From: Eledone cirrhosa
Taxonomy: Eukaryota
Assembly (NCBI GenBank): GCA_964016885.1
Contig: OZ024745.1
Span: 16,926,001-16,990,000, forward strand
Direction: 5' to 3'
Length of the DNA: 64,000 nt
Position numbers and translations under genes: made by a program. Each line of letters starts with the position of its first letter. The first letter of the stretch is position 1. Of this stretch, positions 1-64,000 are shown piece after piece. The notes below the pieces were generated by a model. The model saw only the letters and a list, made by a program, of their open reading frames with translations. It did no database searches and was not told the DNA's origin.

Positions 1-545
1 GGAAGCCACTTCGCTCCAGGGCCTGGTTGTAATGAGGCGCGTGTTCGTCGAATATCTGCTCATTAGCGAACAAACGAGATATGCGGAGGGAGATGTTTTT
101 AACCAGGTTATTGGTGATGTTTCTAGGATCGTTAGAGAGGCGGTGGATGTAGTGCAGGTTGTCGTTTGGTTTCCTGTATGGGTAGTACAGATCATTTTCG
201 AGGTTAAGTGTAACGTTCAGGAAATTGACTTGGGTTAGGGACGTTTGTAGAGTGATTTTAAATTCCCAGTCCCGGAAGAAGTTGATTAGTTGTTTACGGA
301 CTCGGTCTATACTACTTTGAGAGTGAGGAGCCCATCATCCGGGTACAATCCACCGCCGAATGATGCAGGAAACATTTCGGTGAGTTTAAATAGTAGGAAT
401 AATCCTATAAGATCTATGACCTCGGCCGAATCCGTCGCGCCCATACTGGCGTTGAAGAGGTAGTTGGGAGCTCTCTTTATCCACTTAGAGTTGTCGAAAA
501 GTAGGACTGTCTCTCCTGGCGTGGAGAATGATATTTCTTTCCTGG
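1..545 (-). pseudogene. Penelope-like (Naiad-type) reverse transcriptase fragment, RT core to thumb; runs off the left edge of the window
   Basis: Manual minus-strand translation gives ...SMGATDSAEVIDLIGLFLL...GGGLYPDDGLL (YRDDG-like catalytic motif), then after a frameshift ...FKITLQTSLTQVNFLNVTLNLENDLYYPYRKPNDNLHYIHRLSND...RISRLFANEQIFDEHAPHYNQALERSGF, which matches PLE RT motifs. Frameshifted. Confidence 0.85.
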
Positions 546-567
546 TCAGTGATGGGTGTGAGTGAGT

Positions 568-678
568 AGCCCCTAGACAAGTTCGGCTATTTATTCACCA
601 GGCTAAATTCTAATTTAGTCCAGAAATAGCCGTCGAAACGGCTTGAGCTCTGCTGTCGGGGTCATACTTATTCCTATA
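568..678 (+). mobile_element. Inverted, tail-less terminal arm of PLE family E, joined to the RT fragment and ending in (TA)n
   Basis: TCCAGAAATAGCCGTCGAAACGGCTTGAGCTCTGCTGTCGGGGTC...TTCCTA also occurs at about 26610, 27060, 32360 and 36436. Stem CGGCTATT/AATAGCCG followed by GAAA suggests a decayed hammerhead. Confidence 0.6.
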
Positions 679-728
679 TATATAAATATATATATATATA
701 TATCATATATTATATATTATGTAGTATA

Positions 729-773
<45 letters not shown>

Positions 774-1268
774 AAGTATGATGCCGACTGCAGACCTCAA
801 GCTATACCTACATATATTTAGGTAGCAGCCGTACTAAGAGGGAGAAATGAAATTTCGTTTCATTCTTTTCCATATATAAATAAAAATATAGATATATACA
901 TAAATATATATATAATATATTTAGAAACACACAGATACATGCGGACACACACATATATACATGAATGCATCCGCACCCAACTGTGAGTTAAGGGTGCCAA
1001 CTTCACCGATGTTGCTCAATGAATGACTGGGACAGACCAATTCAGTTGAACTAGACTGAACCAGTATCAGAGTTAAAAATACATTATGAAGAGAGAAGAA
1101 ACATTTAGATATAATTAGTAATAAAATGTATCATACCTAAACTGCTTCTAAATTCCTCGACTACGTAGTTTCGTGGCATAAACAAAAACAATATATCATA
1201 AAGATATAGAGTCCCTGCGAGGTCTGCCGACTTATCAAGAGGATACCTCATTTTACTAGTCTCAAGAA

Positions 1269-2350
<1,082 letters not shown>

Positions 2351-2364
2351 TATATATGTATATA

Positions 2365-3250
2365 TGAAAAAGAATGAAACGAAATTTCATTTCTCACACT
2401 TAGTACGGCTGATACCTAAATATAAGTAGGTATACGTACATACATATATGTGTACAGACGTACACATATATGTATGTTCGTATAACTCACTCGATATGCA
2501 AATTAGGCTGCTCAGCCGTTAATATGCATAAGGAAAGTATATACTTTCAAACGTTCAATCGTCTGATAGAAAGGTACACGATGCTGACGATAGCTAATAA
2601 GCTTGAAACTAGTACATCCTTCCTGTGTCAGTGTTGAACAAAAGGGCGACGATGGTTGCCGAACACTGTACGGCGTAATTCGGGCTGTTTGTTTACAAAC
2701 AAACCTAACATTATAATAAATTTCGGTAAACCCATACGTACATATATATATGTGTGTGCATGTATGTATATATATACATAATACTGTACGTATGTACACA
2801 TATAGGTATGTACGTATACATACTTATAAATATTTATATATATATAAATTTATATATATATGTTCGAAAAGAATGAAAGCAAATTTGATTCTCACACTTA
2901 GTTCGGCTTATAGGTAAATATAAGTATGTATACGTACATACATATATGTATACAGACGTACAGTAGTATGTATATATATACATACATGCACATATATATA
3001 TATATATGTACGTATGGGTTTACCTAACTTTTATTATAATGTTCGGTTTGTTTGTAAACTTTCCTTATGCATATTAATGGCTGAGCAGCCTAATTTGCAT
3101 ATCGTGTGAGTTAGTCGGCCGGGTGTACCGAAAACGTTAAATGGAAAAGAAAGAAATGAAATTTCATTTCTCACTCTTAGTTCGGGCTGTTTGTTTACAA
3201 ACAAACTGAACATTATAATAAATGTTCGGTAAACCCATACGTACTTATAT
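2365..3250. repeat. Patchwork of short modules repeated in both orientations (unclassified fold-back repeat)
   Basis: Module GAATGAAACGAAATTTCATTTCTCACACTTAG at about 2371, 2871 and 3152, inverted at about 804-868. GATATGCAAATTAGGCTGCTCAGCC at about 2494 is inverted at about 3058-3103. CGGGCTGTTTGTTTACAAAC...AAACCCATACGTAC at 2681 and 3183 is inverted at about 3009-3058. Confidence 0.7.
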
Positions 3251-3443
3251 ATATATGTGTGCATGTATGTATATATATACATACTACTGTACGTCTGTAT
3301 ACATATATGTATTACGTATACATACTTATATTTATATATATATTTATATATATATATATATATAATTATATATATATACATATATTATGTAATATATAGT
3401 ATATGCATATATGTACATATTTGTTTTATGTTGAACGTATATG

Positions 3444-3575
<132 letters not shown>

Positions 3576-3603
3576 TACATATATATATGTCTATATATAT
3601 ATA

Positions 3604-3661
<58 letters not shown>

Positions 3662-4242
3662 TTTAGTACAGCATCAACGAAGCTTTAGGTTGCAGCCGAG
3701 CTAACGAATGCAGTTTCGGTGTGCAGCTAAGCACTCAATAGAGAATTTTACCCCAGAGTTATAACATTACGTTTAGAAAGCTTTGCAAATCAAATACAGC
3801 GACCAATAGGCTGGCCGCTTAGACCATAGCGACGAAAAAAACTGAATACAGGAAAAATGTTTGACTGACCTGGACCGTCGCGTAGACATTAAATGCAACA
3901 CATAATGTGTGCCGTACAATACACATCACATGCAACATACAACACTTCCGCTAGGTTTCTGTAAATCCGAAATCGACAAATTCCACTTGCAGGGGTTTGT
4001 AAGTTAATGGCTTTTGACGACAGAACAAAGGAATTGCTTCGTCAACCAGTCTTTCGTTCTGTTCCCCAAAGGGTGTGCGTTCTAGCAGTAAACTGCCCAG
4101 AGGCACATAGTTCTCCTAAAGGAGGTAACCCCCGTTTTGGTGGTCAATTAGAAATTTGAAACAAAGGAATAGAATTCCCTTACACAAACCCTTACACTAT
4201 ATATATAGTGCAAATTTATACGGGAACAAAACAGAGAGGCAG

Positions 4243-4287
<45 letters not shown>

Positions 4288-4365
4288 CATACTACATATA
4301 TATATATATATATATAAAATAAAGTTAAATAAAAGTCAAATGATTAAAATTTAGCTTCGTTTATT

Positions 4366-4420
4366 ACTGCTATATATATTTCAGTGACAGCCATCTTTGG
4401 CTGTGACCTCTTCAGGCAGT
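4366..4420 (-). ncRNA. Type I minimal hammerhead ribozyme (family A, left arm)
   Basis: Reverse complement of 8314-8368. Confidence 0.85.
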
Positions 4421-5606
4421 TTGAATTAGTATGGTATAGACAAGTACATATGTTGTTTAGGTGTATGATATTGTCAATACTCTGATATGCCCAGTTCCTT
4501 GCTGGGTTGTTAATTCACTGGGGAACTGGAGTCATATGAATTCAAACAAACGAATTTTCGTGTCACAGGTCCCCTTCTCCTCTCATTGGTCAGTTATTAG
4601 TGTTGTCATTGTTGGAGTTAGCTTAAAAATTGATAAAATGGTAGAAGGGACAAGGTGTTGAAGGAACAAAATATCAAAAAATGTGTCAAACTTCCCATTG
4701 TTCAGTTCTGAGAGCATTCCTCAGTCAGAAGTCTATAGAATTCTTTCTGGGGTGAGGCTCCCTGTAGTGTTTATGCCTACTATTGTTCAGTACATTTGAC
4801 CTCCACCATTATTTTGGTACTGTTGTTGTTGTAGTGGTCAGCTTATACCTTGCTGCTGCTAACAATTTAGAAGTATTCAGTTTGTGTTTTCTCTTCATCC
4901 CACCCGCCACCATCGTAGTGGTGGTGGCGGGGGGGGGGGGTTCTTTCATGTATATGAAGAAATATAAGGCAATAAATGAAGAAAACAGAAGATAAATAAA
5001 TAATATAATAAAATAAAATAATTAATATAATTTGTGTAATTTGAAAATAAATAAATAAATAGAGAATAAAGAATAAAGAGTAAATGAGAGATTGGTGAAA
5101 AAGTAATGATAATGTATATGGAGAAGTGAGAAATAATGTAGGATAAAGTGTGTGTGTGTGTGTGCTATAACCAATCTCAAGGTCAGAATATGTTGGATAG
5201 ATTGGTATGAGACAAGATGTTAAGATGAGATATTCAATGTGTTTGTGTTATAATCTATCTCAACTTAAAATAAATATAAGGTTATACAGTGAAGAGGGCA
5301 GAAAACAAATAACAAATTAATAAAGAGAAATCAAGATTTAAGATTGGAACTTTAAAGTCAGAAATCTGGTAAATTAAAAGTGTTTGTGTTATAGATGTTG
5401 GCCAGATTATTATGGCTGTGTCCGATTCTATCTCTAGGCTATCATGGTGTCTGCTCCGCCTGGGTTGTTCCCTATGGCTTGAGGGGAGTTCACAACCTAG
5501 GGTGTTGTAATTGTCCATATAGCTTGAGGGAGGTCTGGCCGAGAGGTATTTTCATGTTCTGTAGAAGTCCCTATAGCTTGAGGGGAGTTCACATCTTCTT
5601 GTGTTG

Positions 5607-5955
5607 CTACTGTCCATATATTTTGAGAAAGGTCCCGGCTCTAAGGTGTCTGCATGTCCCGAAGAAGTCGGTTCTGAGGTTTATCAGGCCGCTTCCACCT
5701 CTTAGTATCTCGAGGGTCTCGTTCAGGCATAGTTTGCATATGCAAGATCCCCCTTTATCGGGTGGTACTTTCCTGATTATGTACCAGGCCAGAGAGTATG
5801 GGGTCCTGTCCAGCTTAAGCTTCCAGATCAGGTCGGAGAGAGCTGTGCTTTTCCTTTTGGCCTCCTTCTTGAATGAATGGCGATGGTTGTACCAGCGGTC
5901 CTTAAAGCTCGTTGATGTGGCTCCTATGTAGAGGTGTTCGGAGTTGGGGGTTTTA
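5607..5955 (-). pseudogene. Inverted duplicate of the C-terminal half of the GIY-YIG endonuclease
   Basis: KTPNSEHLYIGATSTSFKDRWYNH...CKLCLNE...CRH is identical to the end of the 6369-7136 ORF. Confidence 0.85.
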
Positions 5956-6062
5956 TACAATACAGGCAGAGCAAAATCAAATAGGCACCATGTACCAGAC
6001 ACCACCACACGGGCCGTGGGGACTAGTGCGCTTGACCACGAGATGGAGCACAATATGAGTAG

Positions 6063-7136
6063 CAGTCTCAGGCGTGATGCTAACTACCCCAGGACGGACA
6101 ACCCCAACCGCAGGACACGTGGGGGGGGGGAGGAAACGGGCGACCACCTCACGATGGATCTCCCGGGGCAGACAACAACCACCCCACAAATCCGGGCCGT
6201 GATGATAACAAAAAGTATAGAGCCCAAAAGGGAAGCAACAGTGCGGAAACCACCAGCAAACCAACAAATCTCCAACAAATCACGAAGCCCCCAACCCACA
6301 CATATAGGAGGAGACACCGACAAATCACGTGGTACCACCCACCCTACTCAGCGGCCCTAAAGAAAAGCTTGGCCCGATTGTTCTTTGGAGCACTTGACAA
6401 ATGCTTCCCGAGGGACCACAGATACCACAGGATCTTCAACAGACACACTGTGAAGCTTTCGTATTCCACCACGAGAAATTTGGCCCAACACATAGCTAGC
6501 ATCAACAGAAGTAGGCTTAAAAACCACACACAACCGGAAGATGGCAATACAAACACTCAGCAGAACCATGTGAAAGGAGGGAAGGGGGGACCCAGAGCCC
6601 ACCCAAGAAACACAAACAGACCCAAGGACCCCCCACCGAGCATGGGGGAAGACCAACATGTAACACATAATGAGAACCCTAATCTAAGCACGCAGAGGCC
6701 GCCCACCCTCTGCAACTGTAGAAACCCCGAATCATGCCCCCTTGGTAATGAATGTCTCAAGAAGAACATAGTGTACGGTTGTAGGGTTAAAACCCCCAAC
6801 TCCGAACACCTCTACATAGGAGCCACATCAACGAGCTTTAAGGACCGCTGGTACAACCATCGCCATTCATTCAAGAAGGAGGCCAAAAGGAAAAGCACAG
6901 CTCTCTCCGACCTGATCTGGAAGCTTAAGCTGGACAGGACCCCATACTCTCTGGCCTGGTACATAATCAGGAAAGTACCACCCGATAAAGGGGGATCTTG
7001 CATATGCAAACTATGCCTGAACGAGACCCTCGAGATACTAAGAGGTGGAAGCGGCCTGATAAACCTCAGAACCGACTTCTTCGGGACATGCAGACACCTT
7101 AGAGCCGGGACCTTTCTCAAAATATATGGACAGTAG
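6063..7136 (+). CDS. PLE polyprotein C-terminus: linker, WYHPPY/IFNRHTVKLSYS region, Cys cluster and GIY-YIG endonuclease (5'-truncated, no true start)
   Basis: The frame of ORF 6369-7136 is open from 6063: RRHRQITWYHPPYS...DKCFPRDHRYHRIFNRHTVKLSYS...CNCRNPESCPLGNECLKKNIVYGC...LYIGATSTSFKDRWYNHRHSF...TALSDLIW...CKLCLNE...[14 protein letters not shown]. Probable frameshift at the poly-G run near 6121-6130. Confidence 0.85.
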
Positions 7137-8313
7137 CAACACAAGAAGATGTGAACTCCCCTCAAGCTATAGGGACTTCTACAGAACATGAAAATACCTC
7201 TCGGCCAGACCTCCCTCAAGCTATATGGACAATTACAACACCCTAGGTTGTGAACTCCCCTCAAGCCATAGGGAACAACCCAGGCGGAGCAGACACCATG
7301 ATAGCCTAGAGATAGAATCGGACACAGCCATAATAATCTGGCCAACATCTATAACACAAACACTTTTAATTTACCAGATTTCTGACTTTAAAGTTCCAAT
7401 CTTAAATCTTGATTTCTCTTTATTAATTTGTTATTTGTTTTCTGCCCTCTTCACTTATATTTATTTTAAGTTGAGATAGATTATAACACAAACACATTGA
7501 ATATCTCATCTTAACATCTTGTCTCATACCAATCTATCCAACATATTCTGACCTTGAGATTGGTTATAGCACACACACACACACACTTTATCCTACATTA
7601 TTTCTCACTTCTCCATATACATTATCATTACTTTTTCACCAATCTCTCATTTACTCTTTATTCTTTATTCTCTATTTATTTATTTATTTTCAAATTACAC
7701 AAATTATATTAATTATTTTATTTTATTATATTATTTATTTATCTTCTGTTTTCTTCATTTATTGCCTTATATTTCTTCATATACATGAAAGAACCCCCCC
7801 CCCCCGCCACCACCACTACGATGGTGGCGGGTGGGATGAAGAGAAAACACAAACTGAATACTTCTAAATTGTTAGCAGCAGCAAGGTATAAGCTGACCAC
7901 TACAACAACAACAGTACCAAAATAATGGTGGAGGTCAAATGTACTGAACAATAGTAGGCATAAACACTACAGGGAGCCTCACCCCAGAAAGAATTCTATA
8001 GACTTCTGACTGAGGAATGCTCTCAGAACTGAACAATGGGAAGTTTGACACATTTTTTGATATTTTGTTCCTTCAACACCTTGTCCCTTCTACCATTTTA
8101 TCAATTTTTAAGCTAACTCCAACAATGACAACACTAATAACTGACCAATGAGAGGAGAAGGGGACCTGTGACACGAAAATTCGTTTGTTTGAATTCATAT
8201 GACTCCAGTTCCCCAGTGAATTAACAACCCAGCAAGGAACTGGGCATATCAGAGTATTGACAATATCATACACCTAAACAACATATGTACTTGTCTATAC
8301 CATACTAATTCAA

Positions 8314-8368
8314 ACTGCCTGAAGAGGTCACAGCCAAAGATGGCTGTCACTGAAATATATATAGCAGT
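8314..8368 (+). ncRNA. Type I minimal hammerhead ribozyme (family A, right arm)
   Basis: ACTGC-CTGAAGA-GGTCACAGCC aaagat GGCTGTCACT-GAAA-TATATA-TA-GCAGT, followed immediately by AATAAA. Stem I, core boxes, stem II and a palindromic stem III are all present. Confidence 0.88.
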
Positions 8369-8514
8369 AATAAACGAAGCTAAATTTTAATCATTTGACT
8401 TTTATTTAACTTTATTTTACACTACACCGGAGTAACCAAACCAACCTGCGCACTTCGTCGAGTGCTCCAGCCTGCATACTGAGGTGTTGGTATACAACCA
8501 ACATAAACTCAAAA

Positions 8515-8549
<35 letters not shown>

Positions 8550-9870
8550 GATCAAAATAAAACAAATTAAAATACTCTATATTAAGTTCATGTTTGAACG
8601 AGATTATTTTAAATGTAACGGAAATGAATCAGCGAGATGTCGTAATAAAATACATGACATTAGTTGGTTTTATCGGTTAAGTAGAGTGTCTAATTATATT
8701 CCTCTTCCTCTTTGGAGCTTCATCTTGTGTGATGGGCAAATTTATCAAGGAAGAGGAATTCAGGCTTAAACGCTGATTAAACTACATTTGTCTACTTTGA
8801 AAGCACTGTAGACATTGACATCCAGTGGGTACCGACAAAGACTGACGGATTCTCAAACAGTGGTACTGTTTCTTCAGTTCAACTGCAGGCAGTTCCTGAT
8901 TAACCAATTCCGATCCCATCATGTGGTAGATGCAAAGCAATGATAGGATACACTTGAGTTGAAAATAATTCATATGCAAATTTAACCCGAAGCCATATAT
9001 TTGTGAAGTGATCAGTCATAGTTTGGTCCATGTTTATTCATGATATAATGTCTTTAACACATTTACTCTCAAATGAGTAAGAAGTGACATATTTATACAG
9101 ATAAAATACTAAAGATAATATTATTGTTTTCAAATAATGATTAATATCCTTCACGTAAGATAATATACAACGGCAAACTCATATATGTATATGCATATAT
9201 GAGTTTGAGCGTGTGATATTCTATGTAGACATGCGCGAACGTATATACTAGCGAATACAATTAACTACTGGAGCTGACTCATCCATAAATATACTTTATA
9301 TAGTTGTTTTTTTCTGCTACAAAGCACTGACAATAATCCTCCAAACGCTGCAGAACCCAGTGTTCACGTTGTAATGATACGTTAGCGTCGCCATCTCCTT
9401 CCTATCGTACTCCGTGTAGTACCAACATATTTTGTTTCTGCTGCTTGTCACAGTTGTTTCACATCAAATTCTGCATGCACAGCAATTGTTAAATGTCCGT
9501 TTGTGTCGTTATTTATGTTTGGAAACATTAACAGTCACGACTTTCCACGTGTCATTTTATCGAGAAATTTCAGCACGGGATTAGCATATACACTATCATA
9601 CACGCATTCCTTAGAATTTAGAAAACACCGTTTCTTGAAAATATTTAATGACTTATAACAAATACTGCAAGACAAGAAGGAAATAAAACTTTAGAGAATT
9701 GCAGATATCAGTTTTTCTTTTTATAAATCTTTACCCGTTTGAATATCCATAAGTTTCAAATCAATGTTCACAACTTTGTAAAATGAAATTAAAATGAAGT
9801 ACTCTAGTGCATATATTTGCACGCATCGTAGAAGAATATATATATTTACAATCTTTTGCGATACAAGCAA

Positions 9871-9958
<88 letters not shown>

Positions 9959-10690
9959 ATCTGAAAAGTAAACTGAGAATAAACACAGCAAAACGATACA
10001 GTACAATGAAAGTATATATTATATTAACGCTTGATATATTGGAAACATGTGCTTAACGTATCGAACGTTAGTCCTTCGTCAGATGATACAATGACAAATA
10101 AAGAAGAGATAGAAAGAGCAAAGTGAGTGAGGAGAGGGCGAAACAGAATTTATTTTTTTGCGGAGTGGGGGCGGTAATACGAGTATTTTCAGTTATTCAA
10201 AATACAGATGCCGACATTTGCGCATATGCGATGAAGTTAATTGTATATTATTATGAGAATTACAAGCTGACATCAATATAGCTCTTGATAATTCATGCAC
10301 CCTAATTGGAATTAGTTTATCGGTTCCACTTAAGAAAATAATTGCAAGTCGATACTTTCAAAATCGATGAAAAACATCTGATACAAATCTCTTATGGTGA
10401 CAGATGTTCATACTCTCGAATTCATAAATATCCCTCATTATAGATAAATGTCTCGATGTAAAATCCAGATGTGCGAAATGCTTCATGAATATCATTTGTT
10501 AACTGTGCAGGTAATGGCAATTATAGAAGTTGTGTGTGCTCTGTTAAAATATATATAACAACAAGTGACATCTATTTGCAGTATAAATAATAGCCGTAGT
10601 CAATTTACTAAATAAATATTGACTTCATTGATTAAGTTAGCACTAACCGCAATTGTTTCAGCATATGGTGAAACCAGGTATATATGTATG

Positions 10691-10724
<34 letters not shown>

Positions 10725-10905
10725 TATATCTGTATGCTCACTCACATGCAGAACGTTAAATATGTACACAAACACAGACACATACACACACACACAGAAT
10801 TTCAGTTCCCCCATATCATACATTTATAAATCTATACACTCACACACACATATATAAATATATATAAATATATATGTATGTTTGCATATATATAAATATG
10901 TATAT

Positions 10906-10991
<86 letters not shown>

Positions 10992-12189
10992 ACAGTGAAA
11001 GCTAAGGGAAAGATAAGCAACGTCATGACTATATACTTACTGATATCGTCGTTTAATTAGAATACCCGACTTCCTGTTTGATCGTCTTACCAAATAAATA
11101 TATTATCATACGGAAAAACCTATGTATCAAGGTCAAAAGAAACATATTCCTCTCTAAGTTTCAAACTCACTTGGTTTTTTTTATATTGCCTCATATTAAT
11201 TATTGTAGCTTTGATATGCCAACGTTTGTTGCCAATAAACCATCTGTTTTCTTTTCTCTTGTCACCGTTAAAAATAGGTAACATGTTTTCTTTGAATTAT
11301 TTAGGAAATTTTAGTTAGTTTGCATAAGCTCATTTGAATGCTGTTTTCCGTCGGTTCCTCAGAGAAAATATTTGTATAACCTACACAGGGTAATATTGAA
11401 GATAGATAATATTAGATAAATATAATAAGCTACAAGAAAATAACACAAAATTGATATATTCGCTTTATGAATCCCAATGGAAAACAACTCCACCAGTTTT
11501 CGTAAACAGAAGCCACCGACACTGAATAACGCTGTAATTTAACCAAAACTTTTACGTATAAGAGTCACTAATTTTACTGTTATAAGGAATTATTTAAGAT
11601 TACTGAGGGAAGGACAGCCTTGAATCTCTCATTGCCTTTTCCATTTCAAATATTTGGGGTTTTCCATTTCAAATATTTGGGGACGAGTGTTTCAGTTTTC
11701 GCAGTACTGATTTTCATTCCAGGAATGCAGTGGCATCAACGCTTCTGTTAACTCGGCATCAAAGCTTCTGTCGAGTTAAGTAACACCATGCCGTCTGCGA
11801 ATTCCAGACGACTGATTTTATACCTGCCAGTCATGATACCACTTCCAACTCTGCTGCACATTTCAATCCTCTCCACAAAAATATGAACAGGAAAGATGAG
11901 AGTATGCACTCTTGGCGGAATCCGACACGCACATTGAATGGTTTTGATTTAGCACCATTTATCCGAACACACTCCTGCAGAACCTTCCACCGCAGGTCCC
12001 GAGGACGCGGTCATATGCCTTTTCGAGATCTATAAAACAAGAATATATCTCTTAGCATCACTCCCACCATTTCTCGAAGACCTACCGAAGTGCGAGTATT
12101 TGGTCGGCCTTGCTGCGTCCGAGGGAAAAACTGGAGTTAATCGATAAACTCCCTACATCTCTTTATCAGTGCACTCTACATATAAAAGG

Positions 12190-12260
12190 AATTTAACTGA
12201 AGCAGGTGGAGAAGTTCAAGTATCTCGTGGCCATGTTCAGGAGTGAGGGAATACAAGAGT
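12190..12260 (+). mobile_element. RTE-like LINE RT fragment
   Basis: Translates as KQVEKFKYLVAMFRSEG, resembling the QVEEFKYLG..FTSEG motif of LINE RT. Confidence 0.5.
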
Positions 12261-12455
12261 TCTTGTCTGATGTCTTTGTAATAAACAGGCGAAACTCCAG
12301 CGTAGCAAGACCAATTTTTAGCCTTAATAATATTGAATATTAAAACTCTACTTCGGTATTGAGTAATTGAGAACTCCTTTTTCTCATCAGTCAACCACAT
12401 ACGTACAGACACACGCACACACACACGCGCATACGCACACACATATATATATGTA

Positions 12456-12536
<81 letters not shown>

Positions 12537-15257
12537 CCCAGTATTTTGTATCAACTTCATATAGTACGTTACCCCCATTGCTCTGTAAATCCACCCCTAT
12601 CACGTGTAAATCATAATTGAATAACATATGCAGTTCTATTTTTTAATAGGAAATAAAATAGAATATATTTTGTGCCGCACATTCTTCTGGGTTGCACCAA
12701 TACAAACCTTTCCATCACCTTTCAAAGGGTATTGTATTATATGGAATAAGCCACTAGTATGAGCCACCAGTTTGACGTTTGAATATTCTATCAATAAGAA
12801 CATCAATGAGTTTGTAATTCAGAAAGTAAATTGAACTAAGAGCAAATGACATTACACCTTAGTGTATTCTTGGATGCGTTGCTCAAACCTACATCATATT
12901 ATCTCCACGTATATTATTAACATTGGCAATATTAGTGCAAGTGATGTCTAAATGCTGCAGAATTGACGATTGGGCGCATTCAATTAGTTTATGACAGATC
13001 TAGGTATTGCTATCAATGATATTATGACAGGCAAAATTCCTGACGCTCTATAAATTAGATATACCTTCATATTAATATTGAAAGAAATGTGTGTTTTTAT
13101 TATTCATTTCCTCTTTTCAGAGCGTGACTATGAGATCGAAAATATTTATCGCCATTCCAGGTTCATACTTAACAACAGTTTTTTTATTATTATTTTCTAT
13201 AACTTCGTAAATCATTTGAACAATTCTATCGCTGCGATAACGTCTTCTGACAGTGTATATAACAATTACGATTTAGTTTTCCACGAATGTCATTTTTAAT
13301 CTCATATTTACGAGTCCTTTCCATTTAATAAGATCAACTAAATTCAGGAGATAGCATGTTTCCAAAGTTATCTATTGCAACTGTTTCTAGAAAATGGCTT
13401 TCCCATCTAAGCGGATTGTGCAGATGTGACAGCAAATGAATATGAAAGAAGTATCAAGTAATGTTTAATAGAGGAATCACAGAGAAATTCAAAATATCTC
13501 TCACTAGAAGATTACGTATATATAAATCTAAAATCTCTCGGAAGAGATTACTAAATAGAGAGCTTGGAAGTCAAATCTTTAAAATCAGCAGAGATTGCAG
13601 CACTCACTTTACTGTGTGATATTGAAAAGGAAAAAAATGGTTTTGTGAGAATACAGATATTGTTCAATTTTTGAATTTCTAGTATAAACTTTCTACTGAA
13701 ATAGGTCTAAAATATGTAGCCTAATAACAAAATATTTCTTTCGTGCGGTCATGGAAGAAGAAAAGTATGAATGGCATATCAGAATTGTATATAAGGAATG
13801 ATAGTCCTTCACCAGGAAAAACGAGATCGGAGCTATGTGAGACGTAATTATATTAAAAAAGGCAGGTTTATCATGCGTTGTGTAGCGAACAGGTGTGTAG
13901 GGGTTCATGTTTTTCAAATGCGGTGATTATATGATAGAAGTGGCAGAGAGGCCCAGTATGTCAATAGTAATGGTATGTGTACATTTAATGTGCATCATAT
14001 GAGAGCATTCAAGATTTTCTGGTGTATATCTGTGTTTTCGCGTGCGACATTTTATCTGTGAACTGTGTATGTTTGTAGATGTTTGAGTAATAATCTTTTA
14101 AATCAGCTGTTGCATGTAGAATTTGAGTGAATCAATGTAAACCTGCATGTCTGGTTATGAGGCGTGGTAGTATCTGGTGCGTGTGTGTTTATATAAGCAT
14201 GTGTTTTATATGTGTTCAGGTCGGAGTCTGTGTGAATGGGAGTGGTGTCACTATGTATGTAAATGTTAGTGTGTGTGTGTGCCAATATAGTAGAAAGATT
14301 GTGAGTGTATGATACAAGATGTGAGAGGGGAAATCTTGGTATATTCTCAAGAAATGGTACTCTAAGTGATGGGACCAGACGAAATATGTGGTAAGTAGGT
14401 CAAAATCAGAGGAATATGAAGAGAAGACATGGTATGTAAAGTTAGCTGTCTTTGTGTGTGTGTGTGTGTGCGTAGCAGAAAGAAAGGGTGAACGGGGAGT
14501 GTCTCAAAAATGTTTTGAAGGCAGAAAGTTAGGGTGGCGTTAGGTGCATGTATGTGGAGTATAAAAAATAATGAGTGCAAAGTGGAGAAAGGGCTGGAGA
14601 TATTTATAGGCATGTTGTCTCGTCGAGAATAACATTTCCTGGTGAGTTTGCAAGTAAGTATGTGTGCCTGACTTGCTCCGTGTGTGTGTGTGGGGGGGGG
14701 GGGTATGTGCGTATGTGTGTGTGTGTGTGTGTTTGTATGTGTGTGTGTGTCAGTGTGTGCGCGTGCGTGTGTGTGAGTGAGTGGCTGTGTGAATGGTTGT
14801 GAATGTGAGTGAATGTGTTTGTCTGTGACAAATATTTAGGTGTGTGAGTATTTTAAAGATGAAATGCGTGTGCTGTATATATTTTTCGTTTGTTCGTGTA
14901 TGTCTCTTTCCAAGCTTGTCCGATTAATATGGGTTAAACTGAGTGTATATATGTTTAACCGTAATGGTTAGAGTGTGTTTTTGTATCTATATATTTGCGT
15001 ATTTAAAGAGTATTTTTATGTGTCCATGTCAAGGACTGTGTGGTGTATTTATGTCTATGGGTCACTGTGGATGTGCTTCTATGTACGAAGTATGTGTGTG
15101 TTGGGGAGGTGGGTTAGGGGTGGACCATCGGCGTTAAACATTTCGTGTGTGCTTTCGTGTGGCCATGGATGCGCTTTTGCGTTATAGTATATATATATAT
15201 ATAAACACGCATGCACAAACATACACACTTACACACACACACATGTATATATATATG

Positions 15258-15313
<56 letters not shown>

Positions 15314-15326
15314 ATTGTATAGAAGG

Positions 15327-15377
15327 AGCTTCTACATGACTAGTACTGTTTCATTCAGATGAAATCTTCAGGAAGCT
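15327..15377 (-). ncRNA. Type I hammerhead ribozyme (family B, left arm)
   Basis: Minus strand reads AGCTTC-CTGAAGA-tTTCatctGAAt-GAAA-CAgtactagtcaTG-TA-GAAGCT. Confidence 0.75.
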
Positions 15378-15621
15378 GGGTGTCACATTATGTTCTGGTA
15401 TTTATACATTTAGGTAGTGGTAAGGGAGGGGTGGTGGATGGGGGGGGGGATTTTGGGGGTAGGATGGTATTTAGATACACAGGACCACAACATGGCACAG
15501 GCCGTTTTTTCTTTGGGGAGTGGTCAATTAGCCAGAGTGCTTTTTTGAAATAAATAAATAAGTAAATAAATAAATAAATAAATGAATAAATAGATAAATG
15601 AATAAATAAATAAAAAAATAA

Positions 15622-16140
15622 ACTCTACCACACCTAATCTAGCTAGGAACTTAGCCAACAATAACATCAAGAAGCTAAATCAGTCTACTTTTTCCGAAGC
15701 CCATCCAGCAACCGTTGGCAATTGCAATTGCCCTGATAAGACTACCTGCCCTCTCAACAACAACTGTCTAAAAAAAGATCTCGTCTATATATGCGATGTA
15801 CTCTCAGGCCCCGATGAAAAAAGAAACTCGTATATCGGGATGACTTCTAACAGTTTTAAGACTCGCTGGTACGCCCACACACATTCGTTCCAGCGCCCAG
15901 ACAAATCCAATCAAACTACACTCGCCGCCCACATCTGGAACTCCATCCCCTTCAAGACCCAATGGAAACTACTCCAGAGAGCGCGATCCTACACGGAAGG
16001 CCTAATTGCTGTGACCTCTGTATCTCCGAGAGCTATGAGATTCTATTCGCCAAAGGCCCTATCCTCAACAAGATCTCGGAACACTCCCCTAATTGCATGC
16101 ACAAGAACTATGCAAATTACAAAAACTACAGACCCCCCGG
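15622..16140 (+). pseudogene. GIY-YIG endonuclease domain of PLE family B (frameshifted)
   Basis: STTPNLARNLANNN...CNCPDKTTCPLNNNCLKKDLVYICDV...SYIGMTSNSFKTRWYAHTHSF...TTLAAHIW...CCDLCISE...LNKISEHSPNCMH. Confidence 0.85.
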
Positions 16141-16387
16141 CCCCCCGACTGACCCCCCCTCCCATATCACCACCCCACCACCGTCCCCCACCCCACTTCC
16201 GTCCCTCCATCTCTCATTATTACCTTCTTTCCTCCTCTCCAGGTTTTATATATTGTGTTGTATGCCTCTGAGTAAAGTTCCGTGGCCGCACACACAAATT
16301 CACAAATTCTGCTCATGTTTGCATATGTGCAGTTATGAACTGCTGCACGCACACGTTCGAGATTTATTTATCTATTTATTTGTATAT

Positions 16388-16418
<31 letters not shown>

Positions 16419-16448
16419 GTTACTTTATTTATTTATTTATTTATCTAT

Positions 16449-16483
<35 letters not shown>

Positions 16484-16845
16484 CTTGTTTATTTGTTTAT
16501 CTGTTTGTTTGTTCGTTAGTTAACTCATTCATTTATTTATTAATTAATGAGTGAATGATTAGGTAATGAATAGATAAAAGATAAAAGATAGGTAACGAAT
16601 AGTGAATGGTAAATAGTAAATAATAAATAGTAATTAATTACTTAATGATAATATTAATAACTTAGTAGTGATATTAATTATTTTAATCCTCTATCAGGCC
16701 CAGTTTAAAATTTGTCCCACTACCTTTTCCCATTATATTATAGACACATGTATGTGTGCGAACGAGTGCGTGTTTGTGCATATGTGTTTATGTGTACTTA
16801 TTTGTATGTATGTATGTGTATGTATGCGTGTGTGCTTGTATATGT

Positions 16846-16917
<72 letters not shown>

Positions 16918-16963
16918 GTATATATATATGTGGATGTGTATATATAAATATATATATATATAT

Positions 16964-17017
<54 letters not shown>

Positions 17018-17554
17018 ATATGTATGCATATATATATGTGTGTGTAAGTGTTAATGTATGTGGTTGTGAGTATGTAAATATATTTTATTCTTTCCATTCT
17101 ACAAAAACACTCTGGCCACCTGTGGGTTGTATGTTAACTTGACCACTCACCTCAGTCTGTGCCATGATTCGGTCTTGTTTATCTTCTATTACCAACCCAC
17201 CTAAAAAAAATTCCCTACTATATATCTGTTGAATTACTATTCTTGGGGTTTTTATTTATTTTTTATTTATTTATTTATTTATTTTTATTTTTTTTTATTT
17301 ATTTATTTATTTTTTATTTATTTATTTATTTTTTTTTAAATTTATTTATTCATTTATCTATTTATTCATTTATTTATTTATTTATTTATTTACTCTGGCT
17401 AATTGACCACTCCCCAAAGAAATAAATAAACGGCCTGTGCCATGTTGTGGTCCTGTGTATCTAAATACCACCCTACCGCAAAAATCCACCCCCAGCCACC
17501 ACCCTCCCTTACCACTACCTAAATGTATAAATACCAGAACTTAATATGACACCC

Positions 17555-17605
17555 AGCTTCCTGAAGATTTCATCTGAATGAAACAGTATTAGTCCTGTAG
17601 AAGCT
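17555..17605 (+). ncRNA. Type I hammerhead ribozyme (family B, right arm)
   Basis: AGCTTC-CTGAAGA-tTTCatctGAAt-GAAA-CAGtattagtcCTG-TA-GAAGCT. Confidence 0.8.
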
Positions 17606-17689
17606 CCTTCTATACAATAACATTTTTTTTACTCTGCCATGTATTGAGTACCTTACTTACTGTGGTTATCCCCGACTCAACCCGGGACC

Positions 17690-17726
<37 letters not shown>

Positions 17727-18739
17727 ATGAACTGCTTTGCGTGTCCATTTTGATAGTTTTCAGAGTAAATCAATTGGACGGTAATTATTGGTTTGTGAAG
17801 ATATTTCGAATTGCTGTCGTGGATATTTCCGTTCCAGAATATGGGCATATTTAATTAATTTACAAGTGTACTTCATACAATTCTAGAAGGAATTCATAAT
17901 TAATATTCTAAATATATTCACAGATCAATTTATATATACACATATATACAAACATTCATACATATATACATGGTAGCTGCCAACTCGTTTTCGAGTACGC
18001 CCACTACTTTATATCCATGTAGGAGAACCCTAGCGATGCGCTGAACGAGTGTGACTTTTTAGTCCAGCCAGCGACTTGAAAACTCTGGTACAAACACTAC
18101 ACTTGTGACAATTATTGACACATAGTGCTGGGCCCATGGTACCATGTGATGACATGTGCAGAGAGATCTCTCGATATAAAGCAATGCCTGTGCCGTGAAG
18201 CTTTTATAGTGAGAAAAGGCACTGCACAAAGCCAGTCCCACTCTCTTAACCAAGATGATATTTATCAAAAAGAAGAATAAGTAAACATCATTGGATACCA
18301 TCAGGGTTGCAGGTATTATATCACAGTTTTCCTTCTCCTAGAATTCTGCCTTGACAAAGGTGATTTTGGATGGCCATTGACTCTTAAGAGCTCCTTTGCC
18401 CTTTGAGAGGTTTTGTTTTTAGTCCTGCAGGATGTCCAAAGTCACCCTCCTCACCAAGAAACCTTGGTCGGGTTGCCAGTTTAGTCGTCAAGGACCCGAC
18501 CATGAGACAGGTTGTACTGGGATACATGTTACCAGTAGCACCAACTGGTGATCTGACATACATAAATAAATACATATACATACATAAATACGTACATACA
18601 TAAATATATACATACATATATACGTACATACATACGTACATACGTACATACATACTTATATACATGCATGCATACATACTTACGTATATACGTAAAATAA
18701 CATACGTACATAGATACATACATATATTAGTTTCATAGG

Positions 18740-19200
18740 TTTTGGGCAGTATTGGGCCAAGCCATGTCCAACTTAAGAGCACCACCTGGCGAAGTCTTTC
18801 AAATCATGATTTGGAGAATGTGGCCCACTCAAACAGAGAGTTATTGTTTTCAAAGATATATCGTAGCGAAATGTGTCCAAAGACATTTAGACTTTTATGG
18901 GACATGTTTCTCCCTTTATGTGTTTTTTGGTATCATTTAAAGAGAGCGGGACCAGTGAAATAATTGTGCTGTAATGTTGGTATGAAATGAGGAATTGATT
19001 TTTGATGTGGGTGAATAGCATGGGTTCCAAACCTTAGGTGGACATTAAAATTGATGCCAACATCATTTGGGCAAAGCTGATAGAATATTTCCCGCTTATC
19101 ATGCAGATGTTGTAGCGTTCATAGCGTTGTTGGATAGAGTAGAGATGGAGCCTTTTCTAGTTAACCCCAATAGTCAAAGGCCTGTCATGCCGACTACATT
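18740..19200 (-). mobile_element. Decayed CR1/L2-like LINE 3' fragment
   Basis: Minus strand gives KRLHLYSIQQRYERYNI (LYSLQRRRERY-like) and ...FTGPALF..., typical of CR1-group ORF2 C-termini. Multiple stops. Confidence 0.5.
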
Positions 19201-19261
19201 TGTAATTGACGTTTGGTGTGCTCTAATTTACACCCCCCCCCCCCCACACACACACACATAT

Positions 19262-19588
19262 TATTCCAGTTCCTCAGAGAAATAACAACGCAACCAGGAG
19301 CTGGACATATCGTAGTATTGACGGAGTAAAACACACTTAAACAACATGTGTACCCGTCTCTACCCCACCAATTCGGACTGCTTTAAGACGTCACAGCCAA
19401 TGATGACTGTCACTGAAATATATATAGCAGTACATCTTTAATTTATAATAAACGAAGCCAAATTTTACCTATTTGACTTAATTATTTTACATTACTCCGG
19501 AGTAAAACCAACCAACCTGCGTACTTCGTCGAGTGCTCCAATCTGCATACTGAGGTGTCGGTAAACAACCAACACGTACTCAAAATAT
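19262..19588 (+). mobile_element. Solo 3' end of PLE family A with tail and mutated hammerhead
   Basis: Similar to 8200-8516. The hammerhead at 19377-19431 has TTTAAGA in place of CTGAAGA. Confidence 0.8.
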
Positions 19589-19592
19589 ATGC

Positions 19593-19629
<37 letters not shown>

Positions 19630-21955
19630 TGTGCCTGTGTTAACAATAAAAATTTATTTTCTCATTCAACCAATCTCCGAAACATTGCTAATATAAATTG
19701 TATATCTATATTGGAAGAAATTTATAACAATATTGATAAAGTTGAGTATGTTATACTTTGAGTAAGTAGTTCTGAAGCTTTCCCGATGAAGGAAATAGAC
19801 AACGTTGTCGGGCTTTGATATACTCTTAAAACCACTCTATGTCTAACATTTTGGAAAATCATTGAACGAAGTAAATATATATGAGTTATTTGGCTGTGCC
19901 GCTTTGACAGACATTGTTCAAATAAGTCTTTCAAGAAATCGAATTTGTTTGAAGTAAAAATATTGCTGCTTTTATATTCATATTTCTAATTGAAATATCG
20001 AAGATAATAGAAAAATATATATTTCATAGTTTACTGCCACAGACAAGAGTAAACAGAGAAGACTTATGTTTGGCTTTTGTTGACCTTATACCACATTATT
20101 GACTTATTAACTCGGAAAGCAACCAGAGCTTTTGTAGTAATTCTGCGTCACATTTATTTATTTGTTTAGTTATAACGTAATATCGCTTAATAGACGACAC
20201 ATATGTGGTAGAAACCGTATTTAAGAAAGAAAATTAATAGAGAAAATATAAAATTTTCAATTAATATATAAATAGCTTGTGAATCTTCTTCTCTTTTACG
20301 AGACTATCTTTATTGTAATGGAGATGTATTCAATTAAAGAGACAAATAAGTTTTACACATTAATGTTCTTCCGATATGAAAAGAAACTAATTATATATTG
20401 CATTTAACAGGAACTCAAGAAAGTCTAATTTAGAATATGCAAACCACTTTACTCGTAATAGTTATCTCTGCAACAATCGATATATAATTGTGATGCAATA
20501 AGCAGCAATGAAAAGTAAATTCAAAACGTATTTCGTTTTACCGTTAGAAGAGATATTAAGTTTGGATGTATATACTTAAATATTGGAAACAGATCAAATG
20601 TTGAAAGAACGAAATTAAATGGATGTACAAAGGATGGAACTCTTCATTTCAATGATTTAATCAGATATTTTTACTCAGTTTACATTACTGCTTCTTTCCC
20701 TATCTAAATATATTTATACTGAGAGGCAAATCTGATTTTATTCATTTATCCTACATTCGTTCAATTTCCAAAACGTATTTCATACACTGTGCCTCAAATA
20801 ATATTATATGGCATTTATTTGTCAAATATTACTGACTATTCTTTGTACTGTGAAGAATACATGACGAAATATATGTCTATAGTTTAAACTGCATGTGTTT
20901 AGTATGTATACAAATATATCGTCATGTATTCTTCATAGTAAAGACATATAAGCATCTATTGTACATATGCACGTAAAGTATAGCTGTCACCATGTTTCTT
21001 TATCCCAGTTGATGATTTTAGTAATAGTTATGCGCAGTGTGAGAAATATTATAACTATCGGAATTATTGCCTTCCGTTTGTTAATAAACTTTCTTTGTGT
21101 AATATGCCATACACTAAAATGAAACTTAAACTTATTGTACCCCATTAATACCCATATGCACATATAGTGATATATTCAAATGCATATATATAAATATGAA
21201 TTTCATTTTATTGTATTTTCAAAAATCAAAGAAAGACTGCTAATCGCACAAATGCATACGCAGAATGTTGAGAGTGAATTGAATTAGCCCCATGGAGAGA
21301 GAAAAGCTAAAATCTAGCTATATTTGCTTGACACTCTTCAAGAAAATGAAGATAATTTCAGGATAATACGAATTTATAGCACCGAATATTTAAGGCATTT
21401 TGTTATCAAATATGTGTTTCGATATGGCTGCTAATATTAATCTCGGATGGGAAATAAATAAAATTTACCCTTCCATTTTCTTTTATTGTTTTGGGACAAG
21501 AATAAATCAATAACGACCGTGACCATTTTCAGATCTGTTACGATTAGTGGATTGAATGAGAAATGTATCTTCAATCTACGGTCGTGGTCCAATTACAAAG
21601 TAGAGACCCAAAAGCCAGTTAATAGTATTAAAATGAGCTGCCGACGCTTTAATTGATAGCGACGCTTATGTGGAATCGCTTAATTTCAAATGTTTTAGCT
21701 GATCGATAGCTGAACACATGTGCCAATAAAGTATGTATATGGTGCAATATTTTTTACAGCCTTATTACTATTAATACACGGCTAATAACCGTTGGTAATA
21801 AAGGTATAAAGACCTGCTACACTAACTAGATCTTGTAACAGAGGACAGGGTTCAAACTGGTGCAAAATATTTAAGTAAAGTTCCACACATAACAACACGC
21901 ACACACAATCACAGACACTCACCCCCCCCCCCCCCACACACACACACGCGCACGC

Positions 21956-22057
<102 letters not shown>

Positions 22058-22205
22058 TTAGTATATGTTGGTTGTTTACCGACACGTCAGTATGCAGATT
22101 GGAGCACTCGACAAAGTACGCAGGTTGGTTTGGTCACTCCGGAGTAATGTAAAATAAAGTAATTAAGTCAAATATTTAAGATTTGGCTTCGTTTATTAAA
22201 GATGT

Positions 22206-22260
22206 ACTGCTATATATATTTCGGTGACAGCCATCATTGGCTGTGACCTCTTCAGGCAGT
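22206..22260 (-). ncRNA. Type I minimal hammerhead ribozyme (family A)
   Basis: Minus strand reads ACTGC-CTGAAGA-GGTCACAGCC aatgat GGCTGTCACC-GAAA-TATATA-TA-GCAGT. Confidence 0.85.
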
Positions 22261-22431
22261 TCGAATTGGTGTGGTAGAGACAGGTACACGTGTTGTTAAA
22301 GTGTTTTACCCCGTCAATACTCCGATATGTCCAGCTCCTGGTTGGATTGTTATTTCTCTGAGGAACTGGAATCATATGAATTCGAACAAACGAATTTCGG
22401 CAATTTCCGCAAATAAGGAGATCTTCGATAG

Positions 22432-23263
22432 CAACGCGGAATATTACAACGCAGAATATTACAACGCGGAATATTACAACGCGGAATATTACAACGGAAT
22501 ATTACAACGCAGAATATTACAACGGAATATTACAACGCGGAATATTACAACGGAATATTACAACGGAATATTACAACGCAGAATATTACAACGGAATATT
22601 ACAACGCGGAATATTACAACGCGGAATATTACAACGGAATATTACAACGCAGAATATTACAACGGAATATTACAACGCGGAATATTACCACGGAATATTA
22701 CAACGCTGAATATTACAACACGGAATATCACAACGGAATATTACGACGCGGAATATTACAACGGAATATTACAACGCGGAATATTACAAGGGAATATTAC
22801 AACGCGGAATATTACAACACGGAATATCACAACGGAATATTACGACGCAGAATATTACAACGGAATATTACAACGCAGAATATTACAACGGAATATTACA
22901 ACGCGGAATATTACCACGGAATATTACAACGCAGAATATTACAACGGAATATTACAACGCGGAATATTACAACACGGAATATCACAACGGAATATTACGA
23001 CGCAGAATATTACAACGGAATATTACAACGCGGAATATTACAACGGAATATTACAACGCAGAATATTACAACGGAATATTACAACGCAGAATATTACAAC
23101 GGAATATTACAACGGAATATTACGTGGAATATTACAACGGAATATTACAACGCAGAATATTACAACGGAATATTACAACGGAATATTACGTGGAATATTA
23201 CAACGGAATATTACAACGCAGAATATTACAACGGAATATTACAACGCAGAATATTACAACGGA
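22432..23263. repeat. Tandem array of mixed 15-bp (GCRGAATATTACAAC) and 13-bp (GGAATATTACAAC) units, roughly 60 units, inside PLE RT coding sequence
   Basis: Directly visible. Flanked by RT-thumb codons EIFDSN upstream and GALNK downstream. Confidence 0.95.
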
Positions 23264-24737
23264 GCTCTAAATAAGGCGGCGCATGGCACAAATATATCAT
23301 ATAATCCGAGGCGCCATGACGGGGTTAGCCCAACGGATACGCCGACCCACGGGATCTGGGAGAGGAGGAACCCTAACAATACAAGCAAGGTAACAACAAC
23401 TAAACACCATGAACCCGACACCACCACGTTGGCGACGGGCACGCGTACACATATCCATGTGAGGAAATCCAGTACGAGTAGCGGTCTTAGGGGTGATATC
23501 AACCACCCCGTGCCCGACACCCCCCAACCGCAAGACACGAAGCGGGACCGATGGAAGACCATCCCACCGTAGCACTCCCAGCGTGGGTAACAACCACCCC
23601 AGAGATACGGGCCGGTAAGTTAGCAGAACACATAGCACCCAAAGGGGAAGCAGCAATGCGGGAACCACTAGCAACCCAATAACTCCCCAACAGCCCACGA
23701 CACGCTCAACCCACCACATAGGAGTAGACACAGAAAAATCACGTGGTACAACCCACCATACTCAGCGGCGCTAAAGAACAGCATGGCCCGCTCATTCTTT
23801 AGAGCACTAGATAAATGCTTCCGAAGGACCATAGATACCGAAAGATCTTCAACAGACACACTGTAAAGCTCTCATATTCTACCACGCGAAATGTGGCCCA
23901 GCACATAACTAGCATTAATAGGGGTAGACTTAAAAACCACACACAACCGGAAGCTGGCAATATAGGCACCCGGCAGAACCATCTGGAGGGAAAGAGGGTG
24001 GATCCAGTAACCCAAACAGAACCAGGGACCCCCACCGGGCCCGGGGGAGGACCACCATATAATACGTAACGGGAACCCCACATTAGGTACGTGGAGGTCG
24101 ACCACCTCCTGCAACTGCAGAAACCCAGCATTATGACCCCTTAGTAATGAATGCCTAAGGAAGAACTTAATATACGGATGTAGAGTAAAACCCCCCGACT
24201 CTAAACACCTTTACATAGGAGCCACATCAACGAGCTTTAAGGACCGATGGTATAACCATTGCCATTCCTTTAACAGGGAGGACAAAAGGAAAAGTACGGC
24301 TCTTTCCGAACTGATCTGGAAGCTCAAGCTGGACAGGACACCATACTCTTTGGCCTGGTCCAAAATCAGGAAAGTACCACCTGATAAAGGGGGATCTGAC
24401 ATCTGCAACCTATGTCTGAGCGAGACCCTGGAGATACTCAGCGGTGGAAGCAGCCTAATAAACCTCAGGACTGACTTCTTCGGGACATGTAGACACCTCA
24501 GGACCGGGACCTTCCTCTAGCTATATGGGCAACAACAACGCATTGGGAAGGGAACTTCCCTCAAGCTATAGGGTCAGTAGCCCGCAACACCGAGCCCACG
24601 GTAAACCACCCCTACACTTTCACCACCGTTACCCCTGCCTCGATCGACTCCTATGGCAGCACAGACGTATGCATATGTCCATACTTAGATCCTGTTATTT
24701 AAGATTGTACATGCACCGATACTTACGTATGTGTGTA

Positions 24738-24791
<54 letters not shown>

Positions 24792-25379
24792 CGTGTGTGT
24801 ACGTGTGTGCGTGTGTGTGCGAGTATATATATACATATATATATGTGGGTGTGTGTATGTTTGTATAATCTGTGTGCGTGTGGGTGTGAGTGAATATGGG
24901 ATGCACCTGGGCCCGTGTTGGTGCGTGTGGGCTTGCAACGATGTGGGTTGACATACACGCATATGTACTCTATGCCGAATTAAAAACTGTAGTCCTCTGC
25001 ATTTCCGGATTTTGACACTCAGGTTATGGTGTTTTACACTTCACTCTTACCTCATTTGCTCTTAAAACGCACCACCCCATGATAGTGTAAAGATCGGAAT
25101 CCTTTGCATTTCCCGATTCTGACACATAGCCTTTATACTTCAGTCAATATTTTCCAAACCTTTCAAACTTTAATATTGGCTATAACACACACGCACTTTA
25201 TTTTTCTTTGATATTTGATATTGGCTATGACAAACACGCATTCTGTTCTATTTTATTCATTTATTTTTTTTTTTCTTCTTCATTTTATTGTATCGTATCT
25301 TATTATTTTATTATTTATTCTATCTTATTTTTTTATATTTTATTTCGTCATTTTACCTTATCTGATTCCATTATCTGTT

Positions 25380-25600
25380 TGGGCGGTGGATTGGCAGTAT
25401 CGGTAGAGGGTCGGACGCCAAAATTTACTGCTATTGGTTCGACACAAAGCCAAGTTTTCGTAGTTATCCTTGTCTGCAAATGTTGAAGTGGATTCAATTG
25501 AGACGAGTAATTTACGGAGGAAAGTTCGATAATAGTGAAATTTGAACTCAGAATGAGGAAATAAAATTGAATGTCTTAAGGCATTTCGCGAAAATTTAGT
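25380..25600 (+). mobile_element. Degenerate tRNA-derived SINE (family S1 head)
   Basis: GGCGGTGGATTGGCAGTATCGGTAGAGGGTCGGACG matches the heads at 28682(-), 32762 and 61605. Confidence 0.55.
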
Positions 25601-26089
25601 GCCCTAAAATATCAGCAAATATTGTTTCCTTTTCTTTAATACGAATACATGGTAACATGTGATGTTCAGCTCGTTACTTAAGTGATACGAAGAGTAAACT
25701 AAACAGCTTTAACTGAGAATCAAATCTAGGTTTTGGCCTCTCATTATTACATATTTGCTCCCTAATCAACGATGTCGCCAGTACATAATGGTAAGTTACA
25801 TCGTTATATTAAGTCAAGTTCGAACACGTTTATCTATGAACAAAACACATTCCAATGAGAGAGTGAAACGGTAGTAGTTAGGCTCTTGTCATTATACCAC
25901 CCCACTCCTCACTGATTAACCTCAGTGTCACGTGATTGATTCTTTAGAATTTGCCACTGACCAAGTAGGCAGTGAATTTTTCAGTGCCCTGGAATTTAGT
26001 CCCCGCTAGCTTTATTCCATCCACTGAATTATTATTTTTATATGGGTTCCTAGTGTCCGCGCATTTCCTGGGGACTTAGCTGAGAATAG

Positions 26090-26171
26090 ACTCCCTGATG
26101 ACGTAAGGACTTCTCTATAGTTACATTACGTAACTATATTTATTCCCTTACAGAAACTAATTAGTTGGAGT
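26090..26171 (+). ncRNA. Type I hammerhead ribozyme with extended stem II (no partner in this window)
   Basis: ACTCC-CTGATGA-cGTAAGG...TATAGTTAC attac GTAACTATA...CCTTACa-GAAA-CTAATTAG-TT-GGAGT. Confidence 0.7.
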
Positions 26172-26325
26172 GAAAATTTTAGTAAGTAAGTTAATTTGGG
26201 ATTTTTTAAATGTTCTTACTTTACGTCTTTCATATATATATAGTGTGGTAAGGAGCCAGGTGGACCATATTGCACCAGAGTACTCGATACTTAGTGTAGT
26301 AGAGTGCGGCCCTGACTCTTTTCCT

Positions 26326-26396
<71 letters not shown>

Positions 26397-26548
26397 GTGT
26401 TGGATGCTTAAAGCGTCCGTATGAGCACTCGATGCCTTCGTAGAGCAGAGTATGATATCACATAAAAAGAGAATCAGTGTTGTGACGAAAGGAATTTATT
26501 GGACATATTACAATTTCAGAGTCAGGTATGATCACCATATCGACCGTG

Positions 26549-26579
<31 letters not shown>

Positions 26580-26582
<3 letters not shown>

Positions 26583-26747
26583 AACATGTTTGACTCCGAC
26601 GACTATTTCCGTTCAGAAATACCCGTCGAAACGGCTTGAGCTCTGCCGTCGGGGTCAAACATTTTCCTATTACCCACTCTACTACCCTAAGTATTGAGTA
26701 CTCTGGTGCTTATGGTCCATCTGGTTCCTTACCACACCTCCTTCGTT
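26580..26747 (+). mobile_element. Miniature family E fold-back element in (TA)n
   Basis: GGAACATGTTTGACTCCGACG is inverted relative to CGTCGGGGTCAAACATTTTCC, followed by tail TACCCACTCTACTACCC...GAGTACT...ACCACACC. Further pieces at 26240-26330(-) and 27060-27118. Confidence 0.7.
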
Positions 26748-26905
26748 ATATATATATATAAGAAAATGAGATTTATTTAAAAGAAAAAACGAGATGTCCT
26801 ACACGAGTGAAAGTATAAGGAAACAAATATATATTCTTAAAAAGGCTTCAGTTGCATTTTCGATTACTTTTCCTTACACACACACACACACGCGCACGCA
26901 CGCAT

Positions 26906-26992
<87 letters not shown>

Positions 26993-27118
26993 TATATATA
27001 GAGATATATATATCTGTGTTTGTGTGTCTGTGTGTGTGTGTGTATATATATATATTCCATTCCAGAAATAGCTGTCGAAATGGCTTGAGCTCTGCCTTCG
27101 GGGGTCAAAAAATTTCCA

Positions 27119-27149
<31 letters not shown>

Positions 27150-28302
27150 CACTTATATGTATATATACATATGTGTGTCGTTATATATATATATGTATAT
27201 ATTTATATATAGAGAGAGGTGGGCGAGAGATGCAACTAGGTATATTAATGAATTGCATGTTTTATGAATACTAGCTGATAATTCCACAAACAAATATAAA
27301 AAGGATTTTATGTAAGGAGAAATACATCGAGTAAAATTATGGCTGTATTATTGTTTGCTTTCATCATGTCATCAACAGAAAACCAAGAATTAAAAATAGT
27401 AAATAGCTCTGGAAAAATATACAAAGCATAAAGGAATGATTGGTGTCATTGAGTAATTGTTTTTGTGGAGATTTCCTTTGTGGATTAAATTACTGATCAG
27501 GTTCACCAGTGTCATTTCCGTCCGTCAGCTGAGATTGATAAGCTTTCTTAGATGGATTTAATGCCGATATTTTCATGGATCGAAATATCAAAGACTTTTG
27601 GTGTATTTAGAATCTACAAATACGTGTGGCATTGACAGCATACGAATAAACCAGCTTGACCTTCCAACCATCAAGATATTCTTAGAAAGCTGCCATTCAT
27701 TTCTATCGGAAATATTGTGTATGCACTTAGAAACTTGAAATTGATATTATCCATGCCTCAGACTTTGATTTCTTCAAGTGGAATCAGCTGCTCTTGAGTA
27801 GCCAATTGGAATATTTCCAAAACTGATCATAATCCAGGCATATGACTTATTAGCCCAAACTTCTTCTGCGATAATATCTCGTTATATCAATATTTGATTA
27901 AAGTATATGCAAATTCAACTTTATTCGTTTCCTGTCAGAAATAGAAGTGTTATGATAGATTTTCTATTCAGTGTAGAATAATGTTTGTGTTGTCTACATT
28001 TAATATGTAGTAATGTTAGAAGGAATTCATTTGATGATATATGAAACGTAATCTTGCACCAATATAAATAATATGATAAAAGGAGGAAATTATAAACGAT
28101 ATATTTTCATAATCATCTGAATCTACAGTGCAAAGTAACAGCCGGGAGTTCAGTCGGGCTACATTAAAGTATTTTATGATAGATGAACACATTGTAACAA
28201 GAAGACATGTTTGTATATGTTAAATAAATTTTATATAATAAATCAACGCAAATGGTATTCTTTTCTTCTACTTTCCCTTTAACCGACATTGACATTTTTG
28301 TT

Positions 28303-29020
28303 ATGCAGACTTATGACTAAAAGGCCAATATCCCTAACATCATATCTATTCAGCGGTAGGACATACTCTTCCCGTTTTACTTATCAAAATATGATTTGGG
28401 GTAGATATGACTAATATTTTGAGTGACAACGTAGAGAGGTATCTCATATATAGATATAATCGTTTCTTATTTAGGCCCAAGGCCAGCAATTTGTGGGTGG
28501 GTGGGGTGGACGTCGATTAGATCGACCACAGTGCGGGACTGCTGCTTTATTTTATCGACCCCGCAAGGATGAAAGGCAAAGTTAACCTCGGCGGGATTTG
28601 AACTCAGACCGTAAAGGAAAGTAACTCTATGCTGCAAAGCATGGTATCCGACTCTCTACCGATACTGCCAATCCACTGCCCTCATATATAGAAATAATAC
28701 ATATATAATGTGAGAGAGAATAGAGGGAGGCTTCAGAGAAAAATCAGCGCAAAAATTATATTTTACTTCTAGGCTCCTAAACCTACCTAGGCTCCTAAAC
28801 CTACCCTTTAACAGACGGTCAATCCTAATGGAATTTTTTGTTTAGAATTGACTAATTCCTACTCATGCAGACTTATGAAAAAAAGGGAAATATCCCTAAC
28901 ATCATATCTATCCAACTATAGGACTGTTTTCACTCTTCCAGTTTTTACTTATCAAGATATGATTTGAACGACCATGTAAAAAGGTATCTTATATATAGAA
29001 ATAATGCATATATAACTTGA
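28303..29020. repeat. Local tandem duplication (about 28303-28720 vs 28865-29020), with the first unit interrupted by a SINE
   Basis: ATGCAGACTTATGA...ATATCCCTAACATCATATCTAT...TTTTACTTATCAA.ATATGATTT...AGGTATCT.ATATATAGA occurs twice. Confidence 0.65.
28455..28680 (-). mobile_element. tRNA-derived SINE family S1, full length, 12-bp TSD
   Basis: B-box-like GAGTTCAAATCCC and core GCCGAGGTTAACTTTGCCTTTCATCCTT.CGGGGTCGATAAAATAAAG. TSD CTCATATATAGA at 28443-28454 and 28681-28692. Confidence 0.85.
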
Positions 29021-29062
29021 GAGAGAGAGAGAGGGAGAGAGGGAGAGGGAGAGAGAGAGAGA

Positions 29063-29130
<68 letters not shown>

Positions 29131-29408
29131 TGGGCTACAGAGAAAACCTGAATGATATATAATAATTGTACTAGGACATTTGGTTTGCGGATATGACGTA
29201 TGCAAATTCAAATATTAAATAAATATTTATATTTAGACTTGTCCAAAGAAACGTTGTGGGCAAACCCCAGGTGACACCCAGCAGAACGGCATATTTCATA
29301 GACACATGTTCTATGATAAAGTGGAATGTGTTAGTTTTAAACATATGCCTGTGAATACGCTACAAATGCATGAACGTACATATATACATATGTATGTATG
29401 AATGTATG

Positions 29409-29487
<79 letters not shown>

Positions 29488-29531
29488 AGTGAGATAAAGA
29501 TATATATATATATAAATACATATATATATAG

Positions 29532-29563
<32 letters not shown>

Positions 29564-29689
29564 GGGGAGAGTGGGAGAGAAGTAAAAGCTAGCTGAAAGC
29601 ACAAACCGAAACCGTTAGGCGTCGCGGACGTGATATACATGCATCCATACCCACATGATTAGTCGTCTCCTCGGTCTCAGGACTGCAGA

Positions 29690-29787
<98 letters not shown>

Positions 29788-29788
29788 T

Positions 29789-29848
<60 letters not shown>

Positions 29849-29858
29849 TATATATATG

Positions 29859-29983
<125 letters not shown>

Positions 29984-30047
29984 TGTGAAGTAATTCCGTC
30001 GGAAAAGTCCAGGGAAAAAGAGTGCTCTATGTAGGTAACAGAGCTTA

Positions 30048-30276
30048 ATAGTTATGTAATAAACAACATAAGGCAATTATACATTTACCAGTGGTTTCTT
30101 AAAAGCAAAATAATTTTGCTTTCAATCATCATAATGAAAAAATCATGGTGTATTTATTGGCGTTGGATTTTAAAAACAAAAATCTTTGTTTTTAAAATCC
30201 AAGCAACATTTTTTTGCTTTTAAGAAACCACTGGGAAATGAAATAATTGCCTTTTGTTGTTTATTACATAACTATA
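30048..30276. mobile_element. Hairpin/MITE-like palindrome
   Basis: ~63-bp imperfect arms (30048-30110 vs 30212-30276) plus an inner hairpin TTGGATTTTAAAAACAAA/TTTGTTTTTAAAATCCAA; (TA)n adjacent. Confidence 0.65.
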
Positions 30277-30351
30277 TAATATATATATATATATAGACAG
30301 AGAGTTAGAGAGATAGAGATAGAGATAGAGATAGAGTGCGAGAGAGAGAGA

Positions 30352-30385
<34 letters not shown>

Positions 30386-30771
30386 CAGAGAGGGAGAGAG
30401 GGAGAGAGAGATTCAGAGAGCGAGAAAGAGTGTGAGATAGTGAGAGAGATATTCGCTACAACAGAATGTAATCGGGTAAAGTACTTTTGGAGACGGGAAA
30501 AAGTAGACCTTTTCCCTTAGAGCCTCCCCACCCCTCTCTCTCTGTATATATATATATATGTATGTAATGTATGAATGTATATATATATATATATATATAT
30601 GTATATAGATATAGCGCTGTGTTTGTGCAAGCCTGTAAAATCTCCTTGAGCTTATAATATCACTTCTTGACTTAAATATATATATATATATACATCCATA
30701 CATACATGCATACATCCATTCTTCCATCCATATACACACATAGATACATACACACACAGACACACGCACGA

Positions 30772-30821
<50 letters not shown>

Positions 30822-31894
30822 GCATGTGTGTGTGTGTGTGTGTGTGTGTTTGTGTGTCTGTGTGGCAGTGTGTGTTGAATGTGTGTGTGTGTGTGTTTGT
30901 GTGTGTGTTTGTGTGTGTGTTTGTGTGTCTGTGGGTCTGTGTGTGTATGCGTATACATGTAAATCACAATGTGTGTACATCTAAATCACAATGTAACGTG
31001 TGAGGTCAACATAATATAGTTATTTCTTTCATGTTGAAATATATGTGCATGTATATATATACCTGTGTGTGGGTGTGTGCGTGAGTGCGTTTTTGTGAGT
31101 TTGTGAGTGTGTGTGTGTGTAAGAATGTGCGTGTGAATGTGCCATCTCCATTGAAAATGTCCAGGGAACATAAAATTCCTGCCAGCATATGTAGAGTGAA
31201 TTGTTGGACGTAATGGATGTACTGAAGCATAAATAGCAATGTTTCAACATTTGAGGTTTATTTTAAGCAATGCAACGGTATTCCATGTGTCTTTTATTGC
31301 CGGCAATAATGTGATTTCCTAATTGCAATGTAACTTGTTGTTTGAAGTCAAATATTTACGTGACCCATTGCAGCTTTAGTGGAGATTTTCTTCAAACAAC
31401 TCCATTCATGGATTCCATACATCTCTAATCTACTGTGTGCACACCTATGTGTATATGGATTTCTTTCATATTTACTAACGGACTTACGTGTTTAATGTTA
31501 GGAAAATACGTCAGAGTGGCACGTATGGATTCGGTTAGAGACTATTTCAACATTACCGGAGATAATTTGAATGATGTAAGTGGCCTTTGCGTGATATAAT
31601 TGCTCTTTCCATAAGAACGGAAATCCTTATGGAGATTTCAAACTCATGAAACTATTCAAATAGTAAAAGACATTCTTTTACTGTAAAGATGCGATTGATT
31701 GTAAAGAAATAGATGGAGTGGTCAGAGAAGATCAAATCTGGACTATCAAAACAAAGCAAAAGAGCAAGGACAAACAAAACAAATATTTATTTCTCAATTA
31801 CCGGTCATTGCAATAACATCTTATTCTATATCATATATAAAGCACATCAAATACAGACTTAATGGTAGATATTCCGGTTATATCACATTAATAT

Positions 31895-32110
31895 TGGTTT
31901 CTAATATAAGCATAAGGCCAGCAATGTTTGGGGAGGGGAATGTTGAGTAAATCAACCTCAGGGCATGATTGGTACTTTATTCTTTCGACTGCGTAACGAT
32001 GAAAGTCAAATCTAACCTTGGCGGGATTTGATCTCAGAACATAAAGCGCCGTAACTCTATGATGAAAAGCATGTTGTCCGACGCTCTACGGGTTCTACCA
32101 ATTCAACATC
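31895..32110 (-). mobile_element. SINE family S1
   Basis: Same core and B-box as 28455-28680, more diverged. Confidence 0.75.
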
Positions 32111-32184
32111 CTATCACTCACACTAATTATTGTATCTAACCATGACACATATATATATATATATATACACAAATACACAGACAT

Positions 32185-32279
<95 letters not shown>

Positions 32280-32283
<4 letters not shown>

Positions 32284-32495
32284 AACCAGTAGGACCCCGA
32301 CGGCTGAGCTCAGGCCGTTTAGACGGCTAATTCTGGACCATATTCTGGACCAATTCTTTGTCCAGAATTAGCCGTCGAAACGGCTTGAGCTCAGCCGTCG
32401 GGGTCCTACTCGTTCCTATTACCCACTCTACTACCCTAAGTATTGAGTACTTTGGTGCGTTATGGTCCACCTGGTTCCTTACCACATTTCCTCCG

Positions 32496-32497
<2 letters not shown>
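32280..32497 (+). mobile_element. Miniature family E fold-back element in (TA)n
   Basis: ~59-bp inverted arms (32280-32338 vs 32360-32418) plus tail 32419-32497; (TA)n on both sides. Confidence 0.8.
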
Positions 32498-32558
<61 letters not shown>

Positions 32559-32632
32559 AATATGTGTGTATGTAAAGGCATATTTAACCATAGTTCTATA
32601 TAATCGCACTGCCGTGCACACACACACACACA

Positions 32633-32707
<75 letters not shown>

Positions 32708-32761
32708 ACATATGTGTTATCTTCGTGGGCGTCTGCTTAAATCATTGTGCATGTGTGTGTT

Positions 32762-32950
32762 GTGAATTGGAAGTATCGGTAGAGGGTCGGACGCCTTGCT
32801 TTGACGCATAGAGTTACGGCCCTTGCCATTCTGAGTTCAAATCCCGCCGAGGTTAACTTTGCCTTTCATCCTTACGGGGTCTATAAAATAAAGTACCAGT
32901 AATACACTGGTAATTTTGCTGGCCTTGTGCCAACAGTAGAAACAATTATT
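32762..32950 (+). mobile_element. SINE family S1
   Basis: GAGTTCAAATCCCGCCGAGGTTAACTTTGCCTTTCATCC...GCTGGCCTTGTGCC...AGTAGAAACAATTATT. Confidence 0.8.
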
Positions 32951-32959
32951 TGTTTGTAT

Positions 32960-33460
32960 GAGTGAATTTGTTTCTGAGTGTGTGTGTGTGTATGTATGTA
33001 TGTATGTACATGTGTGTATGAGCATGTGTGTATGTGTGTATGGGTATATATGTGTGTGTATGTGTGTATGGGTGTATATGTGTGTGTGGGTATGTATGTG
33101 TGTGTATGTGTGTGTGTGGGTGTGTATGTGTGTATGTATGTGTTTGTATGTGTGTGTACGTGTGTGTCTGAGCGTGTGTGTGTAGGAACTTATGTCTATG
33201 TATGTGTGTATGTGTGTGTCTGAGTGTGCATGTGTGTGTAGGAACGTGTGTGTGTGTATGAGTGTATATGAGCATGTATGAGTGTGTCTGAGTGTGTGTG
33301 TCAGAGTGTGTGTGTGTGTGTATGAGTGTGTGTGTCTGAGAGAGATAGAGTGTGTATGAGTGTGTGTGTCTGAGAGAGATAGAGTGTGTATGAGTGTGTG
33401 TGTCTGAGACAGAGAGAGAGAGTATGTGTGTGTGTGTGCGTGTGTGTATCGGTGTGTGTT
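32960..33460. repeat. Complex (GT)/(GTAT)/(GA) microsatellite field, representative of dozens of (TA)n, (CA)n, (GA)n and (TTTA)n tracts across the window
   Basis: Directly visible. Confidence 0.95.
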
Positions 33461-33923
33461 TAGGAGCTACGAAGAGAGTGGTGTGAGTATGAGGAAATGT
33501 ATGCCTGTGATATTTATATGAATGAATAGTAAAATTGCGATAAGACGATGAGTAAATAGGCAAAGTGAATAGATGCAGAGATATGACGGGATATACAGGC
33601 AGATCCAGAAAGATAGGCATCTTTATTTACTCATGAATACTTCTAGCAATTTCTTGATAACGTAATATTTCAGTAGCTTATTACTTCGTTAAGGAGATGC
33701 TAATAATATTTAGTTTCCCTTACTTCTTACAGAATGTGTAGCAGGTTTATTAACTATTGCTTCACAGCTATACACATCTAGATATAGCATTGTTGTTTGC
33801 TGAATAGAGCAAATATGTTCTACCATAGATTTGCAAAGACCGCAGGAAGATAAATAGATATTTCGTCAGTTTTGACGATGGTTATTCAGTATCTCGATCC
33901 ACTTAACGATCGACTTATAAAAT

Positions 33924-34264
33924 TACGAGGTTTTGCTGAACAGTTCATTGGCTGACTATGAAAGAATGATGCTAGGACTGTGAAATCTTTCATGCGTTAA
34001 TTTCAACTCCTCTTCTTGATAACGTTATTATTACTTCCCAGAAACAAAGTTGAAAAATAAACCTCATTTGGTCATTCCATGAGAGTATCTTGTCAGTGAA
34101 TGAAGCATTGATGTTAGAGCTGTGAAATCTCGTATGCATTAGTTTGTCCCCTTCTTTATAACTTTATTGTTACTTTCCAGAGACTATGTTGCAAAATAAA
34201 CCTCATTTAGTCATTCCATTAGAGTATCTTATTCAGCCTATGAACCTTTCATATGACCCTCGTA
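33924..34264. mobile_element. Mariner-type MITE (TA-CGAGG termini) with an internal duplication
   Basis: TACGAGG...GCTGAACAGTTCATTGGCTGA at left and TCAGCCTATGAACCTTTCA...CCCTCGTA at right; related to 51787-52008. Confidence 0.6.
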
Positions 34265-34539
34265 ATGTATATGAGTTTGAGTATTCTATAGTCTTAGCGT
34301 AACTCTTAAGTAACATCCGTGTGACAAAATATGGGACATGGTTGCCATGTCATTGAACTTATATATACAGCCCACTCGAGTCAAACAAACGTTATCAAAA
34401 ATGTATTGCGTCAATCGGACTCTAAAGAAAAATTCTTGTTTAAGACAACACTTCTTAGAATCAAGCTTGGTTAATTGCCTTCATGAAGTCTGAAAAACTG
34501 AAGATTGGCAGCAAAAACAGGTGGTTATGGATGGCTAAA

Positions 34540-35283
34540 AGTTATCTAAAACAGAAGCCCCAATCAGTGCTGCTCAACAACAAGCACTAAGAACTGATTA
34601 CATTAAGCATAGAGTAGACCACACATCAGAAAGTAGTATGTGTAGAGTTAGTGGCATGAATGGAGAAGCTGTATGACATATTACCAGTCAATGCACACTA
34701 CTAGTTCAGAAAGAATATAAGAGACGTCACGACAACATAGTAAGGATAGTCCATTGGGCACTTTTTGGTAAATATGCACTTGACAGAGCAGAAAAGTGGT
34801 GCGAACGTAATACTGAGGGTGTTATCGAAAACGATGATGCAAATATCCTGTGGGACTTTGAAAATACAGTGTGGCCATGAGATTGAACATGGGAGACCAC
34901 ATATTGTATTAATTGAGAAAGAAGGCAGTGTTGAATCATAGGTATAGCCTGTTCAGCTGATAACAAGGTATCAGATAAAAAACGAAAAAAAAAAAATGAT
35001 AGATATAACTGGTTAGCTTGGGAGATTAAGCAGTCGTGGACATTGAAAAAGATGAAGTCTTGGGAACAATGAGTAGAGATCTTGAGTAGTACATTAAATG
35101 AATAGGGATTGCAATACGAATGGAACACTTACAAAAATAGCATTGCTTGGAACAGCTCGAATACTCCGGAGGTTACTCGAAAAAGTAGGGGTGTTACCTC
35201 AGTTCACTGGTAGTGAACAGCTAACACGTTAATACATCTCCAGCATTATATGCTGAGCGGAGAAACAACAACAACAACAATAA
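34540..35283 (+). mobile_element. R4/Dong-like RLE non-LTR retrotransposon 3' fragment
   Basis: AAQQQALRTDYIK...MCRV...HITSQCTLLVQKEYKRRHDNIVRIVHW...ENDDANILWDF...RPHIVLIEK...LLGTARILRRL, i.e. degenerate CCHC, RHD and restriction-like endonuclease motifs. Ends in (ACA)n. Confidence 0.8.
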
Positions 35284-35500
35284 GGATTTCTACTATAGGC
35301 ACAAGGACAGAAATTTGGGGGCAGGGGAAAGTCAATTATATCGACCCCAGTACATTACTGGTGCTTTATTTTATCGACCATGTAAGAATGAAAGGCAAAG
35401 TTAACCTTGGGTGGAACTTGAATTTAGATCATAAAGTGCTGTAATTCTATGATGCAAAGCATGGCGTCCGACCTTCTACCGAAACTGCCAAACCTCCGCC
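35284..35500 (-). mobile_element. SINE family S1
   Basis: Core GAAAGGCAAAGTTAACCT and head ...CCGACCTTCTACCGAAACTGCCAA...CCGCC. Confidence 0.75.
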
Positions 35501-35511
35501 CTTTTAATAAT

Positions 35512-35660
35512 AATACCAGTGGTTGTAGGCGCTGTAGGAATGATACCTAAGGGGTCTAAGGATTACCAAATCCAAGGAAACTCGCGTATATAAAAAATAC
35601 AAAAGATAGTACTAATGGGAACTTCCCATATACTAAGGAAGATTCTGTCAATATAAGTAC
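35512..35660 (+). mobile_element. Second R4-like LINE C-terminal fragment
   Basis: IPVVVGAVGMIPKG...IQKIVLMGTSHILRKILSI*. Confidence 0.65.
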
Positions 35661-36182
35661 ATAACAAATCTAAACACCTAAAGATACTTGTGTGTGTATG
35701 AATGGGTTCTTTCTTGAACATGGCGGACGTTGTTGTCTCTTGAGGCCACTCGTATGAACATAAAGTAAAATAAATGAAAAAAAAATAACAATATAGTATA
35801 ATTCAACAATAAGAAGAATATGATAATGATGAAGCTTCACGACCATAGGTAAGGTTTGGCTTACATATCAAATTGAAGGTAGTGAGTGTGTCTTTTACAA
35901 CTCCCTCCCTTTGATTACTGAATGCATATATATATATCCAAAATTAAATTAAGGTTGTCATGTCTGAGAGACATGCGCCATATTCACTGCAGAATGAGCT
36001 CAAAGATTCCAATGAATAGTTCTGAGCATTTTATATCAACTAGAACTAGATTGACACACATATATATATAAAATAAACACATGAAATAATCTCAGGGAAT
36101 AATTTATAAAGTGTGTAAGCACACATAGCTAGGTAGGTAACTAATTAAAGTTTAACTAGAACTTCAAATATAGATACCTTTC

Positions 36183-36229
<47 letters not shown>

Positions 36230-36232
<3 letters not shown>

Positions 36233-36337
36233 GATTACCCACTCTACTACCCTAATTATTGAGTACTTTGGTGCGTTATGGTCTATCTGGTTTTTCAAAC
36301 AGGAAAAGCGGACATAAAATGATGAGGATGATGATGA

Positions 36338-36394
<57 letters not shown>

Positions 36395-36575
36395 AACCAG
36401 TAAGACCCCGACAGCTGAGCTCAAGCCGTTTCGACGTCCAGAATTAGCCGTCGAAACGGCTTGAGCTCAGCTGTCGGGGTCTTACTGGTTCCTATTACCC
36501 ACTCTACTACCTCAAGTATTGAGTACTTTGGTGCGTTATGGTCCACCTGGTTCCTTACCACATTTCCTTCGTTAT
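36230..36575 (+). mobile_element. Family E solo tail (36233-36292) plus miniature fold-back element (36390-36575)
   Basis: Perfect ~46-bp inverted arms (36390-36435 vs 36449-36495), then tail; (TA)n flanks. Confidence 0.8.
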
Positions 36576-36747
36576 ATATATATATATATATATATACCGG
36601 CGTCGACGACGCTACTTTCTTTCTAAAATAAGTCTAAAAAATCTAGCATGCCTCCTGGAGGCTGAATGTTGTTTATTATTCTTTTTCAAATTTTGGTTGC
36701 CGAAATTTGGGTGCCGGGAAATACGGTGTGTATATATATATATATAT

Positions 36748-36897
<150 letters not shown>

Positions 36898-37061
36898 GTC
36901 CCCTTTGTTTACGTGTCCCAACGACTCTTTTTAGCCGTTGTTCGCACCAACCTGAGGCATATGGCCCTTAAAGCGATGAAATGCCTGGGACGGTTGGAGG
37001 GTCACTGATGAAGGACCTACTTTTTCACATGCCCCACCATTTGCAACGGGCAGCCTATTAT

Positions 37062-37159
<98 letters not shown>

Positions 37160-37191
37160 AGATCAAAAGATGGTTAAAGGAGTTCCATATA

Positions 37192-37258
37192 TTTTATTAT
37201 GCGCATTTCAAAAACAAACATCATCAAACAATAATATTTGTGTTTTCATCAGATAAAA
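37192..37258 (-). ncRNA. Type I minimal hammerhead ribozyme (family C, left arm)
   Basis: Reverse complement of 39693-39759. Confidence 0.8.
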
Positions 37259-38236
37259 CAGGAGAACATGATATGAAGGCTAAAAAACACTTGTTGATAG
37301 TGCAGTTTTAAATCAACATATGAAAAGTGGTTTTAGATTGATGTGTGATATTGGGAAAAATATTTTATTTAGAGAGGGGGGGGGGAAAGGATGAAAAGGG
37401 AAGGAGATGAGAGGGAGAGATGGGTGATAGAGAGAAAGAGATAGTTTTTATAACTGAGAGGAGATATATTTTATATAGAGGGGTTGAAAACCGTTGGAAG
37501 ATACTGTATAAATTAAAAATTTTGAAAATTAACGAAGGGAGGATATGTGCGAGGAAAAAATATTTTATTTAGGGAGGGGGGGGGGGTTGGAAAGGATGAA
37601 AAAAAGGGGAGGAGATGAGAGTGAAGGTGGAAAGGGAGAGATGGGTGATAGAGAGAAAGAGATAGTTTTTATAACTGAGAAAAAGATATAATGTTTTAAT
37701 ATAGAGAGGTTGGGAACCGTTGGAAGATAATGTATAAATTAAAGGAATTTGAAAATTAACGAAGGGAAATTATGTATGAAGATAGAGAGAAAAAAATAAT
37801 AATTGTGGGTGAATATTCAAACGTCAAAAGAAGAAATGTATGTATTGTGGGAATTTCAAAATTAGCAAAGAGAAAAAAAGTTTATGTGTAGAAGGATTTG
37901 AGAAAAATAATGTGAAGTTAAAGTTTGTATATTGAATTCATATGTATTAATAATGAGTTCGTTGATGGGGAGAAAAAAATAATAATAAATTAAGGATGAA
38001 ATTGAGATTAAAAAGATTTATGATAGAGAGAAAAAATAATAATGATTGCGGATGAATATTCAAAATGTCAAAAACAAATGTTATTGTTTTACGAGAAGAT
38101 AGAATGAGGGTAATGAGTAAACGAGTATTATAGAGTGTATAATGCCCTTTAAAGTAAGGTAGATGGGTATATTTTAAAGAGGTGTATGTATATGTGCCTT
38201 TGAGAAAAGATTCTAAATTGATAAATAATTGAATAT

Positions 38237-38828
38237 TAACTGTATACTTTGTGAAAAGTTCTATGGAATTTATGCAGGCAGATAGAAAACAAATCTGAGC
38301 GTCTATTTATTATGGATTCTAGGTTAGAGATAATGGTAAATTTTTCATTTAGGCAGAGATTACAGATTTTAGATAGAGAGCTGTTCAAGTATGAGGATGC
38401 AGAAGAAATCTTTTTCCAAAAGATGTTATATTTAATGTTTTTGTCTTTTAAGGACCATATGAGTTCTGAGAGAGCAGTGTTAGTTCTTTTAAGTTTGTAT
38501 TTGAAAGATGAATGATGATTATAGAGACGAGCTTTAAAAGAGGTGGAAGTGGAGCCAAAATAGGTGAAGGAATTGGTGCTAGTTATAATTTTACATTCAT
38601 AAATTAAGTTTTTATCGAGGCAATGGTTGTTGAGAGGACATTTATTTTTAATGCGGCAGTTGCAATTAGAGAGATTATTAATGAGTGATCTAGTGTTATC
38701 TATAGAAGGAATTGGATTGGAGAAGTTGTTTGCGATAGGAATAATAGGAATAATAGTTTCTTGATTTAGAGTTGGATTATGAACATTTAGCGAAGTTGTG
38801 TTTGACGTTGCATTTGGGTTTACAGAAG
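38237..38828 (-). CDS. GIY-YIG endonuclease domain of PLE family C; appears open, 5'-truncated and not in the ORF track because it has no start codon
   Basis: Manual translation gives ...NCNCRIKNKCPLNNHCLDKNLIYECKIITSTNSFTYFGSTSTSFKARLYNHHSSFKYKLKRTNTALSELIWSLK...KICNLCLNEKFTIISNLESIINRRSDLFSICLHKFHRTFHKVYS*. Confidence 0.85.
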
Positions 38829-39692
38829 TAAACTCATTACCCTCATTCTATCTTCTCGTAAAACAATAACATTTGTTTTTGACATTTTGAGTATTCATCC
38901 GCAATCATTATTATTTTTTCTCTCTATCATAAATCTTTTTAATCTCAATTTCATCCTTAATTTATTATTATTTTTTTCTCCCCATCAACGAACTCATTAT
39001 TAATACATATGAATTCAATATACAAACTTTAACTTCACATTATTTTTCTCAAATCCTTCTACACATAAACTTTTTTTCTCTTTGCTAATTTTGAAATTCC
39101 CACAATACATACATTTCTTCTTTTGACGTTTGAATATTCACCCACAATTATTATTTTTTTCTCTCTATCTTCATACATAATTTCCCTTCGTTAATTTTCA
39201 AATTCCTTTAATGTATACATTATCTTCCAACGGTTCCCAACCTCTCTATATTAAAACATTATATCTTTTTCTCAGTTATAAAAACTATCTCTTTCTCTCT
39301 ATCACCCATCTCTCCCTTTCCACCTTCACTCTCATCTCCTCCCCTTTTTTTCATCCTTTCCAACACCCCCTCCCTAAATAAAATATTTTTTCCTCGCACA
39401 TATCCTCCCTTCGTTAATTTTCAAAATTTTTAATTTATACAGTATCTTCCAACGGTTTTCAACCCCTCTATATAAAATATATCTCCTCTCAGTTATAAAA
39501 ACTATCTCTTTCTCTCTATCACCCATCTCTCCCTCTCATCTCCTTCCCTTTTCATCCTTTTCTCCCCCCCCCTCCTCTCTAAATAAAATATTTTTCCCAA
39601 TATCACACATCAATCTAAAACCACTTTTCATATGTTGATTTAAAACTGCACTATCAACAAGTGTTTTTTAGCCTTCATATCATGTTCTCCTG

Positions 39693-39759
39693 TTTTATCT
39701 GATGAAAACACAAATATTATTGTTTGATGATGTTTGTTTTTGAAATGCGCATAATAAAA
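39693..39759 (+). ncRNA. Type I minimal hammerhead ribozyme (family C, right arm)
   Basis: TTTTAT-CTGATGA-AAACACAAATATTAT...ATGATGTTTGTTTTT-GAAA-TGCGCA-TA-ATAAAA. Palindromic stem III; stem I overlaps AATAAA. Confidence 0.82.
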
Positions 39760-39905
39760 TATATGGAACTCCTTTAACCATCTTTTGATCTTATATTATG
39801 CATACTCCAGTCCCACAAACTGTAGAGTGCTTCTTATCCGATATCTGCATTGCTTTATTGTACTACAATAAAACTCACCTCCTACACATATATATATATA
39901 TATAT

Positions 39906-39964
<59 letters not shown>

Positions 39965-40099
39965 CTTAGGTTAATAGGAGTTAGGTATTGTATACCCGTG
40001 TCCGATTAAGGTATTGGCAGCATAATAATAAGCTCTATGCTTTGGAGCAGAGCCGTATATATGAAAAAGAACACAAGAGCGTCTACAACATCAAAAGAT

Positions 40100-40159
40100 T
40101 TTTATTGGCTTACAATGTTTTTTCCTTACGTAACCGTAGGATTCGTCAGAGCTATAAAA
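40100..40159 (-). ncRNA. Hammerhead ribozyme (family D, left arm; the GAAA box appears changed to AAAA)
   Basis: Minus strand reads ...AGCT-CTGACGA-atCCTACG gtta CGTAAGGaa-AAAA-CATTG-TA-AGCC; compare 41242-41301. Confidence 0.55.
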
Positions 40160-41241
40160 GGGCTTTGATTGGTGTTATGGACTCTACCAACCAAACATTC
40201 AAGAACAAAGAGTAAAGAGAGTAAAGAGCAAAAGTAGGGGACGATAAGTCTAATTTTGGTGCGGGAGGGTGGGGTGTGGGTCCTTGTTTACTAGCTGCGG
40301 TCATATTCATTCCCGGGAGTTGGGTGGTTAGCTGAACCATAGATGGGGTGGCGTCGATAGTATGGTGCAGAGGGTGCGCAGAGGCTACACAAACACAAAG
40401 GGCGTACAATATATATACATATATAGCGGAGGAGAAAGTACATGAGGTAATTAGAAATGGAAAAAGAGTAATAATAATAATCTATAATTAATAGTGTATA
40501 ATAAGTTATGGGGAAGATTACACTATAATAAGGTATAAAAGTAAGAATAAGGTAAAATATAAAGGAGGATAAAAGTGGAAATAATAAAGATAAAAAAAAA
40601 AAATTATTAAGATGTATAAACTTGACATAACTATTATCATCTTATATTCTCTCAACTAATCACACTTGATCATATTTCTTTATCCCGTTTTCTCACCCCA
40701 TAATTATTATATTTTTATTATTATTTTAAAAAATCGGTTTTTTTACATTGTGTTTTCCCCACCAAATTTTCGCTTATATTTCTTTATATATTCTCTATAT
40801 ATTTTTTTATCTTTATTATTTCCACTTTTATCCTCCTTTATATTTTACCTTATTCTTACTTTTATACCTTATTATAGTGTAATCTTCCCCATGCCTTATT
40901 ATTACACTATTAATTATAGATTATTATTATTACTCTTTTTCCATTTCTAATTACCTCATGTACTTTCTGCTCCGCTATATATATATATATATTGTACGCC
41001 CTTTGTGTTTGTGTAGCCTCTGCGCACCCTCTGCACCATACTATCGACGCCACCCCATCTATGGTTCAGCTAACCACCCGACTCCTGGGAATGAATATGA
41101 CCGCAGCTAGTAAACAAGGACCCACACCCCACCCTCCTGCACCAAAATTAGACTTATCGTCCCCTACTTTTGCTCTTTACTCTCTTTACTCTTTGTTCTT
41201 GAATGTTTGGTTGGTAGAGTCCATAACACCAATCAAAGCCC

Positions 41242-41301
41242 TTTTATAGCTCTGACGAATCCTACGGTTACGTAAGGAAGAAACATTGTAAGCCAATAAA
41301 A
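41242..41301 (+). ncRNA. Type I hammerhead ribozyme (family D, right arm)
   Basis: TTTTATAGCT-CTGACGA-atCCTACG gtta CGTAAGGaa-GAAA-CATTG-TA-AGCCAATAAAA. Confidence 0.75.
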
Positions 41302-41537
41302 ATCTTTTGATGTTGTAGACGCTCTTGTGTTCTTTTTCATATATATATATATATATATATTAAAATAACAGATTAAAGTTTAAGCAGAGAATCGCTGCTT
41401 TCACCCTTAACGGGATCTTCTGAAACTAACAAAGTCAATCTGTAAACGCAGAAGTGGATATTTCCAAAAACGTTGCAACCGGAGGCGGACAGGAAGACGA
41501 TACTTTGGTTCGTGGTAACGTTCGCTGGCAAAGAACG

Positions 41538-41782
41538 GGAAAAAACGAATAATACGTCATTAATAGGAGCGGTGAAAAACAATTACGCGCAAAGACAGAA
41601 CCACGTTTATGGTATAAAAGAGGTCGTAGACTAATGTTCTCTTAGGTGGTGCATAGAGACGTTCTCTAGCAATGAACGAGAAAAACGAAGATAATACGTC
41701 ATATGTGTAGCGTGGAGAACAATAGCACGCAAAGACAAAACCACGTAAATGGTATAGCAGAAGTCGTAGACTAAAATTCTAA
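41538..41782. repeat. Two-unit ~140-bp tandem repeat
   Basis: AAAAACGAA..TAATACGTCAT...AACAAT...CGCAAAGACA.AACCACGT..ATGGTATA...GTCGTAGACTAA occurs twice. Confidence 0.65.
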
Positions 41783-42251
41783 CTAGGAGGCCGAATGAAT
41801 CTCCGCTACAGAGTTAAGAACAAAGTAAATAAATACAATACAGAAGTAATAGAAATAAATAAATACATACCCGCAAACAAATACGTACATACACAAATAT
41901 TCGCAAAACACTTACCATAGGTATACAAAACCACGCACATATAAATATGTGTGTGTGTGTATGCGTGTATACAAATAAATAAATAATTATATAAACGTAT
42001 ATAAATAAATAAATACGTATATAACAAGCGCACACACATACCTACATGTAAATACACGAATTTACGGAGGCGTAAGTCAACCAAAACATGAAGTACACAT
42101 ATACACACACCCTACATACGTACGAACCTGCATACTCACACAGACGCAAAACTCCCGTATGTACCAGAATATATAAAAATTATATATTTGATATATATTT
42201 ATCTTTATCGAGCCCTCTTTGGATTTTAGTCTTCAAATTTATTATTATTAC

Positions 42252-42288
<37 letters not shown>

Positions 42289-43199
42289 GGGGGGGGGGGA
42301 GTGTATGTAACATGCACAATGTTTGTGTGCGTGGATTTATGAGATTGTAAATATATGTGTGTTGTTACAGAATAATAATATATTGATTTTAAAAATATAT
42401 TTTTATCAAAGAGAGAATAACTAGTGCATGTCTGCTCTGGACTATTGACGTCGGTTTTAAAAAAATTATTTATTTTGCCTCATATCAAAATGAGTCTGAT
42501 CTATGAATCGGATATTCAGTTGTTTTTTTTTTTTACTATGGATAGAAATAACTCTATAATTAATGATAACAATAACGTTAAATTCGTAGAAAGTAAGCAA
42601 GTGAGTCAGAAGAATCGAATAATAAAACAAAGCTAAATGATACGTTTAGCTTTAATTTTTTATTTCTTATTGAGTTTCTTTTCTTTGTCATCTTTTCTGC
42701 ATTGTGGCGTGATGAAAAGTGAAACAATATCAACAGCAACAACAACCACAACAATAAATGCACGTTGATAGCTGATGGTTGTCATGGTGATACACAAGTC
42801 TAGTATCGGCTATTTACTCAGTAACGACGTAATCGATACACAGTTGACGGTGATGCAAATTTCTTCTCATCGTAAATCATCATACTGCAGTAGTTTGCCA
42901 ACTTGTGTGTTCATTAGTTCTGAGAGGAAAATGTGGATACATAAATAGAACGAGGAGCGACGTGCGTGTGTGTGCTCACATACACGCACATACCTGCAGA
43001 CAGACACCCACACAGACACAGACACTTACACACACACACATACATACACACACATGCACACACGCACACACACATATGTATATATATTTAGATATGTGTA
43101 TAATAATATATATATACACACACACATACATACATATATACATATATACATATAGATAGATAGATATAAGTATAAATATTCACGCAAATATATGTATGT

Positions 43200-43302
<103 letters not shown>

Positions 43303-43365
43303 CAACATAAATGTATTAGTATGTACATATATTCATACATTCATCCATTTAGCAAACCCCCCCCC

Positions 43366-43401
<36 letters not shown>

Positions 43402-44426
43402 TATTTGACAAAGAAATACAGACAAAAGAAAACAAATAAAAACAACGGCGAAACAAAAAAGAGGGAAAACAGAAGAGAAAATAACAATAAGATCTTGAGT
43501 TGTTTTGCCGGTAAGTTGAGATGCAAAATATTCCAGAGTAAATTCTAAGCGGAGTTAGGTTTGTGTGTTAAGATTAATTTTATCTTCGACTGCTAAGTAC
43601 GCCATAGATAACCCGAAAGAGATACTGAATCAGAAAGTAAGGAGATGTCGAAGTTGCAGTTTGATTATTATACAGTCTGCTACACTTAAATTTTCCACCA
43701 TCATATTTCTTAATAGCCAGGCTTTCTTGGAATTCGACTTAGCAGCCGAAGCAGGAATGCTTGTTTGGCGAAGCGTGAGAGTTACGCTGTGTAAGCCTTC
43801 CGCTTCAGTCTACACTTTCTATACCATTTCTAGCGAGTTCAACATATTTCTCGTCTTTCATCGAGTAAAAGTCAGTGAAATATGTTTGAGAGATGAAAAG
43901 ATGAGGAGAAGGAGGAGTAACTGTGCAGGGAATATTCTAGATATGACGATAATAGCTATAATAAAGATAAACTAAAAACGTCAATACTATATATGATAAA
44001 GACGTGGATGGTAATCATAGTTATTATAGTGATGATTATTCTGCTACTGATGACGATGGTGGTTATGATGCTAGCAATGATGTTGGTGATGAGTTAAAAG
44101 GGTTGGGGGTGGAGTTGTTGTTAGTGATCTTGGATAACCATGGCGATCGATGAACTCACCGACCAAGAATTATGAGGGATATTCTCTTTATTTTTGTTAT
44201 GTTATGATTTTACTGGTTTCAATGCGGCCAGGCTGGGGCAGAAATTGTAAGAAATGTATTCGATCATATCGAACCTCTCATTATTTATTTCAGTCCGACA
44301 GTTATTTATATTGATCTATATTTATTGATTGGCTAAATTTCCTTTTAATATATCATTTTTTCTTTTATACCTGTAAAACACAAAGAGAGATACACGCATA
44401 TATATAGTCTACACATTTAATATTAT

Positions 44427-44473
<47 letters not shown>

Positions 44474-44882
44474 AAGAGATCGATTTCAAGTCGATTTTGA
44501 CGATAAGCATCTAGATGATCAATGAATGGAACGTCCGATACATTAAATTATCTCGAAAGTGTCTGAGTATTTCAGAGACACGCTTTCACTGCATTTAATT
44601 TTTAAAAAGATCATTGTGACAATATGTGAAAAAGCTACCCACGTCAGTTACTGGTACAAGCCAAGCAACGACACTCCGCAAACCCTGTCTTCCTAATTTC
44701 CCTCACAATATTTTTTATGAAATATGTCTCATTATGGGATCTAACACAGACCAGAGATTTATGAAGATAGGGCTTTAAACTCTCGCCCATACCTATGTTC
44801 ACATCCACAGGTACATGCGTAATAACATATGTATATGCAGGTTTTCGTTCTCTCTCTCTTTCTTTCTCTCTCTCTCTCTCTT

Positions 44883-44956
<74 letters not shown>

Positions 44957-45199
44957 CATATATATATGGTAAGACCATTACTCAACGGAGTACGCGATAT
45001 TTGGTGAAGTAGAGTATTGTTATATTATAAACAGTCTGGACTCGACGGCTGAGCTCTTGCCGTTTCCACAGTTGTTTCCAGTATGGAACCAGATGTTGAG
45101 ACGTCAAAAGCTCAGCTGTCGGTTCTCGACTCTTTATGATATATACACAGTGTGTTCTGTTATTGTTTCTGGCAATATCATTACAACAATATATACATA

Positions 45200-45296
45200 T
45201 AATTGTTTCTACTTTAGGCACAAGGCCACCAATTACCCAGTGTATTACTGGTACTTTATTTTATCGACCCCGTAAGGATGAAAGGCAAAGTCAATA
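45200..45296 (-). mobile_element. 5'-truncated SINE family S1
   Basis: AATTGTTTCTACTTTAGGCACAAGGCC...TTTATCGACCCCGTAAGGATGAAAGGCAAAG. Confidence 0.75.
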
Positions 45297-47559
45297 TAAT
45301 ATTGGTCGTTTTGGAAGCCTCAACAATGCAGATGGGTAAATCTCCGAGTAACAGAATCAGGTGGTAATGAGAGAGATGTAAGAGGAAATGTAGAATAAGA
45401 CGTAGAGGGTGTAGAGGAACGTAGGAAAGAGTGTAAAAATAATAACACGAGATAGAGTTACCTTGGAAGTGATTTAATTGTCCCTATATTTCGGATTTCG
45501 AATCCATCAACTGGGGGTTTTCCGAGGAGGAAAGTTTTTAATCGGAGAGGGACACATATATATATATATATACATTATATGTGTGTATGCGTATGTATTT
45601 AATCTTAGCCTATCTTCCCATCAAACCAAGGAAACAAACTCAGGCCAGATGTATCTTTCCATTATGACCTTTTTTATCATATCTGATACAATATACAGAC
45701 CAGTGCCGTGCAGAGGTTTGACGATGATCGTGATCAATACTGTCATTGCATGCCCCCAAACCTTAAGTATAGGGCCTAGTATGAAGAAATGTGAGCAAGT
45801 AAGGTATTTTAGATATGTAAAACCTTATGAAACATGAATTAAACAATTCAAATTAATATAGTACCATGCCCGTAAATTTGTCGGAGCATGAGCATTCAGA
45901 TTTCAAGATAATACATTACTCGGCGTTTTGATATGGGCGGCAAACTGGTTACAGATTTTGGATGGCGCTTGAGAAATCTAAGAACGTACTTCACTCAGTA
46001 ACAGTATAGAATTGAGATCCTTATGTCACTGTTTGTTTGGGTGCCTCGACCGTCTGTCCTTATATAGATTCCAGAGGTGGTCACACCTTATTCCTCGCTC
46101 TCGCCATGCTACAGCTTCTGACCATTCTATTTTGGAATCATAGCAATATAATTAATTTTTTCCCTACTGTTTAACTGAACATCCACTGATTGACATGTTA
46201 CGAGATTTCAGGATGTCTCAAACAGTGATGAGCCAACTATAACCATCGCTGAACTATATTTTCAGTTAGTTTTTGCAGATCAACATAATTTACTAAATTG
46301 TTGGTGTGGCTCCTCTGAACAATATTCTATTCTATCCGTAACCTGTGGAGCGCCATTCCATTTAACTTATGTTCAAGCCTTTGTTTCAGTGTCTATATTT
46401 CACATATTGTAATAGGAGTGAAGATGAACAAATCATACGAGAAATATATCAATATATCTCTAGATAAACAACCGGAGTGCTTCACAACTTCATTTATGTG
46501 TGAAAATCAATTACTGACCAATAAATAGCTAGGCGAATACTGAGGGAGTAAAATGTAGGAAATAGATGACGTTGCATTAATATATCACCAGGGGGAGTCT
46601 GACATTGTTCTCAGCACGTGATTTGCTAAAATGTAGCAATGAGCAAATTAGAAACTTAGATGTTATCGCACCTTCAACGCTTTCATCCATGGCACACTAT
46701 TTATAGCCTACACTCTATCATCCAAATCGTGTTATTAACTGGACTAAGATAATTTGTTATCAGATGTTTATTTATAAATAAATATAGACGTTTGTAAGAA
46801 GCACTCACTAGATTAAATGACACTATAGCACGCAGTATGTGGTTAGGAGGTTGATCTCGTGATCATAAGTGTGTGAGTTCTAATTTTGAACCGAATGACG
46901 TTTTGTATACTTGAACAAAGCACTTGGCTTTTACATTGCATTTCGTAATAGAGATAGGACTTTTATCTTTAAAACACCTGTGAAACAGTCTATTAGATAC
47001 AAGCATATAGAAGATCAGTTAAATCTGCATAGGTGTGAGATACAATCTTAACAATTGTTACACCACTGATGAAGGGATTGGATATTATATTGAGGTATTT
47101 ATCAAACGAAAATCATAAACTACACACATAAAAGAACGGAATACACAGTATGCAACATAATATGTAGAAGATGCCAAATGATTAACAGACCTTTTTACTC
47201 ATACTTTCCTGTATTAGATAAAAAAACAGGTATAATACCGATAAATAAGGGAAAATAAAGATAAGTTTTTCTGAATATGGCACCAGCATTATGATTTTCC
47301 TAGAGATTTTAGAGAATGCAAAATTATCCTACTGAAGATTTTCTCTTTGCTGTGAATAATAGCAAAATCCTCATAAAATAATAAACTATGGCTTTAAATA
47401 AATAAGGACACAGTGGTTTCAAGAGGTTTGGTATCAAAAGGATTAAATAATATTGTATTATATCCCGGCTCTTCAATCACTGACTCCGTCTCACTCGCTC
47501 TCCCCATGTCTCACAATTATATGCAAATGGGTGCCCACGCACTGGCCGCCCCATGGTCC

Positions 47560-47715
47560 CGGTGGACAGAATAGAGAAGGCGTTTCCCCGTAAGATGGTA
47601 AGGGAAACGCGTTGGAAGAGTCATTCTAGCTCGCCAGTCTCACACCTGCGGGTAGCCAACTCGGCGCTGAAGGCAATGAGTAGGGAGGTAGATCTACGGA
47701 CAAGGACACCAAATG
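47560..47715 (-). mobile_element. CRE-clade RLE non-LTR retrotransposon C-terminal fragment
   Basis: Minus strand gives ...ELE*LFQRVSLTILRGNAFSILST, matching the FQRxSxxxQRGNA motif at the end of CRE-like ORFs. Confidence 0.65.
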
Positions 47716-48030
47716 TCTTCACAGTACAATTTCTGTGTGTTTTGATAGTCAGTTACGAACAAAACAATTATGTTTGTAACGTTCAACTTGTGGTGACTTT
47801 ACTTATTATATACATTCTACAAGAGTTACTTGTAAATAAAGGATGATATAGTAGTATGCAATATACATTCCCTAAGGTGCCCATGTAGTCATGCCCATCC
47901 AGTTATCCCCTTTCAGGATGTGATGCTATAAAAGAGAAAGGGCTGTTTCTGTTCATAATATTTATCACCCTGGCAGCAGAAAGAGTCAGTACAAATGTTG
48001 ATCACGCCTACAACCTTGGCAATTCGATTG

Positions 48031-48072
<42 letters not shown>

Positions 48073-48562
48073 ATATTTATATACATATATAGAGAGAAAT
48101 TGTGTGTGTGTGTGAGAAAGAGAGAGAAAAAGAGGGGAGATAACAACATTTTCGCTGTTAACTCCTGAGTAATTAACCAATTCCCTTGTCCGTTGCTCAT
48201 CATTATGATCTGCTGTAAATATCATTGAGAAATGATTCAATAAATAATAATATTTAGATGTAACATTACATTGCAGCAATTATTCATTATAGATTTCCAA
48301 TTACATTCTCATCAGCTTTCCACGATGCTTGATGGAAGCTTAAAGGCTTCTCTAGAATGTAGCTATGCGGAAGCTAAGATAGTATTTATTTGCAGTGCTG
48401 AGATAAAGATGGAAAAAATTATCACCTATTTACAGAGAGGTGGGTGGGAAACAGCTTTATATAGAAACACAAGCATACGCATATACACACATACACACAT
48501 ACGCACACACGCACACAGACGCGCGCATATATATGTGCATATGTATGAGTGTAGAGAGAGAG

Positions 48563-48614
<52 letters not shown>

Positions 48615-49321
48615 AGTATGGGGACAGAGAGTGAGTGTATGTATACATATATATGTGCGTGTGTGCGTGTGTGCGTGTGTGTGTGCGTGTGCTTTGTAAA
48701 TGACGAATAATCTTTTCAAAAGAAACCATTTCAAACGCACGCAACACAGTGTTATATCTTTATCTATAAGTTTAAATACAAATCCATAGAAAATACGAGG
48801 TGCAAATGATGCTAAATGAAAACAAAAAACAAAGTAATGTAATGTTTTACCCAGAGTATTTTGGGATGATATTTCGGGGCCTAACGCTCTTTTCAGATGC
48901 GGGGCTGAAACAGTTCAATATGAAACAAACGAACGACGATTTGCACTTTTTTCTGTAAGTAGTACAATGTGGAAAATGTATGCGCATGCGCGGAGATTCT
49001 GTAGCAACTATTCCGCCTCGTGCCTTTCTGACCGGTTATTTATTTCCGGTAATTAAAACGTATTCTTTAATTATTAAATGTTCCTTATTCCTTTCATTCG
49101 CATCTAAGGTGACCTCAGTGATGTGGTTGCGGCATCTGTCAAGATGCTTTTTGACGGAAGAAGCTGTCATTGTCACAGCCGAGCTCATGGTCGATGTCTA
49201 ATCACCTTGCTCAATGTCTATCCCTGAGTCGTAATATCGGAGCTCTGTAAAATAACTAAAATATTTTATAATTTGATATAATGATAATATTTACATTGGC
49301 CGTAAGCTTTATCTGCACCTG

Positions 49322-49364
<43 letters not shown>

Positions 49365-49428
49365 GAGGGAGAGGGGGATAAAGAAAGAAAGCGAGCGAGA
49401 GAGAAATAGAGAGGGAGATAGAGAGAGA

Positions 49429-49510
<82 letters not shown>

Positions 49511-49927
49511 TTGATCTAGGGAGAATGGTATTCACGCTGTGAAAATATGTTCCCAAATATGGTTAATTAATGCCCAAATGAACATAAACAAATATTTATA
49601 GCTACAATAAAAAATGAAGCTGTTTTGGAAAGATTTATTGATACTACACACCAGTAATGACCTGTCATTCAAACTTCAATGACCTCCAAGTTTTACGATA
49701 ATACGCTCATGCTATTACTTTGCTATTTCAGTGGTGAACCGCCCGGGTTCCATAATGTATTGTATTTGTTTACTGTATTCTCTTATACACAGAAATAGAT
49801 ACATTTTCATTTCATTGGATTCGTTTTGAAGCACACATAGATACACATTCACATACATTCAAATGTATATATATAGATATATATGTGTGTATGTGCGTGT
49901 GTGTGTGTGTGTGTATGTATGTGTGTA

Positions 49928-49980
<53 letters not shown>

Positions 49981-50080
49981 ATATTAATATAGATATAGAT
50001 ATAATATATATATATGTATAAAGCACCATAGACTATCGTATGGTACAACCAAGGCAATTTACACACACACACACAACTAT

Positions 50081-50190
<110 letters not shown>

Positions 50191-50222
50191 ATATATATAT
50201 ATATGTGTCTATATATATATAC

Positions 50223-50256
<34 letters not shown>

Positions 50257-50370
50257 CCATATATACATGCATATATGTATATATGTGTGTATTTATGTAG
50301 GTACATACATATATATACATATATATCATGTATAATCATATATAAATATATATATATATATACATATACA

Positions 50371-50408
<38 letters not shown>

Positions 50409-50427
50409 TGTATATATATATATATAC

Positions 50428-50523
<96 letters not shown>

Positions 50524-50530
50524 GTATATA

Positions 50531-50598
<68 letters not shown>

Positions 50599-50621
50599 TG
50601 TATACATATATACATGTATGT

Positions 50622-50656
<35 letters not shown>

Positions 50657-51786
50657 GCCTTGGTTTATCGATGCGATGGTCTATGGTGCAATACTATTCT
50701 GAAAGGTGTTCTTTTTAGCATTTTATGATTTGTATTAACAGTCTATCAAACGGTGCTTATTTTGCGGAAATAATAGCCGTCGCCCATCGTTCTGCCTGAA
50801 ACAGTCAAACGAATCAAGAAGTTTCTTTTCCACTGCACGGATACTTTTGATCCATGGCTGGTGCTGAATTAATTCTAAAGAGAACTGATGTTTTATTATA
50901 TACATTATGAAACCTTGAGAACAAGTTTATAATAAACACGTTATAATGGAATGAATGAATGTTGTTTATAGTGTTGCTTCAAACGTAACATTAACAGTGC
51001 CATGTCAGCGAGGCATGACGTCTTAATAATGGATCCCTTTCAGAATAGTATGCTTTTACACGCACAGCTTTTGCTTAAAACGTGGTGAGTTTCTGTAAAT
51101 AGGAATATAAAATGTGTCAAAGTTTACGTTGATGAATGTACATAAATATATAAAAGAGAACAAAAAATATGGGAAGATTTTCATTAAAAGAACAAAACAC
51201 ACACAAAAAAAAAACTAAATTATGAAAACCGCGTAATAAAACTACGAATTATGGGAAAACGTTATACAGATGTAGCTTTAAGGTATGTATCAATACTTTT
51301 AAATAGCACAGAAGCAGATTAATAAGTATTTGCAAATAGAAAGTTACCTTAAAATGTTTACAATCAAATATGTTTGAATAGTGATGCCTTAAGCAACAGT
51401 TGAATGCCTAAAATTTCAAAAATATTACTGTTACTTAGACAATCTCGGTTCTTAGGTTTCTACTTTACTGGGTATATTTACAATATTTACTATATTTCAA
51501 ACGGATTCATCTAAGTAATAATGATATATTTGATGTCGACTGGAGATCAAACCGATTAAATTGAAATATAAATTTGTATATTGAACATATATATATACAA
51601 TAATTGTAGTTTTAATAAATTTGTGAAAGAAATATTTATATGATGTTAATTGATAGAACACCAAAGGATAAATATCAATCGCACGAGTAAAACATCAATT
51701 CTAATCATGTATGAATGATTTTATTATAACATAAAATAAGGAGATTCATTGCACACTAAGATTTTTTGTTTAATATCTATTCTGCG

Positions 51787-52008
51787 TACGATGATCGGCT
51801 AAAAGCGTTTATAGGCTGAATATGAAACAGTGATGTTAGAGCTGAGAAATCCTGTATGCATTAAGTACTACTTTTTTTTCCATTGGAAAATGCATTGTTT
51901 CTTTCCAGGGATTTTGTTGAAAACTAAATCTCATTTGGTAATTCCGTTTCAGTATCTTGGTCAGCTTATGAACCCTTCAAGCCGCTAACATTTCAGCCGA
52001 CCCTCGTA
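51787..52008. mobile_element. Mariner-type MITE, same family as 33924-34264
   Basis: TACGATGATCGGCTAAAAG...TAGGCTGA at left and TCAGCTTATGAAC...CAGCCGACCCTCGTA at right; shared internal TGATGTTAGAGCTG.GAAATC...CTCATTTGGT.ATTCC. Confidence 0.6.
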
Positions 52009-52184
52009 AACCCATCTTCTGTACAATGAATAGTCTGATGGATTACAGTAATGACCGCGTCGATAATTCGGGGGATAGAGTTCTCTTAAATAACATTGAA
52101 GTGTTAAGTGATATTACTAGATAACAGTGTCATAAAGTAAGGCATAAGTAACTAGTTGAAATTCAATTCAATGTTATATGTTTA

Positions 52185-52535
52185 ATTAATAAAGGGGTAA
52201 AGGCCCCATTTGGTCACGAATGACCATGAAATTTGCACCTAAAAAGCTCTCTCCTCCAAGACGCAAATCTGGGCAAGGTTGTTTGTGGAAGACCTGCAAT
52301 CGCCCATGCAGAGCAGTCAACACCAAACCACAAATATTGTCCAAAGGAATGGCTAAGGCCGATATAGCTTGGCACCAGTGACGTCGCAACTCATTTCTAC
52401 AGCTGAGTAAACAGGAACAACGTGAGATGAAGTGTCTTGCTCAAGAATGCAACGCATCACACGATCTAAGACTGGAACTCACCACCTCACGATTGCAAGA
52501 GCAACGTTCTAACCACTAAGCCATACGCTGTCATT
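52185..52535 (-). mobile_element. tRNA-derived SINE family S2
   Basis: Minus strand has an A-box-like TGGCTTAGTGGTTAG, then GTGAGTTC and TTGAGCAAGACACTTCATCTCACGTTG. Relatives at 46835-46940(+) and 59625-59745(-). Confidence 0.7.
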
Positions 52536-52814
52536 AAGTTTATCTGTGATAAGTTTAAATAGAAGTTAGTTCATTGTTAATACAAATAAACTGTGTTCCT
52601 ATTAGTTACAGTTAAATATTTTAGTCTTTCATATATGCGATCTATATCTACAATGTCACTTGTTAAAAACCTGTGGTAAATTAAAGTATATAACCGTAGT
52701 CATTAATTGATACAGACAGCAACATAAACGCCCTATTTATTATACTGTTTATTTTAAATCGAAGGCGATGTCCAGTGTTCAAACTAAATATTTAATGTCA
52801 ATTCCACATATAAG

Positions 52815-52854
<40 letters not shown>

Positions 52855-52857
<3 letters not shown>

Positions 52858-54205
52858 GGTGCGGACGGTATTAGAGGACACATGCATTTTTAGTCATTAT
52901 TTTATTTGACTAATTTTTATTGAACTTCTATTTCAGGAAATAACAATGAAAATAACTATGTTTACTAATGAAATGAAAAGACATGTTGTGATTGTGCCTT
53001 TGAAGGCTAAGCATGGTGACTTTAAAATTTCTCTTTTTCTGAAAGTTGCAAGATCTTTTGTACACAAGATTCGGTGTGAGTTAGAGAAAGAATATGGAAG
53101 CGTATTACTTGTATCAAAACGTAAAAAACATTCCAAATGCTCTGATTCTGTCAGGACACCTGAATAAATCCAGGAAGTTAAGCAAAACGTTGATGACAAT
53201 CCAGGAAAATCAATGAGGTCAATTCCAAAAAATGTTGGTGTGTCAGAAAAAACAATCAGAAATGTTGTGCATGAAGACATCAGATACAAATCTTACGTGG
53301 TGAGGAGAGGCCAATTCATGTCAGAAAAAAACAAAAGAAAACCGTTTACTCAGATACAAAAGACATTTGAACAAACTTAAAAATCCATCAGATGATGTGA
53401 TTTGGTTTTTCTCAGATGAGAAAAACTTTGACCAGGACCAGAAGCTAACAGAAGAAATGATAGGTGGCTATGTGCAGACCCTTCTGAGGTTCAAAGAATA
53501 ATGCACGCAACATTTCCTGCAAGTGGCATGGTTTTGTGTGTTGTTAGCAATAAAGGACATGCGTCCTTCCTCATCTTTTCCCACAAAGGCTTAGGGTGAA
53601 TGCTGATGCGTATATTGAGGTTCTCGATAAAGTTATTAAGCTTTGGATCAACAGGGTATGCGATGGAAGGCCTTATCTCTTTCAACAAGATTCTGAAACT
53701 TCACAAGGCTCAAATGGCACAAGAATGGATGGCCGACAATTTGCATGATCACATCACCCCCAACATTTGACCTCCTAATTCTCCAGATCTCAATCCACTG
53801 GACTACTATGTATGGAGTATCGTTGAGAAAAATGCCAATGAACACCCCATAGCACCAAATATTCGTTGAAGGCCGCAATAGTTCGAGTCTGTCCGATAGG
53901 ACCACTTAATCCAAGCTTGCAAACGATTCCAACCACACGTAGAGGCAATTATTGATACTTATGGAGGTTTTATTGAATGAAATTATTAAATTGATAATTT
54001 AGCTTTATATTTATGTTATTTTTATAAGAACAAAGTGTTTTTCTGTTATTATATAAGCGTTTTTCTTTTCATCCATACGGGATCGATAAAATAAAGTACC
54101 AGTAATGCACTGGGAAATTACTGGCCTTGTGCCTAAAGTAGAAACAATTATATAAGCGTTTTTTTTAAAACCATAATTCTATCCTCAAATACCGTCCGCA
54201 CCCTG
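52855..54205 (+). mobile_element. Tc1/mariner transposon of DD37D (maT/mori) type with a decayed transposase
   Basis: TIRs CAGGGTGCGGACGGTATTAGAGGA and TCCTCAAATACCGTCCGCACCCTG, preceded by TA. Transposase at about 52973-53980: NPGKSMR...VSEKTIRNVVHEDIRYKSY...WFFSDEKNF...YLFQQDS...PPNSPDLNPLDYYVWS, with stops and frameshifts. Confidence 0.88.
54065..54146 (+). mobile_element. 5'-truncated SINE S1 nested in the mariner element, 17-bp TSD
   Basis: ATTATATAAGCGTTTTT at 54048-54064 and 54147-54163 flanks TTTCATCC...GATAAAATAAAGTACCAGT...AGTAGAAACA. Confidence 0.85.
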
Positions 54206-54277
54206 CAGGATTCCTTTTCCTTTGAGCACATTATTGACAGGGAATAACGAGAGTCTATGGCTCCGTTAATTGATCGT

Positions 54278-54322
<45 letters not shown>

Positions 54323-54365
54323 TTGTGTTATTAATGGTTTCTAACCAGAGCTCTGTGTCTAGTAC

Positions 54366-54432
<67 letters not shown>

Positions 54433-54441
<9 letters not shown>

Positions 54442-56378
54442 AGATCAAATGATGGTTAAAAGAGTTCCATGTATTTTATTATGCGCATTTCAAAAACAAA
54501 TATCATCATGCGATGACATTTGCGTTTTCGTCAGATAAAATAGGAAGACATGATATGAAGGTTAAAACACACTTGTGAATAGTGCAGTTTTAAATCAACA
54601 TGTGAAAAGTAGTTTTAGATTGATGTGTGATATTAGGAAACAAGTTTGAGAGGGGGGGGGAGGTTTGGAAAGGATGAAAAAGAGGAGGAGATGAGAATAA
54701 AGAATGGAGGGGGAGGAGTATAATAATGAAGGATGAGGTAGGAGGAGAGATGGGTGATAGAGAGAGAGATAGCTTTTATAACTGAGAAAAATATATTGTT
54801 TTACAGAGAGAGGTTAAAAAGCCGTTGGAAGATAATATATAAATTAAAAGAATTTGAAAATTAACGAAGCGAAACATTTTTGAATAATGTTAAATTAAGG
54901 TTTGAATATTGAAGGGTTTAATAATATGTGCGATGGAAAGAAATTGTTGATATGTATTATTAAAAAAATATAAAAATAGTAATGTAATTAAGGATATATT
55001 GTGAAAAGAAGTAGAAGAGCGGATGAATATATGTAATATGTAGAAGTTAGATGAGCATGAAAGGGAGACAAAATAATGAATTGAGGATGAATAATCTAAC
55101 GTAAAAAAAAAGTGTTTATGTTTACGAAGGATTTTTCAAGGTGATACTATAAAGTATTTAAAAGGGTAATATTAAATTTTATGGCCAGTGATAGGATGGA
55201 AGAAGGAAGAGTGGAGATTTTGTGGTGAGTAATAATGAGAATTGAGAAGTATCTAGGAAGAAAAGGTACAGATTAGAGGTTAGAAATTAAAAGAAACAAG
55301 AAATAAAGAAAGAAAAGGAAGTGATAAATAGGAGTGATATAGAATGAGTAACTAGTATTATATAATGTATAATAAATAACATTGAAATAAGGTAGAAAGA
55401 TGGGTATATTTTTAAAGAAATATATATGTATATATATATGTGCCTTTGAGAAAAAGGATTTTAAATTGGTAAAGTATTAGATATTAGCTGTATACTTTAT
55501 GGAATGTTCTGTGGAATTTATGAAAGCAGAGGGAAAACAAGTCAGTGCGTCTATTTATTATAGAATCTAAATTAGATATAATGGTAAATTTCTCACATAA
55601 ACAGAGATTACATGTCTTGGATAGAGAAGCATTCAAGAAGCAGAACAAACCTTCCTCCAAGAGATGTTATAGTTAATATTTTTGTCTTTCAAGGACCATA
55701 TGAGTTCTGAGAGTGCCGTGTTGGTTCTTTTAAGTTGGTATTTAAAAGACGAATGATGATTATAAAGACGATCTTTAAAGGAGGTGGAACTGGAGCCAAA
55801 ATAGGTAAAGGAATTGGTGTCAGTTATAACTTTACATTCATAGATTAAGTTTTTTTCAAGACAATGGTTGTTGAGAGGACATTTATTTTTAACAGGGCAA
55901 TTACAATTGCGATTAGAGAAATTAGCAGAGTTATTAACAAGTGACCTAGAGATATCTATAGAAGGAATTGGATTGGAGAAGATATTTACGATAGGAATAA
56001 TAGTTTCTTGATTTAGATTGGGATTAAGAACATTTAACGAAGTTGCGTTTGACGTCGTATTTGGGTTTGCAGAAATTAGCCTAGAGTTAACAATGACGTC
56101 TGGAGTATTATTACTATTATTACGATATTCAGTGTTGGAAAGAAGAGATTTAGTATTTAGTATTTTATTGTTGTGTTTAGAGATAATGTTGGAGATGTTG
56201 GAGGAGGTCGAATAGGAACATTTTATAGTGTGTTTGTTAAATATTTTACTATAGATATGTGAGGGAGGGAAGCATTTATTTAAGGCACTAAAGAATAATT
56301 TAGGAATATTATTATTAATAGAGATGGAGAAAGGAGCATTATACCAGATTATGTTTTTGTATCTAGGTCTTTTATTAT
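54433..56378 (-). mobile_element. PLE family C copy (tail-less arm plus linker/GIY-YIG coding at about 55485-56375) in (TA)n
   Basis: Minus strand gives RPRYKNIIWYNAPFS...NKCFPPSHIYSKIFNKHTIKCSYS...NCNCPVKNKCPLNNHCLEKNLIYECK...TYFGSSSTSFKDRLYNHHSSF...CNLCLCEK. The 3' end matches 37153 onward. Confidence 0.88.
54474..54540 (-). ncRNA. Type I minimal hammerhead ribozyme (family C)
   Basis: Minus strand reads TTTTAT-CTGACGA-AAACGCAAATGTCATCGCATGATGATATTTGTTTTT-GAAA-TGCGCA-TA-ATAAAA. Confidence 0.8.
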
Positions 56379-56394
56379 TATTATATATATATAT

Positions 56395-57043
56395 ATACCT
56401 GTACTAGACACAGAGCTCTGGTTAGAAACCATTAATAACGAAAAACAAATCCCCCATTCCCATTATGCCAAACCCATGACTTCCAAATATCTGATCCACC
56501 GAAACTCAGCTGTTTCGAATCAACATACAGATTTCGGATTTGGTACGGGTGATGAGAAACGTGTCCCGCATGTGCAACCCTAAAGGACTAGAGAGACACA
56601 CATAACACTTCATCCACCGTATGCAGTTCTCTGGTTACAATCAGAGAGATAAAATCAGAGTGTATAGAGGAGCCAGAAATAAATGGGAAAAAATGGTAAA
56701 TAATGACACAAATGGGACCTGCCTCTTTTATAGGAGCACATTTTGGAATAGAATAGAAAGAACTAGGAATAAGGCTAATAGAATAAACTCATGGTATGAT
56801 AGCAATAAATACCAGAGTGTAATGTTCATCGATACAACCCCTAGAGGTGAATTAGCTTACAAATTTAGAAGGGCCATAGATAAAAATAAACTCAATATTA
56901 AGATAGTAGAAAGACCAGGTACCTCCATAAAAACACTTATTAGCAAGACATGCTCTTTTCAAAGACCCCACTGTATAGATAAGAAATGTATAACCTGTAA
57001 ATTAAGCCCCCATATTAACTGTAAAACTAGAAATGTGACATGA
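56395..57043 (+). pseudogene. PLE of a different clade (Neptune-like): RT end, thumb and Cys-rich linker, truncated before the GIY-YIG domain
   Basis: IPVLDTELW...SHYAKPMTSKYLIHRNSA...DLVRVMRNVS...MQFSGY...SVMFIDTTPRGELA...IKIVERPGTSIK...CIDKKCITC...NCKTRNVT. Confidence 0.7.
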
Positions 57044-57115
57044 CCCTCCCAAAGTATAACAATATCGGTTTCAACACACGTTTAAACAAATTCAGAAACG
57101 AAATATATACTTACT

Positions 57116-57191
<76 letters not shown>

Positions 57192-57341
57192 AGTAAGTAT
57201 GTTTTGAAACAGTGAGCAGGTTTGAAATTAGAAAATATATAGCTTTCACCGTATTTTTGACTAAAGGTATTTTAGCCTGATAATGGTGTTTAGAACCCCA
57301 TTATAAGGCTAGAATTCCTTTAGTCAAAAATACGGTGAAAG

Positions 57342-57386
<45 letters not shown>

Positions 57387-57717
57387 CACCGAATTCACAG
57401 ACTAGATTCCTTCTTCCTCCCGTTAGACCTGTACGGAATTCCTACCTTGCTCACATTCCAACCAGGTTTGATGGTCTTTATTCTCTCTCGTTCACGATTT
57501 CACAGAACTTATATTCATGGAAATTTGAGACTTGACTCTCTCTTCCTCATTTTTCGTTGCTTCACCATCTTTGTTTATTTGCACTCTCTTGTCCCCTTTA
57601 TTTAGGTGTCCCAACGACTTTTTTTAACCGTTGCTCGCACCAACCGGAGGTATATGGTCTTTAAAGCGATGAAATATCAATGATGGTTGGAAGATCACTG
57701 ATGAAGGACTAACTTTA

Positions 57718-57822
<105 letters not shown>

Positions 57823-57985
57823 GTATGTACACACATATATATATATATATATAAGTTGGCGGAACTACCATGGGTTTCACTGCGAGTACCGGTTGCATCT
57901 CGGCGTACTCTATAGGTAATGTTAAGTAAACTCCCAGAATAGACACATAGATATTCGCTTCAATGCAACGCACGTAAATGGGTAC

Positions 57986-58050
<65 letters not shown>

Positions 58051-58178
58051 TATCCCGGGTTCAATCGGTGATAACCACAATAAGTAATGTACTCAATACA
58101 TAGCAGAGTATACATATTTATGATTTCTCCCGAATGAACCAGTTCTTGTTCTGTAGAAGCCAGTTCTATATTATATTA
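58051..58178. mobile_element. Miniature family B element: tail on the minus strand plus hammerhead 3' half on the plus strand, in (TA)n
   Basis: 58051-58110 resembles the reverse complement of 17630-17690. 58125-58172 (GAATGAACCAG...CTGTAGAAGC) resembles 17576-17612. Confidence 0.65.
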
Positions 58179-58186
58179 TATATATG

Positions 58187-58233
<47 letters not shown>

Positions 58234-58301
58234 GTGCGTGTGTGTGTGCGTGTGTGCGTATGCATGTGTGTGTGTGTGTGTGTGTGTGTGAGTGAGAGAA
58301 C

Positions 58302-58369
<68 letters not shown>

Positions 58370-58861
58370 TTGTGCGTGGCTGAAAATAAGTGTACATGTA
58401 CATATATAAGAATTCTAAAACGACTGCTATAGAAAAAAAGAAAATATATATATATATAATTGAAAACAATCCCTTTGAAAGCAGATAGTATTGGTTTCAA
58501 AACCAGATATATTGTAATCTGAATCATTTTCGTGAAAAGAATAGGTTAACATTATGTTAATATGATTTGTCGGGAGGCTGTTCAGATTTGAAGTATTCAG
58601 CTACCTAAAGATTCGTATATATATGTTAATTTTAAAAACCATTCTTTTGTGAACTTAATTCGTTTAGTGATATTTTGCAATTTTCCAATAATAACACACA
58701 TACTGAATTCCTCCTCCAAAACTAAGGATTTCCCCCCTTGTCAAGCCCCACGTGGGTTTTGATAACGGTCAGTCTTTCGCTTGGCACTTGAAATAAAGGC
58801 CTGTTGAGAAAGTGACTTCCTTGTTCGATCATCTTACCAAAAGCTTAACATTATGCTTTCT

Positions 58862-59003
58862 AGCATAGTTACGTCCCTTTACGGTCTGAGTTCAAATCCC
58901 GCCGAGGTTAACTTTGCCTTTCCTCCTTACGGGGTCGATAAAATAAAGTACCAGTAATGTACTGGGTAATTGCTGGCCTTGTGCCAAAAGTAGAAACAAT
59001 TAT
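58862..59003 (+). mobile_element. SINE family S1 (5'-truncated)
   Basis: CTGAGTTCAAATCCCGCCGAGGTTAACTTTGCC...AGTAGAAACAATTATT. Confidence 0.8.
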
Positions 59004-59291
59004 TTGTCTAAGCAGACAGTACTTGATTTAGGAGTTGTAGAAATCCAAATGCTGGATTTTAACAACCTTCCAGGGGTCCGGGTATAATTTTCAATCATAT
59101 TTTATTTGTTTGACCCGAATTACTTGGTCGTTTCTATGGCTGTCCGGATAATGGTTTAACCATCATCTCAGTGTGTTTGGCCTTTTAACTTATGTTGTAG
59201 CTCTAGCCTACTAGCTCCTATGGAGCGCTTGCCACACATCTCGGAAGTTGTTTTTCGTTAATTTCCAATAGCCGAAATACGATTCTCGCTA

Positions 59292-59360
<69 letters not shown>

Positions 59361-59474
59361 GCATTGGTGTATCTCATTTAACGTGTATTATTATTCTCTG
59401 GATTCTCTCAGCTCCTTCTAGTTCTTAGTCCTCCTTCTTCCCCGGAACGGCTCACAATACAAAATCTACACAAG

Positions 59475-59528
<54 letters not shown>

Positions 59529-59624
59529 TAGGAACGATCGACTTTCGTCAAATCGGACCGAGGGAACAATGTTTCCGTTGGTCTTTCCAATTGCTAATAC
59601 TATCTATCGGTCGCAACTCCAGGT

Positions 59625-59745
59625 AGAAGGAGCAACGTGAAATAAAGTGTCTTGCCCAAGGACATAACGCATCGCCTGGTCCAGGAATCGAACTCACAAC
59701 CTTATGATTGCGTAGCCAATTCTCTAACCACTCAGCCACACGCAT
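59625..59745 (-). mobile_element. SINE family S2 head
   Basis: Minus strand has GTGGCTGAGTGGTTAGAG (A box) ...GAGTTCGATTCC (B box)...CCTTGGGCAAGACACTT. Confidence 0.75.
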
Positions 59746-59749
59746 TCAC

Positions 59750-59790
<41 letters not shown>

Positions 59791-60200
59791 CTACAGACAC
59801 ACACACATAACTATATGTGTGTGTGTGTGTATGTGTTAATTATCTCCCACTTACCTTATACCTACATGCATTGCTATATACATATATGTAAACACGCATA
59901 TTGGTTTCGTATACCTTTAATATAAGCATCCGAGATTCTGAATGATTGTGACCCATACTGGGATGTCATTATATCAGCTGAATGCCTCATGCAAGAATTA
60001 ATTTTCAGGGAAATACGAATGAACGAACATAATCCATGAGTGATATAGCTGTATTATCAATAGGACAAAATTGGATCCTTTTCTATTCTAACATTCGATA
60101 TTTGGCCGCTTCCTCTATGACAATATCGATATTGAAGTATCTCAAATTTATTATTCACATTTTTTTCAGCCTTTTATTTTCTCATATGTGATTGGTGAGT

Positions 60201-60263
<63 letters not shown>

Positions 60264-61602
60264 ATATATATATATATATGCACACATACATATATATTAC
60301 TTCGTATAATCATTGCGAACTCCACAGCTGAATGCATCCACTTTAATATATACTGTCATGTATATTGTCTGCTTTTGCATAAATTCCCTGCAGATACTTA
60401 CGTTTCTGAATTCTGTAACTCTATATTCCCAATATGAACTACAATGTAACATATGCTGTTTATTTGAAATGGAGAATTTATGAAAATATATCAATGATCA
60501 GTTTCTCTTATGACATACGTATCGACGACATGATGTCACATCTACTAAAACGTTTTCTTATTAGGTCCTCTGACTTCTAATATATATTTAAGCGTAATGG
60601 GTGACAAAACGTGGAAATATGATATGACCTCGGACGCTGTTTCAATTTATAATATGATATATCTCACATATATGGTCAATAATTATCGGAATTATTTGTG
60701 CTAGCTTTATATTAATCATCATACATACACTGAAGTCCTGGGAAAATGGTAACTTCAATAAAATATTCGAAAATAAGCATATGTTCCATAAAATTGCAAT
60801 ATAATTAGATAATACATATTTGATTATAGTTTCTATTAAAACAAGTAGATATCATAGATAAAGGGTATACTGTTGATATGAACCTCAGACTTACATTGAA
60901 AATATGGTTCAGTTTACGATGTGAAATAGAATCCGATTATGCTGAGAATAGCATGAACATTTATATTTATTTTCTAAACCACGTTTACATTCTAAAAATA
61001 CCGTGGATTCACATATCAGTTGACCGATCATAGATAAATTGAATATAAAATGATGTTCTTCACTGAATATCAGAATAAATGATGTTGTTCACTGAATAAA
61101 TGTAAACATTCTTGACTAAATGATATTACAGGACATTTCGACTGAAATATCTCTATTGAACATAGTTTAAATCTTATTGAATATGGTTTTCCGGTACAAA
61201 TAATTACTAATTTCCATGGAATTTAGTTTGTATCTATTATATTAACATGTCGCACCTTAAAAGAAAAGCTTAAATTCCGTAGTGGCGTTGATCAGGAAGA
61301 AATATACTCCAGAATGCAAGAATCTTCTATTTTCAAAGTGCAATGGAATTGCAATGGAATTGCCTTCTAGCGTAATAAAAAGCATTAAAATTTTGGAGTG
61401 GTGTTATATGGATTTTAGATACCCTAATACATGATTATATTTTATTTTATCAAACTCCAAAATATGATTGTCATATGTTTCCCCAACAGGATGTGAATTC
61501 TGAACGTACAGGGTTCGTATTTAAACGCAGTATGCATTTTATTTCAGCCACCAACCACAATTCAAAGTCTTATTAAATGATATTTTTATCAAGTATTGGA
61601 CG

Positions 61603-61823
61603 CTCGTGAATTGGAAGAATCGGTAGACTGTCGGACACGATGCTTTGCAGCATAAATTTACGGCCCTTTCCGTTCTGATTTCAAATCCTGCCGAGGTTAA
61701 CTTTGCCTTCCATCCTCACGGAGTCGATAAAATAAATCACCAGTAATTCACTGGGGTCGACTTAATCAACTTTCCTCTCCCCCAAATTTGTTGGCATTAT
61801 GCCTAATGTCAGAAACCATTATT
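61603..61823 (+). mobile_element. SINE family S1
   Basis: Head, core and tail all align to the other S1 copies. Confidence 0.75.
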
Positions 61824-62731
61824 GTTAAATATTGGATTATTTGGTTTAACTAATACATATTTACCGAGGTAAGAGTAATAGTTACATTAAATAATCTTTC
61901 TTGCTTATATATGTTTAGTAATATAACCAGATTATTCACAATGATCCTATTGATATATAGGATAGGCATAGCGTTTAAAATTCAAGGAGAGGTTATCAAT
62001 CTAGTAAATATACAGTAGTACATATCTACTACTTTAGTGACCTTCCCAGCGATGGAAGGCAAAGCCAACTTCGGCGAGAAGTCAAAGACTGAACTAAATA
62101 GCATAAGAATATTTCATAAGCAGATAATCTGCACCTGACAATCGAGGAACCACAGTTCATACTAAGCTCAATGAAACCTAACCAAACGATATTTTGATTC
62201 GTGTTAAATCGCATCAAATGTATGCCAGAAAGGAATTCTATGTTGAATAATTGAATGTAGTCTGTCATATTCTCTAAAGAAGTTGGTTTGGGCTAAAAAG
62301 AGCTGATAAGAACTCAATATATACATTTGTAAACACATACACACACACACACACATACATACGCGCACACACAAGCTTGATTTCATAAATATTCCCACGT
62401 TTTTCTCTATCCCCCTCACTCTTATTGACCGTGAAAATCTCATGAAAATAGCAAGGCATTAGATTTTAAGGAAAGGGGCAACATATTTAGCTCTACTTCT
62501 GGAAAAATATTTCGTGTGAAATTATATATTAAAGCCTATCTCAATAATTACCTTTAAAAAATGATATATTAGAATTCAGAGAAACATTTAATATTACTAA
62601 CAAACCGAATATTCCAATGGTAGTTTATATACGGGAATATATCAATAATATATAGATGGAAATATACTTGGGATATACGATAAAAGATATCGCAATTAGT
62701 TTTCATAGCATAAAAATAACACAATAATACA

Positions 62732-62785
<54 letters not shown>

Positions 62786-62859
62786 CTACAATATCTATAC
62801 ATATAGATACTCACACACACACGTGCACACACACACAGACACACATACACGCACACACG

Positions 62860-62915
<56 letters not shown>

Positions 62916-63589
62916 ATAATACATTCCCTGGAGTAATACGGTTTCTCAGAATGTTTTTTTACTAAGAATGGTATTGGAAATTTCTGAGATAATAGGAAAT
63001 ATATTTTTAGAAAAAATAAGAGAAGCAAATAATTTCTTAGCTATTGACTATTTCTCAGTTTATGTTATATGTACACAATACAAATATCAGCAGTTGTCAA
63101 CTAGTGCTGCTCTCTCTCTGAATAAGGAGGATGCAACGACACAGAATTAATTCCTGCAGTGGATTCTGTTTATTATACTAAATAGTTTCCCAATGTGCTA
63201 CACTGATATACTACCAGCGCAGCTAGTAAATAGTGTTAAATATTTCCTTCTGAAATACATAACCGACAACTTGTCATATATCTACATTTAGAGTGTATAG
63301 TTAACTGTGTGTGTAAGCATACCAGCAACATATACCACAGCTAACCGAGTGATATATGGTTGGACAATGTATGAGAACGCCCTCTGGGGTGAAGAAACTC
63401 GGGTGAAATCCGTCCCTAGGTCGTTAAGGAAAACATGGAAAAAGATTTACTACAGATGATAACAAAGGAAGGCTATTCCAGCTTGCAGGACTCACTACAA
63501 TTCTGTGTACGATGGTATTGGATATAGTCAGGCTCGGAAACGAAGAACGCAAGAAGTCTCCATCGTTATAGTTTCAACGATAAATATAT

Positions 63590-63940
63590 GGAACGTGGCC
63601 GATACGTTAACAGCTCACGAACTTCATCTTAACGAACGACGAAACCTGGATCAGTCACCGAAAGCGTTCGCATAAGTTCATTTGAAGGCAATCTCGAATT
63701 GAAAAAGGGTAACTAACTGAATTTGTCACAATCAATGCATATGCAGGTTCTGATATTTCTTAGAGACAGCTTTGTATAAAGCAATATTTTGGTTGGATTG
63801 CTACTTCGTACGAGGAAATGCGAAAATGACTTTTAGGGAAAAACTTCAAAGAAATAATAAGAAAATTCCGAATGTTAATGTTGTTAAACATCTGCATAAT
63901 TTCCTGGAACTCTTTTGAATTCACATCCTGGTGGTTCATG
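63590..63940 (+). mobile_element. Highly decayed mariner transposase fragment
   Basis: ILTNDETWISH (IVTGDETW-like) at about 63625-63658; the rest is only weakly recognisable. Confidence 0.35.
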
Positions 63941-64000
63941 GAGAAATGAAACGTTTTTTTATAACCTCCGTTGATAGTTTATGTATTAGGTCATACAGAC

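Follow-up and report, generated by a model that had tools for sequence, protein, structure and literature searches.

The window analysed here is a 64,000-nucleotide stretch of the Eledone cirrhosa genome (GCA_964016885.1, contig OZ024745.1, positions 16,926,001 to 16,990,000), a microsatellite-rich genome of ~3.0 Gb with AACCCT telomeric repeats. At 22432-23263 of its forward strand lies a tandem array of 832 bp (TRF score 1185), which interrupts the reading frame of a Penelope-like element (PLE) that runs on into a GIY-YIG-like domain. The outer end of the insertion is an (AT)n run, the usual target of the family (22040-22057, recognised from the sequence), overlapped by the outer few bases of an inverted pseudo-LTR (pLTR) of the same family (22047-22402, minus strand; reference -1761 to -1416 by blastn against family copies). 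A regular-expression match within this arm (22219-22255, minus strand) identifies a hammerhead-core-like CTGA-N-GA...GAAA, a motif only, which has no Rfam match at E<=1. The inversion junction, with a 3-nt filler (22403-22405), is followed by 26 bp of unduplicated text, the 5' stub with which the truncated sense body begins (22406-22431, plus strand, 96-100% match to other copies), the array itself, the remaining ORF (23264-24520, plus strand; post-RT region, CxCX5C linker and GIY-YIG endonuclease, with stops and frameshifts) and the 3' untranslated part of the element (24521-25418, plus strand), after which the 3' pLTR present in other copies was not found. In a copy whose ORF is cut short and disrupted, the array serves no coding function. 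The preliminary description had correctly seen an inverted element segment upstream of the array, and had placed the array ~40 bp from the inversion junction; the distance is 26 bp, as the sense body starts at 22406. Around the junction (22390-22414) there is an imperfect 9-bp repeat, AATTTCGGC AATTTCCGC, so that the filler, which is very short, may be templated from the inverted arm.

Set against the description in PMC8557442, the motifs of the host element match those of the Hydra clade, a group among the C-terminal EN+ Penelope-like elements treated in section 11 of that paper. As in the part of that account concerned with this clade, there are DKT, a CxCX5C linker, CxxC and CxH around E/N residues, a C-terminal GIY-YIG, pLTRs, inverted 5' copies and (TA)n targets. 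Family ORFs contain DKT (in L184, not in L117), YRDD, CxCX5C, YIG, CxxC and CxH; in L184 a single open frame of 856 aa includes both YRDD (318) and YIG (754), and the open frames of young relatives reach 938 aa. Unlike the clade as described there, RWK was absent from the two family ORFs scanned, both of which may start downstream of it, and the window copy is truncated and broken. Profile searches gave PF01541 on 24140-24517 (E 0.00068; 20.3 bits, under the 22.6 cut-off) and RVT_1 on the homologue P0003 (Pfam, E 0.004), with no Pfam match for the RT domain on ORFs of the window's PLE family and nothing meaningful from a PDB sequence search. As the pLTR, the reference segment -1890 to -1416 is found again on the downstream side of bodies. 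An inverted element arm is present at 157/262 family junctions, such arms being normal in PLEs generally according to passages of PMC3846280 and PMC8557442, and (TA)5 lies within 40 nt at 51 of the 105 non-inverted junctions.

Further PLE sequence is present in the window: a second, more diverged copy of the same family (~79%) at 4250-8550, with a large fold-back centred near 5960; a solo pLTR fragment, also from this family (19257-19596, plus strand); and an open frame from another PLE family, containing a linker and GIY-YIG-like text (15606-16271). Across the ORF stop of the array-bearing copy (24473-24573) lies a 99-100 bp unit, single here, which many copies of the family carry two, three or five times in tandem, and at 25381-25420, where the copy ends, a 40-bp segment has extreme depth in public runs, often head to tail. 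A ~1-kb high-copy element flanked by (TA)n (1384-2365; 2541 candidates, ~93% identity) was also noted. Its internal 93-bp array at 1631-2050 was considered as a parallel case and rejected, being family-level and common to copies of this other element.

The parent of the array can be read from sister copies. In all 17 of the other copies shown, the parental site is a single unit that ends GCA before GCTCTA and encodes N-A-E-Y-Y-N-A-A-L-N-K or a point variant of it. The family text has the form A-B-A', CAACGC-GGAATATTA-CAACGC (segments distinct from the unit types named below), and is present as a single unit at 354 or more genomic sites; its seventh base varies between G and A among copies. Across three subfamily sets the single-unit site was found in 17/17, 29/29 and 26/29 relatives, the three exceptions in the last set comprising one copy with a deletion in the site and two without the site. 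It lies 107 residues past YRDD, beyond the catalytic core, in a region that would correspond to the thumb. TRF, unit parsing and comparison with these copies thus bear out the origin of 22432-23263 (plus strand) in PLE coding text, where one copy of the family text CAACGC[G/A]GAATATTACAACGCA (codons N-A-E-Y-Y-N-A) has grown into a minisatellite of 59 units. The parental text proposed earlier, CAACGCGGAATATTACAACGGA, turns out to be a chimera of the array's two ends: none of the 17 copies ends GGA, and all end GCA, which removes from the template the CGGA...CGGA repeat that had been offered as a second, 13-bp register. The family text shares CAACGC (6 bp) at period 15, and CG...CG only (2 bp) at period 13.

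Runs X18-X20, from one sample, differ from the assembly at 4/1394 flank bases, and each yields a 101-nt contig that matches 22946-23044 with one difference at depth 6-13 (flank 3-9), close to single copy, plus other pieces of the array. As regards variation in length or structure between alleles, contigs of a sample other than the assembly's reach part of the blocks, one of which differs, and leave 22646-22815 and 23088-23189 uncovered, gaps that are uninformative. The RAD-seq runs X21 and X22 do not cover the array. No public contig or read spans it, so the 832-bp length is that of the assembly and an assembly artefact could be imagined, an outcome that the preliminary description had named as fatal to its proposal; the near-single-copy contig and other array pieces in X18-X20 and the intact flanks on both sides make such an artefact extremely improbable.

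When split at GAATAT, the array comprises 59 units, of which 29 are short (12-13 bp), 29 long (15 bp) and one is the end unit, in the order BCCABACAABACCABACFIDEJACKCDEGABACFBACDEGACABABAAHABAAHABABL. The commonest types are A (GAATATTACAACG, 13 bp, n=21), B (15 bp, ending CGCA, n=11) and C (15 bp, ending CGCG, n=11); nine rarer types make up the rest (D and E, n=3 each; F, G and H, n=2 each; I, J, K and L, n=1 each). A template with either G or A at the variable base makes one 15-bp type, and B and C are therefore not both expected from one parent. Independent CpG decay as the source of B units was ruled out, since by hand count 13 of ~28 sites have changed at one CpG and almost none at the others.

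The order of units is far from random. The array had been described as an irregular mix of two periods; two main periods are indeed present, but short and long units alternate at 44 of 57 steps against a shuffled mean of 28.95 (p ~1.5e-4), which speaks equally against random choice of register. The longest unit-level repeat spans 8 units (p 0.003 by shuffling), and distinct unit 3-mers and 4-mers fall far below their shuffled counts (p <1e-4). Exact internal repeats of 120, 95, 86 and 83 nt recur at periods of 66, 140, 155 and 226, including an 86-nt block carrying the rare variants D, E and G (22791-22876, plus strand), which recurs 155 bp downstream, and a 120-nt match of period 66 that contains the 12-bp H unit (23061-23180, plus strand). 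The variant blocks reported earlier are present: the linked series D-E-(G/J) occurs three times (P 1.1e-9 under random order) and the block TTACGTGG twice. Unit F, like H, occurs twice, and both H units stand in an identical 8-unit context that was matched by 2 of 200000 shuffles. With unit pairs preserved, longer-range order reaches significance for the register classes only (p 0.008-0.011; 4-mers p 0.008), the full alphabet giving p 0.06-0.50. Removal of exact adjacent duplicates leaves a 38-unit root, compared with a shuffled mean of 44.2 and 17/300 shuffles as short, although the observed string was given more search effort than the shuffles; nested exact duplications accordingly do not explain the whole order, older events having been blurred.

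The array is also too uniform for its setting. The host body carries 32-38 private substitutions in 1136-1297 aligned columns (2.5-2.9%, measured against its 8, 15 or 25 nearest relatives), the closest relative being 95.8% identical. Had the array been static since insertion, ~21 singleton variants would be expected, and three are found (P 1.6e-6); the probability is 5e-5 at a 2% rate, which allows part of the private changes to come from an unsampled source lineage, and 3e-3 if about nine distinct array changes are counted instead. With so few private changes, most of the array's length either postdates the insertion or has undergone later homogenisation, and most of the array is likely to be the product of later DNA-level duplication. 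Some duplication of this kind had been suspected, and the multi-unit blocks, inherited variants and youth of the array uphold it.

The larger claim of the preliminary description, that the PLE reverse transcriptase synthesised the bulk of the 59 units by a single reiterative run over one template in two registers, does not survive these results and is very improbable. It draws on the two main periods, the nearby junction and the relationship of the enzyme to telomerase, as set out in part of PMC12632851. The template, however, has no 4-bp second register; pure A-B units account for just 11 of the 59 whichever parent, G or A, is assumed, B and C occurring 11 times each; point variants are inherited along the array, an outcome that the recopying of an RNA template cannot give; the order is non-random and private changes are sevenfold too few; and no young copy among 296 bodies of the family holds an element-derived array of more than four units.

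Expansion of the same 15-bp site is rare. An exact tandem pattern of the site was found genome-wide at the window and at two other loci only, L061 and L062; allowing up to three mismatches added no further tandem loci, the control pattern read backwards gave 0 genome-wide matches, and genome pattern searches found no two-copy version. Each of the two loci holds three perfect C-type units. L062 is a young copy, 98-99% identical to its relatives, in which the units start exactly at the junction, where the body has its 5' end, while this insertion's sister arm is single-unit; in L061 the units lie 1455 nt from the junction, which indicates that the site can duplicate without one. (In L061 a 48-bp unit is also repeated 10 times ~500 bp beyond the PLE 3' pLTR, at reverse strand 6930-7416.) Shared descent of the three expansions was ruled out: the copies are 75-82% alike, and L061 and L062 come from other subfamilies, in which relatives have the single unit (29/29 and 26/29), so the events are independent.

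To place the window among its family, we surveyed 296 unique bodies (504 kb), 265 of them with a visible 5' junction; this sample is not random, being the top-scoring or first-listed places, mostly on contigs C1-C3, out of several hundred to a few thousand, and in the genome search with the downstream body 40 of 2135 candidates were scored. The window, L280, L341 (a duplicated host flank) and L012 (a family-level 99-bp repeat) were left out of the duplication counts. A strict test found a private duplication at 5/262 5' junctions (L062, L240, L263, L230 and L255), against a mean of 0.2 with swapped flanks (maximum 1 in 40 rounds) and 0/1953 internal points (Fisher p 2.2e-5, points treated as independent). 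A broader list gives 7 events within 45 nt of a junction, the additions being L171 (33 nt) and L112 (where the event lies in a short inverted arm), and five internal events (L095, L127, L061, L014 and L098); near-junction sequence is 3.9% of the total surveyed (enrichment p 9e-8). The suggestion that arrays gather near PLE junctions is borne out in a weaker form, that of short private duplications. By inspection, the events show microhomologies of 0-4 nt. At the junctions, sense text of the body has mostly been duplicated directly, and in L230 the duplicated 28-mer extends across the joint between arm and body, which means that DNA was its template. At inverted junctions microhomology peaks at 2 nt (38/157), and patch-like templated fillers occur (e.g., L314 and L135), with no clearly snap-back-templated filler among family junctions. 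A control set of internal deletions showed templated duplication at 0/13 junctions, too few for comparison. Among openly accessible papers listed in literature searches, no title or opening of an abstract reports duplications of this kind at PLE junctions.

One surveyed locus, L280 (1632-1697; G000:C20, ~22432050), is a fold-back PLE insertion with 62 nt of telomere-like filler (AACCCT, AACTCT, AACAACCCT) between its arms, beside the PLE text GAACCCTAACAAT. Its reading as two-register reiteration on the PLE text AACCCTAACAA was dropped because the same variants occur in host telomeric arrays: elsewhere the filler variants were telomeric at 9/9 single sites fetched and 2/2 interstitial loci shown, none of them near a PLE. 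This filler could as well have come from captured telomeric DNA or from the action of telomerase as from PLE templating. On G000:C6 (61.72-61.76 Mb; L359-L370), an interstitial telomeric array, degenerate and tens of kb long, flips orientation near 61.735 Mb, possibly marking an old end-to-end fusion.

From these observations it is plausible that a seed of two or three units was made in the window copy during insertion, and DNA-templated end joining appears slightly more likely to have made it than the PLE reverse transcriptase acting on RNA. Our tentative reading, which we regard as quite possible, combines a DNA-templated slip-back during insertion with subsequent minisatellite expansion. 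The cDNA would have ended 26 nt upstream of A and been joined to the inverted pLTR; during DNA-templated joining or second-strand synthesis, most likely of polymerase-theta type, realignment of A to A' once or twice would have left two or three identical 15-bp units, as in L062. That the seed afterwards behaved as an ordinary minisatellite is, by contrast with the details of its birth, very probable. The 13-mer may have come from one 2-bp loss and the second 15-mer from misalignment with the terminal CAACGCAG or from a CpG change; 28-bp short-plus-long dimers would then have been amplified, and point changes would have arisen and been carried in blocks of 66, 140 and 155 bp. Against this reading stand the position of the window array, which begins 26 nt inside the junction in a manner matched by one other survey event (L171, 33 nt), and the same triplication in L061 at 1455 nt from its junction. 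In addition, both other events at the site are three-copy, with no two-copy locus, as would suit a site-specific reiterating polymerase such as the reverse transcriptase. The incompletely reduced unit order, the limited significance of its longer-range structure and the family's want of clearly snap-back-templated fillers also count against it.

The seed may instead have arisen through slippage of the PLE reverse transcriptase from A to A' on its own RNA, for one to a few rounds near the end of first-strand synthesis, after which the enzyme ran on for 26 nt and stopped and DNA turnover did the rest; we consider this a possibility of modest weight. The template is a true A-B-A', the arrangement needed for repeat addition (according to the relevant passages of PMC12632851), L061 and L062 hold the pure A-B units that such slippage predicts, and in L062 these stand at the very 5' end of the body, with the sister arm single. 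Among 12 other private duplications three copies were seen only at the two events of this site (1 in 66 by hand), and direct copying of sense body text, common at the junctions, suits an RNA template. A hairpin is predicted 26-45 nt upstream in 4/4 copies folded at 121 nt, and the window body starts at its 3' foot; this hairpin is no better than shuffles (z -0.7 to -1.5), truncations are not piled up there (5/61 in the 25-nt bin), leaving it unsupported as a template boundary, and it could equally stall a DNA polymerase on cDNA. L230 requires DNA templating, and the site, read through once in no fewer than 354 copies, is itself no template boundary.

Alternatively, the seed could be a tandem duplication that arose during replication through microhomology and had nothing to do with the junction, the 26 bp being due to chance. 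The 6-bp flanking repeats fit the Haber-Louis model as presented in passages of PMC3389668 and PMC13167724, L061 was triplicated far from its junction and five private duplications are internal. Yet a junction as near as that of the window occurs in 6/178 site-bearing copies and in 2/3 expanded ones (p 0.004 with the window, 0.07 without it), and we consider this origin unlikely.

However it was seeded, the array is a transposable element (TE)-derived minisatellite, an ordinary outcome, and no record of long telomerase-like synthesis. It consists of a TE unit within 10-100 bp repeated head to tail with a short bounding direct repeat, followed by multi-unit growth after insertion, and it shares with the cases treated in parts of PMC3389668 and PMC13167724 a retroelement unit, a short bounding direct repeat, an incomplete terminal unit and later local duplication. 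In contrast to those cases, whose passages do not concern PLEs, the parent here is known from hundreds of sister copies and there are two independent three-unit stages, so that birth and growth can be aligned. The family junctions in turn resemble polymerase-theta joints, for which small, iterative, patchwork templated insertions are a hallmark in the relevant passage of PMC12426944, and the 5'-truncated R1/R2 junctions with microhomologies and extra bases described in part of PMC2718515: microhomology is mostly 1-4 nt, and fillers are mostly <30 nt, drawn from beside the joint and sometimes iterated. Short microhomology with local filler is thus seen at family junctions, the window's own 3-nt filler being uninformative. 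Unlike the joints of PMC12426944, the window's seed lies 26 nt inside the joint, and snap-back fillers are not clear.

The likeness to telomerase and DRT10, as portions of PMC12632851 present them, consists of the A-B-A' text, the pure A-B units of L061 and L062 and a related reverse transcriptase; the PLE site differs in having no template boundary, hundreds of read-throughs and at most two extra rounds in other copies, and in a long array with mixed units and inherited variants. The TGTAA repeats of UnaL2 at LINE 3' ends, in the relevant part of PMC3747384, likewise involve realignment of a reverse transcriptase on short repeats of its own RNA, but arise at the start of synthesis, the 3' end, whereas those of the PLE lie where synthesis ends, at the 5' junction, or inside the ORF. 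Passages of PMC2837659 note reiterative synthesis for the HIV enzyme and state that none had been reported for that of L1.

The locus completes a natural series of one unit (at least 354 sites), three units (2 sites) and 59 units (1 site), to which the survey adds a clustering of short templated duplications at the 5' junctions of PLEs. It also offers a defined 15-nt A-B-A' template for asking whether a PLE reverse transcriptase adds repeats, and an in vitro PLE assay exists, as described in part of PMC11167929. We advance, as a rather doubtful hypothesis, that the enzyme of Hydra-clade PLEs carries out short repeat addition in vivo at the A-B-A' site of its mRNA, for two or more rounds and mostly as the cDNA ends, and that three independent insertions record this activity, one of which became the 59-unit minisatellite. 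If true, PLE repeat addition would have left in the genome a trace of proto-telomerase behaviour from the sister group of telomerase, and would provide a route for the birth of minisatellites.
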